Counted from the first letter of the stretch, positions 1-64,000 are shown. The stretch: DNA of 64,000 bases from Longimicrobiales bacterium (GCA_965198065.1 CBDAON010000004.1:2528001-2592000), one strand, 5' to 3'. Numbers and translations are program-made. The notes: generated from the letters alone by a model not told the origin.

Positions 1-2
1 TC

Positions 3-1157
3 CTTGAGGACACCCTGCCCCAGATCTGGGTCGCGGGCGAGGTCGGGGGCTGGACCCGCGCGCGCTCCGGTCACGCGTACTTCGTGCTCAAGGATGAGGA
101 ATCTCAGCTCCGCTGCGTGATGTGGCGGAGCGACGCGGAGAGGCTCCCCGCGGATCCCGAGATCGGAATGCGCGTCCGGGCCCTCGGGTACCTGACGCTC
201 TACGAGGCGAGGGGGGAATACCAATTGGCGGTCCGCGCGCTCGAGGGAGAAGGCCAGGAGGGGCTCTGGCGGCTCGCGTTCGAGCGCCTTCGCGAGCGCC
301 TCGAGTCGGAGGGTCTCCTCGTCCCCGAGCGAAAGCGCCGACTCCCCCGGTTCCCCTCCTCGATCGGGGTGGTGACCTCGCCCAGCGGCGCGGCGTTCCA
401 CGACATCCTGACGGTCGTCCGCCGGCGCGCGCCCTGGACCAGGATCGTGCTCCGCGCCGCCCGCGTTCAGGGCGAAGGAGCCGCGGGAGAGATTGCCGAT
501 GCCATTCGGGTGCTCGGCGCGAGCAGGGAGGTGGACCTCGTGATCGTGGGAAGGGGCGGCGGCTCGATGGAGGACCTTTGGGCGTTCAACGAGGAGCCAG
601 TCGCGAGGGCGATCGCCGCGTGCCCGGTGCCGGTCATCTCGGCCGTGGGTCACGAGGTAGACGTCACGATCGCCGATCTCGTGGCCGACGTGAGGGCCCC
701 CACGCCGTCCGCGGCGGCCGAGTCGGCCGTCCAGGATCGCCGGACCGTCCTGGATCTCCTCCAGGGCGTGCGCCCGCGGCTGGCTCGCGCCCTCCGAGGG
801 CGCACGGAGCGAGGTCGGCTTCGAGTCGCCCGGGCGCGCGAGGGCGCCGCCCGAGGGCTGCATACGCTCGTCAGCGCCCGCAGGCGGGGTTTGGAGCGCA
901 GGGGCGAGAGCCTCACCCGCGCGATCCGATCCGCGCTCGGCGCCCGACGACAGCGTCTCGGGGTGGCGGCGGGAAAGGTCGATGCCCTCTCCCCCCTTTC
1001 CGCCCTCGGGCGCGGATTCGCTGTGCCGCTCGACGGGAGGGGGAGGATCCTTCGCGGGACCAGCGCGTTTCGGCGGGGCGACCGGTTCGACCTCCGGGTC
1101 GTGGACGGCCGCGTGCAGTGCGAGACCGTCGCCGTCCGGGAGGACGTGGGCGCATGA
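3..1157 (+). CDS. xseA: Exodeoxyribonuclease VII large subunit (5' partial)
   Basis: Frame is open from the window start (LEDTLPQIWVAGEV...SGHAYFVLKD); motifs GRGGGSMEDLWAFNEE, SAVGHEVD, APTPSAAAE; followed by xseB. Confidence 0.96.
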   Translation, partial: LEDTLPQIWVAGEVGGWTRARSGHAYFVLKDEESQLRCVMWRSDAERLPADPEIGMRVRALGYLTLYEARGEYQLAVRALEGEGQEGLWRLAFERLRERLESEGLLVPERKRRLPRFPSSIGVVTSPSGAAFHDILTVVRRRAPWTRIVLRAARVQGEGAAGEIADAIRVLGASREVDLVIVGRGGGSMEDLWAFNEEPVARAIAACPVPVISAVGHEVDVTIADLVADVRAPTPSAAAESAVQDRRTVLDLLQGVRPRLARALRGRTERGRLRVARAREGAARGLHTLVSARRRGLERRGESLTRAIRSALGARRQRLGVAAGKVDALSPLSALGRGFAVPLDGRGRILRGTSAFRRGDRFDLRVVDGRVQCETVAVREDVGA

Positions 1158-1453
1158 GCCCGGCGCGGCGGGAGGCCGGCTCGGAAGAGCCCGCGGACGG
1201 GGCGTCCGGCGCCGGGAATGAGCCGAGTCTCGAGGCCAGGCTCCGGCGACTGGACGAGATCGTCGCCCAGCTCGAGGGCGGGGATCCGGATCTCGAAACC
1301 GGGCTCCGTCTCTTTGAGGAAGGGGTGCGCCACATACGGGAGGCGGAGGGGCTCCTGGCCGAGGCCCAACTCCGCGTAGAAGAGCTCGTAGGTAACGCCG
1401 AGGCGGCCGAGGTGCGTTCCGTAGATCTTCCCGTCGAGAAGGACGAGGCGTAG
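1154..1453 (+). CDS. xseB: Exodeoxyribonuclease VII small subunit
   Basis: ATG overlaps the xseA stop (ATGA); SLEARLRRLDEIVAQLE...LETGLRLFEEG pattern; 3' part of ORF 122..1453. Confidence 0.93.
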   Translation: MSPARREAGSEEPADGASGAGNEPSLEARLRRLDEIVAQLEGGDPDLETGLRLFEEGVRHIREAEGLLAEAQLRVEELVGNAEAAEVRSVDLPVEKDEA

Positions 1454-2385
1454 TGCGGAGCGCACGCGTGCTGGAGCTCGCGAGCTTCCTCGAAGTGGAG
1501 AGGCACCGCGTCGGCCATGCGCTCGATCGAGCCCTCCGCCAGGTCGTCCCCCTTCTCCACCCCAAGCTTCGCGGCCCCGTGAGACAGGGGGTTCTGGCGG
1601 GGGGAAAGCGTCTCCGCCCTATCCTCTGCGTGACCGCATACCGGGCCTCGGGAGGGGTGGAGGAGCCGGAGGGCCGGATGCAGGAGGCCCTCTACGACCT
1701 GGCGGTATCGGTGGAGCTCATTCACGCGTACTCCCTCATGCACGACGATCTGCCGTGCATGGACGACGCCGCGCTACGAAGGGGGGAGCCCACGCCGCAC
1801 ACGGTTCACGGCGAGCGCTCTACGGTGCTGGGTGGGGCGGCCCTGATCCCGTCGGCTGCCCTCCAGCTTTGGGGCGCCGCGGCGGCGCTCGGCCTCGGAC
1901 TGGCCCGCCGAAAGGAGCTCGTTCGGATCCTGGCGAGGGCCGCGGGGGCGGAAGGGATGGTTGGCGGGCAGGCCATGGACCTCCTCGCCGAAGGAGGCCG
2001 CCAGCTCTCTCGCGAAGAGATGGACGGCTTGCACGCGAGAAAGACGGGCGCGCTCCTCGCCGCATCCCTGACTCTCGGGAGCACCGCCGCCCGCGCTCCC
2101 CGGGAGCTGGGCGAAGCCCTCGCGAGCTACGGGGAAGAGATCGGTCTCGCATTCCAGATCGCCGACGACGTCCTGGACGCGACGGCTGACGCGGGCACGC
2201 TGGGGAAGCATCCGTCGGACCGGGATCTCGGGAAGTCTACCTACGTGGGCCTCCTCGGCGTGGACGGCGCCCGACGAGAGGCGGAGCTCCGAATCGAGAG
2301 AGCTCTCGGGGCCCTGGCGGGCGTCGGAATCGAGTCGCCTCCCCTCGAGGCCCTCGCTCGTTACGTGGTTCACCGGGACCGCTGA
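1453..2385 (+). CDS. ispA: Polyprenyl (farnesyl/geranylgeranyl) diphosphate synthase
   Basis: GGKRLRP, first Asp-rich motif HDDLPCMD, RRG, KTGAL, FQIADDVLD; xseB-ispA-dxs synteny. Confidence 0.92.
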   Translation: MRSARVLELASFLEVERHRVGHALDRALRQVVPLLHPKLRGPVRQGVLAGGKRLRPILCVTAYRASGGVEEPEGRMQEALYDLAVSVELIHAYSLMHDDLPCMDDAALRRGEPTPHTVHGERSTVLGGAALIPSAALQLWGAAAALGLGLARRKELVRILARAAGAEGMVGGQAMDLLAEGGRQLSREEMDGLHARKTGALLAASLTLGSTAARAPRELGEALASYGEEIGLAFQIADDVLDATADAGTLGKHPSDRDLGKSTYVGLLGVDGARREAELRIERALGALAGVGIESPPLEALARYVVHRDR

Positions 2386-2567
2386 CGCTTGGGACCCCGG
2401 GCGATCCGGTGACGCGGGGCGCGCGACGCGCCGGCGATGCGGCCCCCCCGGACGATCCCTGTCGGCTCCGCCGCGCTTCCCACTATGTTTCGGCTCTGTC
2501 GTTGGGTTTCGAACGGCACGCCGGACGCTCGGCGTCGTCGACCCAACCGTGCACGGGGAGGGACGAG

Positions 2568-4472
2568 GTGTCGTTGTTGGAGCGGGTGAAGGATCCGTCG
2601 GACCTCCGCAAGCTGTCTCGGGGCGAGCTCAAGGCACTAGTCGTCGAGCTTCGGGACCGCCACATCGACGTGGTATCCCATGTCGGGGGACACTTCGGCG
2701 CGAGCCTCGGTGTGACCGAGCTCACCGTCGCGCTGCACTACGTGTTCGACACTCCTCGGGATCGCCTGGTTTGGGACACGGGGCATCAGGGCTACATCCA
2801 CAAGATCCTCACGGGGCGCAACGACCGCTTTCCCGCCATCCGGCAGGATGGCGGGCTCGCGCCGTTCCTGAACCGGAGCGAGTCGGAGTACGACACGTTC
2901 GGGGCCGGACACGCGGCCACATCCATCTCCGCGGCCCTCGGGATGGCCACGGCCCGGGACCTCCTCGGAAGGGACGAGAAGGTCGTGGCCATCATCGGGG
3001 ACGGGGCCATGGGCTGCGGTCTCGCTTACGAGGCCCTGAACAACGCGGGCCACACGGATCGGGACCTCGTGGTCGTGCTAAACGACAACGACATGTCCAT
3101 CGCCCCCAACGTCGGCGCGATGAACAAGTACCTGACCACGATGATCACGAACCCGGTCTACAACCGGGTGCGTGACGAGGTGAAGGCGCTCCTCCAGAAG
3201 GCTCCGCGAAGCCTGGAGTCCGTGGCGGAGAAGGTCGAGGAGGGTGTCAAGCACCTGCTCGTTCCCGGAATGCTCTTCCAGGAGCTCGGGTTCCGCTACG
3301 TCGGTCCGGTGGATGGACACAGTGTCGACGATCTCCTCGACGCGCTCCAGGGCGTCCGGGAGATGCGGGGTCCCATCCTCGTTCACGTGCTCACGCAGAA
3401 GGGGAGGGGGTACGCGCCGGCTGAGGAAAACCCCATGAAGTGGCACGCAGCTTCCCCGTTCGACAAAATCTCGGGCTCGGGGAAGTCCAAAGCCGGCGGG
3501 TTGCCGCGCTACCAAAAGGTCTTCGGCGCCGGGGTGATGGAGCTCGGGCGGCACGACCCCAGGATTGTCGTCATCACCGCGGGAATGCCCGACGGCACGT
3601 CGAGCGAGATCTTCGGGAAGGCCTTCCCCGAGCGCCACTTCGATGTCGGGATCGCCGAGGCGCACGGAACGACGTTTGCAGCGGGGCTGGCCACCCAGGG
3701 GATCCGCCCGGTCGTCGCGATCTATTCGACGTTTCTCCAGCGGGCGTTCGACTCGATTGTGCACGACGTCGCGCTCCAGCGCCTTCCCGTGGTGTTCTGC
3801 ATGGACCGTGCGGGGATCGCGGGCGAGGACGGGCCAACCCACCACGGCGCCTTCGACATCAACTACATGCTGGCCGTTCCCGGCATGACGGTGGCGGCGC
3901 CGAAGGACGGCTCGGAGATGCTCGCGCTGCTTCGACTCGCCCTCTCGCTGGACGACGGACCGTTCTCGATCCGATGGCCGCGGGCGTCCGTCCCCGCGGA
4001 GGTCCCGGCGATCTCGGAGATTCCGGCCGTTGAGTACGGGAGCTGGGAGGTCCTGAGGGAGGGGTCGGCCTTGGCCATCCTATCCGTCGGCGCCATGGTC
4101 CAGTCCGCTATCGAGGCTGCGGCTCTCCTGGCCCGGGACGGGATCTCGGCCACGGTGGTGAACTGTCGGTTCCTCCGACCGTACGATCGATCGGTGCTCT
4201 CGGGCGTTCTCGGGCGCCACGAGGCCGTTCTCACCGTGGAGGAGGGCGCGCGCTCGAATGGGTTCGGGGCGTTCGTGGCGCGGGAGATCCTGGATGATCC
4301 GGACCTTCCGTTCCCTTCGAGTTTCGGGACGATGGGCCTCCCGGACCGCTTCGTCGAGCACGGGCCGCGTGCCGTGCTTCTCTCCAGGGCGGGGCTCGAT
4401 CCGGCCGGGATTGCGAGCCGCGCGCGGGAGATCGTGGGGAAGCAGGTTCGAGCGTCGAGAGAGAGTGCGTGA
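2568..4472 (+). CDS. dxs: 1-deoxy-D-xylulose-5-phosphate synthase
   Basis: GGHFGASLG, WDTGHQGYIHK, GDGA...EALNN TPP motif, DVGIAEAH, DGPTHHG; GTG start at 2568 chosen (ORF track begins at 2409). Confidence 0.97.
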   Translation: MSLLERVKDPSDLRKLSRGELKALVVELRDRHIDVVSHVGGHFGASLGVTELTVALHYVFDTPRDRLVWDTGHQGYIHKILTGRNDRFPAIRQDGGLAPFLNRSESEYDTFGAGHAATSISAALGMATARDLLGRDEKVVAIIGDGAMGCGLAYEALNNAGHTDRDLVVVLNDNDMSIAPNVGAMNKYLTTMITNPVYNRVRDEVKALLQKAPRSLESVAEKVEEGVKHLLVPGMLFQELGFRYVGPVDGHSVDDLLDALQGVREMRGPILVHVLTQKGRGYAPAEENPMKWHAASPFDKISGSGKSKAGGLPRYQKVFGAGVMELGRHDPRIVVITAGMPDGTSSEIFGKAFPERHFDVGIAEAHGTTFAAGLATQGIRPVVAIYSTFLQRAFDSIVHDVALQRLPVVFCMDRAGIAGEDGPTHHGAFDINYMLAVPGMTVAAPKDGSEMLALLRLALSLDDGPFSIRWPRASVPAEVPAISEIPAVEYGSWEVLREGSALAILSVGAMVQSAIEAAALLARDGISATVVNCRFLRPYDRSVLSGVLGRHEAVLTVEEGARSNGFGAFVAREILDDPDLPFPSSFGTMGLPDRFVEHGPRAVLLSRAGLDPAGIASRAREIVGKQVRASRESA

Positions 4473-5374
4473 CGCCTCCGGGTGAGGGACGGCTCGCCTC
4501 GCTCCCCGGCGGGTTCAAGAGGATCGGGGTGGTCGGGCACGACGGGACGGAGGAGCTTCGGGGGGTGATCGAGCGCGTCCGGAGGTTCGCGGAAGCGCAT
4601 GGGATCGATGTCTTCCTCGAGGAGTCGATCCGGAAGGGGGATCTGAGGTCGCTCGAGTCCCTCCCCGAGTCCGGCGACGGGGTCGATCTGATCCTCACCC
4701 TGGGGGGCGACGGTACGCTGCTCCGAGGCGTGCGACGGGGCGCCCCCGATGCCATCCCCGTGCTCGGAGTGAACCTGGGGCGCCTCGGGTTCCTCACCTC
4801 GGCCGGTCTCCCCACGCTCGAGTCGGCCCTGGAGCAGGCGCTCCAGGGTGCGGCCCTTCTGGATCGCCGGTTCACGCTCGAGGGCCGGGTCGTCCACGGG
4901 AACGGAAAGCCCGGTGCCCGTCTCTGGGCCCTGAACGACCTCGTGCTTCACAAGGGAGGTGCGGCCCGGGTCGTGAGGCTCAGGCTTCGGATCGGAAAGG
5001 ACGCCGAGGAGGAGATCGGGAGTTTCTCGGGCGACGGGGTCATCGTGGCGACCCCCACCGGCTCAACTGCCTATTCCCTCTCCGCGGGCGGCCCGATCAT
5101 CGTACCGACCATGGATTGCGTGGTCGTGACGCCGATCTGCCCTCACACCATGGCCATGCGGCCGTTCGTCCTTCCGGATCACATGCTCCTCACGGTCCAG
5201 GCCGTTGATCGGAGCGGGGACTTGGTCATCACGGCCGACGGGCAGGTCGCGTGCACGCTCGAGCCGGGAGACCACGTCGTGATGGGGAAGGGTCCGCACC
5301 GGGTGTCCCTCGTGCGGTTCCCGGGACAGACCTACTTCGATACGCTTAGCCGCGTCCTCAACTGGGCGGTGTGA
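4469..5374 (+). CDS. nadK: NAD(+) kinase
   Basis: GGDGTLL, NLGRLGFL, ND, DGVIVATPTGSTAYSLSAGGP. Confidence 0.96.
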   Translation: MTPPGEGRLASLPGGFKRIGVVGHDGTEELRGVIERVRRFAEAHGIDVFLEESIRKGDLRSLESLPESGDGVDLILTLGGDGTLLRGVRRGAPDAIPVLGVNLGRLGFLTSAGLPTLESALEQALQGAALLDRRFTLEGRVVHGNGKPGARLWALNDLVLHKGGAARVVRLRLRIGKDAEEEIGSFSGDGVIVATPTGSTAYSLSAGGPIIVPTMDCVVVTPICPHTMAMRPFVLPDHMLLTVQAVDRSGDLVITADGQVACTLEPGDHVVMGKGPHRVSLVRFPGQTYFDTLSRVLNWAV

Positions 5375-5417
5375 AGGGGCGCCATCCCGAAGACCGCGGG
5401 ACGCACTTCCGAGCGCC

Positions 5418-7082
5418 ATGCTGATCGAGCTCCGTATCCGGAACCTGGCCGTGATCGAGGACCTGTCCGTCGAGCTGGGCCCGGGGCTAAACACGCTGAC
5501 GGGTGAGACCGGCGCCGGCAAGTCGATCATCGTGGGTGCGCTCTCGCTGCTCCTCGGTGAGCGAGCGTCGTCGGAGTCCGTGAGGGCCGGGGCGGACCGG
5601 GCCTCCGTGGAGGCCGTGTTCGACGTGTTGGAGAGGCCCGAGCTTCGCGCCCGGTTGGAGGAATTGGGGTTCGAGCCGGACGACGAGGTGCTCGTGCTCC
5701 GGCGCGAGGTTCAGGCCGAGGGCCGAAACCGCGCCTGGATCAACGGCTCCCCTACCACTGCGGGAGTGGTGGGTGACTTCGGGCGCTCTCTCGTAGATCT
5801 CCACGGCCAACACGAGCACCAGACGCTCCTCCGTCCGTCCGAGCAGAGGGCGATTTTGGATTCGTTCGCCGGGGTGCGGGAGCTGTCCGACCGGGTCCGG
5901 GAGCTTCACCACCTCGCGTCGGAGCTTCGGGATCGACGGACGCGGCGCGACGCACGTGGCCGGGATCTGAGGGAGCGGGCCGGGTTTCTCCGGTCGCAGC
6001 TCGACGAGATCGAGGACGCGCGGGTCCTTCCCGACGAGGACGAACGCGTGCATGAGGAGCTGGGGAGGCTGGAACACGCCGAGGAGCTGGCTCGCGAGTC
6101 CGAGGCCGTGCACGGCCTCCTCCAAGCGGACGACAGCTCTGTGTCGGAGCGCCTGGCCGAGGCGAGGAACGCGCTCGACCGGCTGTCCCACTTCGACCCA
6201 AAGCTCGCCGCGCTTCGAGACGAGGTGGACGAGCTCTATCACCGGGCGGCTGAGGCAGGCAGGGCGGCCGGGAAGTACTCTACGGACGTGGACGTGTCCC
6301 CCGTCCGTGCGGAAGAGCTCCGAACGCGAGCGGACCTCCTGTTTCGGCTCAAGCGCAAGTACGGACCCGAGCTCCAAGACGTGCTGGACACGCTGGCCCG
6401 CGTGGCAGGCGAGCTCGACGAGCTGGACGAGACCGGGCTCGAGCTGGGGGAGCTGACGCGCCGTCTCGAGGATGTCGAGATGAATCTGCGTGAAGGAGCG
6501 GCCGAGCTCAGCCGGGCCCGAGCGGAGGCCGGAAGGGGGCTCGCCGCCGAAGTCGAGGCCATGCTTCCGGACCTCGGAATGCCGGGGGCCCAGTTCCGGG
6601 TCGGGCTCGAGCCGCTCGAGGTGCCGGAGGCGGGAGGCGCGGAGCACATCCAGTTTCTCGCCTCCCTGAATCCCGGCTTCGACGTGCGCCCGCTGGCCAG
6701 GATCGCGAGTGGAGGTGAGCTCTCGCGCGTAATGCTTGCGCTCAAGTCCGTCCTATCTCAAGACGATCCCGTGCCCACCCTCGTCTTCGACGAAATCGAC
6801 GCGGGCATCGGCGGGGAGGTGGCGGTCGCGGTTGCCACCAAGCTGCGGGACGTGGGGCGGCTGCATCAGGTCGTGGTCGTCACGCACCTAGCCCAGCTCG
6901 CCTCGCGAGGACGGCAGCACCTTAGGGTCGAGAAGATCGAGCGCGCGGGCCGCGCGCTTGCCACCGTGGAAAGCCTGGAAGGGGAAGGGCGCGTACGGGA
7001 AATTGCGCGGATGCTAGGCGGAGATCCGGACTCCGAGACGTCCCGCCATCACGCGCGGGAGCTCCTAACCTCCGATCACTAG
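5418..7082 (+). CDS. recN: DNA repair protein RecN
   Basis: Walker A GETGAGKS, DLHGQHEHQ, coiled coil, ASGGELSR, FDEIDAGIGG, VTHLAQLA. Confidence 0.97.
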   Translation: MLIELRIRNLAVIEDLSVELGPGLNTLTGETGAGKSIIVGALSLLLGERASSESVRAGADRASVEAVFDVLERPELRARLEELGFEPDDEVLVLRREVQAEGRNRAWINGSPTTAGVVGDFGRSLVDLHGQHEHQTLLRPSEQRAILDSFAGVRELSDRVRELHHLASELRDRRTRRDARGRDLRERAGFLRSQLDEIEDARVLPDEDERVHEELGRLEHAEELARESEAVHGLLQADDSSVSERLAEARNALDRLSHFDPKLAALRDEVDELYHRAAEAGRAAGKYSTDVDVSPVRAEELRTRADLLFRLKRKYGPELQDVLDTLARVAGELDELDETGLELGELTRRLEDVEMNLREGAAELSRARAEAGRGLAAEVEAMLPDLGMPGAQFRVGLEPLEVPEAGGAEHIQFLASLNPGFDVRPLARIASGGELSRVMLALKSVLSQDDPVPTLVFDEIDAGIGGEVAVAVATKLRDVGRLHQVVVVTHLAQLASRGRQHLRVEKIERAGRALATVESLEGEGRVREIARMLGGDPDSETSRHHARELLTSDH

Positions 7083-8633
7083 GCTCACCCCCGAGTCCAC
7101 GCGCTGCTCCGCTGGGGACCACGGGCCGCTCCCGCTAACGCTTCGGGACACCCGAATGAACGCCTCGAACGGGAAGGGCGAAGTGTCGGCCGCTGGGGAG
7201 GCCCTCGCGACGTATCGGAGTTCCGCGATGAGACTTTGGACGGTTCGAGCGCCGTCCGGAGCCGACACCTGCGGCCCGTCGGGATCGAGGGCGGAGAAGG
7301 TGTCGGCCTCCTGGCGAAACACGTCCCATCCGACGCCCAACACGAGGGTCGCGCCCAGGCGGAAGCGCGGCACCAGGTTCACCCGCACGTGGCTTCCTGG
7401 AGTCCACTTCACGCGGGCGCGGGTGCGCCCCGGGCTGAACGGCTGAGACGGATCCGGCGAGAGCAGAGGCATCTCACGCCCCCCGAACCACGCTCCTTCG
7501 AGAAGTCCGGTCACGGAGAAGTGGCGCCAGAGGAGCGCCTCGGACTCGAGCCGGACTCGCATACCGGAGGCCCCACGCGTCGACGTGCCCGGAGCGAGGG
7601 CTCGGAGGGTGTCGGGCTTGGCGGTCGCGAAACGGAACGTTCCCGAGAGCTCCGAGCGAAAGGCGAAGGGCGACCCGTCGTTCGAGACCACGTCGAATAG
7701 GCGGACCGCCGCGTGGACCTCCACGTCCCCCAGATCGAAGAACGACTCCGGGGTGCCCACTGGAACCCCGTCCCCAGGCCAGGCCGGGGCCACCACCGTG
7801 CTCCGGAAGATCTCCTGGGTCAGCGCGGACACGGCGAGCGGCACCTCGGCCGGCGGGATCGCCCCCCAGCCCGCCAGCTGCGATAGGAGAGAGAGCCAGC
7901 GGGCCTCAATGGCGCCCCCGAGCTCTCTTCCCGCGCTGGGGAAGACCTCCTCAGCCTCGTAGGAGGTCTCGAGAAGCGATAGGAAGCCGTCGACCTCGTT
8001 GACGAGGTCACGTCCACCGAGGCACACCGCCTCTTCGTCGCCGGCCCCCGCGCAGTGCCCCTCGACCGCGTCCCGGGCCTCCCCGAGCGCGCTCGTTGCC
8101 TGGCCCAGGAAGTCACTCACCGCTCCGGGCGCGGAAAGGGCCGGATTCAGCCCCACGTTCGCTCCTTCGGCGGAGTATCGGAGGATCGCGCCCATCTGCC
8201 TACGGATGATCGGGACCGTGATGCCGATCGCGACGCGGTCGAGGACCCCGTACCAAAGGTCCAGGGGCACCACGTGCTCCTCGAGCGAGAGCCGCCCGTC
8301 GGACTTGCCCAGTCTGAGCGGCACGGCGCCACCTCCCGCCAGCTCGTGGAAGCGCGCTTCGGTGGGCTCGAGAGCGGGGGCGTGCCGTGTGCCGATGTCG
8401 GAGAGGAAGAAGTGGCTCCCTAGGGGGGTCTCTGCGCCGGACGCGTAGAGGCCGTCCACGACCAGGAAGGAGGGCTCCAAGCGAAGGAGGAATGTTCCGC
8501 GGGACACCACCGAGCCACCTTCGAGCTGACCGCGGGCGGGGCCAGCGAGCGTGAGGAGCAGGGAGACACCGACCGAAGCCGGCCGGGCGACCAACCCCAC
8601 CGCGGAGAGGGCATCCCGGAGGAGAGATGTCAT
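7065..8633 (-). CDS. Uncharacterised exported protein, probably an outer-membrane beta-barrel with a helical insertion
   Basis: 522-aa ORF with signal-peptide-like N-terminus and amphipathic beta-strand patterns; overlaps the recN 3' end by 18 bp. Confidence 0.6.
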   Translation of the reverse strand: MTSLLRDALSAVGLVARPASVGVSLLLTLAGPARGQLEGGSVVSRGTFLLRLEPSFLVVDGLYASGAETPLGSHFFLSDIGTRHAPALEPTEARFHELAGGGAVPLRLGKSDGRLSLEEHVVPLDLWYGVLDRVAIGITVPIIRRQMGAILRYSAEGANVGLNPALSAPGAVSDFLGQATSALGEARDAVEGHCAGAGDEEAVCLGGRDLVNEVDGFLSLLETSYEAEEVFPSAGRELGGAIEARWLSLLSQLAGWGAIPPAEVPLAVSALTQEIFRSTVVAPAWPGDGVPVGTPESFFDLGDVEVHAAVRLFDVVSNDGSPFAFRSELSGTFRFATAKPDTLRALAPGTSTRGASGMRVRLESEALLWRHFSVTGLLEGAWFGGREMPLLSPDPSQPFSPGRTRARVKWTPGSHVRVNLVPRFRLGATLVLGVGWDVFRQEADTFSALDPDGPQVSAPDGARTVQSLIAELRYVARASPAADTSPFPFEAFIRVSRSVSGSGPWSPAEQRVDSGVSLVIGG

Positions 8634-8750
8634 CGAGAACCAGGGGGGCTTTCGTAGGCTGGTCGCGGACCGGACGCGGACCGAAAGATAAGGGCGCCGA
8701 GGAGGCCCACCAACGGCCTCGAAACGGGGCTGTGTGAGGGCCCGAAGATC

Positions 8751-8779
8751 TTGACGCCCCTAGGGGTTCCGTCTAGCTT
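8751..8779 (+). promoter_or_regulatory. Sigma70-type promoter for the tRNA-Gly/tRNA-Cys pair
   Basis: TTGACG (8751-8756), 17-bp spacer, TAGCTT (8774-8779), about 50 bp upstream of tRNA-Gly. Confidence 0.7.
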
Positions 8780-8831
8780 CCACCGTCCCGGGAACGGCCC
8801 TGTTTCGGGGTGAAGCGCCGTCGTCGCATTC

Positions 8832-8904
<73 letters not shown>

Positions 8905-8914
8905 CTTCCCGGAC

Positions 8915-8948
8915 GGGGGGCTCGACGCGCGGGTTCGCGGAGCCCCCC
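8915..8948 (+). other. GC-rich hairpin in the tRNA spacer
   Basis: GGGGGGCTC (8915-8923) pairs with GAGCCCCCC (8940-8948). Confidence 0.6.
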
Positions 8949-8960
8949 ATTTCCATTTCA

Positions 8961-9031
8961 GGCGCCGTGGCCAAGTGGTAAGGCAGAGGACTGCAAATCC
9001 TCTATCCCCGGTTCGAATCCGGGCGGCGCCT
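8961..9031 (+). tRNA. tRNA-Cys(GCA), CCA not encoded
   Basis: Acceptor stem GGCGCCG/CGGCGCC, anticodon arm GAGGA-CT-GCA-AA-TCCTC, GGTTCGAATCC. Confidence 0.97.
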
Positions 9032-9104
9032 CTTTAGGTTAATCTGCTCCCAACGTGCAGGTGCTGGATCTCGACGCATTGAAGGGCCTGCTGGAGGTGC
9101 CTTA

Positions 9105-9464
9105 TCACACGAACCGAAGCGCCTCGAGGGGATCCGTCCTGGAAGCTCGTCGAGCGGGCAGATACGAAGCGACGAGCGCAACTGAGGTCAGCAGGGCGGC
9201 CACGGCCCCGAAAGTGAGGGGGTCCATGGCTTCAACACCAAACAGCCACGAGGAGATGAGGCGCGTAAGTCCGACAGCCGCGACGAGTCCGACCGCAACG
9301 CCGATGCCGGTCAGGATCACGCCCTGTCGCAGCACCATCCGACGTACGTCACGGCTGTCCGCTCCGAGCACCATTCGCACGCCGATCTCCCGCGTGCGTT
9401 GACTCACGACGTACGAGATGACGCCGTAGATCCCGACCACGCCGAGGGCGAGCGCCACGGCGGC
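9105..9464 (-). pseudogene. C-terminal fragment of an FtsX/MacB-like (ADOP-type) ABC permease, fused in frame to an IS3 orfA N-terminus
   Basis: GIYGVISYVVSQRTREIGVRMVLGA...ASYLPARRASRTDPLEALR is the typical ADOP C-terminus; the rest of the gene is missing. Confidence 0.88.
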
Positions 9465-9662
9465 CTGCTCGGTGATGCCGAGCTCCCGGCTGATCAGCTT
9501 CACGGATTTGCCGCCGGCCAGACCGACCTCTGCCTCCCGCACTGCAGTGATGATCTGCTCCGGAGTGTGTCGCTTCCTTCCCATCCTGACCTCCTCGCTG
9601 AAAAGCTTCGGACCAGGTCGATCCTAACATTGCACCTGGTCTCGTTTCAGGGGGTCAGGTCA
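9465..9662 (-). mobile_element. IS3-family left end (IRL plus first 40 codons of orfA)
   Basis: Near-identical to 24620-24817; terminus TGACCTGACCC on the minus strand; encodes MGRKRHTPEQII...GITEQ. Confidence 0.92.
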
Positions 9663-9663
9663 A

Positions 9664-9753
9664 TCCCGACTTTCCGAGTCCGAGCTGAAGCGGCTGTCGA
9701 GTTTGGTGGACGAGGCGCGGAAACGCGAAGCATCTGAGGAGGACGACTCATGA
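9664..9753 (+). pseudogene. C-terminal remnant of a BlaI/MecI/CopY-family repressor
   Basis: Translates SRLSESELKRLSSLVDEARKREASEEDDS*; its stop overlaps the M56 start (ATGA), the usual blaI-blaR1 arrangement; N-terminus replaced by the IS end. Confidence 0.7.
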
Positions 9754-10754
9754 CTATGTGGATCGAATTGCCCGGCGTCGTCGCAGGCGCCTGGTTTCCG
9801 TTCTTGATGGACGTGGCTCTCAAGAGCGCTGTGGTTCTCCTTGTGGCCTTCGCCGTGACGCCGGCTCTTCGGAAAACCTCGGCCTCGGTGCGCCACCACA
9901 TATGGACCCTGGCGTTCGTGGCCGTCCTGGCGCTTCCGGTGCTGGCTGCGACACTGCCGTCGTGGCAAGTACCTGTCGCCGCATGGACTGCGTCTCGGAG
10001 TGTGATCGCGACGGAAACGCTGCGGACGGCTGCTGCGCCCCCTGCGAACGTCCCATTTTCGACGGCAACCGGGAGCCTGCCCGGTGCCGCCACCTTGGAC
10101 GAGATCCCTCCGCTGGGAGACCAAGCTTCGGAGGCGACCGGTGTGACCGCAGCGAGATCTTCGGACGTCGCCGACGTTCTGGGCACGCCCTTCGGGTCCA
10201 TCTGGGAATTCGTGCTGTTCGTATGGATCGTGGGAGCGTTCCTCCTCCTGGGGCGCCTCATGATCGGGGTGGTGTCCGCCTGGTGGACGAGCCGTGTGGC
10301 AGTGCCTATCGAAGATCCGGGGTGGCTTGAGATAATCGCCCAGCTGAAGACGAGGCTCGGCATCGGTGGGAAGATTCGAGTGCTCCGGAGCTCATGGGTG
10401 AGCACCCCGATGGTCTGGGGCATCCTGCAGCCGGCTCTCCTCCTCCCAGACGAGGCACTCAAGTGGTCGGTCGACCGTCGGCGCGCCGTGGTACTCCACG
10501 AGCTTGCGCACGTGAAGCGTCGGGACTGTTTGGTGAACGTCGTCGCACTGGCGACTCGGGCGCTCCATTGGATGAACCCCCTTGCCTGGATCGGCGCGAA
10601 GCGGATTCGGGCCGAGCGCGAGCGCGCCTGTGACGACATGGTCCTCCGGGCCGGCACGGTAAGCGCGGACTACGCCGCGTTTCTCCTCGACGTGGCTCGC
10701 CACGGGGGAGACCGTCGTCTCGGGTGGGCGGCGGGACAACACACGTTCGCCTGA
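9750..10754 (+). CDS. M56-family (BlaR1/MecR1-like) membrane metallopeptidase, probably C-terminally truncated
   Basis: TM helices, ASVRHHIW, TPMVWG...P.LLLP, HELAHVKRRD, WMNPLAW, ERERACDD; ends abruptly after YAAFLL with no sensor domain. Confidence 0.85.
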   Translation: MTMWIELPGVVAGAWFPFLMDVALKSAVVLLVAFAVTPALRKTSASVRHHIWTLAFVAVLALPVLAATLPSWQVPVAAWTASRSVIATETLRTAAAPPANVPFSTATGSLPGAATLDEIPPLGDQASEATGVTAARSSDVADVLGTPFGSIWEFVLFVWIVGAFLLLGRLMIGVVSAWWTSRVAVPIEDPGWLEIIAQLKTRLGIGGKIRVLRSSWVSTPMVWGILQPALLLPDEALKWSVDRRRAVVLHELAHVKRRDCLVNVVALATRALHWMNPLAWIGAKRIRAERERACDDMVLRAGTVSADYAAFLLDVARHGGDRRLGWAAGQHTFA

Positions 10755-11086
10755 CTCCGGAGGCCGCTTCCGTCGCCAACGGACTGGCGGGGGATTCGAT
10801 CCTCGTACTTGCCGGGCTGGGACCGCTCAACAGGTCGCAAGTCGTCACGCTGGCGTGTCATCTGCTCTCGCTGGTGGCCAACGACTTGGCGGAGACGGGT
10901 GAGGACGGAGACCCCCGCATGGTCACCGACGTGGTGCCTGTCGGGGTGCTGGACCTGCTCTACAACCGTTGGCTCGCGCATCAAGACGCCAGAGACACCG
11001 GAGACGCGAACCGCGTGCGGCTCGGCAAGCTGAACGAGGCAATGAAGCACATCGCACAGGTGTCCACCGGGGCGCTGAGCGAATAG
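10724..11086 (+). pseudogene. Hypothetical protein, probably a 3' fragment
   Basis: Protein-like helical sequence starting at the M56 breakpoint; no family recognised. Confidence 0.35.
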
Positions 11087-11238
11087 GACGGAGGGGATAG
11101 CCAGTCGTCCAGTTGCGCGAGCGCTGGAGCGGATTCGGAGGCCCCGCGCTCCGACGGTCGGTTCGGCATCAGCGCTGCGCTCCCGACGCCGCCGACCTGT
11201 CGGACTCGACGCGTGCGCGCCCCCTTTGGCAAGGGCTC

Positions 11239-11565
11239 TCAGGCCACGACACGGTGGATTCGGCGCCCGGGATCGCCCGAGAGGACAACGATCACTTCCG
11301 CGACAAGCGGTCTCAACTCCTGCAATCGGGTGCGAGCCGCGATCATGATGACGACGGGGATCGGAAGATCCCGGACGTTCTGCTGATACGCGAAACCTTG
11401 GTCCACCGTGACGAGGACATCGAACCCGTGGTCCGCCGCGAGGCGCAGTAACTCTCCGTTCGTGCACCCCGCCCAGCCCATCTGCTGCACGGTGCGCGTT
11501 CCAAACGACTCGGGAAACGCCGACGCGAGCCGCCTTGGAACGGATTCGTCCAGCAACACCCTCAC
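11239..11565 (-). CDS. DUF5615-type PIN-like toxin
   Basis: VRVLLDESVP...TVQQMGWAG..NGELL.LA...FDVLVTVDQ; GTG start overlaps the antitoxin stop (GTGA). Confidence 0.85.
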   Translation of the reverse strand: MRVLLDESVPRRLASAFPESFGTRTVQQMGWAGCTNGELLRLAADHGFDVLVTVDQGFAYQQNVRDLPIPVVIMIAARTRLQELRPLVAEVIVVLSGDPGRRIHRVVA

Positions 11566-11774
11566 CGGGCATCGCCCACAAGTTGCGCCGTCATCCGTTC
11601 GAGCAGCCCGACGGCCTGCTCCCTCGTTACCGTGGGGTAGTCGTCCAGAAAGTCGTCGAGCCGGTCGCCGGCCTCGAGGTGCTCCATCAGGATCCGCACG
11701 GGAACCCTGGTCCCCGAGAACACGGGAGTTCCGCCCAAGATGTCGGGGTTCCTGTCGATGATCTTTTCGGTCAT
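11562..11774 (-). CDS. DUF433-family antitoxin
   Basis: IDRNPDILGGTPVFSGTRVPV..L..HLEAG....DFLDDYPTVTREQ; ATG overlaps the RM gene stop (ATGA). Confidence 0.9.
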   Translation of the reverse strand: MTEKIIDRNPDILGGTPVFSGTRVPVRILMEHLEAGDRLDDFLDDYPTVTREQAVGLLERMTAQLVGDAR

Positions 11775-14700
11775 TGCGGCCTCCTCTCGGGTCCGTCGGA
11801 TGACGCCAGCAGTAGCGCGCCAATTCGCCGTGCGGTGTCGGTGAAGTGCTGAACTTCCTCGGCACGAAGTTTCCTGCTCAGTACCCTGTGCTCCCGGTAT
11901 GACAACCACTTCTTGAGGATCTGGTAGCCACCGAGCCTGTAGTCCCAGACCGCGGAGGGGATGTTGCGCCAGAATGCCTCCCCGTTCAGGTAGACATCGA
12001 AGGTCTTGTCGCCGAGAACCGGCAACGCGTCCAACATGGCCGTAATTTCCTCCGGTGTGTAGGCTCGTTCCTCGGCGCGGCCTCGGCCGGGCATCACAGC
12101 GTCGCCCGACCCGTAGTGCCCCCAGCCGACGGTGACGACGAAATCGGCGCCCGCCATGTTGCGTCCCCCGACGGTACACGGAACAGCGATAGCGGCGGCG
12201 GCGGGACGCAGCGGGGTTCGAGTGACGCCGGGCACCGGCGTTTCTGGATCGAGTAGAGCGGCTAGCTCGCACCCATGTGTCGCCGACCGGGCGAGCGCCT
12301 CAGCTGCTCCTTCAGCCTCGCCGTCTGGCCAGCCGGGCAGCGGGAGGCGCGGCCATCCCATCCGGAGTGCTCCGGCATTGGCCTCCCGGTAAGCCGGATC
12401 GTGGAGAACGGCGAGAACATGGTGGAATAGATCCTCGACACCGACGCCGAGACGATCGAGATAGCGTTGCACCATCACGGAGAGATTTGCCCGGCGTGGT
12501 CCCTCAACATCGGTTCCGACGCCATCATTGCGGAGCCAAGCAGGAAAGAAGTGTGACCTTCCGTTTCCGAAGTCACCAGCAAGATAACTGACTAAGGTTC
12601 CACGGGAAAAATCTTCCTTTGCGTCGCGTGTACGGGCTTCGATCCACATGTTTCCTTCGAACACATGCGGCCTGTAGTCGGCCCTCTTCTCGTCAAGCAG
12701 CTTCGTGTCGCTTTCCCAATAGAGCCAGCGGTTGTCGAATGGTCGGTACGCGAAGCGGATGAATCCAGATTCATCCGGACCACCGCGTTTCAACAACGCG
12801 TCGCGAACCGCGCGGGCGTGGAACCGTGCCGTGGTCTTCATGGCACCCGGATAACGCCGCGTGATTTCCTCGTGGCTCAGGTTCGAGTCGAAGTAATCCG
12901 CGACGCGTGTCCGCAGCCGGTCGAGATCGACATCAACGAGGAACTTGTCGCGGCTGGTCGTGACGCCGGGGAACGACGCCGGGAACAGATCGGGCAACGC
13001 GGGCCAGTCGAACCAGTCGGGGCTCACCGCAGTTGGCTTGAATGGCAGGCCCAGCCGAAGATTCGGCTCAAGTGTTGAGTAGCCGGCATCGACGGAGTCC
13101 GCAACGAGGCTGTCCAATAGTGCTTGCCGTCTCTCATCAGCCTTGGCTTGGTGGAAGTCACGGTACCAAACTTGGCCGCGCGGCGGCCTGCCGTTGCTGG
13201 TTCCAGACTTGGAAGCAAGGGTGATGCTGGTTCCAACCTTGATGCCCGGCGACTTTCCTTGGACCGCAAAGGCCGTTTCACTGGTCCTTCCATCTGGAGC
13301 GTACTCCGATATGATGCGGTCTCCATGTAGGTTGTCGATCCGGATCGCGTCGAACGCTTCGAGGTAGCGCTCCCGCATCCCGGTGAAGGACAACCCGTCG
13401 AGCCAGGAATAGTTGGAGATGAAGCAGACCACGCCCTGGCCGGTCTTCTCCGCGATGCGCCGCTCCGCCATGCGGAAGAAGCGGACATAGAGATCGTTCA
13501 GGCCCTGGCCTTCAGGCCGGCGCACGCGCCTGGTCGTGCGATAGGCTTCCGAGAGCTCGCGTTCCTCGTCCACCGCCATGCCCGCGAAGCCGTTGTAGGG
13601 CGGGTTCCCCAGGATCACCAGAATCGGTGTCTCCTGCTTCACCCGATCCGCCCGGTCGCGTTCCTCTTCAAGCTCCGGGAAGGGAAGCGGCTTGTTCATG
13701 TGCGCCTCCCATCCGGTCAGCGCGTTGGTGAGGAATACTCCCGCGCGCTCGGTTCCGTCGTCCGCCAGCGTCGCGTCGAGGTTCTGCATGGTCAGGCCGA
13801 CCTGCAAATGCGCCACGACGAACGGCGCGGGCATGATCTCGAATCCGAACACCCGCTCGGTTGCCGCCTTCCTCACCGCCACGCCCGCGAGCGCACCGCG
13901 TCCTTGTCCTTGGAGATTGAGAGCGATGCGTCGGAGCACTTCCGCCAGATAGGCCCCCGTGCCGCAGCACGGGTCCAGCACATAGACGTTCTCCGCCGCG
14001 AGTCCGTCGGAAATGCCGAGATCGTCCTTCAGCGCCTTGTCCACACGGGCCACCATATAGCGGACCACTTCCGTCGGCGTGTACCAGACGCCCAACTGCT
14101 TGCGGAGGGCGGGGTCGAAGGCTTCGAGGAACGGCTCGTAGAAATACGGCACCGCCTCGCCCTCGTTGAACCGCGAGAAGAACTCGGCCCGGTCCACGCG
14201 GTCGAGTGCCGCAGCCGTCCAGTCCAGCACCTCGACCAGGCCGAGCGACTGCAAACGTCCCGGGTCGGACAACTGATGAAACAAAGCTCGCAGCACGGGC
14301 GCACGCAGGTACCAGCCCGCGTCGTGCCACCGGAACCGCGCCGGATTGTAGCCGCCCTCGAACAGCGGGCCATCGCTGTTCCTCGTCTGCCGTGACCACA
14401 GCACCCACGCGGAGAAGACGCCGTAGAACAACGTTTGAATGAGCGTCGAACGGAAAAGGCGTTCCCCGCGCCTGCCCTCGAACCGAATCCCGAGTGCTTC
14501 TTCCAGCGCCGACCGGACCGTAAGGAGCGATGGCGCGTTCCCCGCCGCCTCGACACGGGCCAAGCCGTCGCGTGCGTAGGAAGCGAGCAGCCACGCCAAG
14601 TCCTTCGGCTCGGCCAGAGCGGCCCGGTGCGAGAGCGCCCGGGCCAGATACTCGCCGAGGCCCGCGCCGACCTGCCCGGCGAAGGCGCGGGGCCTCTTCA

Positions 14701-15175
14701 CCTTGCGCCAGAAGTCGTCCGCATCCTCGGCCAAGTGGAAGGCTTCGAGTCTAGCGGGGCCGCCCACGCCGTCCGCGCCCACCAAGACGAAGTCCCGTAA
14801 ATTCGTCACCATAACCAGACGGTAACGGTCCCAATAGCGGCTCACCTGATCGGATTTCGCCGTCAACCAAGCATCGTCACCAACGCCCTTGACCTCGACG
14901 ACGCCACGCTCGGGAACCTGCCCCGGCCTCGGACGGCCCTTCTGAACCTGCCTCGCCGTGTACAGGGCAAAGTCGGGATGGCCGGCCCCCTGATCCGCCA
15001 GTTCCAGCACGCAGAACACCTTGGGCTTGAGCGTGGATCCGACCGCGCGCAACAAGCCCTCCAGCGCCGGATAGTACGAGCGCTCTCCCGTCGCGCCGCC
15101 CGATGCGCGCACGCGCCGGAGATCGGCGAAATACGCCTCCACCGCAGCGAGCAGCTTCTTGTTCGATCCGGCCAT
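11771..15175 (-). CDS. Single-polypeptide restriction-modification enzyme (PD-(D/E)XK nuclease, N6-adenine MTase, type ISP-like C-terminal specificity region; no helicase)
   Basis: N-terminal HPDF...VEVK, YFYEPFL..FDP..RKQLGVWYTP, motif I VLDPCCGTG, motif IV GNPPY, C-terminal YRPFD and VWDYRLGGYQILKKWLSYRE; start MAGSNKK at 15175. Confidence 0.88.
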   Translation of the reverse strand: MAGSNKKLLAAVEAYFADLRRVRASGGATGERSYYPALEGLLRAVGSTLKPKVFCVLELADQGAGHPDFALYTARQVQKGRPRPGQVPERGVVEVKGVGDDAWLTAKSDQVSRYWDRYRLVMVTNLRDFVLVGADGVGGPARLEAFHLAEDADDFWRKVKRPRAFAGQVGAGLGEYLARALSHRAALAEPKDLAWLLASYARDGLARVEAAGNAPSLLTVRSALEEALGIRFEGRRGERLFRSTLIQTLFYGVFSAWVLWSRQTRNSDGPLFEGGYNPARFRWHDAGWYLRAPVLRALFHQLSDPGRLQSLGLVEVLDWTAAALDRVDRAEFFSRFNEGEAVPYFYEPFLEAFDPALRKQLGVWYTPTEVVRYMVARVDKALKDDLGISDGLAAENVYVLDPCCGTGAYLAEVLRRIALNLQGQGRGALAGVAVRKAATERVFGFEIMPAPFVVAHLQVGLTMQNLDATLADDGTERAGVFLTNALTGWEAHMNKPLPFPELEEERDRADRVKQETPILVILGNPPYNGFAGMAVDEERELSEAYRTTRRVRRPEGQGLNDLYVRFFRMAERRIAEKTGQGVVCFISNYSWLDGLSFTGMRERYLEAFDAIRIDNLHGDRIISEYAPDGRTSETAFAVQGKSPGIKVGTSITLASKSGTSNGRPPRGQVWYRDFHQAKADERRQALLDSLVADSVDAGYSTLEPNLRLGLPFKPTAVSPDWFDWPALPDLFPASFPGVTTSRDKFLVDVDLDRLRTRVADYFDSNLSHEEITRRYPGAMKTTARFHARAVRDALLKRGGPDESGFIRFAYRPFDNRWLYWESDTKLLDEKRADYRPHVFEGNMWIEARTRDAKEDFSRGTLVSYLAGDFGNGRSHFFPAWLRNDGVGTDVEGPRRANLSVMVQRYLDRLGVGVEDLFHHVLAVLHDPAYREANAGALRMGWPRLPLPGWPDGEAEGAAEALARSATHGCELAALLDPETPVPGVTRTPLRPAAAAIAVPCTVGGRNMAGADFVVTVGWGHYGSGDAVMPGRGRAEERAYTPEEITAMLDALPVLGDKTFDVYLNGEAFWRNIPSAVWDYRLGGYQILKKWLSYREHRVLSRKLRAEEVQHFTDTARRIGALLLASSDGPERRPQ

Positions 15176-15336
15176 CGTGTCTTCCCAGCGATTCGGACGA
15201 GCCTCTGCCGTGAGGCTCCCATCCGGCGATTCAAGGAAGATATCACGTCGAAACGGTTCACTGGCGGCATCGGTCTTGTCCAACACCGAGTCAGGCCGAC
15301 CGGGGCAGTGGGGAGTGAGTCCACCGGGCCGACGTA

Positions 15337-15763
15337 TGCTCGAGGGTTGGCTAGGGGAGGGAGCCCAGGAGTTGATTCAGGGCATCCTGGAGGAAGCCGA
15401 GAGCGGCACGCCACCGACACCGTGTACGTGGTGGACTACGTCTCCGGCGGCGGTACTGGCCCGACGACACCCGAGCCACCTCAGCCTCCCCAGGTCGATG
15501 GAGATTGCGCAGTTCGCGATCTGACCAAGACCGAGTTCCTGCCCGGCGAGCTGTACTGCGGGCAGCTTCACAGCCTGACAGAGGCATGGACGCACTACGC
15601 CCGGGCACCAAGGTCGACTGGAGATACAGTCGCGGATGGAATCCTGGTGTTCACTTCGTACAACCGGATCTGCGCCTACATCGGCTCGTGCCGCGCAACT
15701 GAGAGCGACGACGAGGTCCACACGTCCGGAACCTCCACCTACCAGTGGATCACGGTGCGGTAG
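15337..15763 (+). pseudogene. Frameshifted or partial hypothetical (possibly exported) protein
   Basis: Protein-like segment DTVYVVDYVSGGGTGPTTPEPPQPP...YQWITVR with Cys residues; no clean start in frame. Confidence 0.3.
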
Positions 15764-16844
15764 GTCACGTTGGCAGCACTGTTGCTCATCGGCGTGATAC
15801 GCCGTCGGGCCGGGAACCTGCGACGCACCTGCCGGCCCGACGGCGAACGCGCTCCGGTGCAAGCACCGTCACCGATTGCTCGGCGAAGAGCGCCCTATGC
15901 GAGGCAACAGGGCAGAAACTTACCGGCGGCGCGACCGTGCCCGCCCCGGTCACCACCTCCAGAAGCCAGTGCGCCTCCACGCCCTGGCCGAACTACACCA
16001 GGTCAACGGGCCCCCGGTTCCCGACGGCGGCGCCGTCCTCCGCTTCGGCCCTCCGAGTGACCCGCATGACCCGCTACGGCTCAGTAAGCCCGTAGAGCTG
16101 GCGTTCACCACCGGCCCGCCGCCAGTCATGGCCGCGCCGGGCGAGCGCGGGCGCGTCCAGATGGACAATTGGGCGGAGTATCTGGCGGGCCGGGGAGCAA
16201 GCACCGAGGCTTAACCTAATCTTCGTTGTGCCGCCGCTTCCGCGACGGGCTCAGAGGCCGTTTCCGGGCGTTCCACGGGCATTTCGGGAAAGCTACGGGC
16301 CGTCGGATCGCCGCTGACGCGCGATCGCGGGTCGCCGAGGGGTACGGGTAGGGCGGAATGCGGCCACGGCAGAGAGCACCGCCGTCACCAAGGAGCGCCT
16401 GGTCACCCGTCGCCCTCGTCCTCCGTGACGCTGGTGAACAGTAGGCCGAGGAGCTTGTCCGCGACGGACCGGGGGCTCGTGAGCGAGCCGGATGTCGTAC
16501 GCGGCCTCCAGGGCCTCCCGGCGATCCTGCACGCGCCAGAAGACCGGGGTGGGCTCCCCGCCGACCATCGTAATCGTCACCCTCATCGTCCCTCACCCTC
16601 TGTCCTCAGAGCCGCCGGCTGATGAACGACGGGACGGCCGACTTGGCCGGTGAGCGTTGCGCCCGGACCCCGGTCCCAGCCGCTAATTGCGAGCTGTCGA
16701 GGCCCGATCCGTTGGGCGGGCCAAGGCTGGCTCCTGACACCGTTAGGCGTCATGAGCCAGCCTACCCTTTGGGGCCACGCTTCGCGGGTCCCCGGCAGGG
16801 GCTGGCGAGGGTGGCTCCGCCCCCTTCGATTCCCTGGACGCCCG

Positions 16845-16913
16845 CGCTCCGGCAGGCCATGGCGCGCACGCGGCCGGCAGGTCGCGCGCATCGGCGGCAA
16901 CCTCAACCACCTC
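16845..16913 (+). pseudogene. mobC: MobC (relaxosome accessory protein) remnant
   Basis: ALRQAMARTR followed, after a frame change, by RQVARIGGNLNHL, resembling the MobC signature (L/I)xRIGxNLNQ(I/L)A. Confidence 0.55.
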
Positions 16914-17335
16914 GGGGCAGTTTCGGGCTTGGTCGAGCGCCGACGCCGACCTCACTGGGACGACTTGCCGAGCCACCTAGCTGGTGAAAAGCCGCGACCG
17001 GCGGCCGGATTCGTTGATACGCCGCGCTCGCAGCGGCGCTTGATGGCCTTCCCGCTAGGGATTGCTGGAGGGGAGCGACCCCCGGCGGAGGGTGGCATGG
17101 GTGTGCACATGCCAACCCTCCGCGATGCCGATCGAGGCATCGAATCCGGGGGGTCGCTCCCATCCACGCCGACGCTGCCCCGTGCAGCACCGGCGGCCGG
17201 GTAGCGCTGCGCGCAACCATAAGCGATCATGGTGGATAGGCGATCCAGACGCGTGCACATTTGCACAGGCGCAAAGTGTGCATTGACCTGCAAGGTCTCA
17301 TGCACATCGCCGTGTGGCATCGGGGCGTCGGCTCC

Positions 17336-17659
17336 TCACAGAAACCGCGCTGCCGCGAGCCGGACCGTCCGCCATGTGTCGGTGCGGTGCATCAGCCCCC
17401 GTCCAGCCTGTCTGCGAGCTCGCTTCTTGAGCGCCACCATTCGCCTGAGTGCGCCCTGTAGATCGCCGCACACCTCCTCGATCCACCGGTCATCCCCCTT
17501 GAGGACGGCCTGCTTGACCCGGTCGATCTCGAGGCTGATCTCCGCGTCGAACTCGGATGGGCGGGGGTCTCGCGCCCAGTTGGCGAGCACCCTCTCCGCC
17601 CGGCTCCGCTCCTGCCAGGTCCGGGCCACAGCGACGACTTCTATCCTTCCACCTGGCAC
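17336..17659 (-). CDS. Hypothetical protein
   Basis: 107-aa helical-looking ORF; no family recognised. Confidence 0.35.
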   Translation of the reverse strand: MPGGRIEVVAVARTWQERSRAERVLANWARDPRPSEFDAEISLEIDRVKQAVLKGDDRWIEEVCGDLQGALRRMVALKKRARRQAGRGLMHRTDTWRTVRLAAARFL

Positions 17660-18214
17660 TGGGGCTCGCGGCCGTTGCCGCCGCCATCTACGCCGTCGCG
17701 TGAGCCGCCGGACTCGCCGACCTGGGGCGGCGCGTCGATCTCGCCTATCTAAATATCCCGTAAATTGTTGTGGCTATTAGATCATTGGCTTGGGCGCATC
17801 TAACAGTGCCCCCAGAGTTGCCCCAAACGTGTAGCTGCATCCACCCCTAGGCGCTTTCGCCTTCCACCGCTACTCCCCCTGCTCAACAAGTAGGCCATCG
17901 GTGCGGCGCGCCATATACTTGGAATCCAGCTGCCGCCCGGAACACGCCCGCGCAGCAACGTGTCCGCCCCAACTCACGTATCTGCTGCTCCCGCACATGC
18001 ATAAGAAACAAGTCCAGGCTGCCCGACCTCCGCCCGTTCGAACCTCTTCCGAGCCCTGCCGATAGCTGATCCAGCAATAGGCTGACTACCTGGCCGGTGC
18101 AACTCACAAACTGTAGATTGCACTGCTGTGACGATGATCCGCCCCGCCTGGCTACTTCGTCCTTCCATCGGCCACCCACCACCACTAGCCATACTACTAC
18201 ATCTATATAAAAGA

Positions 18215-18280
18215 GGTGACGATGGGGGGAGACAAGGTGTTTGCGGGATTCGTGCAGACGGAAACGGAGAACGCCCGGGT
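18215..18280 (+). mobile_element. Internal fragment of a second, diverged IS256-family transposase
   Basis: Encodes VTMGGDKVFAGFVQTETENARV versus VTTKGDKVFLGFVQTDTENAVV in the element at about 27212-27277; abuts an IS3 end. Confidence 0.75.
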
Positions 18281-18538
18281 TGACCAGCCCCCAAGAGTGG
18301 TACCACCTACTGTGTTAGTCCGACCGCCTCCTGGAGCCTGGGGAGAGTCTGGGGAGGATTGAGGAAGGCCGGCTCAGGCCGGATCGCCTCCGGGGCCGGC
18401 GGCTGATAGGCCAGAGAGCTATGCGGTCGGATGGTGTTGTACTCCCGCCGCCACTGCTCGATGAGCACCTGTGCCTCCTCCAGAGAATAGAAGATCTCGC
18501 GCTTCAGCACCTCGTCGCCGAGCGTTCCGTTGAAGCTC
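18281..18538 (-). mobile_element. IS3-family right end with orfB C-terminus
   Basis: Terminus TGACCAGCCCC...GGTACCAC resembles 23547; encodes SFNGTLGDEVLKREIFYSLEEAQVLIEQWRREYNTIRPHSSL. Confidence 0.88.
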
Positions 18539-18825
18539 CGCGCGCGCGCTTCGCGCATATCGCGGGCGAGCCAGATAAATTCCCTCTACAACCTGCGCGG
18601 CTTCGACGGCTCGGTTCCCGTACCGGCTTCCTAATCGTCATTCTGTTGCAAGCAGCTAGACCCGGAACAGCAACCGCGCTTCCGAAACGATGGTGTCGTA
18701 ACGTTCACCGAACTCGGCGAACTTCTCGCGGTTCGCTACTCCCAGGACTGGCCGGACCGGGGCGGGATCTCTCGATCAAATCTCCCTGAGTTCAGGATCA
18801 CTTTCCCCAGGCAGCTCCGATCAAC

Positions 18826-21588
18826 CTACCATCGATAGGTCAATTTCCCGTAGTAGAAGGCGCCGTTGAAGCCCCACGGCGTGTACTCGCTGTACTTCTC
18901 GCCGACGGACATCGCCCGCGCGCTCTCGTCCGGGTAGGTGTTGAACGCATTCTGCGCGCCGACGGCCAACGTTGCGCCGCCGACGAGGTCGATGCTCCCT
19001 TCCAAGTCGACGATCGGCTTGCCGTCGAAGAAGCCCTGCTCGATGCCTCCCGACGGCAGGTAGACCTCGGCGAAGCCGCTGTCGTAGTCGTACCAGCCGC
19101 CGAAGTAGTTCAGCCGGCCGATAATGCTCACCCGCCCGACCTGCTGGGTCAGACCGACGTTCCAGCGGATGCGCGGCAAGGCGTATGCGAACTCGGCCAT
19201 CCGCCGGTCGTTGAGCAGCCCCTTCTCGTTGTCGGTCACCTCGGTGTCGGTGTAGTTGAAGATGGCGCTGATCACGGTGTTGCCGCGCAGCGCGAGCGGT
19301 GTGAAGGTCGATACCAGATCGATACCTTGCGACGCCGTCGCGAACGCGTTGGTGAAGAACCGGAACTGCCGTAGGTCGCGAGCGGCGTCGACGCCTTCGG
19401 CCAGCAGGGTGTCGATCTCGTCGGCGGTCAGGGTGAAGTTGCTCGTGATCCCGATCCGGTCCGATACGTTGATGCGGAAGTAGTCGGCCGTGAAGGTGAA
19501 CTGGCCGTTATCGAAGACGACGCCGGCGGTGTAGTTGATTGACTTCTCTGGGGCGAGCGGCTGGCCGCCGCGCAGTGCCGCCAACGGCGAGATCGACGGG
19601 ATGGAGCCGTTGTTCACCAGATCCCCGAGCGCCGGGTCAAAGATGGTCGAGATGTTGAAGCCGTTCTGCTGTCCCGGTGTCGGGGCGCGGAACCCGCTGC
19701 TCACGCTGGCGCGCACGAAGTGGAAGCGGCCGGAGAGCTTGCTGTTCATCGTCGTGCCGAAGTCATCGAAGTGCTCGATGCGAACGGCGGAGCCGACGGT
19801 CCAGTCGCGCTCGATCCCATTCAACTCGATGTCGCCGTAGAGCGCGACGTTGCTGCGGCCCCAGGTCCCGGCGGCCATCGGCCCGTAACCGAAGAATCCG
19901 TTGGATCCGGCCGAGAAACCCTGTCCCCGGCCGTAGGGGCCGACCGTCCACGATGCCGGATCGCCCGCGGTGGTCTGGTACTGCTCGTTCCGCCATTCCG
20001 CCCCGGCCGCGATGTTGACCATGTCGGTGGCGGCGTAGGAGAAGTCGGTGTTGAGACCGACGTCGCGCTGCCGGTTACTGCCGAGGTTGAACGCGGTCGG
20101 CGTGTCGGGGCCGAGTGAGGCGTTAACGGTGTTCTGGATGAAGAGGTCGGTCTCGTGTGCGCCGAGCGATGCGCTCACATCCCAGTTGAACCCCTCGGCC
20201 GTAAAGCCGCGCACGCCGACGACCACGGACATGTCCTGCGCCTCGCCCCCGAAGCTGGGCGTGAAACCGCCGGGAAATCGCTCGCGGAACGAGAAGCAGT
20301 TCGGGTCCTCGAACACCCGCTGCAGGGCGACCGGATCGGCCACGTTGTTGGTGATGGCCACCGTTGGGCAGTTTGCCGACCCCGCCCCGTTCGCCATCAG
20401 CACGTCGCCGATCAGCAGGCTCTGGCCGTTGTCGAGGCTGAAGACGCCGCCCCGCGTGTTCGGATTCCGGAAGAAGAAGCCGCCGGTCACCTTCTTGCTG
20501 GCGTAGTTGGTATGGCCGTAGACCTGTACGCCGGCGGCGGCGGTGTATCCGAAGTTCCCGAACAGCTTCAAATCGTCGTCGATGTCTGGCGAGCCCCAGA
20601 CCTGCGGCGTGTCGGACATCACGCTGGTGTTGCCGGCGGCGATGAGCGCGATTGCATCGCTGCGGGGCGCGCTGCGGTTGGTCGGGTTCGAGCCGCCGTA
20701 CTCCAGGCTGAGGTTGGCGAAGCCGCGGGTGCCCAGCGGCAGACCGACGTTGGCGGCCACGTTCATCGCCTCGCCGTCGCCGTCACCGAACGTGCCGGCG
20801 CCGTACTCCAAGGAGCCGCCGGATGCGGCGTCCTTGAGTTGGAAGTTCAGCACGCCGGCGATGGCGTCCGAGCCGTACTGCGCGGCCGCGCCGTCCCGCA
20901 GCACTTCTACCTGCCGCAGGGCGATGGCCGGAATGGCCGAGATGTCGGGTCCCTGCGACCCGAAAGCCACGCCGTTGCCGCCGTGCCAGTCGATAATCGA
21001 AGAGCGGTGGCGGCGCTTGCCGTTGACAAGGACCAGGGTGTGGTCCGGAGCCAGGTTGCGCAGCATCGCCGGCCGAACGACGGTGGAGGCGTCGCTGATC
21101 GGCTGGGTGTTGACGCTGAATGACGGGACCACCGTTCGGAGCTGGTCCTGCAGGTTGACCGTTCCCTGGCTAGTGAGGTCGGTAGCCGAGACCACGTCCA
21201 CGGGGACGGGAGATTCGGTCACCGTCCTGGGCGGCGCCCGGCTGCCGACCACGACCAAGCCTGCGAGCTGAACTGCCTCCTCCTCAAGCGTCACATCCAG
21301 CTGGGTGGTCTCGCCGTTGGCGATCGTGACCTGCTGGGTCACCGATCGATAACCGATTACGTTGAACACGACATCGTGGCTACCAGCCGGCAGGTTGGGA
21401 ATATCGTAGGTGCCGGTGGCCCCACTGATGGATCCCCTACTCAGTTCGGGCAGGCTCACCTGCACACCCGCGACGGGCGTGCCCGTCGCAGAGGATGTTA
21501 CGGTTCCACTGAGCGTGCCCTGCGCCGTTAGCGCGCCTGCTTGGACGAGGGCCAACAAAAGACTTGCAGCCGCTGCTGTTCGTAGCAC
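18826..21588 (-). CDS. TonB-dependent receptor with an N-terminal carboxypeptidase-regulatory-like domain
   Basis: Signal peptide, GTLSGTVTS...GTYDI, VVVGSR, plug LVLVNGKRRH...EVLRDGAAAQYGSDAIAGVLN, terminal YYGKLTYRW; GTG start after a GGAGG RBS. Confidence 0.92.
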   Translation of the reverse strand: MLRTAAAASLLLALVQAGALTAQGTLSGTVTSSATGTPVAGVQVSLPELSRGSISGATGTYDIPNLPAGSHDVVFNVIGYRSVTQQVTIANGETTQLDVTLEEEAVQLAGLVVVGSRAPPRTVTESPVPVDVVSATDLTSQGTVNLQDQLRTVVPSFSVNTQPISDASTVVRPAMLRNLAPDHTLVLVNGKRRHRSSIIDWHGGNGVAFGSQGPDISAIPAIALRQVEVLRDGAAAQYGSDAIAGVLNFQLKDAASGGSLEYGAGTFGDGDGEAMNVAANVGLPLGTRGFANLSLEYGGSNPTNRSAPRSDAIALIAAGNTSVMSDTPQVWGSPDIDDDLKLFGNFGYTAAAGVQVYGHTNYASKKVTGGFFFRNPNTRGGVFSLDNGQSLLIGDVLMANGAGSANCPTVAITNNVADPVALQRVFEDPNCFSFRERFPGGFTPSFGGEAQDMSVVVGVRGFTAEGFNWDVSASLGAHETDLFIQNTVNASLGPDTPTAFNLGSNRQRDVGLNTDFSYAATDMVNIAAGAEWRNEQYQTTAGDPASWTVGPYGRGQGFSAGSNGFFGYGPMAAGTWGRSNVALYGDIELNGIERDWTVGSAVRIEHFDDFGTTMNSKLSGRFHFVRASVSSGFRAPTPGQQNGFNISTIFDPALGDLVNNGSIPSISPLAALRGGQPLAPEKSINYTAGVVFDNGQFTFTADYFRINVSDRIGITSNFTLTADEIDTLLAEGVDAARDLRQFRFFTNAFATASQGIDLVSTFTPLALRGNTVISAIFNYTDTEVTDNEKGLLNDRRMAEFAYALPRIRWNVGLTQQVGRVSIIGRLNYFGGWYDYDSGFAEVYLPSGGIEQGFFDGKPIVDLEGSIDLVGGATLAVGAQNAFNTYPDESARAMSVGEKYSEYTPWGFNGAFYYGKLTYRW

Positions 21589-21704
21589 TGTGGAGCCCTC
21601 CCGTGGATGATATGTACCACGCTGGACGCTGGACGGTGGCCCGCACGTGCGCGTGTGCACCGTAATGCAGGCGCGGCAGGCAAGCAACACCGGCGGGGCG
21701 CTGG

Positions 21705-21848
21705 CCGACGTCGTACGTCAACACATCGCCGTCGGGATCCTCCGCCGTCACTTGGCCGAGATCGACCGGCAGCTGGCGGCCGTCCCGATTCTCCGGCAAC
21801 TCGAAGCGATCGACCGGCTGCTCGAACGCCGCCGGCCGGTTGACAACC
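21705..21848 (-). pseudogene. Cadherin-like domain fragment
   Basis: NRPAAFEQPVDRFELPEN...LGQVTAEDPDGDVLTY matches the cadherin N-x-P-x-F...PEN...A-x-D-x-D Ca-binding pattern. Confidence 0.65.
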
Positions 21849-22260
21849 TTCTGCTTCGTTGTGACGAGCCCCGACGCCCTCGGCGACGTGAGCGGCGAGC
21901 CGGGCCGAGGCTTCCGAAGGCTGGATTCTCCGAGGGGTAGGGGTAGGGCGAAGCGCGCTCCTTGTCGGTGTGCGCGCAAGTGTCGATGTCCCGCCCTGCC
22001 ATGCCTGGACTGGATCGTCAACATCCCTGACCGCACCACCCGCCGCAGTGGCCGGCCTGCCGCAAACGGGTCACGTCCTCGACCCGCCCCGACTGATGCC
22101 TCCCACACCTTCGAGCGGGGCTCCAGGAGCTGATCGAGGCCCCGCTGGCAGACTGGCCGGACGCCCCGCCGTTCCAATTCGATCCCGATGGATCCACCAG
22201 GAACATCAATCATCTCCTACGCATTGACATGATTGCCAAAGCGTCTGCACCGTCACTCGC

Positions 22261-22445
22261 ATGGAGACGCTGGGGCAGCAGTTCGATGTCGCGAGTGGCC
22301 GGGTTTCTCCAGCACACGGGCGTGGGACCCACGACGTTCGGTCGGCAAGCAGGGTGAGCGATCCGAACCCCGTACGTCAGCTGCGTCTTGGCCGCTCTCC
22401 GAGGCTGGCTACGGCCGGCCAGGTCCCGGCGTTCATGGAAGCCTG
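22261..22445 (+). pseudogene. Degenerate small Cro/XRE-like HTH protein
   Basis: Two frame changes give METLGQQF..RVAGFLQHTGVGPTTFGRQA.SDPNPVRQLRLGRSPRLATAGQVPAFMEA, a phage-type HTH pattern. Confidence 0.5.
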
Positions 22446-23232
22446 CGACCGGACCGGCCGGCTCCGGGATTCCGTCTTGAGGCAAGGAGACAGAGCGACT
22501 CGCCAGCTGGCCGGTCGCGGGCGGATCCACTGCGGTAGCAGCCGGCAAACGCGGTGCGCCTCTCCGGGGCGCGCTTCCGATGACCGGCGTGCGAGTCATG
22601 CCACAACCGGAGTGTGAAAACGACACGGGGCGTCGATTCACAATCTGCCCATGCACGGATTCACACGGGACTCCCCGCCTATCCGCCGAGCGCGCAGTGT
22701 CTTGCGCCTCCGCGGCCCGGCCGGCCGTGGCCAGACGGTGGACTGACTGACAAGTCGCCGAAGAGCCGGATGCGGGTAAGTGGTCCACACGGCAGTCCCT
22801 AGCCACGCGATCTGTTGGAGAACATCGGCTGCCCTCAGGAACGCAAGGGCCTACAGGGGATGGCGTAGGCCGGTCCCCTGATGCGCCTGATGGGGCTTCA
22901 GCGGCCTCACGGGCGCCGCGCACCAAGCGATCCGCCCCAACCCGATCGTAGCCTGAAGCGCTCATCCGGTGGCGATCCGACGCCCAACGCAGCTTGAGCC
23001 TAGCATCAGGAACCCAGGTCCCGATTCCTAGCCGTCCCGATGCCTCCGGTCCGACGGGTCCGATCCCGCTTGCGGTAGTCCGAACGGCGTGTGCGCCCAC
23101 GGAAGGGCCTCCTCTACGGTCCTACCAGCCGGAACCGCCGACGATGAGCGCGACGGCGACAAGCGCGCAGGAGAGCGTGCGATCGTTCAAGGAACGCGTC
23201 TTATAGTGGGCATACCGTTTCAAGGTGATCCT

Positions 23233-23442
23233 CTACTGGTACTCGTCAGCATGGAGGACCAGCGGATCTATTTTACCCTTATCGAAATAATACTCTTGGA
23301 GTTCCACAGCTGACACGTTCAGGACGTATTCATTTTCGAGTGACTGAATGTCCTGAATTAGTTGCTTGAGATGATTCGCAAAGGTGCTCTGCGAGACTCC
23401 ATCTCTGAAAGGTTGCATTTTCATATCTGCGTGATCTCGCAC
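23233..23442 (-). pseudogene. N-terminal fragment of a low-GC foreign gene
   Basis: AT-rich, protein-like 69 aa (IQSLENEYVLNVSAVELQEYY...DPLVLH) ending early. Confidence 0.45.
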
Positions 23443-23575
23443 GCTATCGTCTCGGTTGATCCCGTCCGCGCGCTTCCATGTCCGCGCTCGCTTACCTACA
23501 ACGAATCACATCCGAAGGCAGGGGGGTGGGAGTCCCCCGGCGACAATGACCTGCCCCGAAGAGCGGTACCACAAC

Positions 23576-24464
23576 CTATGTTAGTCCCAGCACCTGTGGA
23601 GGGCGGTGAAGGACGGGCATCCTCAGGAACCAGGGCGACGGCTTAATCGCCTCAGGGGCCGGGGGAAAGCCGCCGCAGGCGCTGTGGGGTCGGACGGTAT
23701 CGTACTCGCGCCTCCATTGCTCGACCAGCACGGCCGCCTCCGCCAACGAGCAGAAGATCTCCCCGTTCAACAGCTCGTCCCTGAGCTTGCCGTTGAAGCT
23801 CTCGTTGTAGCCGTTCTCCCACGGGCTGCCCGGCTCGATAAAGAGCGTCTCGACGCCCACGCGCCCCAACCACCGCCGCACGGGCTTCGCGGTGAACTCC
23901 GGTCCGTTGTCCGACCTCAGATACTCGGGAGGCCCGTGTCGGACGAACAGATCGGCCAGCACCTCGAGCACGTCGTGCGAGCGGATCTTGCGAGCCACCA
24001 CGATCGCCAGGCACTCCCTCGTGTGCTCGTCCAGCACTGTCAGCAGCTTCAGCGCACGCCCGTCGTGCGTCCTCGAGGCCACGAAGTCGTACGACCAGAC
24101 GTGGCCCCGATACAGCCGGCCTCAGCCGGATGCACGATCCGTCGTTGAGCCACAGCCGACCTCGCTTCGGCTGCCGCTCCGGGACCTTCAGCCCCTCCTG
24201 CCTCCAGATCCGCTCCACCCGCTTGTGCTTCACCCCCCAGCCCTCGATGCGGAGCGTGTCCGTGACGCGTCGCTAGCCGTAGCGGCCGAATCGACTCGCG
24301 AGTCGCACGATATCACCTCGGAGCGCCCCCTCGTCACTCGCCACTCTCCTCGCCCCGCGCTGGGTCGTGCGTGGCTGCCCGAGCACCCGGCACGCTCTCC
24401 TCTCCGACGCCCCGAGCTGCTGACGTACACGCACCACACAACGTCGTCGGCCCTCGGGGCTCAG
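23576..24464 (-). pseudogene. IS3 transposase OrfB, disrupted
   Basis: In-frame TAG at 24273-24275 (RFGRYG*) and a frameshift near 24110 ahead of the integrase core. Confidence 0.85.
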
Positions 24465-24739
24465 AAGTTTCCCTTGGCCGCTTCCTCCACGATCAGCTTG
24501 TCCAGTGTCAAGTCCGCCACTGCTCGCTTCAGGCGCCCGTTCTCGCGCTCGAGCTCCTTCAGGCGCCGTGCCTGGCTCACCTTCATCCCGCCGTACTCCC
24601 GCCTCCACCGGTAGTACGTCTGCTCGGTGATGCCGAGCTCCCCCCTGATCAGCTTCACGGATTTGCCGCCGGCCAGACCGACCTCTGCCTCCCGCACTGC
24701 AGTGATGATCTGCTCCGGAGTGTGTCGCTTCCTTCCCAT
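24461..24739 (-). CDS. IS3 transposase OrfA
   Basis: HTH, TYYRWRREYGG, LKELERENGRLK; ends in the slippery-type sequence AAGGGAAAC. Confidence 0.92.
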   Translation of the reverse strand: MGRKRHTPEQIITAVREAEVGLAGGKSVKLIRGELGITEQTYYRWRREYGGMKVSQARRLKELERENGRLKRAVADLTLDKLIVEEAAKGNF

Positions 24740-24859
24740 CCTGACCTCCTCGCTGAAAAGCTTCGGACCAGGCCGATCCTAACATTGCACCTGGTCTCGT
24801 TTCAGCGGGTCAGGTCAGGGCAGGTCAATCCGGCTCGCGCGCTTCGCTTGCGGTCACCA

Positions 24860-24898
24860 CATTAGCCGCGCAGCAGAATCGCGAGTCCGTTAGGCGGC
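24860..24898 (+). other. Right half of an integron attC-like site
   Basis: GCGCAGCAGAATCGCGAGTCC-GTTAGGC-GGC; GTTRRRY core at 24889-24895, followed 38 bp later by an ATG; left half absent. Confidence 0.5.
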
Positions 24899-24932
24899 AT
24901 CGAGAGCAAATCTGCGCAGCTAGGGCAGCGAC

Positions 24933-25085
24933 ATGAACTGGGAAGCCATTGGCGCAGTCGCAGAGATAATTGGCGCTGCGGCGGTCGTGATTTCCTTAGT
25001 CTATCTCGCCGTGCAGATCCGACATACGGTGCGCCGGACGGCTGCCGACAACTTGCAGTCAACCGTGGAACGGTGGGTTGGGTGA
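24933..25085 (+). pseudogene. Truncated membrane-anchored hypothetical protein (cassette-type)
   Basis: MNWEAIGAVAEIIGAAAVVISLVYLAVQIRH..., 50 aa; stops 20 bp before tRNA-Val; below the ORF-track cutoff. Confidence 0.65.
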
Positions 25086-25105
25086 TTGCTGGATGAAGTA
25101 CCGTA

Positions 25106-25180
25106 GGGCGCTTAGCTCAGCTGGTTCAGAGCGCCTGCCTTACAAGCAGGAGGTCAGAGGTTCGAATCCTCTAGCGCCCA
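25106..25180 (+). tRNA. tRNA-Val(TAC), CCA not encoded
   Basis: Acceptor stem GGGCGCT/AGCGCCC, anticodon arm CCTGC-CT-TAC-AA-GCAGG, GGTTCGAATCC. Confidence 0.96.
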
Positions 25181-25250
25181 TGGAAGTTACTAGGGTAGAG
25201 GTTTCAGGAAGTGCACGAACCGTGCACGATAAGTGGCAGTTCGAGTCGGG

Positions 25251-25298
25251 TTATCGGCCTTCCAGGGCAGCGTTCAAGCGGGTGATGGGGTCGGTCAT
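25251..25298 (-). pseudogene. 15-codon N-terminal remnant of a Ser/Thr protein kinase
   Basis: MTDPITRLNAALEGR* resembles the M.DPI.RLNAALEGRY start typical of Gemmatimonadota Hanks-type kinases. Confidence 0.55.
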
Positions 25299-25350
25299 AG
25301 GTTCCCTGCCTGCCCGCTAAGCTCCTCCGCCCAGCCGAGCGTGAGCGTTG

Positions 25351-25527
25351 TCAGCCGCGATCGCGCGGTCCCGATTCGGGCGGGTTCTCGTCCTCGGCTT
25401 CGCCGCTTGCGGGCGCTGATCTGGTTGCCTCTTCACGGCTGCGGCGTTTGGCCTTCTCCTCATTCTTCTTCTGCTTCCTCAGCTCTCGCTGCTTCTTCTC
25501 GAAGCCGTAGTTCGTGCGTCGCGCCAC
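25351..25527 (-). CDS. Small basic protein (58 aa)
   Basis: AGGAGG RBS, GTG start, (M)ARRTNYGFEKKQRELRKQKKNEEKAKRR...; missed by the ORF track. Confidence 0.75.
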   Translation of the reverse strand: MARRTNYGFEKKQRELRKQKKNEEKAKRRSREEATRSAPASGEAEDENPPESGPRDRG

Positions 25528-25610
25528 TGTCCCTCCTGATGAATTCGGCCCGCGCCCTCCCGCTTGGAGCCCGCGCGCTTTTGGAATGAAGGGGTCCTAC
25601 GAGCTGTCCT

Positions 25611-25680
25611 GAGTCAATCCCAAAGTTAGTTGAAACTGGAGCGGCCTCCGTCTCAGGCGACAGCATGTGAACGGCTCTCG
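25611..25680 (-). mobile_element. Isolated IS256-family right end (70 bp)
   Basis: Exact reverse complement of 27865-27934. Confidence 0.92.
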
Positions 25681-26247
25681 ATTTCGCGCTTCAGCAGCTC
25701 GTTTCGGAGCGTGCCGTTAAAGCTCTCATTGTAGCCGTTCTCCCACGGGCTGCCCGGCTCGATGAACAGCGTCTTCACGCCTAGCTCACCGAGCCACTGC
25801 CGAACCACTCGGGCCGTGAACTCCGGACCGTTGTCGGAGCGAAGATTCGCCGGTGGACCGTGCTCGGCAAACAGCTCGCTCAGCGTCTGCAGAACATCGT
25901 CCGCCTGAAGCCTGCGAGTCACCACGATCGCCAGGCACTCCCGGCTGTACTCATCCAGCACCGTCAGCATCTTGAGCGGCCGTCCATCATGCGTCCGGTC
26001 CGCCACGAAGTCATACGCCCATACATGGTGTCGGTACAGGGGCCGCAGTCGGATACAAGAACCGTCGGTCAGCCACAGCCTTCCCTCGTTTCGGCTGCTT
26101 ACTTGGCACCTTGAGCCCCTCCTGTCTCCAGATCCGCTCCACCCGCTTGTGGTTCACGGCCCAGCCCTCCGTCCTCAGCATCCCCGTCACCATCCGGTAC
26201 CCGTAGCGCCCGAACCTGCGAGCCACCTTCACCACGTCCTCTCTCAG
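25681..26247 (-). pseudogene. Internal IS3 orfB fragment, frameshifted
   Basis: RFGRYGYR...NHKRVERIW, DEYSRECL, RSDNGPEF, SPWENGYNESFNG; both IS ends missing. Confidence 0.88.
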
Positions 26248-26499
26248 GGAAGCCGGTTCAAGGCCGACGCAGGAAGGCGACGTGCGTTCGGTACGTACCT
26301 GAGAGTAGGCGAACGGGTTTGACCTTAGAGCACGGCGTGTAACAACAATCCGTCTAACTATGATTCTACGGATCCCCGCCTAACCCGCACTGTTCAGCCC
26401 GAGCGAATGCGAGGGTTCTGCGAACCAGTTTTCTCTGGAACGCTACATCCACAACGGTCCATCTATTTCTGGGAGGTAAGACATGGCAGACAACGACCT

Positions 26500-27934
26500 C
26501 AGTGAGTCCCATCTTTAGTTGAAATTGAAGCGGCCTCCAACCTCAGGTAACGTGGGTGTGCGACCACACCACGGGATCACAAGAGAGGAAGGAGGGCCAC
26601 CGATGGGAAGGATGCCAAGGCTCGTCGAGCGGGGGCAAGAAGGACCGGCGGCTCGGGGAACCGAGGGAGGTGAGTTGGGAGGAGATCGAGGCGCTGGAGC
26701 TGGACCCTCGGGTGGAGCTGATCCGGCAGCTGATTCCGCTGGGACTGGCGGAGGTGGGCCGGATGCTCGAGGAGGAAGTGGAGCAACTGGCGGGGCAACG
26801 TCACGCCAGGAAGACCGAGGACGATCGACATTGCCGGCATGGGCATAACCCAGGGTCGGTGCGGTTGGGCGGCCAGCGGCATCCGGTGCGAGTACCGCGG
26901 GTGCGAGGCCCGGCCGGAGAGTCGAGGCTGGCGGCGTATGAGCAGCTGCATGGCTCGCCCGGCGAGATGGACGAGGGGCTGTTTCGGAAGGTGCTGCTCG
27001 GGATCTCGTGCCGGGACTACGAGGCAGCGGTCGAGGCGGTGCCTGGAGCCATCGGGCTGTCGAAGTCGACGGTCTCGCGGGAGTTCAAGAAGGCCACGGC
27101 CGCGAAGCTGAAGGAGTTTCAGGAGCGGGACCTCTCGGGTTACGACGTGGGGTGGCACTCGTCCTGGACGGCAAGAGCTTTGCCGAGGACGAGATGGTCG
27201 TCGCGCTCGGGGTGACGACCAAGGGGGACAAGGTCTTCCTCGGGTTCGTCCAGACCGACACGGAGAACGCCGTGGTGATCCGATCCTTCCTTCGGAGTCT
27301 GAAGGACCGAGGTCTCGACCTGTCGGCCGGAGCGCTCGTGGTGATCGATGGAGCCCGCGGTCTCCGGAGCGGCGTCCTGGCGGTCTTCAAGGGACAGGTG
27401 CTCATCCAGCGGTGCCAGTGGCACAAGCGGGAGAACGTGATCTCGTATCTGCCGAGAGCGGAGCAGAAGGGCTGGCGCCAGCGTCTGCAGCGCGCCTACC
27501 AGCGGCCCACGTACGAAGAGGCCGTCAAGGACCTCAAGGCCCTGCGCCAGGAGCTCGCGGGGGTGAACCAGTCCGCGGCGGCCAGTCTCGATGAGGGGTT
27601 CGAGGAGACCCTCACCCTCCACCGGTTGGGAGTCTTCCCCCTGGTCGGCCAGTCGCTCAAGACCACCAACGTGCTCGAGTCCGTGAACGCCCTGGCCGAG
27701 CAGAGGTGCGGACGCGTGGACCACTGGAAGAACTCGAGCCAGAAGCACCGATGGCTCGCGACCACGCTCCTGGAGATCTAGTCACGGCTCCGGAGGTTGC
27801 TCGGGTACCGACACCTCCCGCTCCTCAGGGCCGCGATCCAGAAGGACCTCGGGATCACCCTTCCCGAGAGCCGTTCACATGCTGTCGCCTGAGACGGAGG
27901 CCGCTCCAGTTTCAACTAACTTTGGGATTGACTC
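26500..27934 (+). mobile_element. IS256-family element with a frameshifted transposase
   Basis: Imperfect terminal IRs (CAGTGAGTCCCATCTTTAGTTGAAA versus GAGTCAATCCCAAAGTTAGTTGAAA); GISCRDY, LSKSTVSR, LDG, VIDGARGL, QRCQWHKREN, TTNVLESVN; at least two frameshifts and a TAG at 27779-27781. Confidence 0.9.
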
Positions 27935-28067
27935 TTACCTTTCCGTTAATTCGCCTGTTGTCGTCCGCATGCTTGGTAGTTCCGAAACCGGGCCCAGGCG
28001 CTGGGCAGTTCCCGCATGTGCGGGAGCGTTACAACTCCACCCCCTGTCTCAACTAGACGCTCAGCGC

Positions 28068-30239
28068 CTATCGGTGGAGGGAGTAGGTGAGCTTCAGGAC
28101 CAACGAAGAGTTGGACAGGTCGGCGTACTCACCGTCGGTAAAGCGTGTCAGATTGTACACCAGGTAAACGTTGTCGATTTGGCGGAAGATGTAGTTGAAG
28201 CGCAGTTGGATGGCAGCCAGGTCTCCCGAGCTGTTGTACTGCAGGAACGCCGAAGTGAGGAGGGAGCCGGTGATTGAAACGTTCGTACGGAGCCCAGCCA
28301 GATGAGTAGTGAACGATCCCTCGGGCAGGTCGACGTCGTTTAAGCTGTAGCTGGGCTGCAGGGACAGGTTCGGGCTCGGTCGGACATTGCCGCTCAGGGA
28401 CACCGAGCGCTTGGTCCCGGTCCAGAAGTTGCCGACCTCTCCGCTGAGTGTTCCCTGAACGGTCCGGCCGTTGAACGTGTTTAGTTGCAGATTCACCGAG
28501 CTCCACTCGTAGCGGCCCTCGGCGAGTGTTACGTCCGGTGCGATCGGGAAGAGTCTCTCGAGCCCTTCGACGCGATTCGTCAAGGTCAGGGAGACCTGGT
28601 CTCCACTCTCGAAGAACGTGCCTAGGCGCAGCACTGCCCGCCGAGTCCTCAGGTCGCCGTCGTCGTCGTGGAAGTAGACAAGGCTGGGAGAGATATCGAA
28701 CTGCCGGATGCGATCGGTGGTGGGCCGGGGCCTGAGAGAAAAACTCCCACCCATCATACGTTGCCGGCGGATGACGAAACCGACCCCGGGGTTGAAGTCC
28801 GACGAAATGTCGAGGACCGTGAACCCAGCTTGTAAGAAGTCGTCGCGCCACTGGACAGCGGCGTGCCGGACCCAACCCTCTCCGTCGGCTTCCGGCTCGA
28901 AGGAGCGGGCCAGCATCGCACCCACCTGCAGGTGCTCGGCGATCACCAGGTTGGCGTCGGCAGCCAGAACCCGGTTGTAGCTGCCGCCCCCCTCGCGACT
29001 CGTTACAACACCGCCGATGTAGGAGCGCCCCATAACCTCTCTGCGCACGCGACCCACAGCGAAGGTCTCACCCGCCGCGCCTTCGATCGCGTCGGTCCGA
29101 GCGTAAAGCATCCCCACATCGAGTCCGGCTGCCTTCCCGGTCAGCTTACCGCCCCCGAGGATGGACTGCGGCGCTCCGCCGGCCAGCCCAATCTGCCGGC
29201 TATAGAACAGCTCCAGCGGCGGCGGCCCGAAGTGTAGCATGTTGATGCCCGCTCGCATCGCGTCTCCACCTTCGATGAAGAACTGACGCTTCTCGGGAAA
29301 GAACAAGCTGAACCGGGTGAGGTTCACCCGCTGCTGGTCAACCTCCGTCTGCGCGAAATCAGGGTTAACCGCCAGATCGGCCGTCAGTTCAGAAGTAAGC
29401 GCGAGCTTGAGGTCGTCGATTCCTACATCGAGGACGACCTCTGAGCCTGAAGGGTCCGGCACGGCTCCCAGGCGCTCCGTCCCTGATACCAGATAGGGCC
29501 TGAAGCGAACGCGCTCCGCCTGCGTGATTCCGGTCAATCCTCGGAGCTGGCCTGCCTGCGACACGTTCGTAAACTCGTAGTCCTGGCTCCAGCCGCTCCA
29601 GTGGGCCGTCTCGTTCTTTCGCTTGATAACCCGTTCGAAGTTGAGCCCCCACTCCTGGTCCCCCTCTGCTGAAGCGAACCGCAAGATCTTGAAGGGAATC
29701 GCCATCTCGAGGGACCAACCGGTCTCGGTGACACGCGCCGCGGCCTCCCACTGTTCATCCCAATCGGCTCTAAGACGGCCCTCGTCGCGAATGGTCGCGT
29801 CAAACAGGGTTCCGAGCGGATTTACACGAAAAGCGAAGCCGCTACGATCGTCATCGAACGTGTCGAACAACACGGTGAAGCGGTCATCGCTATCCAGCGG
29901 ATCGTCTCGTCGGAGCTCGGTTGCCCGTATCAACGAAGGTTCTGAGTCGAAGAGTTCCGCGGCGACGTAAAGAGTCGTGTCGTTGTAGGCGATCCGAACC
30001 ACGGTACGCTCTGTGGCGAGGGAGCCCTCGGCCGGTTCTCTTTGCCGGAAGTCGCTCGCCACGGGGACCCCCACCCATAGCGACTCGTCCAGTGTCCCGT
30101 CGATCACGGGTGCGCTGCTCACTCGCGTGGCAGCGAGCTCTGCGGTAGTCCTATCCTGGGGTTCCTGGGGGGACACCTGTACGGCACCGAGAATGACGGC
30201 TACCGAAGCGAGGGAAATCGGACTAGTGATCATCCACAT
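28068..30239 (-). CDS. CBM9-like sugar-binding domain plus DUF5916-type outer-membrane beta-barrel protein
   Basis: APVIDGTLDE..W, F.QREP.EG, DTFDD.RSGF.F.VNPLG, GWSLEMAIPF..LRF, VNPDFAQTEVD...NLTRFSLFFPEKRQFF.EG, terminal LKLTY. Confidence 0.85.
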   Translation of the reverse strand: MWMITSPISLASVAVILGAVQVSPQEPQDRTTAELAATRVSSAPVIDGTLDESLWVGVPVASDFRQREPAEGSLATERTVVRIAYNDTTLYVAAELFDSEPSLIRATELRRDDPLDSDDRFTVLFDTFDDDRSGFAFRVNPLGTLFDATIRDEGRLRADWDEQWEAAARVTETGWSLEMAIPFKILRFASAEGDQEWGLNFERVIKRKNETAHWSGWSQDYEFTNVSQAGQLRGLTGITQAERVRFRPYLVSGTERLGAVPDPSGSEVVLDVGIDDLKLALTSELTADLAVNPDFAQTEVDQQRVNLTRFSLFFPEKRQFFIEGGDAMRAGINMLHFGPPPLELFYSRQIGLAGGAPQSILGGGKLTGKAAGLDVGMLYARTDAIEGAAGETFAVGRVRREVMGRSYIGGVVTSREGGGSYNRVLAADANLVIAEHLQVGAMLARSFEPEADGEGWVRHAAVQWRDDFLQAGFTVLDISSDFNPGVGFVIRRQRMMGGSFSLRPRPTTDRIRQFDISPSLVYFHDDDGDLRTRRAVLRLGTFFESGDQVSLTLTNRVEGLERLFPIAPDVTLAEGRYEWSSVNLQLNTFNGRTVQGTLSGEVGNFWTGTKRSVSLSGNVRPSPNLSLQPSYSLNDVDLPEGSFTTHLAGLRTNVSITGSLLTSAFLQYNSSGDLAAIQLRFNYIFRQIDNVYLVYNLTRFTDGEYADLSNSSLVLKLTYSLHR

Positions 30240-30449
30240 GCATGTGCCATGAGTGTCGGCGCTGGCGCTCACTCGTGACGGAGCGCTTCCGATCGGATCC
30301 ATCAGCAGTTCGCCGTCCGAGAGCTTGCCCACTCATGACACCCGGCAAACGATCCCTGTTGAAAGATACGCGCGCCAAGCGCCCCGGACTCCCCACGCCC
30401 GGGGAAATGACACAGCAGAACCGAGGCGGACCCTGATCTGGACCCGTTA

Positions 30450-31409
30450 AGCCGAACGCCCCGCCTCCTCTCGACTTCGGCGGGCACAAACCCCGAGGCC
30501 TTCGGGGCCGCGGAGTGGAGTCTCCTCGCGGGGATCGCGACGATCTGGGGATCGTCGTTCCTCCTCATGGAGATCGGGCTCCAGTCGCTCCGGCCCGGGC
30601 TAATCACCTTCCTCCGGATCACGTTCGGGGCCGTCGCCCTGTTCCTCGTCCCCCGCGCCCGTCGAACGCGCGTCCGGAGCGAGGACCTCCCGCGCGTGGC
30701 GCTCCTCGGCGTCACCTGGATGGCGCTCCCCCTCCTCCTCTTCCCGATCGCCCAGCAGTGGATCGACTCGTCTGTCGCGGGAATGATCAACGGGGCAGTC
30801 CCGCTCACGGCTGCCCTCTGGTCCACCCTCCTCCTCGGGCGCCTCCCGCCCCGCGTCCAGGTGTTGGGGATCTCCGTGGGCTTCGTCGGAATCCTCGCGG
30901 TGTCCCTCCCCGAGCTTCCCCTCGGAGGGCTCGTGGTCGGCGGCACGGTGGAGACCGCGCTCGGCACCACGCTCGTGTTTCTCGCCGTCGTGCTCTACGG
31001 GCTCTCGACCAACCTCGCTGTCCCCCTCCAGCAACGGTACGGCTCGCTGGCCGTCCTCCTCCGCGCCCAGGTGGCCGCGCTCGTGATCGTGACTCCGGCG
31101 GGTCTCTATTCCCTCCCGGGATCGAGCTTCGAGTGGGGCCCGGTCCTCGCCATGGTGCCGCTCGGCGTGCTCGGAACGGGGGTCGCCTTCGTCCTCATGA
31201 CCATGCTTGTGGGGCGGGTCGGGGGTCCTAGAGGCTCGGTCGCGATCTACTTTGTTCCGATCGTCGCGATGGCCCTGGGGGCCCTCCTCCTCGGCGAGGA
31301 GATCCACCCCCTCGCGCTCTTCGGGACCGGGCTCATCCTTGCCGGGGCCTGGGTCGCGTCCCGGCGGGAGCGGACGACTCCGGTGTCCGACGACGCTCGA
31401 TCCACGTAG
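30450..31409 (+). CDS. EamA/DMT-family transporter (start codon unclear)
   Basis: About 10 TM helices; IWGSSF motif lies upstream of the first in-frame ATG (30567); LGTGVAF, LLGEEI. Confidence 0.85.
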   Translation, partial: SRTPRLLSTSAGTNPEAFGAAEWSLLAGIATIWGSSFLLMEIGLQSLRPGLITFLRITFGAVALFLVPRARRTRVRSEDLPRVALLGVTWMALPLLLFPIAQQWIDSSVAGMINGAVPLTAALWSTLLLGRLPPRVQVLGISVGFVGILAVSLPELPLGGLVVGGTVETALGTTLVFLAVVLYGLSTNLAVPLQQRYGSLAVLLRAQVAALVIVTPAGLYSLPGSSFEWGPVLAMVPLGVLGTGVAFVLMTMLVGRVGGPRGSVAIYFVPIVAMALGALLLGEEIHPLALFGTGLILAGAWVASRRERTTPVSDDARST

Positions 31410-31526
31410 TGACCGGGTGCTCCTCAGGCGATAACTTCTGCCCCGCCGTGGGCTCCCTGGGGGCGCCGTCTCTCTCTAGAGCGGCGCCCCCGCGGCGTTC
31501 CTCCCGTTCACTTCGAGCTGTAAGCG

Positions 31527-32945
31527 ATGGGCTCCACCAAGCCGAAAGGAAAGTTCGACCGGACCATCGTCGAGGGTCCGATCCGCCGTGCCGTCTGGAA
31601 GCTCGCGTGGCCGACGATGCTCCAGAACATCATCGGCGGTGTCCAAGGGATCGTGGACCACGCGATGGTGGGGCACTACGTGGGGTTCACCGGAAACGCC
31701 GCGATCGGCGTCTCGTGGCAGATCTTCCTAGTCGTCATGGTGTTCATCAGCTCCCTCTTCACCGGGATGGGCGTGATGGTCGCGCGCTTCGCCGGCGCGG
31801 ACGAACCCGAGAAGGTGAACCGGGTCGTCTACCAGGCGTTCTTGACGGCCCTCATCCTGGCCTTCGTCATCCTTGCCCCCGTCGGGTATTTCCTTGCCCC
31901 GTGGCTCCTCGATCTCATCAATGCCACGGCGGAGGTCCAGGGGGAGGCGCTCCCCTACCTCCGCATCATGTTCGTGTTCAGCATCGGGATGCTCACGTTC
32001 TTCATGCTGGGCGGTGCGCTCCGTTCCGCGGGGGACCCCCGCACGCCGCTCCGGCTCGGGATCGTTCTCACGGTCCTGAACCTGATCCTGAACGTGATCT
32101 TCATTACGGGACCGGGTCCGCTGCCTGCCTTCGGGACGACAGGGGCGGCGATGGGGACCACGCTCGCGGGCGCGATCCTCATGCTCTACTCGTTCTGGCG
32201 GCTCTTCACACACCGCTGGGTCGTGGACTTTCACCGGGGCATGGACCTCCGCCCTGACTGGGAGATCATCCGAGCGCTGTTCCGCTTCGGGCTCCCCACC
32301 GGGATCCAGGGCGTCGCCATGAACATCGGGGGCGTGGTGATGCTCACCTTCGTCGGCTCCCTCGCGCTCTCGGCCCAGGCCCAGGCTGCCTACACGGTGG
32401 GCTACACCCAGCTCTTCTCGCTTATCACCTGGACCTCGGTGGGGCTCATGGGTGCCGCTGCGGCGGTAGCTGGACAGAACCTCGGGGCCGGGCATCCCGA
32501 GCGCTCCCTCCGCGGAGTCCATGTGGCCGCCAAGATCGGTCTCGCGGCGGCGGTGGTCGTCGGGAGCCTGTTCCTCACCATCCCGCGCGCACTTCTCTCC
32601 GTGTTCGGGATGGAGGATCCCGCGGTCGTGGACCTCGGCGTCGAGCTCCTCGCCTTCCTCAGCGCGTCGGGGCTCTTCGTCACCGTCGCGCTCTCCTACA
32701 CGGGGGGTCTCCAGGGCACCGGGGACACGAAGAGCCCTCTCTACATCTCGATCATCTCGCAGGTCGTGGTCCCGATCGGGGCCTGCTCCGCGATCCAGCT
32801 TCTCCGCGGGCTCGAGCCCCGGGACATCTGGCTGGCGATCGTCCTGGGCCACCTGACCCGCGCCGTCCTCAGCACGCTCCGTTTCCGACAGGGAAAGTGG
32901 CGGAACATTGAGGTCGAGATCGGGCCTGCCCGGGCCGCCGGCTGA
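31527..32945 (+). CDS. MATE-family efflux transporter
   Basis: EGPIRRAVWKLAWP, VDHAMVG, LRSAGDPRTPL, GQNLGAG, LQGTGDTKSP. Confidence 0.93.
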   Translation: MGSTKPKGKFDRTIVEGPIRRAVWKLAWPTMLQNIIGGVQGIVDHAMVGHYVGFTGNAAIGVSWQIFLVVMVFISSLFTGMGVMVARFAGADEPEKVNRVVYQAFLTALILAFVILAPVGYFLAPWLLDLINATAEVQGEALPYLRIMFVFSIGMLTFFMLGGALRSAGDPRTPLRLGIVLTVLNLILNVIFITGPGPLPAFGTTGAAMGTTLAGAILMLYSFWRLFTHRWVVDFHRGMDLRPDWEIIRALFRFGLPTGIQGVAMNIGGVVMLTFVGSLALSAQAQAAYTVGYTQLFSLITWTSVGLMGAAAAVAGQNLGAGHPERSLRGVHVAAKIGLAAAVVVGSLFLTIPRALLSVFGMEDPAVVDLGVELLAFLSASGLFVTVALSYTGGLQGTGDTKSPLYISIISQVVVPIGACSAIQLLRGLEPRDIWLAIVLGHLTRAVLSTLRFRQGKWRNIEVEIGPARAAG

Positions 32946-32975
32946 CGCTCCGGCGTGCTCGTAGCCCCATCCGTC

Positions 32976-33054
32976 TTGACGGCCGCCCTGGGATCCCTAC
33001 ATATTTAGGCCAGACTAAATCAAAAATGTGGCTAGCCTAAAATGTGGCGAGCCT
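32976..33054 (+). promoter_or_regulatory. Promoter with tandem DtxR/MntR-like operators
   Basis: TTGACG at 32976, AT-rich -10 region near 32998-33005, palindrome ATTTAG-GCCAGA-CTAAAT (33003-33020), then AAAATGTGGC(T/G)AGCCT twice (33023-33054). Confidence 0.65.
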
Positions 33055-33078
33055 GGTGAATCTGGAGGGTGCGTGGGG

Positions 33079-34305
33079 ATGCCGGGTCTTCGGGGGAAGA
33101 GAGTTGGGCGGCGGGGAGGCGTGTTTTTCCTGGTCGCTGTGGCGCTCGCAGGTTGCGACGCCATGCTCACGGCCGCGCCCGACGATCGCGACCTCTTCGA
33201 CGCGCCGTTTACGGAGCTCACGACCGAGGAGCGTGCCGTCTTTGTGCGAGGCGATGCCGCGTTCGAGCGGACGTTCTCCCCGTCCGAGGGGTTAGGCCCG
33301 ATCTTCAACGACCGCGGCTGCGCGTCCTGCCACAGCAGCGACGGCCGGGGGCGCCCCGAAAACGCCCTGGTCCGGATCGGGGTGCCTCCGACCATGTCGA
33401 GGGAGCTCGGGGGGCCCCAGATCCAGACACGTGCGATCCCCGGGGCGATTGCCGAGCCGATTCCCACGGGTGTTCCCTCGTCTGTTCGGCTGCCCCCGCC
33501 TGTCTTCGGTGTCGGGCTGATAGAGGCCATTCCCGCGGAGACGATTCTGGCCTTCGTAGATCCGGACGACGCGAACGGGGACGGGATCTCGGGACGGGCC
33601 AGCCTCGTCGCACCGCCCGACTGGGTTCCCCCCGGCGAAATTGGCGGGGGGCCGGGCCCGCAGCTCGGTCGTTTCAGCCGGAAGGCGCAGGTGAGCACGC
33701 TCCTCCAGCAGACCGTGGAGGCGTACCACGAGGACATGGGCATCACGAAGGACTTTCTCCCCGCCGACAACGAGAACCAGATCGGAGGTCCGCTCACGCG
33801 AGGGGCCGACCACGCCCCGGACCCGGAGCTTCCCGAGGCCGAGGTGCGGGCCGTGCTCGAGTATCTCCGGATGCTCACCCCACCCGCTCCGGGCGAGGAG
33901 ACGCCCGAGCGGGCCGAGGGTCGTCGCCTGTTCCAGGAGATTGGGTGCGCGAGCTGCCACATCCCCTCTGTCCAGACGGGTCCCCATCGGATCGCGGCGC
34001 TTGAGTACCGCTCGGCGGAGCTCTACTCCGACCTCCTGCTGCACGACATGGGGGAGGAGCTCGAGGACGGGCGCCCGGACGGAGCCGCAGACGGCCGGGA
34101 GTGGCGGACTGCGCCGCTCTGGGGCCTTCGCGTCATGCGGGACTTCCTAGCGGGGGACGCGTTCCTCCTCCACGACGGGAGGGACCGCTCCGTCGAGGAG
34201 GCGATTGATTACCACGGTGGGGAGGCCGCCGCGTCGCGCGGGGCGTTCGACGCGCTACCGATGGACGGCCGGGCCGCCCTTCTCAGCTTCGTCGAGTCCC
34301 GCTGA
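33079..34305 (+). CDS. Di-haem oxidoreductase (DHOR)-family c-type cytochrome lipoprotein
   Basis: Lipobox LAGC, GLGPIFN..GCASCH, PPVFGVGLIEAIP, DPDDANGDGISGR, second CASCH, YSDLLLHDMG, EWRTAPLWG, LLHDGR. Confidence 0.9.
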   Translation: MPGLRGKRVGRRGGVFFLVAVALAGCDAMLTAAPDDRDLFDAPFTELTTEERAVFVRGDAAFERTFSPSEGLGPIFNDRGCASCHSSDGRGRPENALVRIGVPPTMSRELGGPQIQTRAIPGAIAEPIPTGVPSSVRLPPPVFGVGLIEAIPAETILAFVDPDDANGDGISGRASLVAPPDWVPPGEIGGGPGPQLGRFSRKAQVSTLLQQTVEAYHEDMGITKDFLPADNENQIGGPLTRGADHAPDPELPEAEVRAVLEYLRMLTPPAPGEETPERAEGRRLFQEIGCASCHIPSVQTGPHRIAALEYRSAELYSDLLLHDMGEELEDGRPDGAADGREWRTAPLWGLRVMRDFLAGDAFLLHDGRDRSVEEAIDYHGGEAAASRGAFDALPMDGRAALLSFVESR

Positions 34306-34727
34306 TGGAGCGCCGTCGTTTTCTCCGTGTCCTCGGTGGCGGAGGCCTCGCCCTGGGAGCTACAGGATGTGCCTCTGCGCTCCCACTGACGGTTCCCGGG
34401 GAGGGTGATCTGGTTCGGCTCATCCTCGGAGAGCACCCGGCGCTGTCCTCGTCCGGCGGGTCCCTCCGCCTCCGGATCGGGGGCGACGGCCGGCTAGTCT
34501 ACGTCCTCGGCGTGGGGGAAGGGGAGTTCGCCGCGCGCTCTCCCATCTGCACGCACCAGGGGTGCACGGTCGAGGTGGAGGGGGCGTACCTGGTCTGCCC
34601 GTGCCACGGGTCCACGTACGCCCGCGACGGGACGGTCGTCCGGGGGCCTGCGCCCCTTCCGCTCCGGCGCTTTCCGACCCGAGTAGCGCCCGGGGGAGTC
34701 CTCGTGATCGAGACGGGGGAAGGATGA
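34305..34727 (+). CDS. Tat-exported Rieske [2Fe-2S] (lipo)protein
   Basis: RRRFL twin-arginine motif, ATGC lipobox, CTHQGC and CPCHGS, GPAPLPL. Confidence 0.92.
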   Translation: MERRRFLRVLGGGGLALGATGCASALPLTVPGEGDLVRLILGEHPALSSSGGSLRLRIGGDGRLVYVLGVGEGEFAARSPICTHQGCTVEVEGAYLVCPCHGSTYARDGTVVRGPAPLPLRRFPTRVAPGGVLVIETGEG

Positions 34728-36016
34728 GAGGGCCAGACGTGTACCGTCCTGGAGCTCAAGGTCGCCGGAGCGTGGATGGGCGGGTGGTGTCGGCGGTCGC
34801 GAAAGCCCGCGGTCGGGTGGTCGACGCGGCCACGCTCGCGTGGACGCTGCTCCTCCCGGCCGTTCCTCTCGGGGCTCAGGTAGGGGCAGCCCCCGGAGCG
34901 GCCGGGGCCGATTCAACCTCCGTCCAGGAGCGGCCCTTCGTCGAGGGGGGCCAGTTCGACAAGCCCTACCTCACGACCCTCCTCGGCCGCATCGTGATCG
35001 GCGGGTACGCCGAGGCGCACGCCCGCTACGAGCGCGAGGACGGCGTCGAAAGCGAGCTCGGGTTCGAGGCCAAGCGCTTCAACCTCTTCGTGTCGAGCCC
35101 GGTGAGCGACTTCGTCCGCTTCGGCGCGGAGCTCGAGTTCGAGGAGGGTGCCGAAGAGATCAAGCTCGAGTTCGCCACCGTGGACCTGACGATCCACCCG
35201 TCCCTCGCCTTCCGCGCTGGGATGCTCCTGTCTCCGCTCGGGCGGTTCAACCTGTCCCACGACAGCCCATTGAACGCGTTCACGGACCGGCCGGTCGTCG
35301 CCACCGAGATCCTGGGAGTGGCGCTCTCGGAGCCGGGGCTTGGGGTCCTGGGGGCGCTGGCGTTCGGGGGTGGGACCGCGCGCGTCACGTACGAGCTCTA
35401 CGCCGTGAACGGCTTCCATTCGGGGCTGATCGAGAGCTCGCCGGAGGGAACGCGCATTCCCGAGGGGAAAGGCGCCCAGTCGGACGGGAACAGCTCTCCC
35501 GCCTTCGTGGGTCGGGTTGCGGTGACCCCGAGGGTCGGCTGGGAGCTCGGCCTCTCGGCCCACCACGGAGCCTGGAACGACTTCGAGGAGGAGGGCCTCG
35601 AGGTGGACCGGCGCCGGAACCTGACGATCGGAGTGCTCGACTTCGGGATGGAGGCGTACGGCGTGTCGGTGCGAGGCGAGCTGGCAGCGGCGAGCATAGA
35701 CCTCCCTCCCGGCCTTCGGGGCCTCTACCAGGCCCGTCAGCGTGGGTTCTTCCTGGAAGGGGTGCTCCCGTTCGGGATGGGCTGGGTCCCGACCATGCCG
35801 TCCTCGACGTTCAATGCTCGGGTCCGGTTGGAGGCCGTGGACTTCGACTCGGAGCGAGGCGGGGATTCGGTCAGGCAGGTGAGTGCGGGCGTGGGCTTTC
35901 GGCCGACTCCGGAGACCGCGCTCAAGCTCGATTACGTACGCGGTCGGAGTTTCGATCGCTTCGAGAACCCGGCTGATCACGCCCGCATCCTGCTCTCGGT
36001 GGCCACGTACTTCTGA
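34724..36016 (+). CDS. Outer-membrane porin-like beta-barrel protein
   Basis: ATGA overlap with the Rieske gene; hydrophobic signal; ELEFEEG.EEIKLEFA, FRAG.LLSPLGRFN, GFRPTPETALKLDY, terminal ATYF. Confidence 0.75.
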   Translation: MRGPDVYRPGAQGRRSVDGRVVSAVAKARGRVVDAATLAWTLLLPAVPLGAQVGAAPGAAGADSTSVQERPFVEGGQFDKPYLTTLLGRIVIGGYAEAHARYEREDGVESELGFEAKRFNLFVSSPVSDFVRFGAELEFEEGAEEIKLEFATVDLTIHPSLAFRAGMLLSPLGRFNLSHDSPLNAFTDRPVVATEILGVALSEPGLGVLGALAFGGGTARVTYELYAVNGFHSGLIESSPEGTRIPEGKGAQSDGNSSPAFVGRVAVTPRVGWELGLSAHHGAWNDFEEEGLEVDRRRNLTIGVLDFGMEAYGVSVRGELAAASIDLPPGLRGLYQARQRGFFLEGVLPFGMGWVPTMPSSTFNARVRLEAVDFDSERGGDSVRQVSAGVGFRPTPETALKLDYVRGRSFDRFENPADHARILLSVATYF

Positions 36017-36018
36017 AC

Positions 36019-37218
36019 GTGAGAAGACGGGGAACGCATCGGGCTTCTTGGCCCACGGCGATCGCGGCCGCGGGCCCGCTGGCTGCGGCGCTCATCGTCT
36101 CCTGCGGCTCCTCTACCGAGCCCAGCGGTCCGGGTCCCGACGGTCCGGGCCCGGGCGCACAGGACGAGATCGTCCTGACCGAGGTGGTCTCGGGGCTCGG
36201 CACCCTGACCGCGCTGACCGCTCCCCCCGGAGATTCCCGGCTGTTCGTCGTCGAGCAGTCCGGACGAATCTGGATTGTGCGGGACGGGACGCTCGTCGCC
36301 ACCCCGTTCCTGGACATCCGGAGCCTCACCTCCACGGACGGCGAGCGAGGCCTCCTGGGCCTCGCTTTCCACCCCGCGTACGCGACGAACGGCCGCTTCT
36401 TCGTGAACTACACGAACACGGGCGGCGACACCCGCGTCGTCGAATACGGGGTCGGGACGGACCCCGACCTGGCGGATCCCGCCTCGGCGGCCGAGCTCCT
36501 GGCCTTCGAGCAGCCCTTCTCGAACCACAACGGCGGAGATCTCGCGTTCGGCCCGGACGGCACCCTGTACGTGGCGACGGGAGACGGCGGGAGCGCCAAC
36601 GACCCGCAAGGGAACGGCCAGAGCGTGCGGACGCTCCTCGGCGGCCTGCTCCGGCTGGACGTGAGCACGCCGGGAGAGGCGACGATCCCATCGGGGAACC
36701 CGTTCTCCGGGCGCCCCGCCGATGGGCGCGAGGAGCTGTGGGCGTGGGGCCTCCGGAACCCGTGGAGGATCAGCTTCGATCACGCGAGCGGACTCCTCTT
36801 CATCGCCGACGTGGGGCAGGGGGCGTGGGAGGAGGTGAACGTCGCCCGCGCGGACGAAGCCGCGCTGAACTACGGGTGGAGCGTCATGGAGGGCCCCGAA
36901 TGTCGGGGGGGAGGGTCGTGTGACCGCTCGGGGCTAACGGAGCCTACCCTCGCCTACGCCCATCCCGAGGGGTGCTCGATCATCGGGGGCGCGGTCTATC
37001 GTGGGGGCCGGATCCCGTCGGCCCTGGGGCACTACTTCTACTCGGACCTGTGCAGCCGCTTCCTCCGGTTGTTTCGCTACGAGAACGGGACAGCCGCGGA
37101 CGCCCGGAGCTGGGAACTCACCGCGCCCGCCCAGGTGAGCTCGATGGGGCAGGATGCTGCGGGGGAGCTCTATCTGCTCACGGTAGACGGACGGGTGCTG
37201 CGGCTCGATCCGAGCTGA
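36019..37218 (+). CDS. PQQ-dependent sugar dehydrogenase (GSDH beta-propeller) family lipoprotein
   Basis: Lipobox IVSC, RLFVVEQSG, GERGLLGLAFHP, NHNGGDLAFGPDG.LY...GDGG, GLRNPWR, NYGW. Confidence 0.9.
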   Translation: MRRRGTHRASWPTAIAAAGPLAAALIVSCGSSTEPSGPGPDGPGPGAQDEIVLTEVVSGLGTLTALTAPPGDSRLFVVEQSGRIWIVRDGTLVATPFLDIRSLTSTDGERGLLGLAFHPAYATNGRFFVNYTNTGGDTRVVEYGVGTDPDLADPASAAELLAFEQPFSNHNGGDLAFGPDGTLYVATGDGGSANDPQGNGQSVRTLLGGLLRLDVSTPGEATIPSGNPFSGRPADGREELWAWGLRNPWRISFDHASGLLFIADVGQGAWEEVNVARADEAALNYGWSVMEGPECRGGGSCDRSGLTEPTLAYAHPEGCSIIGGAVYRGGRIPSALGHYFYSDLCSRFLRLFRYENGTAADARSWELTAPAQVSSMGQDAAGELYLLTVDGRVLRLDPS

Positions 37219-37261
37219 GGCGCCACCAGGATCGTCCCTCTACGCCCCGCGCTTCGATCGT

Positions 37262-37717
37262 CTATCGGAATATGCTTGTGACGAGAATCGCGCCCTGGTC
37301 ATGCCCGGTCCCGTAGCGCGTGGTCGCCTCCCCCGCGCTCAGGTACCGCATCTCCCGGATGTTCGTCGAGTCGATACTCCGCAGGATGTTGTTTCCACTA
37401 GTGGCGGGGAGATCGACCGTGCCGAATCGGGCCCCGTCGAGGTAGACGACGAGAGCGGTCGCCTGGCCGCCCGTGATGAACGAGCCTGTACCCCGGGGCC
37501 GGAGCCAGAGGGACCGGAGGCGCGACACCACAAAGTAGGCGTCGGCCGCAGTGTCCGAGATCTCCTCGATCTGGGCCGCCGTAATGACGTTCGAGCCGGA
37601 CCCGCCGCCACCGCCGCCGCCGGTTCCGGCGGCGCACCCGGCGATCACCACGGCAAGCGAAACAGCGAGGGCCGGTGGAAAGAGAGGGGCAATGCGCCCC
37701 CGGCGACGGAAGAACAT
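37262..37717 (-). CDS. Small lipoprotein with a stand-alone TonB plug-like domain
   Basis: Lipobox IAGC, Gly linker, NVITAAQI, VVYLDG, IREMRYLSAGEATTRYGTGH..GAILVT. Confidence 0.7.
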   Translation of the reverse strand: MFFRRRGRIAPLFPPALAVSLAVVIAGCAAGTGGGGGGGSGSNVITAAQIEEISDTAADAYFVVSRLRSLWLRPRGTGSFITGGQATALVVYLDGARFGTVDLPATSGNNILRSIDSTNIREMRYLSAGEATTRYGTGHDQGAILVTSIFR

Positions 37718-38066
37718 GGGACCTCCCAGGCCTGGGATGGAAGCAGGCGGGTAGACACATCCGATACCGGGCGTCACCAGTTAAGGTTCCGCCGGAGGCG
37801 GCCCGGGGCAAGGGGCTCGGCAGGTGGCGCGTGGATGCGGGAGTCCGGGGCCCGGAGGGATGGGGCTGCCTCGTCCTCCGGAGAGGCGCCCGCAGGGTCA
37901 CCGAGCGCGCACGGCGAGCCCCTTCAGGTAGCTTCCCTCGGGGAAGGCGAGCGAGCGCTTCCACGATCTCTGCGCACCAGCGCTCGGCGCCCGCGCTCAG
38001 GGATTCGCAGACGAACGCGGAGCCGGCGGGGCGATCGGCCGTGGGTTGACCCACTGCCCAAGCGAT

Positions 38067-39029
38067 CTATCGCGGAAGCACCGCCTCCGTTGGAGTCCCT
38101 TCCCGGACGATCCGGAGCCGGATCGGCTCCCCTGGCTCCGGCCGCACGCCCTGGCGATCGAAGAGGGGAATCGACGGGGCCCATACGGCTCTCGCCATGA
38201 CCTCTCGGACCTCGTCGATCGTCGTCACGGGCTCGTCGTCCACTGCCATGATCACGTCCCCCGGGCGAAGGTCCGCCTCGTCGGCCGGACTGCCGTCGGC
38301 GACCGAGACGATCAGCACTCCCTCGGCCACGTCGAAGTAGCTCCCGAGTGTGGCGTTCACGTCGACGAGCTCGGCGCCCGCCACCGCGCGCTGGCCGATG
38401 AGGAGGGGCGTGAGGGAGAGTGACTGCGGCCACCCGGCCCCCCACACGAGGGAGGGGCGATCTCCACTGCCAGGGACGTAGGCAAAGGGGATGTCGGGGG
38501 GCGGAGGTGGGTTGCCGGGGGAGCCGAAGGGGACCGTGCCCGTGCCGAAGCCGAGCCAGTCCGGGCCGACCCAGAGACCTCCGAGGCCGTCCAGCCCCTG
38601 CGCTCGGAGCGTGTCCCCGAACCGGCGGTACTCCTCCAGGAGCCGGGCGCGGACCTCCTCGATCTGCTGCCGCTGGGTCTGGCTCTGCTGCCTCTGGGTC
38701 TGGGCCTGCTGGCTCTGCTGCCTCTGAGCTTGGGTCAGGTCGCGCTGCGCGTCGCGCATCCTCGCCGACTGTTCGTAGAGCGCCTCACGGAGAGCGTCGA
38801 GCTCCGTTCTCCGACTCTCGTTCACCCGCTCGATTGCGGCCATTTGCTCCTCGCTCAGCCGCTCAAGCAGGTCGCGAAGCAAGTCCATCTCGGTGCGAAG
38901 CTCTGTGCGGACGCGATCGGCATCTGAGCTCGCCGGCGGTGCGTCCTGAGCCTGCGAGGCCGCCGGGCCAAGGGCGACGAGCGTAAGGGCGACGAGTGAG
39001 TGTGGGACGAGCGATCGGGCGTAAATCAT
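38067..39029 (-). CDS. Exported coiled-coil plus PDZ-domain protein
   Basis: Signal peptide, Q/R/E-rich coiled coil, LGSYF.V.EGVLIVSVADGSPADEADLRPGDVI PDZ; no protease domain. Confidence 0.8.
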   Translation of the reverse strand: MIYARSLVPHSLVALTLVALGPAASQAQDAPPASSDADRVRTELRTEMDLLRDLLERLSEEQMAAIERVNESRRTELDALREALYEQSARMRDAQRDLTQAQRQQSQQAQTQRQQSQTQRQQIEEVRARLLEEYRRFGDTLRAQGLDGLGGLWVGPDWLGFGTGTVPFGSPGNPPPPPDIPFAYVPGSGDRPSLVWGAGWPQSLSLTPLLIGQRAVAGAELVDVNATLGSYFDVAEGVLIVSVADGSPADEADLRPGDVIMAVDDEPVTTIDEVREVMARAVWAPSIPLFDRQGVRPEPGEPIRLRIVREGTPTEAVLPR

Positions 39030-39958
39030 GGTGCCCCCCTTGTCGATGGGCCGGGGGCCGCGCCCCCGCCGACGAGCGAGATCCGATGGAGCGTGGCCTC
39101 CCGTTCGGCGATCGTGTTGATCATGAGTCCGTTCAGGAAGGGATCCGCGGGCGCGTTCCGTACCGCGTCTCGGGTGACCGCGAGCACGTTCCCGAGCGCC
39201 ATGTACCGGCCGACTGGGTCTCCGATCGGGGACACCCTGGTGCTCTCGAGCCGTCTCCCGTACGCGAGGAGCGCGCCGATGTAGACGTCCTCGGCCACGC
39301 GGACCAGATCGGCCGCTTCCTGGAGGGAGCCTCCGTTCGGCTCCCGTCCGGCCGTTACCCCGAGCGCGGTCCGGGGGGGCGCGGCGGCACCCGCATCCGT
39401 TGCGTCGAGCGGCTGAGACTCCGTTGGCGGCTCCCCGGACGAATCCACCGCAGGAGCCGGCGCCTCGGCAGGCTGCCCGAAGGCCAGCGGCTCCACCGCC
39501 TCGGCGCGGCCGGCAGCGGAGTCCGCGCCGCCCTCCGTCTCGAGCCCGGCGATGATCGGTACATCGGGGTCGGTTCCCGCGGACGCGACAACTTCGCGGC
39601 CCGCTCCGCGCAGGAGCCATCCGCTGGCCACCCCTGCCGCGAAGAGCGTCGCGACCGCCGCAGCCCGGAGCCAGGGTGGGGACGAAGGATGCCGCCGCCC
39701 ATCGCTTCGCGCGCCGGCGTGGGAGCGCCGGGCTGAGGCGACTCCCACGATCCCCTCTCTCCGCAGTCGCGCTTCGAGCCGTGCCCAGTCGCCCTCGGGC
39801 GGCTGGCGGGGCGGAAGGGCCGACAGCTCCCTCGTCTGCTCGACCATGGCATCCAGCTGAGCCCGACACCGCACGCATCGCGCCAGGTGGGCCCGCTCCT
39901 CTCCCGACGGCGGCTCGTCAACGAGTCTGGCGAGCGTTTCCAGGTTCAGGTGCACCAT
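39026..39958 (-). CDS. Zinc-finger (zf-HC2) transmembrane anti-sigma factor
   Basis: HLARCVRC (HxxxCxxC), one TM helix, directly downstream of the ECF sigma factor. Confidence 0.82.
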   Translation of the reverse strand: MVHLNLETLARLVDEPPSGEERAHLARCVRCRAQLDAMVEQTRELSALPPRQPPEGDWARLEARLRREGIVGVASARRSHAGARSDGRRHPSSPPWLRAAAVATLFAAGVASGWLLRGAGREVVASAGTDPDVPIIAGLETEGGADSAAGRAEAVEPLAFGQPAEAPAPAVDSSGEPPTESQPLDATDAGAAAPPRTALGVTAGREPNGGSLQEAADLVRVAEDVYIGALLAYGRRLESTRVSPIGDPVGRYMALGNVLAVTRDAVRNAPADPFLNGLMINTIAEREATLHRISLVGGGAAPGPSTRGAP

Positions 39959-40548
39959 GCTTCCACTCCTTCGTTGTCGCGGGAGCCACCGTCCCGGAGA
40001 GAGCCCTCCTCCCCTAGGATCTCCCTCATCTTCGCCCTCGCCTTGAAAAGCTGGGACTTGGAGGTCCCGGCCGTCACGCCGAGCGCCGCTCCGATTTCCT
40101 CATGCGTGTGACCCTCCACGTCGTGGAGAACCAGGACCTTCCGCATTCCGTCGGCCAGCCGGTCCAGCGCGGCGTCCAGCCTACGGTCGAGCAGGACGTC
40201 CCCCACCGCCGGCGCCTCCGCGACGACTTCGGAGGTGATTGCCTCTCGCCTCGCCCTCCGCTCGTCCTGGCGGCTCAACTGGATCGCGGCGTTCACCGCG
40301 ATGCGATGCAGCCATGAGGAGAAGCGGGCGTCACCCTGGAATGACGGAAGGGCACGCAGCACGCGAATCCAGGTCTCTTGTGCACAGTCGCACGCCACGT
40401 CGTGATCCCCGGTGATACGCCGAGCCACCGTGAAGACCAGTGACGCGTGCTGGTCGTAAAGCTCCCGTATCGCTTCGGGGTTGCCTCCGGCGGCCCGCTC
40501 GACGAGCCTGGCTTCCGTCATCCGGCTCCTTGGCGGCGATGCGATCAT
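39946..40548 (-). CDS. ECF RNA polymerase sigma factor
   Basis: AQETWIR, F.GDARFSSWLHRIAVN, VLVLHDVEGHTHEEIG..LG...GTSKSQLFKAR; alternative start at 40521. Confidence 0.93.
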   Translation of the reverse strand: MIASPPRSRMTEARLVERAAGGNPEAIRELYDQHASLVFTVARRITGDHDVACDCAQETWIRVLRALPSFQGDARFSSWLHRIAVNAAIQLSRQDERRARREAITSEVVAEAPAVGDVLLDRRLDAALDRLADGMRKVLVLHDVEGHTHEEIGAALGVTAGTSKSQLFKARAKMREILGEEGSLRDGGSRDNEGVEAWCT

Positions 40549-40594
40549 GCGACGCCGACTACGCGATCATGCCGCATCGTCAATACGATCATGC
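40542..40594. repeat. Three CGATCATGC direct repeats at exact 22-bp spacing
   Basis: Copies start at 40542, 40564 and 40586. Confidence 0.85.
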
Positions 40595-40974
40595 CACGCC
40601 CCGCGTCCGGGTTACGCCGTCGACCGAAGGGCACCCGCCGCCCGAGGTACCGCGCTTCCCTCGGCTCGCCGGCTCCTGAATACCTGACGCCACCGTGGGG
40701 TGGGAGGGTTGCCCAGGGGGGCCCGCTCGGTGAGTTCGGATTCGGTCACGCTGCGCTTCGAGTCCTCGCCCGCGCCAGCCCCACTACTCACCCGATCGGG
40801 TGCGATAGCGCAGACGAGGTTCGCACGGTCGTCATGGGGCAACTTCTCATTTCGATGGATACCCCTCGCTGGTTCCATAACGGCCACTTGCTCATCGGTC
40901 CGCCCCCTTTCCGCCATCGGGCGAGCGAGTATGATGAAGTGGTCGACCGGCACCCCCTCATGGAGTCCCCGATC

Positions 40975-42249
40975 ATGCTCCCGCTCCCGACTGCCCTCGT
41001 TACCGCCGTTCTCCTTCTCGGATTCGGGCTGCCGCCCGGATTCGGGCCGGCGTCCACATTTGGGCCGATACCCGCGTTTGCCCAGGTGGGGCTGCCGCGC
41101 GTCGCTCCGGAGGTCGTCCGCATATCTGCCGCGGGACTCGAAGACGTGACCGAGGCGCTCGAGGCTGCCGTCGCCCAGGGTCGGATCGCGGGTGCCGTCG
41201 TGGGCGTCGCACGGATGGGGGGCATCCCTCACCTGCAAGCGGTCGGGGTCCAGGACTTGGCCACCGGGGCGCCGATGACGGAGCGGTCCCTCTTCCGCAT
41301 CTATTCGATGACGAGGGCCGTGACGTCCGTGGCCGCGATGATCCTCTGGGAGGAGGGGCGCTTCGAGCTCGATGACCCGGTGTCGGATTACATCCCGCAG
41401 TTCGCGAACGTGTACGTGCTCGATTCGCCGGCGGGACCGCCCCGGTCACCGAGCCGCCCGATCACGGTGCGCGACCTGATGCTCAACACCTCCGGGCTCA
41501 GCCCCCGGACGTCCGCCTTGTATCGAGACGCCGAGGTCCGACGCCGTGACATCCCGATGCGTCAGTTCATCGGGAACCTGGTCGCGGTCCCTCTCATGGA
41601 AGATCCGGGGACCCGGTATCGGTACAGCGAGTCTGCCACGGTCCTGGGTGCGTTGATCGAGATCTGGTCAGGGCGCCCACTGGATGAGTTCATGCAGGAG
41701 CGCGTCTTCGGTCCGCTCGGGATGGTCGACACCGGCTTCTGGGTGCGCCCGGAGGATCAGGATCGGCTCACCACCGTGTACTCCCCAGGGCAGGGCGGTG
41801 CCCTCGAGCCGATCCAGGTTGAGGAGGTCCCGTTCACGGAGCGGCCCGCCCTCCTCGAGGGCGCCGTCGGTCTGGTCTCGACCGTGCCCGATTTCCTGCG
41901 CTTCAGCCAGATGCTCCTGAACTTTGGTGAGCTCGGCGGCACGCGGGTGCTCAGGACGGAGACGGTGGCCAGGATCACGAGCAACGGGCTCTCCGACGCG
42001 GTGCTCGAGGCGCGTTCTGGGACGACGGGATGGGGGCTCGGGAACGTGAACGTCGTGATGGATCGGTACGCTCTCGATTATCCCACGAACGTGGGGGAGT
42101 ACACTTGGAACGGATCGGTGGGGGGGATCTTCTGGAACGATCCGACCGAGAACCTCTCCATCGTGCTCATGTGGCAGAATCGGCCCGCGAATCCGGACCG
42201 TCTCCGGCAGAGCGTGAAGACGCTCGTCTACGAGGCGCTCCTGGACTGA
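40975..42249 (+). CDS. Serine hydrolase, beta-lactamase class C/esterase family
   Basis: Signal peptide, FRIYSMTR, LDDPVSDYIP.F, ITVRDLM.NTSGL, PGTRYRYS, PLGMVDTGF, GLVST..DFLRF. Confidence 0.88.
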   Translation: MLPLPTALVTAVLLLGFGLPPGFGPASTFGPIPAFAQVGLPRVAPEVVRISAAGLEDVTEALEAAVAQGRIAGAVVGVARMGGIPHLQAVGVQDLATGAPMTERSLFRIYSMTRAVTSVAAMILWEEGRFELDDPVSDYIPQFANVYVLDSPAGPPRSPSRPITVRDLMLNTSGLSPRTSALYRDAEVRRRDIPMRQFIGNLVAVPLMEDPGTRYRYSESATVLGALIEIWSGRPLDEFMQERVFGPLGMVDTGFWVRPEDQDRLTTVYSPGQGGALEPIQVEEVPFTERPALLEGAVGLVSTVPDFLRFSQMLLNFGELGGTRVLRTETVARITSNGLSDAVLEARSGTTGWGLGNVNVVMDRYALDYPTNVGEYTWNGSVGGIFWNDPTENLSIVLMWQNRPANPDRLRQSVKTLVYEALLD

Positions 42250-42307
42250 GGAGTGGCCCGGGCTGGTTGGAACCCCGGGGAACGAGACCGGAGGGGAGCC
42301 GGAGGGG

Positions 42308-43231
42308 ATGCGGGTCCTCGTTGCCGGATGCGGATACGTTGGAGCCGAGCTGGGCGGGCGGCTCGGGCGATCGGGTCACGAGGTCTGGGGCCTTCGGCGT
42401 GACCCCAGCGGCCTTCCCCCGCCCATCCGGGGGGTCCGAGCGGATCTGACCGCCGCTCGGGACCTGTCGGCGCTCGCCTCCGGCCAGTTGGACCGTGAGC
42501 GGGGCGGCTCGGAGGACGCTGACCCGGGCAGGTCGCCGGCCTCGTTCCTGTCCGGAATCGATCGGGTCGTTTACGCCGCGGCTCCCGACGACTCGACCCC
42601 GGCCGCGTACCGCGCCACGTACGTCGAGGGAGCGCGAAACCTCCTCGATGCCCTCATAACGACCGCCCCTCCCGTCCGGCGATTCTTGTTCGTTTCCAGC
42701 ACGGCGGTCTGGGGTGATGCGGGCGGCGGCTGGGTGGACGAGACGATCCCGACCTCGCCCGACGACTTTCGGGGGGAAATCCTGCTAGAGGCCGAGAGCC
42801 TAGTTCGCGCGGCGCCCTTCCCGTCCACGGTGCTTCGGTTGGGCGGGATTTACGGGCCCGGTCGAACGCGACTAATCGAGCGAGTACACGACGGAGAAGC
42901 TCGCTGTCCCGAGGGCGCGGTGGTCTGGTCGAATCGGGTTCACCGGGACGACGCCTCGGAAATGATTCGCCACCTCCTGGAGATGGAGAGCCCGGAGCCC
43001 GTCTATCTCGGTGTGGATGACGAGCCCGCGCCACTCTGTGACGTCTACCGCTATGTCTCGGGGCTCCTGGGGGTGCCTCCGCCGGAGCCAGGTGTAGGGG
43101 GGGGAGGCCGCTCGAACAAACGCTGCTCGAACCGGCGTATCCGGGAGTCGGGCGTCCGGCTCGGGTACCCGACCTATCGGGAAGGCTACCGGGACGTGAT
43201 CGCGCGTGCGAGGTCCAGAGCGGGAAGTTGA
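42308..43231 (+). CDS. NAD-dependent epimerase/atypical SDR (YeeZ-like)
   Basis: VLVAGCGYVG, VSSTAVWG, LRLGGIYGPGR, NRVHRDD, YPTYREG. Confidence 0.88.
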   Translation: MRVLVAGCGYVGAELGGRLGRSGHEVWGLRRDPSGLPPPIRGVRADLTAARDLSALASGQLDRERGGSEDADPGRSPASFLSGIDRVVYAAAPDDSTPAAYRATYVEGARNLLDALITTAPPVRRFLFVSSTAVWGDAGGGWVDETIPTSPDDFRGEILLEAESLVRAAPFPSTVLRLGGIYGPGRTRLIERVHDGEARCPEGAVVWSNRVHRDDASEMIRHLLEMESPEPVYLGVDDEPAPLCDVYRYVSGLLGVPPPEPGVGGGGRSNKRCSNRRIRESGVRLGYPTYREGYRDVIARARSRAGS

Positions 43232-43237
43232 GAGGGG

Positions 43238-44410
43238 TTACTGGGAGGCTGCCGCCGTCGGCGCTTCCTCATCGTCGACCATGACGGACGCGGCCGGGGA
43301 CTGGGCGAAGGGAGAGGAGAAGCCCAGCGTCGAGCAAGCGTTCCTCACGACCGAGGCGAATTCCGGCACCAGCCGGAAGGAGAGCGCCTCCCCCACCTCG
43401 TACGAGCGCGAGGGCGGCAGGTGCACGACGAGGTTTCGAACGCCTCCGTGCGCCGAGGGGATCCCCACCTCGGCCTCGAAGTGCACACCCGCGTACGTGG
43501 TCGAGAGGATCGATCCCCGGAGCGTGGCGTCTTCCTCGGGACAGGGGACGAACCCGTCGGGACGAACGGCCACGATCACCTCGGTGCCGTTCGGGAGCCC
43601 GAGCCGATCCACCCGGCAGAACGACCCGAAGTCCGTGAGGACACACCCGTCCTTGTTCTGGACCACACCCCGGAGGAGGTTCGTTCGGCCCACGAACGTC
43701 GCAACGAAGATGGATTCCGGGTGCTTGTAGATCTCCCTCGGGGGACCGACCTGCTCGATCTTCCCGTGGTTCATTACCGCAACGCGGTCCGAGATGGCCA
43801 GTGCGTCGCGCTGGTCGTGGCTGACCAGAACGCAAGTGACGCCCGTGTTCCTGAGGATGCCCACGACCTCGTCCCGGACCTGGTTTCGCAGGTGAGCGTC
43901 CAGGTTCGAGAACGGCTCGTCCATGAGGACTACCACGGGGGAGGGGGCGAGGGCCCGCGCGAGCGCGACCCGCTGCAGCTGCCCCCCGGAGAGCTCGTGC
44001 GGATATCGATCGAGCACTGATCCGAGGTCCACGATGCCGAGCACGTCCTTCGCGCGGACCTTCCGGTCCGCCCTCGGCAGATGGTCCAGCCCGAACATTA
44101 CGTTCTCTCCGACCCTGAGGTGCGGGAAGAGCGCATGGTCCTGGAAGACCATGCCCACGCCCCGTCGCTCCGGCGGAACCCAGCACCGTGGCCCGGCCAC
44201 GGCCGTTCTCCGGATCCTAACCTCCCCCGAGTCGGGCACCTCGAACCCCGCGACCAGCCGGAGCGTCGTTGTCTTTCCACATCCCGATGGACCGAGGAGC
44301 GTCAGGATCTCCCCCTCGCGAACCTCGATCGAAAGCTCGCTCACGGCCTCGACCGGACCTGGCCAGAAGCGCTTCGTCACCTTGTCGAGATGAATGACCG
44401 GAGCGGACAT
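43238..44410 (-). CDS. ABC transporter ATP-binding subunit, FbpC/PotA-like with TOBE domain
   Basis: GPSGCGKTT, VPPERRGVGMVFQD.ALFPHL, LSGGQLQRVALARAL, MDEPFSNLD. Confidence 0.9.
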   Translation of the reverse strand: MSAPVIHLDKVTKRFWPGPVEAVSELSIEVREGEILTLLGPSGCGKTTTLRLVAGFEVPDSGEVRIRRTAVAGPRCWVPPERRGVGMVFQDHALFPHLRVGENVMFGLDHLPRADRKVRAKDVLGIVDLGSVLDRYPHELSGGQLQRVALARALAPSPVVVLMDEPFSNLDAHLRNQVRDEVVGILRNTGVTCVLVSHDQRDALAISDRVAVMNHGKIEQVGPPREIYKHPESIFVATFVGRTNLLRGVVQNKDGCVLTDFGSFCRVDRLGLPNGTEVIVAVRPDGFVPCPEEDATLRGSILSTTYAGVHFEAEVGIPSAHGGVRNLVVHLPPSRSYEVGEALSFRLVPEFASVVRNACSTLGFSSPFAQSPAASVMVDDEEAPTAAASQ

Positions 44411-44504
44411 GTCCCCCTGGGAACTATGCGCGAACGGGCCCGGATGCGGACGCCCGAGCGGACCGCGATCCAGTTGAGAACGGCTATCAATTGCGCTTTC
44501 AACG

Positions 44505-46190
44505 CTACCCGGGGTGGAGGGTGGTGTCAATGAACGCCCCGCGCGGTCCGTGCTCGCGCACGAGGGCCTCGTAGTCCCGGAGCTCGTTCGCCTCCCTCCA
44601 GGCGTCCCAGCCGAGGATCTCCCGGAGGATCGCCGCGGCTTCCGGCGCCCCGGCCCAGCCTCCCCTCTCGGAGAAGAGGAGGAGGGCGAGCCGCCGGTCC
44701 ATCACGTCCGCTAGGCCGAGGGCCATGCCCCGCTCGACCGTGAGACGCACCTCCCCTCTCAGGGCAGGGACGCCCTCTCCAAGTGGCTCGAGCCACCGCG
44801 GATCCTGCTCTCCGTACTGGAGCAGAACGTCGATCTCCGTTCCGTACAGGAAGAAGAGCCTCTCGGCGATCGAGGCCTCCACGCCCCCTCGCGCGAGGGC
44901 TTTCTCCTGGCTGGCCCGAAGCGTCGGCACGTCCTCCCTCGGTGCGCCCGGGAGGGGGGCCGAGGAGGTGGCCTCGCGGCCGGGGAGCGGACGGCCCCGG
45001 GCCTCGGAGACCTTCGCCAGGATCCGGCGGGCCATAGCCCGGTACGTGGTGAGCTTCCCTCCCGCGACGGTGACGAGGCCCGGCGTGGAAGCCCAGACCT
45101 CGTCGTGACGGGACGTGTCCCGCGTGGACTTGCCCTCCTCGGCGATCAGAGGGCGGATCCCCGCCCAGGTGGCCTTCACGTCGGTCGCCTGGAGATCGGC
45201 TTCGGGGAAACACGCCCGGGTCATCTCCAGGAGGTCGTCCACATCGGCGGGACTCGCGCGCGGCCGATTCAGGTCTCCGAGGTACTCCTCGTCCGACGTT
45301 CCGACGTACACCCAGGGCCCCCTCGGCATGGCAAGCCCGCGCCGTCCACTCGGCGCCCGGAGGAAGGTGGCGGCCTTCAGGGGAAGCCGCTTTCGCTCGA
45401 GGAGGATGTGAGCCCCCTTTGAGGGAACGAGAGGCTTCGGGACTGGCAGCCCGTTTTCCTCGAGAATGCGCTCGGCCCAGGGCCCCACGGCGCTTACGGT
45501 GATCTCGGCCCGAATCTCGAGCTCGCGGTCGCCCTCGAGGTCGTGGACGAGCGCCCCTTCCACGCGTCCCCGCTTGAGCAGAAACGACTCCACCCGTGCG
45601 TAGTTCGCGACGAGGGCGCCGTGCTCGGCGGCCGACGCGACGTTTGCGAGCGTGAATCGGGCGTCGTCCGTGATGAACTCGGGATAGAGCACCGACCCCT
45701 TCAGGGGATCCCGGAGCCCGGGGACATAGCGGCGAGTCTCGGCCGGAGAGATGCGCCGGGAGCGCTCGCCACGCGGCGTTCCGGCAAAGGCGTCGAACAG
45801 CTTCAGTCCGAGCCGGACCTTGAGAAGCGATTCGCCCCCATACACCGGATACACGAACGGTAGCTCGTGCACGAGGTGGGGGGCGATGGCCCGGAGCACC
45901 GTGCGTTCCCGAGCGGATTCGCGAACGAGTCCGAGCTGGAGGTACTCGAGGTACCGCACGCCTCCGTGAATGATCTTGGAGGACCGTGACGAGGTCCCGC
46001 CAGCAAAGTCGGACTTCTCGACCAGCCCGACCCGCATCCCCCGGAGCGCCGCGTCCCTAGCCACTCCGGCCCCTGTGATTCCACCTCCCACGACGAGAAG
46101 CTCGAGGGATCCCGTCGCCATCTCTTCCAAGGCCGCCCTCCGCCCGTCCGGTGAGAGCGGGTACGGACGGGACTCTGTCCGATCAGGCAT
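44505..46190 (-). CDS. glpD: FAD-dependent glycerol-3-phosphate dehydrogenase/oxidase
   Basis: GGGITGAG.ARDAA.RG, GTSSRSSKIIHGGVRYL, TDDAR, WAGIRPL, GGKLTTYR.MA. Confidence 0.9.
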   Translation of the reverse strand: MPDRTESRPYPLSPDGRRAALEEMATGSLELLVVGGGITGAGVARDAALRGMRVGLVEKSDFAGGTSSRSSKIIHGGVRYLEYLQLGLVRESARERTVLRAIAPHLVHELPFVYPVYGGESLLKVRLGLKLFDAFAGTPRGERSRRISPAETRRYVPGLRDPLKGSVLYPEFITDDARFTLANVASAAEHGALVANYARVESFLLKRGRVEGALVHDLEGDRELEIRAEITVSAVGPWAERILEENGLPVPKPLVPSKGAHILLERKRLPLKAATFLRAPSGRRGLAMPRGPWVYVGTSDEEYLGDLNRPRASPADVDDLLEMTRACFPEADLQATDVKATWAGIRPLIAEEGKSTRDTSRHDEVWASTPGLVTVAGGKLTTYRAMARRILAKVSEARGRPLPGREATSSAPLPGAPREDVPTLRASQEKALARGGVEASIAERLFFLYGTEIDVLLQYGEQDPRWLEPLGEGVPALRGEVRLTVERGMALGLADVMDRRLALLLFSERGGWAGAPEAAAILREILGWDAWREANELRDYEALVREHGPRGAFIDTTLHPG

Positions 46191-48228
46191 CCGAGCGGTT
46201 GGGGAGCTGGATCCAGAAGCGGCTCCCGTGGCTGGCCCCGGGCTCGACTCCCGCCGACCCTCCCATTCGCTCCATTCCACGGCGAACGATTGCGAGCCCG
46301 ATCCCAGTGCCCGGTCGCGACTGGGTCTTCGTCAGGCGCTCGAACGTCCGGAAGATCCGTTTGGTCTGCTCGGGCGGGACGCCCGTTCCGTTGTCCTCGA
46401 CCCACAGTCGGACCTCGGATTCCATGGGCTCGGCACGGATCCGCACTTCCGGGGGCACACCCTCCCTGGCGAACTTGACCGCGTTCGACACGAGATTCGC
46501 GACGACCTGGACGAGCGTCGTATGGTGGCCCCCGACGACCGGAAGCGCTCCCTCGACCTCAACGGTCGCTTTGGCCACCCGCACGTCGTCCTCCAGCTGC
46601 GCCAGCGCGACCGAGACCACGTCCGACAGATCGACGGCGGTGGGCTCGAGCTCCTGGATGCTCACGCGCGAGTATGTCAGGAGGTCCTCGATCAGCCGCT
46701 CCGCGAGCTCCCCGGACGCGAGGATGCGCCGAGCGTAGTCCGAGGCCTCCGGGTCCAGCTGCTCGCCGAAACGGCTGAGCAGCGTGTGGGCGAATCCCTC
46801 CATCGTGCGGAGCGGTGCCCTCAGGTCGTGCGACACGGTGTAGGCGAACGCCTCGAGCTCGCGGTTCGCCCGCTGGAGCTCCTCAGTGAGCGTGCGGTAC
46901 CGGGCCTCGTTCTCGCGGAGGGCCGCCACGGCCCCCACCCGATCCATGAACGTCGCGATGTAATTGGCCAGGCTGGATCCCCAGCGGAGTAAGCGCTCAT
47001 CGGGGGTGAACACCTCCGGCCTCGCGAGCGTGAGGACCCCGACGGCCTCACCGCGCATCAGGATCGGGAATGCGAGGACCGTTCCCTTTCCCACCTTGCG
47101 GATGAGCGGGCAGAGCACATGGGGGCGAAGGCTCGCGTCGCTGAGCACCTGGGGTGCACGGGACAGCAGCGCGCTTCCCGAGAGCGAATCGTCCACTGAG
47201 ACGAAGGGCTCCCGCGCGAGCTCCGCCATCGGGACTCCGCGCGCGGCCAGGAGTCTCAGGACGGGCTGACCTTCCTCCTTCCACTCGACGGCCGCCAACG
47301 GAGAGCCCGTGTCCCGGCAGATGATCTCCAGGATGTCGGGGAATCCCTCCTCGAGGGACTGCGAGAGCAGGGTGATCTCAGAGATCTGATGCAGGGTGCG
47401 AAGCTCCTGGTTCCGAGCCGCGAGCTCGATCTGATTCCGCTGCCGCTCGCTCACGTCCGAGATCACCCCGTCGATCCGAACAACGCGGCCCCCCGCCCTC
47501 CGTCCAGCACGCAGGGAGGCCTCGAGCCACTGGGGCTCGCCTCCCACGGACTCCCTGGAGATCGGGACGACGACGGATCGCTCGCCTTCACCCTCCTCCA
47601 GACCCGCGCGGATCGCCTTCGGATCGTGGCCCGGAATGAGCTCCGACCATCGCCCCGCGGCCAGGATGTCCGCCGGCGGGATCCCGTAGATGGACTCGAC
47701 CGACGGTGAGATCTGGATCAGGCGGTCCGCCTCCAGGTCCACCGAAAAGAACACGTCCCCGAGGCTCCAGAACGGGGCCTGGATCTCGCCGGTCGCGCGC
47801 TCGAGAGCAGCCTCCGCCTCGGCCCACTCGCTGCGGGCCCGGACCGAGTTCTCAGCCACCGCCAGGCGGACGTTCAGGAGCGCCACATCGAACGGCTTGG
47901 CCACGTAGTCGTCGGCGCCCGCGGCCAGGACTTCCTCGAGAGCGGGCGGCTCGCGCTTCCCCGTGACGACGAGGATCACCGGTCGGTCGCCGCCCGGCTC
48001 ACCCCTCAGCCCCCGGCAGAGCTCGAGGCCCGAGCCCTCGCCCAGGACCCAGTCGAGGACCACGAGCGGATGGCGATCCGTGCGCCAGGCCCCGAGGGCC
48101 TCGCGGGCTCCCTCGGAAGCTGTGACCATGTGACCGCGTGAGCGGAGGATCTCCGCCATGAGCCACCGATCCTCCGCGCTGTCCTCCACGACAAGGACGT
48201 GGAGTCCCCCGGGTTCCCGTGTCGTCAC
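46183..48228 (-). CDS. Hybrid sensor histidine kinase (REC-PAS-GAF-HisKA-HATPase)
   Basis: LVVEDS...LD...GADDYVAKPF receiver, ELEAFAYTVSHDLRAPLR H-box, NLVSNAVKF, DNGTG, GTGIGLAIV. Confidence 0.92.
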   Translation of the reverse strand: MTTREPGGLHVLVVEDSAEDRWLMAEILRSRGHMVTASEGAREALGAWRTDRHPLVVLDWVLGEGSGLELCRGLRGEPGGDRPVILVVTGKREPPALEEVLAAGADDYVAKPFDVALLNVRLAVAENSVRARSEWAEAEAALERATGEIQAPFWSLGDVFFSVDLEADRLIQISPSVESIYGIPPADILAAGRWSELIPGHDPKAIRAGLEEGEGERSVVVPISRESVGGEPQWLEASLRAGRRAGGRVVRIDGVISDVSERQRNQIELAARNQELRTLHQISEITLLSQSLEEGFPDILEIICRDTGSPLAAVEWKEEGQPVLRLLAARGVPMAELAREPFVSVDDSLSGSALLSRAPQVLSDASLRPHVLCPLIRKVGKGTVLAFPILMRGEAVGVLTLARPEVFTPDERLLRWGSSLANYIATFMDRVGAVAALRENEARYRTLTEELQRANRELEAFAYTVSHDLRAPLRTMEGFAHTLLSRFGEQLDPEASDYARRILASGELAERLIEDLLTYSRVSIQELEPTAVDLSDVVSVALAQLEDDVRVAKATVEVEGALPVVGGHHTTLVQVVANLVSNAVKFAREGVPPEVRIRAEPMESEVRLWVEDNGTGVPPEQTKRIFRTFERLTKTQSRPGTGIGLAIVRRGMERMGGSAGVEPGASHGSRFWIQLPNRSDA

Positions 48229-48232
48229 GCCG

Positions 48233-49375
48233 TCAGTCCCGTCCGGCGCGGGCCGCCGTGTAACCGAATCGGTCCGGAGACGTGTCTGAGGGGAGGAGAT
48301 CGCTCGTGCCCTCGGTGAGGACCTCTGCAACGGCAAGCGCCGTGACGGGGGCCAGAAGGATCCCGTTCCGAAAGTGGCCGGTCGCGACCACCAGACGGCC
48401 CTCCGTTCCCGCGACGGGACCGAGAACCGGGAGCCGGTCGGGCGTGGCCGGCCTGAGCCCGGCCCACATGTCCACGATCTCGGCCTCCGCCAGGTCCGGA
48501 CAAAGCTCGAGGGCCGCGCGAAGCAGCCCCGACACCCCCTCCGCGGTCATCGCCTTGGCGAACCCCGCGTCCTCCATTGTCGCTCCGACGAGGATGCGTC
48601 CATCGTCCCTGGGAACCAAGTAAACGTCGCCCGACTCGACCACCCGATCGAGCGCCATGGCGGTGGGTGCGAGAGAGAGCATCTGCCCGCGGACCGGTCG
48701 GATTGGGAGATGATCGGGAAGCCCTCCGACGCGCCCGGACCACGCCCCTGCCGAGAGGACCACGGTCCCGGCCGCGAGCGAGGACCCATCAGCGAAGCGA
48801 ACGACGGCGTCGGCGCCGCGCCACTCGACGCCCACGGCTTCGGTCCTTTCCCTTAGCTCCACCCCGGCCCGTTCGAGCGAGACGCGGAGCGCGTGCACGA
48901 GCGCCCGCCCGTCCACCCGACCGTCGTCGTGGAGGAGGAGGCCCCCCCGGACGGGCGCCCCGACGGGGGGCGCGATCTCGCGCACTTCGAGGGCGTCCAG
49001 GCGCTCGGCTCGTAGGCCGTGCCGCTCCGCGAGCACGCGAATCCCCTCGAGCCTTGCCATCTCGGCCTCGGTCCGGGCGACGCAGAGCTTCCCGCAAAGC
49101 CGGAGCTCGACCCGAGTGCCGGACTCCGCCTCCAGCTCTTCGACCCAACCCGGGTAGGCCTCGGCGCTCCGTAGGGCCAGGTCGAGAAAGGGCCCGGGGC
49201 CGTCGGCTTCCACGACGGGGGAGAGCATCCCGGCGGCCGCCCACGTCGCCTCGCGTCCGGCCTCGCCCCGCTCGACGAGGGTCACACGACCGCCTCGCCG
49301 GGCTGCCTCGCGAGCGATGGCGAGACCGATGACTCCACCGCCGATGACCAGCACGTCTGGAAGGGTTTGCCTCAT
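48233..49375 (-). CDS. thiO: Glycine oxidase
   Basis: GGGVIG, ATWAAAGML, PVRGQM, YLVPR.DG, WAGLRP.TPD, TGHFRNGILLAP.TA. Confidence 0.88.
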   Translation of the reverse strand: MRQTLPDVLVIGGGVIGLAIAREAARRGGRVTLVERGEAGREATWAAAGMLSPVVEADGPGPFLDLALRSAEAYPGWVEELEAESGTRVELRLCGKLCVARTEAEMARLEGIRVLAERHGLRAERLDALEVREIAPPVGAPVRGGLLLHDDGRVDGRALVHALRVSLERAGVELRERTEAVGVEWRGADAVVRFADGSSLAAGTVVLSAGAWSGRVGGLPDHLPIRPVRGQMLSLAPTAMALDRVVESGDVYLVPRDDGRILVGATMEDAGFAKAMTAEGVSGLLRAALELCPDLAEAEIVDMWAGLRPATPDRLPVLGPVAGTEGRLVVATGHFRNGILLAPVTALAVAEVLTEGTSDLLPSDTSPDRFGYTAARAGRD

Positions 49376-49494
49376 GGTTGCTCAGGAACCCCGCGCCGAA
49401 CGTGGCGGTTCCGGACCGTGCACGGCACCCCGGGCCTCGCGCGAAGGTCCGGCGTGTGTGGCGTGAGCCCGCCTCGTCCCTGGGGAGATGACCC

Positions 49495-49571
49495 TTGACC
49501 GGGTTTGCCCCTGCCTCCTAAGTTGTCTCCCGTATTGCCACTATGTCCCACTTTCTACCACGGCATACCAC
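49495..49571 (+). promoter_or_regulatory. dcw promoter with MraZ-box-like repeats
   Basis: TTGACC (49495), 18-bp spacer, TAAGTT (49519); CCAC at 49538, 49548, 49558, 49568 (GTGG on the minus strand, 10-bp period). Confidence 0.75.
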
Positions 49572-49585
49572 CGTGCGGGGGGCGG

Positions 49586-50026
49586 GTGACGGGGTTTCTC
49601 GGGCGTTACGAGCATCAACTCGACTCGAAAGGTCGTGTGAGCCTCCCTTCGGAATACCGAAGGAAGGCCGACGTAGCGCGTTTCGTCCTCATCCAGTGGG
49701 AGCCCACGAACCTAACTCTCTTTCCGGATGACGTATGGGCTGACGTGAAGAGCCGGCTGCTCGGGTTGCGGCGTGAGCGCCCGGACATGGCGCGCCTGCT
49801 AAGGGAGGTCACCTCCCGCGCCACGCAAGTCGAGCCGGACAAGCAGGGGAGGATCCTGATCCCTGCATGGTTCAAGGAGCGAGTCCAGCTGGACGGGGCC
49901 GTGCTCCTCGTCGGGGCGATGGACCGGATCGAGATCTGGGACCCGGATACGTTCCGAAGACACCATCCGGACGACCTCGAGACCGACCCGGGGCGGGCGG
50001 CGGAGTTGCACCGGATCTTCGGGTAA
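49586..50026 (+). CDS. mraZ: Division/cell-wall cluster repressor MraZ
   Basis: FLGRYEHQLDSKGRVSLP, DKQGRILIP, DRIEIWD. Confidence 0.95.
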   Translation: MTGFLGRYEHQLDSKGRVSLPSEYRRKADVARFVLIQWEPTNLTLFPDDVWADVKSRLLGLRRERPDMARLLREVTSRATQVEPDKQGRILIPAWFKERVQLDGAVLLVGAMDRIEIWDPDTFRRHHPDDLETDPGRAAELHRIFG

Positions 50027-50035
50027 ACGGCGACC

Positions 50036-50962
50036 GTGCGGTACCACGAACCCGTACTGGTCCAGGAGGTCCTAGACCTCCTGGAGCCGGCGGAAAGGGG
50101 CGAGATCATGGATGGCACGGTGGGTGGAGGAGGACATGCACGTGCCCTCCTCGAGCGCTTTCCGGCCTGCCGGCTCCTGGCCGTGGATCGCGATCCCGAG
50201 GCGCTAAACGAGACGCGAACCGTGCTCGCACCCTACGTCGATCGCATGCGCTTCGTGGAGGCGCGCTTCGACGCGGTGGCTCGGGAGGCCGCCGCGGACG
50301 GGCCCTCGCTTTCGGGGGCGCTCCTCGATCTCGGCGTGAGCGCCCGCCACCTGGACGACAAGGCCCGGGGGTTCAGCTTTCGCCCCGACGCTCCCCTCGA
50401 CATGCGGATGTCCGGCCCCGGCGGGGAAGAGGAGACGGCCGCGGAGATCCTGAACCGGGCGAGCGAGGACGAGTTGCGCCGCGTTTTCCGGGAGCAGGGA
50501 GAGGTTCCCCGCGCGGGTCGGCTCGCCAAGGCCGTCACGCTCCTCCGGCGGGACCGGCCCTTCCGGATGGCCGCGGATCTCGTCCAAGCGATCCAGAAGG
50601 CCCTGGGTCGGCCGCCCCGGCCGAGGGAGAGCGCGCGGGTCTTCCAGGCTCTCCGGATCGAGGTGAACCGGGAGCTCGAGTCGCTCGAGGCCGCGCTCCC
50701 ATATATGAAGGACGCGCTCCTCCCCGGCGGGGTCCTCGCCGTGATCTCGTACCACTCGCTTGAGGACCGTCGGGTCAAGGAGAAGCTCGCGGCATGGAGC
50801 CGGGGCTGCGTGTGCCCTCCAGATCTCCCCGTGTGTGCCTGTGGCCGAGAGCCGGGAGGCACGATCCTGAACCGGCGGGTCATCCGCCCCACGCAGGCCG
50901 AAGTGGAGCGGAACCCTCGAGCGAGGAGCGCGCGCCTCCGCGGATGGAGGAAGGCGGCGTGA
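50036..50962 (+). CDS. rsmH: 16S rRNA m4C1402 methyltransferase
   Basis: HEPVL, DGTVGGGGHA, DLGVS, PLDMRM, FQALRIEVN.EL, SYHSLEDR, NPRARSARLR. Confidence 0.97.
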   Translation: MRYHEPVLVQEVLDLLEPAERGEIMDGTVGGGGHARALLERFPACRLLAVDRDPEALNETRTVLAPYVDRMRFVEARFDAVAREAAADGPSLSGALLDLGVSARHLDDKARGFSFRPDAPLDMRMSGPGGEEETAAEILNRASEDELRRVFREQGEVPRAGRLAKAVTLLRRDRPFRMAADLVQAIQKALGRPPRPRESARVFQALRIEVNRELESLEAALPYMKDALLPGGVLAVISYHSLEDRRVKEKLAAWSRGCVCPPDLPVCACGREPGGTILNRRVIRPTQAEVERNPRARSARLRGWRKAA

Positions 50963-51246
50963 GGCTGCGGCGCCTGGCCCTCGCGACCCTGGCGGCCGTT
51001 CTCCTCCTCTCGGCCCTGGGTCTCGTGGCGTGGAGGCAGGCCCGGGCACTTGAGCGCCTGGAGGAGTTGGACGGGCTTGAGCGAGGGATCTCGCTCCTTC
51101 TCGCCGAGCGCGACGAGCTCCAGAGCCGGGTCCGGGCACTTGAGAGCCGGGGGCACGTCGGGCCCGTCGCGCGAGATCGACTCGGCATGCGGACCCCGAG
51201 CGACGAGGCGGGCGAGATCGTGCTCCTCCCCGGGGTGACGCCGTGA
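50959..51246 (+). CDS. ftsL: Cell division protein FtsL
   Basis: One TM helix plus coiled coil, ARDRLGM; lies between rsmH and ftsI. Confidence 0.8.
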   Translation: MRLRRLALATLAAVLLLSALGLVAWRQARALERLEELDGLERGISLLLAERDELQSRVRALESRGHVGPVARDRLGMRTPSDEAGEIVLLPGVTP

Positions 51247-53378
51247 CGCGCCGGCGTGGCGGCTCCCCGAGGGAGAAGCTCCCATACGCGGCTCCGCCCT
51301 GGAGGCGGCGACTCCTCCTCGGGGTCTGGCTCGCCAGCGGCATGGCGCTCCTCGCACGTTCCGTCCAGGTCCAGGTCGTTGAGGGCGCCCACTGGAACGC
51401 CCAGGCCGAGGGCCAGCAACGCATGAACGCCGAGGTGGCCGCGGGGCGGGGGGCGATCCTCGACCGCTCGGGGGTGGCGCTGGTCGTCTCGCACGAGACC
51501 TTCCGGGTGGCCGTCGCGCCCCAGGAGCTCGAGAACCGGGCCGAGGCCGCGAGCCTTCTCGCTCCCGCCCTAGGGATTCCCCTTGGCGATGCTCGCCGGA
51601 TCACGTCCTACGCCCGCCCCTGGGTCCAGCTTCCGGGCCGCTACTCGCCCGCCGTTCGAGAAGCGCTCACGCGTCTTCGCGGCGTCTACGTCGAGCGGGA
51701 CATCCAGAGGTTCAATCCGCACGGATCGCTGGCCCGCGGGCTTCTCGGCACGGTGGTGGATCACGCGGGTCTGGGGGGAGTGGAGGAGGAGTTCGAGGAG
51801 CTTCTGAGAGGCACGCCCGGAGCCGAAGTGGTGGCCCGGGATTCCGAGGGTCGGCCGGTTCCCGGAGAGACGTCGGTGATCCGGCCGCCGCGCGCGGGGG
51901 GGTCCGTGGTGCTCACCCTCGACGTGGGCCTGCAGGAGATCGCGCGCGAGGCGCTCGATCGGGCCCTGAGGGAGAACGCGGCCACTGGGGGCGACCTGCT
52001 CATAACGGACCCCCGTACGGGCGAGATCCTCGCGATGGTCTCCCTCCGGGACGGGAGCCCCGATTACCTGGGGGCTATCAGCACGCCGTACGAGCCGGGA
52101 TCGACCCTGAAGCCGTTCACGGTCGCCGCCCTCCTCCGGGAAGGTCGGGCGACCCTGGGAGACTCGGTGCGCACGGAAGACGGGTCCTGGCTCGTTCACG
52201 GCCGGCAGATCACCGATGTCTCCCTCGTGGGCACCGTGACCCTGGCCCGTGCTCTCCAGCTGTCTTCGAACGTGGGGATCGCGAAGGCCGCGAGCGCTCT
52301 CACGCCCGACGAGCAGTTCGAGGGCCTTCGCGACTTCGGGTTCGGTGTCGAGACCGGCGTCCCGCTGTCCGGGGAGGCGGAGGGTACCCTGAGGCGGCCT
52401 TCGGAGTGGTCGCTCCAGTCCCCGGCGTCGCTCGCAATCGGTTACGAGATCGCGGTGACGCCGATCCAGCTCGTCATGGCGTACGGCGCGCTCGCGAACG
52501 GGGGCGTGCTCATGGAGCCGCGCCTCGTGAAGGAGATCCGGGACGAAGAGGGGAGAGTCCTGGAGCAGATCGAGCCCCGAGCCGTCCGGAGAGTCGTATC
52601 GGAGGACGTAGCCGACGACATCAAACGCACGCTCGTCGGGGCCGTCGAGCTCGGGACCGGGACCCGCGCGCGACTCTCCTCGTTCACCGTGGCCGGTAAG
52701 AGCGGCACGAGCCGCGCATACGGAGAGGACGGGTACGACACGGGTGAGTACTTCGCGTCGTTCGTCGGATTCTTTCCGGCCGAGGATCCCCAGCTCGTCA
52801 TTTACGTGAAGTTGGAGAGGCCGAGCGCGGACGCCTACTACGGCGGCCAGACGGCCGCGCCCGTGACCCGGGCCACGCTCGAGGCGATTCTGGCGGCCCG
52901 TAACCCGCCCCTCGACCGAGGGGCTCTGGCCGTCGTCGCCAGGGAACAGCGATCGGCTTCGCCGGCCACAGACTGCTGCCGGCCGGGGATGTCCCCTCGG
53001 CCCGCGTTCGCGTCCACCCTCTCCGCGCACGAGCCGGACGGGGCAACGAGCTCGCCCGTCGGCGAGGGGGCGCTCACGGAGTCGGCGGGGATTGACTCCA
53101 CCAGGGAGTCGTCGAGCGCTCCGGCGGGCTCCGACTCGCAAATCGCGGTGCCCGACGTTCGCGGCCTCTCTCCCCGCGCGGCGGCTCGGCGTCTGCACTT
53201 CATGGGGCTCGGCGTGGAGTGGGACGGGAGCGCCCCTCTCACCGGGACGGCGCCCGAGGCCGGGGCGTTCGTTTCCCCGGGAGCAACGGTCCGGCTCCTG
53301 CCGACGACCCGTCTCACGCGACCGCCGCTCCCTCGGTCGGTCCAGGGGGAGGAGCTCCGGGGGGATCGCGATGGATGA
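51243..53378 (+). CDS. ftsI: Peptidoglycan transpeptidase PBP3 with C-terminal PASTA domain
   Basis: RGAILDR, YEPGSTLK (SxxK), SSN, KSGT, VPDVRGLS. Confidence 0.93.
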   Translation: MTRRRGGSPREKLPYAAPPWRRRLLLGVWLASGMALLARSVQVQVVEGAHWNAQAEGQQRMNAEVAAGRGAILDRSGVALVVSHETFRVAVAPQELENRAEAASLLAPALGIPLGDARRITSYARPWVQLPGRYSPAVREALTRLRGVYVERDIQRFNPHGSLARGLLGTVVDHAGLGGVEEEFEELLRGTPGAEVVARDSEGRPVPGETSVIRPPRAGGSVVLTLDVGLQEIAREALDRALRENAATGGDLLITDPRTGEILAMVSLRDGSPDYLGAISTPYEPGSTLKPFTVAALLREGRATLGDSVRTEDGSWLVHGRQITDVSLVGTVTLARALQLSSNVGIAKAASALTPDEQFEGLRDFGFGVETGVPLSGEAEGTLRRPSEWSLQSPASLAIGYEIAVTPIQLVMAYGALANGGVLMEPRLVKEIRDEEGRVLEQIEPRAVRRVVSEDVADDIKRTLVGAVELGTGTRARLSSFTVAGKSGTSRAYGEDGYDTGEYFASFVGFFPAEDPQLVIYVKLERPSADAYYGGQTAAPVTRATLEAILAARNPPLDRGALAVVAREQRSASPATDCCRPGMSPRPAFASTLSAHEPDGATSSPVGEGALTESAGIDSTRESSSAPAGSDSQIAVPDVRGLSPRAAARRLHFMGLGVEWDGSAPLTGTAPEAGAFVSPGATVRLLPTTRLTRPPLPRSVQGEELRGDRDG

Positions 53379-54888
53379 GGCGTCCATGACGCTCGCCGAG
53401 CTGGCCGAGTCCCTTCGGGAGGAGGCGATCGCTGTCGAGCTGAGGGGCGACGGGGACGTGCCCGTCTCGTCGGCTGACCAGGACTCCCGGTCCATTTCCA
53501 GCGGGCAGCTCTTCCTGGCATGGCGAGGCACGACGAGGGACGCGCACGACTTCGTACACGACGCGGCAGGGCGTGGCGCGGCCGCGGCGATCGTGGAGCG
53601 GTTTGTGGATGTCGTCCTGCCCCAGCTCCGGGTGGACGACGGACGGCGCGCCGCGGCCATCGCGGCCCAGCTCCTCTCCGGGGATCCAACCCGTCACTTG
53701 CGCGTCGCGGCCGTCACCGGGACCAACGGGAAGACGACCACCGTGCTCCTCTCCCGGCACCTCCTGTCCCGGCTCGGGCCCGCGGCCGCCATAGGGACGC
53801 TGGGGGTCACGGGGCCGGACGGCGCCACCCGTCCCGGCACGGAAGGGCTCACGACGCCCGGGCCGGTCCAGATCGCGAGAGTGCTCGATGGGCTACGGGA
53901 CGAGGGCGTCGTGGCGGTCTGCCTCGAGGCCTCGTCCCACGCGCTAGATCAGCGCCGCCTGGACGGGATCCGCGTGGACGTGGCCGTGTTCACGAATCTG
54001 ACGAGCGACCACCTGGACTACCATCTCAACCGTCAGGCTTACCTGGACGCCAAGGCCCGCCTCCTGCTCCTCGTTCGCGAGGGTGGGGCCGTCATGGTCA
54101 ACGGGGACGATCCGGCCTGGGCGGAGCTGCCGACCGTGCGAGTCCGCCTCCTCGTCGGCCGCCTGGAGACGGAGGAGCCGAAGGGAATCCCGCGCGCCGG
54201 GGGCGAGCGCCTTCCGGATCTCGTCGCCGACGACGTGGAGCTCACGGGGGAAGGGAGCCGCTTCCGGGTCCGGTGCGGTGGTGACGATGTAGTGGTCTCC
54301 CTTCCCCTCCTCGGGCGCTTCAACGTCGAGAACGCGCTCGCGGCGGTGGGCACCGCCCTCCTCATGGGGATGAGCCTGGAGGACGCCGCCCTCGCGCTCA
54401 CGGACGCTCCGCAGCCGCGGGGACGTCTCGAGGTGACGGTCCGCGAGCCCGTCCCCGTGATCCTCGACTACGCCCACACGCCCCACGCGCTCGAGCGCGC
54501 CCTCGAGACTGTCCGTCCACTCTATCCCGGCCGGCTCGTGCTCGTCTTCGGGGCGGGAGGGGACCGGGATCGCGGGAAGCGTCCGGAGATGGGAGGCGCG
54601 GCAGTGAGGGGAGCGGACCTCATTATCGTGACGTCGGACAACCCCCGGACCGAGGATCCCGAAACAATCATCGACGAGATCGAGTCGGGAATGGGGGGGG
54701 CGTCGTTCGAGCGGATCGCGGACCGTCGGGAGGCGATCGCTCGAGCACTCGAGGTGGCGCGCCCGGGGGACGCGGTCCTTCTGGCGGGGAAGGGGCACGA
54801 GACCTACCAGATCATAGGCACCGACCGGCGGCCCTTCGACGAGCGCGAAGTGGTGCGCAACATCCTGAGCTCGGGGAGGGCCGCGTGA
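53371..54888 (+). CDS. murE: UDP-MurNAc-tripeptide synthetase (meso-DAP type)
   Basis: TGTNGKTT, EASSHAL, DHLDYH, DYAHTP, GDRDRGKRPEM, DNPR, GKGHE. Confidence 0.96.
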   Translation: MDEASMTLAELAESLREEAIAVELRGDGDVPVSSADQDSRSISSGQLFLAWRGTTRDAHDFVHDAAGRGAAAAIVERFVDVVLPQLRVDDGRRAAAIAAQLLSGDPTRHLRVAAVTGTNGKTTTVLLSRHLLSRLGPAAAIGTLGVTGPDGATRPGTEGLTTPGPVQIARVLDGLRDEGVVAVCLEASSHALDQRRLDGIRVDVAVFTNLTSDHLDYHLNRQAYLDAKARLLLLVREGGAVMVNGDDPAWAELPTVRVRLLVGRLETEEPKGIPRAGGERLPDLVADDVELTGEGSRFRVRCGGDDVVVSLPLLGRFNVENALAAVGTALLMGMSLEDAALALTDAPQPRGRLEVTVREPVPVILDYAHTPHALERALETVRPLYPGRLVLVFGAGGDRDRGKRPEMGGAAVRGADLIIVTSDNPRTEDPETIIDEIESGMGGASFERIADRREAIARALEVARPGDAVLLAGKGHETYQIIGTDRRPFDEREVVRNILSSGRAA

Positions 54889-56309
54889 GCCCGGCGTTCC
54901 CCTGGACCGACTCGACCGTGCGGGACGCGCTGGGCCTGCCCCCTCCGCTTGTTGGCGGGAGCCCGGCCAGCGCGGGCGAGGCCACGTTCTCGGGGATTTC
55001 GACCGACACACGAACGTCCGGTCGGGGCGCTCTGTTCGTGGCGCTCGTTGGGGAGCGCTTCGACGGGCACGACTTCCTGCGGCAGGCCGAAGCCCGGGAG
55101 ATGGGCGCGGCCGTGGTCTCTCGCGAGCCCCAGGGCGCGACCTCCCTCCCGCTCTACCACGTGGAGGACACCCTGGTCGCGCTCGGTGCGCTCGCGCGCT
55201 ACCGCCGGCGGGCGCTTCCCGCGCGGGTCGCGGCCGTGACCGGATCGTCCGGAAAGACGGCCGTGAAGGACCTCGTCACGGCCTCCCTCTCGGGCACGTT
55301 CCGGGTGCACGCCACCCAGGGGAACCTGAATAACCGGGTGGGCCTGCCCCTCACGCTGCTCTCGGCGCCCGAGGACGCCGAGGTCGTCGTCCTTGAGATG
55401 GGGACCAGCGTACCCGGCGAGATCGCAGTCCTCACCGAGATCGCGGACCCGGACGCGGGGCTCGTCACCACGGTGTCCGAAGCGCACCTCGAGGGGCTGG
55501 GGTCGCTCGAGCGGGTGCTGGAGGAGAAGCTGGCGCTCCTCAGGGGCGCGAAGGACGATGCCGTGCTCGTAGTGGGAGACGAGCCCCCGGCCCTCCCCCG
55601 GCGCGCTCGGGAGCTCCGTCCGGACGTGCACGTCGCGGGCGTGTCCGAACGGGCGGACGCCGATCTCAGAGGGGAGCTCGGAGACCCCGGGCCGGAGGGT
55701 CGCCGGCGCGTCCGCTTCTGGGACCGGGATATCGAGGGCGGGCTTCCCGGAAAGCACGGGGCGAAGAACCTGGTCCTGGCTCTGGCCCTGGCGAAGCTGA
55801 TGGGCGCTCCGGCCGACACGGCGGTCCGGGGGGCGTCCGGCGTGAGGGCCGGAAAGCTTCGGGGTGAGATTCGCGCCGTCGGAGGGCTCACTCTCCTTCT
55901 CGACTGTTACAACGCGAACCCGCAGTCCGTCGTGGCCGCCCTGGACCTGCTGGGGGATCTTCCCGCGCCGCAGGGGCGCGTGGCCTTCCTCGCGAGCATG
56001 CTCGAGCTGGGCGAGCGATCGGCAGTCCTCCACCGGCAGGTGCTGGAGCGGGCCATGAGTCTCCCGCTTGAGATCATCGTGGCGGCGGGAGCGTTCGCGA
56101 GCGCCGCATCCGAGCTGGGCGAGGGAGCTGGTCCTCGTCTCGTCCCGGCCTCGACGCCCGACGAAGGATACAACGCGCTTCGGCAGTACCTGAGAGGCTC
56201 CGAGACCGTGCTCCTCAAGGGCTCCCGGGGCATGCAGCTCGAGCGGCTCGTCCCGCGTTTCGAAGATGACTTCGGAGCGCGTCCCGGCGGCGAGCGGAAG
56301 GGGGCGTAG
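54885..56309 (+). CDS. murF: UDP-MurNAc-pentapeptide synthetase
   Basis: STDTR, FDGHDF, TGSSGKT, NLNNRVGLP, DCYNANP, MLELG, KGSRG. Confidence 0.96.
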   Translation: MSPAFPWTDSTVRDALGLPPPLVGGSPASAGEATFSGISTDTRTSGRGALFVALVGERFDGHDFLRQAEAREMGAAVVSREPQGATSLPLYHVEDTLVALGALARYRRRALPARVAAVTGSSGKTAVKDLVTASLSGTFRVHATQGNLNNRVGLPLTLLSAPEDAEVVVLEMGTSVPGEIAVLTEIADPDAGLVTTVSEAHLEGLGSLERVLEEKLALLRGAKDDAVLVVGDEPPALPRRARELRPDVHVAGVSERADADLRGELGDPGPEGRRRVRFWDRDIEGGLPGKHGAKNLVLALALAKLMGAPADTAVRGASGVRAGKLRGEIRAVGGLTLLLDCYNANPQSVVAALDLLGDLPAPQGRVAFLASMLELGERSAVLHRQVLERAMSLPLEIIVAAGAFASAASELGEGAGPRLVPASTPDEGYNALRQYLRGSETVLLKGSRGMQLERLVPRFEDDFGARPGGERKGA

Positions 56310-57416
56310 ATGCTCTACCACTTCCTTCCTCGATTCACGGACGTCCACATCATCTTCAACCTCTTCAACTACCTCACCTTTCGCTCGGCCGGGGCGGTGG
56401 TGACGTCGCTCGTGGTCGCGTTCTTCCTCGGACCGTCCACCATCCGCTGGCTGCGCGCGCTCCGGGTCGGCGAGGTCGTGAGGAGCGAGGGTCCCGACAC
56501 GCACCTGAAGAAGGCGGGCACGCCCACGATGGGGGGAACCCTCATCGTGGTCTCCGCTTCGATCTCGACGCTTCTCTGGGCCGAGCTCACGAACTGGTAC
56601 GTCGTTCTCTCGCTCCTGTCCTTCCTTTGGATGGGGGCCATTGGGTTCATGGACGACTACCTGAAGGTCGTGCGCCATCGCGCCAAGGGGCTCGTGGCCC
56701 GTTACAAGATGATCGGGCAGCTCTCGTTCGGGCTGGTGCTCGGCGCGTTCCTGGTCTGGCAGCCAATCTCGCCCGTGCCGTCCACTTGGACGATGGTGCC
56801 GTTCTTTGACTCGTGGGTGGCCGCCTTCTGGCCTCCCGCGTACGTAGTGTTTGTCGCGCTCGTGGTGTCGGGCACCTCGAACGCGGTCAACCTGAGCGAC
56901 GGCCTGGACGGCCTGGCCGCCGGGCTCGGCGCGATCGCGCTCGTCACGTTCGGCGTCTTCGCGTATCTCATCGGGCGCGTGGACACCTCCGCGTACCTGG
57001 GGCTCTTCTACCTCCCGGGGTCGGGCGAGCTCGCCGTCTTCGCATCCGCCCTCGCCGGAGGCGCGGTGGGCTTCCTCTGGTACAATGCGCACCCGGCCGA
57101 GGTCTTCATGGGCGACACGGGCTCGCTCGCGATCGGGGGCGCGCTCGGGGTCCTCGCAATCCTCCTCAAGGCTGAGTTCCTGCTCCTCATCGTGGGCGGT
57201 GTGTTCGTCGCCGAGGCCGTCTCGGTGATGCTCCAGGTGGGCTGGTTTAAGCTCACGCGCGCGCGCACTGGCGAGGGGCGCCGTGTCCTCCTCATGGCTC
57301 CCGTCCACCACCACTTCGAGCGAGCCGGGTGGGCGGAGACGAAGGTCGTGGTCCGGTTCTGGATCCTCGGGATCCTCTGTGCTCTCGTCGCGTTCAGCAC
57401 GCTCAAGATCCGATGA
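56310..57416 (+). CDS. mraY: Phospho-N-acetylmuramoyl-pentapeptide transferase
   Basis: KAGTPTMGG, DDYLK, SNAVNLSDGLDGL, FMGDTGS, MAPVHHHFE. Confidence 0.98.
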   Translation: MLYHFLPRFTDVHIIFNLFNYLTFRSAGAVVTSLVVAFFLGPSTIRWLRALRVGEVVRSEGPDTHLKKAGTPTMGGTLIVVSASISTLLWAELTNWYVVLSLLSFLWMGAIGFMDDYLKVVRHRAKGLVARYKMIGQLSFGLVLGAFLVWQPISPVPSTWTMVPFFDSWVAAFWPPAYVVFVALVVSGTSNAVNLSDGLDGLAAGLGAIALVTFGVFAYLIGRVDTSAYLGLFYLPGSGELAVFASALAGGAVGFLWYNAHPAEVFMGDTGSLAIGGALGVLAILLKAEFLLLIVGGVFVAEAVSVMLQVGWFKLTRARTGEGRRVLLMAPVHHHFERAGWAETKVVVRFWILGILCALVAFSTLKIR

Positions 57417-58876
57417 GCCGCGACGAAGTCTCGATCATCGGCCTGGGGGCTAGCGGCGACGCCGCGGCCCGCCTGGCCCTCGCGAAAGGAGAGATGGTCT
57501 ATGTCTCCGACATCTCGACCCAGGCTCAGCCTTCAGTCGCTCGACGGGCTGGGGAGCTGGAGTCCCTGGGAGCCCGAGTGGAACTGGGATTCCACGATCT
57601 CACCCGGATCCAGGCCTCGCGGGTGGTGGTGGTATCTCCCGGAATCGCCTCCGACGCTTCGGTGCTCCACGAGCTCCGTGCGCGAGGCGTGCGATGGATT
57701 TCCGAGCCCGAGTTTGCCGTACGGTTCTACGCTGGTTCACTGATCGCGGTGACCGGAACAAACGGGAAGACCACGACGTCTGCCCTGACGGCCCACCTCT
57801 TGGAGGCGTCCGGGATTCCGGTGGCGCTCGGGGGGAACATCGGTGGAGGGATCGCGCCGCCGGCCTCGGAGCTCGCGCTTCGGGAGCCTCCGCCGGAGTG
57901 GTACGTGCTCGAGGTCAGCTCCTTCCAGCTTGCGGACACGGAGACGTTCGCGCCCGACATCGGCGTGCTCACGAACCTGGCCCCCGACCACCTGGATCGG
58001 TACCCGGACGCGGCGAGCTACTACGCCGACAAGAAGCGGCTGTACCGGAACGCGAAAGCCGCGGACCGCTGGGTCTTGAACGGGGATGACCCGGAGGCGC
58101 TCGCGCTTCCGGGAGACGCGCCCGGCGAGCGGTACCTCTTCTCGGCCGAGCCTCCCGGCGGTCGGGATCAGGACGCTGCCGCGGGATTCGCGGCAGCGTA
58201 TCTACGAGACGGAGCGTTGACGCTCCGCTTCCCATCGGAGACAGAAGTCTCGCTCACTTCCCGTGAAGAGCTTCCGCTCCTCGGGGCCCACAACGTCATG
58301 AACGCGCTCGCAGCTTCCCTCGCGGCGCGGCTCGCGGGCGCGGGCGTGGAGGGTGTCCGACGCGGGTTACGGAGCTTTCGGCTCCTCCCGCATCGCCTAG
58401 AGAAGTTGGGTGAGGTGGGGGGTGTCCTCTGGGTGAACGACTCGAAGGCGACGAACGTCGCAGCTGCCGCGCAGGCGGTCGAGAGCCTGGGGCGACCCGT
58501 CGTGGTGCTCCTGGGAGGGAAGGACAAGGGCGAGGACTTCCGACCCCTCGCGGAAGCGCTCTGGGGGCGCGCGCGCGCCGCGATTCTCTATGGCGCCGCC
58601 CGCGAACGGCTGCACGACGAGCTGTCACGTGCCCTCTTGGCGCCGCGGGGCGACAGCCGGGGCCGCATGTCCGCGGACGACGACGGGGGAACCCCACCCC
58701 TCCTCGTTCGAGTGGACGAGGGGTTTGCCCAGGCCGTGGCCGCGGCCGGGTCACTCGCCCGTCCGGGCGACGCGGTCCTCCTCTCTCCCGCGTGCTCCTC
58801 CTACGACCTGTTCGAGAGCTACGAGGAGCGCGGCCGGGCGTTTACCGAACTTGTCCGAGCCCGGGGGGCCGCGTGA
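57413..58876 (+). CDS. murD: UDP-MurNAc-L-Ala:D-Glu ligase
   Basis: GLGASG, VVSPGI, TGTNGKTTT, EVSSFQL, DHLDRY, NDSKATN, LSPACSSYD. Confidence 0.96.
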   Translation: MSRDEVSIIGLGASGDAAARLALAKGEMVYVSDISTQAQPSVARRAGELESLGARVELGFHDLTRIQASRVVVVSPGIASDASVLHELRARGVRWISEPEFAVRFYAGSLIAVTGTNGKTTTSALTAHLLEASGIPVALGGNIGGGIAPPASELALREPPPEWYVLEVSSFQLADTETFAPDIGVLTNLAPDHLDRYPDAASYYADKKRLYRNAKAADRWVLNGDDPEALALPGDAPGERYLFSAEPPGGRDQDAAAGFAAAYLRDGALTLRFPSETEVSLTSREELPLLGAHNVMNALAASLAARLAGAGVEGVRRGLRSFRLLPHRLEKLGEVGGVLWVNDSKATNVAAAAQAVESLGRPVVVLLGGKDKGEDFRPLAEALWGRARAAILYGAARERLHDELSRALLAPRGDSRGRMSADDDGGTPPLLVRVDEGFAQAVAAAGSLARPGDAVLLSPACSSYDLFESYEERGRAFTELVRARGAA

Positions 58877-60036
58877 GCGCGTTCGCTACGGATGTCGCCC
58901 GAAAGGCCGCGCCGCCGTTCGCCGATATGGGGATCGGCCGGGGGTGGGAGCCCGCCGCCCTCCTAGTGACCACGCTCCTCCTCGTCTCGTTCGGGCTCGT
59001 CACCCTGTACTCCGCGTCCGCGCTCCTCGCCCAGCGCCAGGACCTCCCGGACACGTTTTACGTGCTTCGGCAGGCCGTCGGGGTCGGGATCGGCCTCGTC
59101 CTCCTCGTCGTGTGCTCCCGTATCCCGCACGGATGGTGGCGGGCCCTGGCCTGGCCGGGCGTGTTCGCATCGTTCGTGCTCCTCGTCCTCATTGTGCTCC
59201 CGGCCACCGAGACTCTGGCGCCCGAGATAAACGGGGCTCGCCGCTCGCTCGATCTGGGGATGAGCTTCCAGCCAACCGAGCTGGCGAAGCTCGCGATATT
59301 GGTGTGGACGGCGCACACGGCGGTGCGAAAGAGCGAGCAGCTCCGGAGCCTGTCCCGTGGGTTCCTCCCGTTCCTCCTGGTCTGGGGAGCCCTCCTCACC
59401 CCGATCCTCCTCCAGCCGGATCTCTCGACAGCCTTCGTGGCCGGGCTCTGCGGTGCCGTCGTGCTCTTCGCGGCCGGAGGGCGGATCGCGCACTTCGTCC
59501 TCCTGAGCCTCGTCGTCGGCCCGCTCGTCCTAGCGCAGCTGGGCGAGGGTTTCCGCCAGGCGCGGATGATGGCTTTCGGCGACGTGGAGGAGTTCGCCGC
59601 CGCGGAGGGATACCAGGTACACCAGTCCCTCATCGCGATCGGATCGGGCGGGATCACGGGCGTGGGATTCGGTGAGGGACGCCAGAAATTCGGGTTCCTT
59701 CCGGAGCCCCACAACGACTTCATCTTCGCCATGATCGGAGAGGAGTGGGGGCTCCTCGGGGTCACCGTCCTGCTCGGACTCTACCTGACGTTGGTTCTCG
59801 TGGGGTTTCGGATCGCGCGCGGCGCCCCGGATCCGTTCGGTCAGCTCCTCGCGATCGGGATCACGAGCATGATCGCCCTCCAGGCGCTGCTGCACATCGG
59901 CGTGGGGCTCGGGGTCGTGCCCCCGACGGGCCTGTCGCTTCCGCTCGTGTCGTACGGCCGCTCGAACCTCCTCGTGAGCATGACCGGCGTGGGAATGCTC
60001 CTCTCGATCGGGAGGAGCATGAGGGGGTCGTCGTGA
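58873..60036 (+). CDS. ftsW: SEDS peptidoglycan polymerase FtsW
   Basis: NGARR, FQPTELAK, QPDL, YQ..QSL.AIGSGG, LPEPHNDFIFA.IGEE, LPLVSYG. Confidence 0.95.
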   Translation: MSAFATDVARKAAPPFADMGIGRGWEPAALLVTTLLLVSFGLVTLYSASALLAQRQDLPDTFYVLRQAVGVGIGLVLLVVCSRIPHGWWRALAWPGVFASFVLLVLIVLPATETLAPEINGARRSLDLGMSFQPTELAKLAILVWTAHTAVRKSEQLRSLSRGFLPFLLVWGALLTPILLQPDLSTAFVAGLCGAVVLFAAGGRIAHFVLLSLVVGPLVLAQLGEGFRQARMMAFGDVEEFAAAEGYQVHQSLIAIGSGGITGVGFGEGRQKFGFLPEPHNDFIFAMIGEEWGLLGVTVLLGLYLTLVLVGFRIARGAPDPFGQLLAIGITSMIALQALLHIGVGLGVVPPTGLSLPLVSYGRSNLLVSMTGVGMLLSIGRSMRGSS

Positions 60037-61181
60037 CGGACCGTGTCGTCGCCGTCTTTTCCGGGGGCGGAACCGGAGGCCATCTTTATCCGGCTCTCGC
60101 GCTCGCCCGGGCGCTCACCGAGCGCCGACCCGACGTGCACCCGTTCTTTATCGGGGCGCTGCGCGGGCTCGAGTCCCGAGTCTTTCCGGAGATGGGGGTC
60201 GAGCACCTCCTCGTTCCCGTGGAAGGGTTCCGGCGTGACGCCCTGCTCGCCAACGTTCGGATCCTCGCCCTCTTCGCCATGGCGCTGACGAGGGCCGCAA
60301 CCGCCTTCCACCGGCTCCGCCCGCACCTCGTCGTCGTGACGGGTGGGTACGCCGGCGGGCCGGCTGGGCTCGTCGCGGTCCTCACCGGGACGCGCCTCGT
60401 GCTCCAGGAGCAGAACGCGCTCCCGGGCGTCACCACGAGGTTCCTCTCCCTCTTCGCCCGGGAGGTTCACCTCGCCTATCCAGAATCCCTGGAAGGGCTC
60501 CCCACTACGTCGCGAAGGAAGGCGCTCGTGTCGGGGAACCCGGTCCGGGAGCCCGAGGCCGTGGACCGCGACGAGGCGGCAAGGGCCCTGGGTCTCGAGG
60601 CCGGGGGAAAGGTCGTCCTCGTCACGGGGGGAAGCCAGGGGTCCGAGGCGCTGAACGAGGCGGTGCTGGACGCCGTGACGCGGGTGCTCGGCGGGAGCCT
60701 GGCCCTTCCGGACGGCCTCCAGCTCCTCTGGGCCACGGGTCCGGAGCACGTGAGCGCCGTGGGAGAAGCGATTCGGGGGCTCGGGTCGCCTTCGTGGGTT
60801 CGCGCCGTCGGATACCTCGACCGGATGCCGCTCGCGCTCTCGCTCGCCCGGGTGGCCGTGAGCCGAGGGGGCGCAATGGCCACGTCCGAGTTTCTGGCCT
60901 GGGGTATCCCCTCGATCCTCGTGCCTCTGCCTACCGCGGCGGCCGACCACCAGAGCCGGAACGCCGCTGCGCTGAGCGACGCGGGAGCGGCGATACACCT
61001 ACCGCAGAGCGGGGCCACGGGTGAGGCGCTCTGGCGCGAGGTCACCGCTCTTCTAGGGGACTCCGGACGCTGGGAGCGGATGGCCCAGGCCGCGCGCGCG
61101 CGGGGTCGGCCCAGGGCCGCGCACGAGATCGCCGGCTCCCTCGAGCGGCACCTGCCGCCTGCCCGTGCTGGGGCCGGATGA
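60033..61181 (+). CDS. murG: Lipid II GlcNAc transferase
   Basis: GGGTGGHLYP, TGGY, EQN..PG, GNPVR, GGSQG, DHQ..NA. Confidence 0.96.
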   Translation: MTDRVVAVFSGGGTGGHLYPALALARALTERRPDVHPFFIGALRGLESRVFPEMGVEHLLVPVEGFRRDALLANVRILALFAMALTRAATAFHRLRPHLVVVTGGYAGGPAGLVAVLTGTRLVLQEQNALPGVTTRFLSLFAREVHLAYPESLEGLPTTSRRKALVSGNPVREPEAVDRDEAARALGLEAGGKVVLVTGGSQGSEALNEAVLDAVTRVLGGSLALPDGLQLLWATGPEHVSAVGEAIRGLGSPSWVRAVGYLDRMPLALSLARVAVSRGGAMATSEFLAWGIPSILVPLPTAAADHQSRNAAALSDAGAAIHLPQSGATGEALWREVTALLGDSGRWERMAQAARARGRPRAAHEIAGSLERHLPPARAGAG

Positions 61182-62635
61182 TGGTGGCAGCCCCCGTGTC
61201 GCCCGCGGAGGATCTGAGGATCCGGGAGCGCCTGGCCTCCGGGACGGTCCACTTCATGGGGATCTCGGGAGCGGGCATGTCGGCGCTGGCCGAGGCCATG
61301 GTCCGGCAGGGCGGGCGCGTGACCGGATGCGACTGGGCGCCCGGGCCGGCGGCCGAGCCGCTCGTTCGGCTAGGGGTCCGCGTGCACCCGTCGCACGACC
61401 CGGCCCATCTCGAGGGGGTCGGGACGCTGATCGTGACCCCGGCCGTGCCCGGGGATCACCCCGAGGTGGCGGAAGCCGGACGCCTGGAGATTCCGGTGAT
61501 CAAACGGGCTCGTGCCCTCGGGGCCTGGGTGAGCGGGGGGTCGGTCGTGGCCGTGGCCGGAACGCACGGGAAGACGACCACGACGACCATGGTCACCCAG
61601 ATCCTCGCGCGGAGCGGGATGGATCCAACCGGGTTCGTGGGCGGCTGGGTACCGGCGTGGAACGGACACCTCCGGGCCGGACGGGACGACCTCTTCGTTG
61701 TGGAGGCCGACGAGTACGACCGCTCCTTCCACCACCTTCGGCCCACGCTGGCGGTAGTCACGAACGTCGAGGCGGACCACCTGGACGTCTACGGAGACGT
61801 GCGCGGCGTGCGGGAGGGATTTCGGACTTTCCTCGAGGGGGTGCGGGCCGACGGCACCGTCGTGGCCTGCGCGGACGACCCGGGGGCATCGGCCCTCCTG
61901 GCCGGGACCGGTCTCGACGCCCGGACGTTCGGGTTCTCGGCGGGGAGCCAGGTGTGGGGGATCGAGCTTGAGAGCACACCTTCGGGCTCGCGCTTCCGTG
62001 TCCTTGAGGACGGCTTGGACTTGGGGCGAGTGGAGCTCCGGGTCCCGGGCTTGCACAACGCGAGGAACGCCCTGGGCGCTGCGACGGCCGCGCGGGTCCT
62101 GGGCGTCGAGTGGAGCCGGGTCCGGGCCGCCCTCGGCGATTTCCAGGGGGTGGCCCGCCGGTTCCAGACCTTGGGCGAGCGAGCGGACGTGGTCGTAGTG
62201 GACGATTACGCCCACCACCCGACCGAGCTGGTCGCGGCGCTCCAGACGGCCAGGGACAGCCATCCCGACCGCCGCCTCGTGGCCGTGTTCCAGCCCCACC
62301 TCTACACGCGCACGCGCGATTTCGGCCATGAGTTCGGCCGCGTCCTCGCCACCGCCGACGCCGTCTGGATCGCCGAGGTCTATCCGTCCCGGGAGGAACC
62401 CATCCCAGGCGTGGACGGCGCGTACATCAAGCGGCAGGTGGATGCTGCCGTCATGGGGGGCATGGGGAAAGCGGGCGAGGTCCGCGTGCACCGGGACCTC
62501 GCGACGCTCCCCGAGGCGCTCGCCGCCGCGCTGCGTCCCGGGGACCTCTGCCTCACGCTAGGGGCGGGCACGATCGAGCGGGTAGGGCCCGCGCTGCTCC
62601 AGCGGCTCCAGGCGAGGGAGGCCGCCCATGCGTAA
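61178..62635 (+). CDS. murC: UDP-MurNAc:L-Ala ligase
   Basis: HFMGISGAGMS, GTHGKTTTT, EADEYD, DDYAHHPTE, FQPHLYTRT. Confidence 0.97.
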   Translation: MMVAAPVSPAEDLRIRERLASGTVHFMGISGAGMSALAEAMVRQGGRVTGCDWAPGPAAEPLVRLGVRVHPSHDPAHLEGVGTLIVTPAVPGDHPEVAEAGRLEIPVIKRARALGAWVSGGSVVAVAGTHGKTTTTTMVTQILARSGMDPTGFVGGWVPAWNGHLRAGRDDLFVVEADEYDRSFHHLRPTLAVVTNVEADHLDVYGDVRGVREGFRTFLEGVRADGTVVACADDPGASALLAGTGLDARTFGFSAGSQVWGIELESTPSGSRFRVLEDGLDLGRVELRVPGLHNARNALGAATAARVLGVEWSRVRAALGDFQGVARRFQTLGERADVVVVDDYAHHPTELVAALQTARDSHPDRRLVAVFQPHLYTRTRDFGHEFGRVLATADAVWIAEVYPSREEPIPGVDGAYIKRQVDAAVMGGMGKAGEVRVHRDLATLPEALAAALRPGDLCLTLGAGTIERVGPALLQRLQAREAAHA

Positions 62636-63404
62636 GGGCGTCGGGATCCTCGTGCTGGTCACGGCCACGATGGCGGGGGCGCTCGGCGGCCCGTGGGTCG
62701 TCGAGCGGATCTCGGGAATCGAGCTGTTCCGGGTGACGGAGGTTGTGGTCGAGGGCGGGCACTATCTCACTGCCGAGGAAATCCGCAGCGTGGCGGCGGT
62801 CCCGCGCGGCGCGAGCCTCTGGGACGACCTGGCCCCCGTGCTCGAGCGGCTTCGGGCGCATCCGGGGATTCGAGACGCGAAGGCCGAGCGAAGGCCCCCG
62901 GGGACCGTCGTCCTCCTGATCGAGGAGCGGGAGCCGGTAGCGATGGTCCCGAGCCCGACCCTGACTCCCGTGGACGCCGAGGGAGCCGTCCTCCCCTTCG
63001 ATCCCGCGCTCGAGCGTCTCGACCTACCGCTCCTAAGCCCGAGACGCGAGGCCGTGCCAGGCGGGGTGGCGGAGGCCGGAGCGCCCCTCTCCCCAGCCGA
63101 GCTACGCGTGCTCACCGCCGAGCTCGATTGGCTGGGACGAACGCTGCCCGATCTGGTGGCGTACACGTCGGACGTGGCCCTGGACGATTGGGGGTCCGTC
63201 GTGCTCCACTTGGACCAGCCCCGCGTCCTTCTCAGGTATCCGCCACCCCTCTCGCCCCGGCGTCTTCAAGAGGCGCTCCTCGCGTTCGAGGACGCCGTAC
63301 GGCGGAACCCGGGGCACCCGCCGGTCGAGCTGGACCTCCGCTTCCAGGAGCAGGTGGTCGTGGGGTTCTCTCCCCCGCCGGCGCGCGGAGGAGTCGCCCC
63401 GTGA
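62628..63404 (+). CDS. ftsQ: Cell division protein FtsQ
   Basis: N-terminal TM helix, POTRA-like region, EREPVA, C-terminal DLRF; lies before ftsA. Confidence 0.88.
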   Translation: MRKGVGILVLVTATMAGALGGPWVVERISGIELFRVTEVVVEGGHYLTAEEIRSVAAVPRGASLWDDLAPVLERLRAHPGIRDAKAERRPPGTVVLLIEEREPVAMVPSPTLTPVDAEGAVLPFDPALERLDLPLLSPRREAVPGGVAEAGAPLSPAELRVLTAELDWLGRTLPDLVAYTSDVALDDWGSVVLHLDQPRVLLRYPPPLSPRRLQEALLAFEDAVRRNPGHPPVELDLRFQEQVVVGFSPPPARGGVAP

Positions 63405-64000
63405 GAGCCAGCCTGATCACGGGACTCGACATCGGGACCACGAAGACCAGCGCCGTCATCGCGGAGATGCCCGGGGACGGACGGCGGCCTTCCGAGCTCA
63501 AGGTTCTGGGCGTGGGGCAGGCCCGGACCTCCGGCGTGCGCCGGGAGGTTGTGACCCACATCGAGGAGACCACGGACACGATCCAGAAGGCCATCAAGGA
63601 AGCGGAGCTCATGGCCGGCGTGTCCGTAGATCGCGTCTGGTCGGGAATCGGGGGCGAGCACATCGAGTCGGGGGCCTCCCCCGGGGTGGTAGCGGTGGGA
63701 GAGGACGAGATCACGAGGAGCGACCTCCGGCGGGTGCACGAGGTCGCGCAGGCCGTCGCGCTTCTCCCCGATCGGGAGCTCCTCCACGCGATTCCGCAGG
63801 AGTACGTCGTGGATCGCCAGCGGGGCATCAAGGACCCGATCGGGATGTCGGGGGTCCGGCTCGAGGCCGAGGTCTACCTCGTGACCGGATCGGCTTCTGT
63901 GGCCGGAAACATCCGGAAGGCCGTCTCCCGTGCCGGATACCGGGTCCAGGGGCTGGTCCTGTCTCCGCTCGCCGCGGTGCGGGCCGTCCTCACCGAGGAC
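63401..64000 (+). CDS. ftsA: Cell division protein FtsA (3' partial)
   Basis: GTG after GGAGG; LITGLDIGTTK, AIKEAELMAG, LLHAIPQEYVVD, DPIGMSGVRLE; runs off the window. Confidence 0.95.
   Translation, partial: MRASLITGLDIGTTKTSAVIAEMPGDGRRPSELKVLGVGQARTSGVRREVVTHIEETTDTIQKAIKEAELMAGVSVDRVWSGIGGEHIESGASPGVVAVGEDEITRSDLRRVHEVAQAVALLPDRELLHAIPQEYVVDRQRGIKDPIGMSGVRLEAEVYLVTGSASVAGNIRKAVSRAGYRVQGLVLSPLAAVRAVLTED

Follow-up and report, generated by a model that had tools for sequence, protein, structure and literature searches.

Four exported, tightly coupled genes lie together on the forward strand of the window, a 64,000-nucleotide stretch of Longimicrobiales DNA, and their products (a di-haem lipoprotein, a Rieske lipoprotein, an outer-membrane barrel and a GSDH lipoprotein) raise the question of what such a set does together and whether all four members belong to it. 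The genes are as follows.

33079-37218, + strand: four-gene operon DHOR / Rieske / barrel / GSDH, coupled, all exported.
33079..34305, + strand: DHOR-family di-haem lipoprotein (PF06537, two CxxCH), a cassette-type paralogue of 408 aa.
34305..34727, + strand: small Tat-exported Rieske [2Fe-2S] lipoprotein of 140 aa (PF00355).
34724..36016, + strand: porin-like barrel with 16 strands, from an unnamed family, 430 aa including the signal; alternative GTG start at 34817.
36019..37218, + strand: GSDH / HHIP-like six-bladed propeller lipoprotein (PF07995), a lineage-specific fourth gene.

The DHOR and Rieske genes are joined by TGATG (1-base overlap), the Rieske and barrel genes by ATGA (4-base overlap), and the barrel and GSDH genes are separated by a 2-base gap. 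Pfam profiles, these junctions and the signal sequences (signal peptides and lipoboxes assigned by visual inspection) confirm the four coupled exported genes described in a first-pass annotation of the same DNA. The MATE and EamA genes upstream are linked to the cassette in none of 80 Gemmatimonadota loci.

These 80 loci are the best Gemmatimonadota matches to the porin profile, in which the genes were then sought by tblastn. The porin is found in 80 of them, Rieske in 78 and DHOR in 74, in a fixed order on one strand. The complete triad is present in 74/80 loci, and the misses comprise five contig ends and one real exception. The triad also occurs in 12 of 18 additional genome stretches, including 8 of the 10 whose porin is only 36-42% identical, and in 32 of 45 metagenome loci (GC 30-66%) found with the Adhaeribacter (Bacteroidota) porin P0143. 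The co-occurrence in other genomes expected for the module thus holds for DHOR, Rieske and porin, also in a second phylum. Together, the 143 related loci (80 + 18 + 45) show that the conserved unit is three genes, not four, and that it is kept in at least two phyla. Our literature search found no paper on a DHOR-Rieske-porin cassette, which appears to be unstudied.

The fourth gene matches PF07995 over profile positions 11-331 of 332 (1.7e-37, 129.9 bits), its signal ends IVSC/G, and among solved structures it is related to HHIP and to the aldose dehydrogenases 3a9g, 3das and 2g8s. The first-pass annotation had placed GSDH at the head of a self-contained four-protein chain, in which it oxidises a sugar and electrons pass through Rieske and DHOR to the metal. 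That this chain is a working unit here is suggested by the junction, as the 2-base gap holds no promoter-like site and GSDH is probably co-transcribed with the porin. The four-gene order is also kept in a 97%-identical strain, too close to provide independent evidence, and six of the 45 metagenome loci (two sequence groups) have a GSDH relative close to the triad. These relatives are 39-48% identical to the window GSDH, and the five GSDH paralogues elsewhere in the genome are at most 31% identical. However, in those six loci the relative is on the opposite strand, 1.1-1.9 kb upstream, and in four (L127, L128, L138 and L139) it is split over reading frames, while a GSDH gene downstream of the porin is found in 0/80, 0/18 and 0/45 loci, that is, in none of the 143. 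A module of only three genes is left, an outcome that the first-pass annotation had itself listed as refuting, and the proposed self-contained four-protein chain is not supported. The five paralogues also speak against a dedicated chain. A search of the genome for PqqC (TIGR02111) gave no match, and control genomes likewise gave none. We consider it unlikely that the GSDH-fed chain operates here; GSDH is a local fourth gene, with a small chance of being an electron donor in this lineage only. The conserved triad itself comes without an evident electron donor for Rieske.

The DHOR gene starts at ATG 33079, within a reading frame open from GTG 33028, and its signal ends LAGC/D. The protein matches PF06537 (1.5e-64, 218.7 bits, gathering cut-off 22) in two pieces, at profile positions 16-82 and 214-498. 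Its haem motifs are CASCH at residues 81 and 290; C81, H85, C290, C293 and H294 are invariant among 36 sequences, and C84 is present in at least 90%. The same genome contains a classical imelysin-DHOR-imelysin operon ~95 kb away, and the cassette DHOR is 39% identical to this canonical DHOR and lacks ~130 middle positions of the profile. For cassette DHORs from 104 related matches, the median identity to the canonical DHOR is 38%. The genome's other DHOR has two imelysin neighbours, whereas no imelysin (PF09375) lies near the cassette DHOR in any of the 143 related loci, in agreement with the earlier remark that this DHOR lacks an imelysin partner. When the DHOR model was searched with Foldseek, the only matches were CCP, MauG, BthA and MbnH, at E values of 4e-3 and up and TM of 0.3-0.4, with zero matches at E <= 0.001.

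The Rieske protein (PF00355, 7.6e-12) contains an RRRF Tat motif, an ATGC lipobox and the cluster motifs CTHQGC...CPCHGSTY. All 35 sequences compared share S103 and the Cys and His residues of both motifs, and 28 of them have CPCHGS-x-Y, with Tyr two residues past S103. CPCHGS-x-Y is a high-potential Rieske motif, suited to the Mn(III)/Mn(II) couple and not to ferric oxides, and the cassette Rieske, judged by this motif, would suit the manganese couple in the same way. The best solved relatives are the 110-aa proteins 8hn2 and 5cxm (also 9rk4), at E values of 2.5e-15 to 1.9e-11. These stand-alone proteins resemble the cassette Rieske in having a ~110-residue domain and no cytochrome b partner, but their genomic context is different; we know of no established physiological role for them. 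No cytochrome b (PF00033) was found in the genome (87.6% complete), as the first reading of the locus had noted for its surroundings, and every score against bc1/b6f equivalog profiles was far under the cut-off.

The barrel has no cysteine, and thus no haem-binding motif of the kind found in Cyc2 or MtrAB conduits; it ends in ATYF, and its mean column identity is 65% among 24 sequences. The AF2 model is a beta-barrel (pLDDT 64.5), and Foldseek matches it to the 16-strand porins PorB, Omp32 and OprP/OprO at E values of ~1e-11 and TM of 0.5-0.7. No Pfam family matches at E <= 0.01, hence no curated porin family such as Porin_O_P, and a profile search against solved structures returned chance-level rows only. 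The sole NCBIfam match, the LbtU siderophore-porin, scored 16.8 bits where the cut-off is 90 and was rejected as chance. Of 401 genomes sampled from the phylum, no more than 46 contain a close relative of this porin (E <= 1e-77), and the cassette is therefore dispensable.

The control region upstream of DHOR contains three features.

32976..33005, + strand: sigma-70-like promoter, TTGACG (32976), 18 nt, CATATT (33005), 9/12 matches.
33005..33018, no strand: operator palindrome TTAGGCCAGACTAA (TTAG-N6-CTAA), overlapping the -10 hexamer.
33027..33040, no strand: putative degenerate second box TGTGGCTAGCCTAA, 22 nt downstream of the first.

This promoter is the sole promoter-like site within 32800-37400 (shuffles: mean 0.2), and TTAG-N6-CTAA occurs once in the 64 kb of the window, where shuffled sequence would give 0.03. 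Three exact boxes are present across the 3.05 Mb of the genome. Since shuffles predict 0.03 per 64 kb, this is no more than about double the chance number, and it is the positions of the boxes that carry the argument: one is at the cassette promoter, and two precede the operon of a DtxR/MntR-family regulator. The 22-nt spacing is the same as that of the regulator gene's two boxes (C4:396798 and 396820). Among related loci, the box is found upstream of DHOR in 38 of 66, and in 17 of 20 of another set; the 28 of 66 in which the exact box is absent within 300 nt include some that sit inside a longer operon. A total of 62 boxes were counted across 98 loci (1.2 Mb). DHOR follows 50 of them, MntR-like genes follow 4, NRAMP and a second DtxR-like gene follow 3 each, a multicopper oxidase (MCO) follows 1, and the last lies elsewhere. 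The predicted palindromic operator thus overlaps a promoter and also fronts the regulator's own gene, as in MntR/DtxR regulons. The DtxR/MntR-like boxes seen in the first-pass annotation can accordingly be read as predicted regulon operators, placed before DHOR, the regulator, NRAMP and MCO-ZIP, and we are highly confident that the cassette is a member of this DtxR/MntR-type regulon.

The operon behind the genome's other two boxes encodes the regulator, a Tat multicopper oxidase and a ZIP permease. In other genomes similar genes adjoin the triad directly on the same strand, with an MntR-like regulator in 19/80 loci, NRAMP in 9/80, and MCO-ZIP immediately upstream in 3/80 plus locus L107. Neither a regulator nor an importer is near the triad in 43/80 loci, many of which are on short contigs.

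With moderate confidence, we propose that the operon stands behind a DtxR/MntR-type operator and that its triad is a conserved envelope cassette likely serving manganese acquisition. When Mn is scarce, the box would be vacated by the repressor and Mn species would enter through the porin. Oxidised Mn, for example in Mn(III) complexes, would then probably be reduced to Mn(II) by Rieske and the di-haem protein. The ZIP permease of the same regulon would bring this Mn(II) into the cell, a task that NRAMP would perform in other genomes. Repression by Mn, Mn as the porin substrate and electron transfer between Rieske and DHOR are inferred. A role in Mn acquisition is probable, and the reductive direction of the electron flow, the most uncertain part, is put forward only tentatively.

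The direction could also be oxidative. DHOR would then be a di-haem peroxidase that receives electrons from Rieske and removes H2O2 at the metal entry site, or, in a variant, oxidises Fe(II) or Mn(II) at the expense of H2O2 or O2. Together with the MCO, this would keep competing Fe(II)/Cu(I) away from ZIP/NRAMP importers, which are unselective, or else the metal would be trapped. Several observations are consistent with this scheme. The four relatives named above are the only structural matches of DHOR, the Pfam label of its family is putative peroxidase, and the multicopper oxidase of the same regulon is fused to the cassette in four loci (L046, L054, L072 and L107); to this oxidase and to the peroxidase/MauG-type fold relatives, an oxidative scheme fits at least as well as a reductive one. 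Models of iron uptake by EfeB and DUF1111 presented in PMC3143127 also invoke a peroxidase. However, the fold matches are weak, ZIP and NRAMP transport divalent ions, so that oxidation of Mn(II) would counteract import, and a peroxidase by itself leaves the strict coupling to a dedicated porin unexplained. On balance we consider the oxidative scheme rather improbable.

The metal served by the cassette is suggested by the regulator, whose best family is MntR of the Thermus type, though its score against NCBIfam MntR (188 bits) is under the cut-off of 350. The regulator carries Asp10 and Glu102, where DtxR/IdeR carry Met and Cys; position 10 is Asp in 22 of 23 covering alignments, and position 102 is Glu or Asp in all 24. 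Its best solved relatives are 5zr4, 8pvt, SloR and ScaR, which we take to be Mn sensors. From these residues and relatives, we infer a regulator of the Mn type. A cassette for ferrous iron, with a DtxR-family regulator sensing Fe(II), would agree with the name of the regulator's Pfam domains (iron-dependent repressor), with DHOR relatives reported in Fur-regulated iron loci (PMC3143127), and with the description of NRAMP and ZIP as also able to carry Fe(II) (PMC9334652). This reading is opposed by the residues and relatives just described, and by the genome, in which three Fur-family genes serve other metals and the canonical imelysin-DHOR operon stands apart from the cassette; we consider it quite improbable. 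Where Fe or Mn had initially been proposed, the sequence evidence favours the Mn part and speaks against the Fe part.

It is very improbable that DHOR is a MauG/MbnH-like maturase which, with electrons from Rieske, modifies the porin or another protein into a metal-binding site: MbnH (6e1c), described as MauG-like and involved in copper homeostasis, is one of the fold matches and MbnH/MbnP are described from a metal-acquisition operon, but the similarity is weak and an MbnP-like partner is absent.

The proposed manganese cassette shares features with several known systems. As in Fet3-Ftr1 and EfeUOB, a regulon repressed by metal contains a permease and, next to it, a periplasmic redox enzyme, here ZIP and a multicopper oxidase; unlike them, the cassette regulon has ZIP/NRAMP importers for divalent ions, concerns another metal and adds an outer-membrane tier. 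Cyc2 of iron oxidisers is a fused cytochrome-porin, with a small barrel and a single redox centre on the metal entry route. The cassette too would combine a porin-type barrel with a redox centre at metal entry, but its barrel has no cysteine or haem motif, its redox proteins are separate lipoproteins, and its metal and direction of electron flow may differ. MnoP is under the control of Mur (Fur family) and, unlike the cassette porin, has no redox partners. By its description, MnoP-MntH of Bradyrhizobium japonicum likewise combines an NRAMP importer with a channel in the outer membrane that is required when Mn is scarce (PMC9334652). The imelysin-DHOR(DUF1111)-imelysin(-DUF1513) operons of the PA4370-4373 type are also envelope loci under metal control that encode a di-haem protein of the DHOR family, and they are described as iron-regulated and as having an outer component (PMC3143127, bioRxiv 10.1101/072470). 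The cassette differs from them in its Rieske and porin partners, the lack of imelysin, and a DtxR/MntR-type operator in place of Fur.

Bacterial Mn uptake is described as import of Mn(II) via NRAMP, ABC or ZIP transporters, with few outer-membrane components known (PMC9334652). If our proposal is true, a cassette in a Mn-type regulon adds an envelope redox tier to this uptake, and aerobic soil and marine bacteria gain a route to oxidised Mn. A more specific form of it, which we regard as doubtful, is an assimilatory Mn reductase built as a split porin-redox conduit, in which Rieske, fed by DHOR, docks where a Mn-specific pore opens into the periplasm, and Mn(III) complexes or colloidal Mn oxides are reduced on entry. 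Through such a conduit, the oxidised Mn of soil and ocean would become bioavailable, and heterotrophs of at least two phyla could draw on it. The proposal, if true, would also provide a first functional handle on the cassette-type DHOR branch, the stand-alone periplasmic Rieske proteins and the unnamed porin family. This porin family has 194 cluster representatives at E <= 1e-30, and cultured Adhaeribacter species are among its members; the hypothesis is therefore testable at the bench.

The locus has the following features (window coordinates):

TTGACG (32976), 18 nt, CATATT (33005): sigma-70-like promoter, the sole such site in 32800-37400
33005-33018: operator palindrome TTAGGCCAGACTAA, overlapping the promoter -10 hexamer
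22 nt beyond the first box: degenerate second copy, TGTGGCTAGCCTAA
33079-34305, + strand: DHOR di-haem protein, 408 aa, ATG start with the frame open from GTG 33028; Pfam PF06537, 1.5e-64
34305-34727, + strand: Rieske protein, 140 aa; PF00355, 7.6e-12
34724-36016, + strand: barrel (porin), 430 aa, no Pfam family, without cysteine, C-terminal ATYF
36019-37218, + strand: GSDH, 399 aa; PF07995, 1.7e-37; signal ending IVSC/G

The four genes are co-directional and are joined by a 1-base overlap between DHOR and Rieske (TGATG), a 4-base overlap between Rieske and barrel (ATGA), and a 2-base gap between barrel and GSDH. DHOR contains CASCH at residues 81 and 290, and its N-terminus, ending LAGC/D, reads as a lipoprotein signal. 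The Rieske protein contains an RRRF twin-arginine motif, an ATGC lipobox, and the cluster motifs CTHQGC and CPCHGSTY. With the signal peptides of all four proteins assigned by eye, the coordinates, Pfam matches and junctions bear out the four coupled, exported genes proposed in the first-pass annotation. The operator is the only TTAG-N6-CTAA of the 64-kb window, where shuffles give an expectation of 0.03. The stretch from the operator to the DHOR start contains a tandem 16-nt direct repeat, AAAATGTGGCTAGCCT / AAAATGTGGCGAGCCT (33023-33054), which overlaps the degenerate second box; no such repeat was seen by eye in other loci. In a strain ~97% identical (run X4, one contig), C replaces the first T of the operator (33005).

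The conserved unit is three genes, DHOR-Rieske-porin. Across the Gemmatimonadota loci (the best 80 of 219 relatives from a profile scan, one genome per species), tblastn matched the porin in 80/80, Rieske in 78/80 and DHOR in 74/80, and GSDH, MATE and EamA in 0/80 each. Where the genes matched, this order was kept on a single strand without exception. The two loci lacking Rieske (L050, L051) have DNA that starts at the porin, and five of the six lacking DHOR meet a contig end (L010, L050, L051, L059, L060). The sixth, L076, is a real exception, with Rieske and porin at 6012-9032 and no DHOR match although 7.5 kb of upstream DNA is present; its porin match is shortened (residues 59-399). Within the 18 extra genome stretches, the triad was found in 12, with two triads in one genome, and 8 of 10 porins of just 36-42% identity belong to such a triad. 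Three distant porin paralogues in these stretches stand alone, and one stretch (L104) is uninformative, as the extracted DNA misses the match. Of 401 sampled genomes of the phylum, 46 yield a porin match with E <= 1e-77 (21 of these with E <= 1e-150), and another 28 contain distant paralogues only.

The barrel family has 1429 relatives at E <= 0.001 (7998 candidates scored). The 120 of these that were listed are 59-98% identical, are named only 'hypothetical protein', and belong to Gemmatimonadota wherever a name is attached; in an alignment of 24 sequences, the mean column identity is 65% and many polar residues are invariant. An exhaustive porin profile search gave 194 cluster representatives at E <= 1e-30, rising to 985 at 1e-10 and 2040 at 1e-3. 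One of them, P0143 (278 bits), represents cultured Adhaeribacter rhizoryzae and A. aerolatus (Bacteroidota) and keeps the signature motifs at 32% identity to the window's porin. The 45 metagenome loci gathered with P0143 (GC 30-66%) include 32 with the full triad, 5 in which the contig opens with Rieske and porin, 7 whose DNA starts at the porin, and one (L120) with DHOR and porin separated by an unmatched gap. The survey thus finds the three genes together elsewhere, in fixed order and in a second phylum. Gene calls of ~600 aa also occur among the porin relatives (P0038, P0041, P0066, P0073, P0116); in P0038 and P0073, a Ste14/ICMT-like membrane methyltransferase frame continues stop-free into the porin signal peptide, and these calls may be merged or may reflect an alternative upstream neighbour.

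GSDH was found downstream of the porin in 0 of 143 related loci. Six metagenome loci out of the 45, falling into two sequence groups, carry a relative (39-48% identical) on the opposite strand, 1.1-1.9 kb upstream of DHOR; in L127, L128, L138 and L139 this match is spread across two or three frames. Five further paralogues, at most 31% identical, are found elsewhere in the window's genome. These results make GSDH a fourth gene specific to the lineage. The four-gene order is kept on a 14-kb contig of a 97%-identical strain, which is not independent evidence. The first-pass annotation had placed GSDH at the head of a self-contained chain, passing electrons through Rieske to DHOR and changing the redox state of Fe or Mn entering via the porin; this part of the claim finds no support, and the three-gene module remains. 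Such a GSDH-fed chain is doubtful even as a local variant; GSDH is probably co-transcribed with the cassette in this organism.

In 38 of the 66 Gemmatimonadota loci with upstream DNA, DHOR starts no more than 300 nt from an exact box, which a TTGAC-type hexamer usually precedes. These 38 boxes fall in 19.8 kb, compared with 51 in all 932 kb of loci. Of 20 metagenome loci, 17 also have the box ahead of DHOR, frequently as two tandem copies. Counted across 98 loci, the boxes number 62, of which 50 stand in front of DHOR; the others precede an MntR-like gene (4), NRAMP (3), a longer DtxR-like gene (3) or a multicopper oxidase (MCO; 1), with one further box placed otherwise. Three occur in the window's genome, which is 87.6% complete at 3.05 Mb: one at the cassette and a pair, 22 nt apart, directly upstream of C4:396834-397520 (contig numbering), which encodes a 228-aa DtxR-family regulator (PF01325, PF02742, FeoA). 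The DtxR/MntR-like nature of the boxes, noticed at first pass, is supported; the same box precedes this regulator and DHOR. The regulator gene is followed by genes for a Tat-exported two-domain MCO and a ZIP/ZupT-like permease. In L046, L054, L072 and L107, the cassette is fused to this autoregulated operon (L086; C4:396798-399672, outside the window), which pairs an oxidase with a ZIP importer. A longer DtxR-like protein (~350 aa; Fe_dep_repr_C and FeoA) is repeatedly found beside the cassette (L012:3889-4938, L060:1502-2596, L079, L080, L021, L092, L098, L099), and its gene has its own TTAG-N6-CTAA box in three loci.

Physical linkage to the triad is on the same strand in every case. An MntR-like gene adjoins it in 19 of the 80 Gemmatimonadota loci, NRAMP in 9 (Pfam-confirmed in L055 and L071), and MCO-ZIP directly upstream in 3 (L046, L054, L072), and 43 loci, many on short contigs, have none of these neighbours. 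Among the extra stretches, L107 has the order MntR-MCO-ZIP-DHOR-Rieske-porin, and L096 and L097 include NRAMP. NRAMP was not found by tblastn in the window's genome (87.6% complete), so ZIP is the candidate inner-membrane partner. The best family for this genome's regulator is MntR of the Thermus type (188 bits, below the cut-off of 350), and among solved structures its best matches are 5zr4, 8pvt, SloR and ScaR, which are Mn sensors. The exported triad is conserved and has a shared operator, and certain genomes fuse it to Mn-type regulators and importers of divalent metals. The cassette very probably belongs to this MntR/DtxR-type regulon, would be derepressed under Mn shortage, and likely serves Mn acquisition. 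The porin would play for the importer the part of MnoP in the MnoP/MntH system of Bradyrhizobium (reviewed in PMC9334652).

The AF2 model of the porin (pLDDT 64.5) is a barrel, with best matches to the 16-strand PorB, Omp32 and OprP/OprO (E ~1e-11). Its most conserved stretches (70-88, 175-200 with an HDSP motif, and 231-256) coincide with low-confidence regions of the model, which suggests that the porin may have specific loops and not be a general diffusion pore. The Rieske protein resembles 110-residue stand-alone Rieske proteins (8hn2, 2.5e-15; 5cxm). An RRxF-type Tat motif is present in 35/35 aligned homologues, and CPCHGS-x-Y, the high-potential bc-type motif, in 28/35. Cytochrome b (PF00033) was not found in the window's genome (87.6% complete), so the cassette Rieske is not a bc-complex subunit; the genome has three Rieske-domain genes despite the lack of a PF00033 match. 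The cassette DHOR is 39% identical to a second DHOR in the genome (full-profile match, 323 bits), flanked by two imelysin genes ~95 kb away, and imelysin was found in 0 of 143 cassette loci. The initial view that the cassette Rieske and DHOR stand without their usual partners therefore holds. The profile match of the upstream imelysin (C4:2466677-2467651) spans three TGA stops and one TAA; either a broken gene or a match running through more than one frame could account for this.

The Rieske/DHOR pair would reduce oxidised Mn to Mn(II) ahead of import. We tentatively favour this direction, since the importers take divalent ions, Mn(III) but not ferric oxides can be reduced by high-potential carriers, and much of the manganese in the environment is oxidised; counting against it, no conserved electron donor for the pair is evident in the cassette loci. 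The oxidase in the regulon and the peroxidase-like kin of DHOR also count against it and suit an oxidative or peroxide-removing scheme, which is itself unlikely. The DHOR model (pLDDT 73) has only weak matches, all to di-haem peroxidases, MauG, BthA and MbnH (E from 4e-3). That the cassette serves iron instead of manganese is quite improbable. Residues 10 and 102 indicate the metal selectivity of DtxR/MntR regulators, and in place of the Met10 and Cys102 of DtxR the regulator carries Asp10 and Glu102; among the regulators next to other cassettes, Asp occupies position 10 in 22 of 23 covering alignments and Glu/Asp position 102 in 24/24. Its DtxR match is 94 bits, and three Fur-family genes are also present in the genome. 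A MauG-like maturase role for DHOR is the least probable and very unlikely.

A literature search found no paper linking MntR or manganese with Rieske, di-haem and porin/mntH genes, and only apparently unrelated surveys on Gemmatimonas manganese/MntH. The published DUF1111 (DHOR) work found covers the imelysin context only. We regard the cassette as a variant on known metal-regulated envelope uptake loci, with an uncharacterised mechanism. Elsewhere in the window, 28068-30332 (- strand) belongs to a large DUF5916/CBM9 paralogous family with 16 more places (17 tblastn stretches in the genome).
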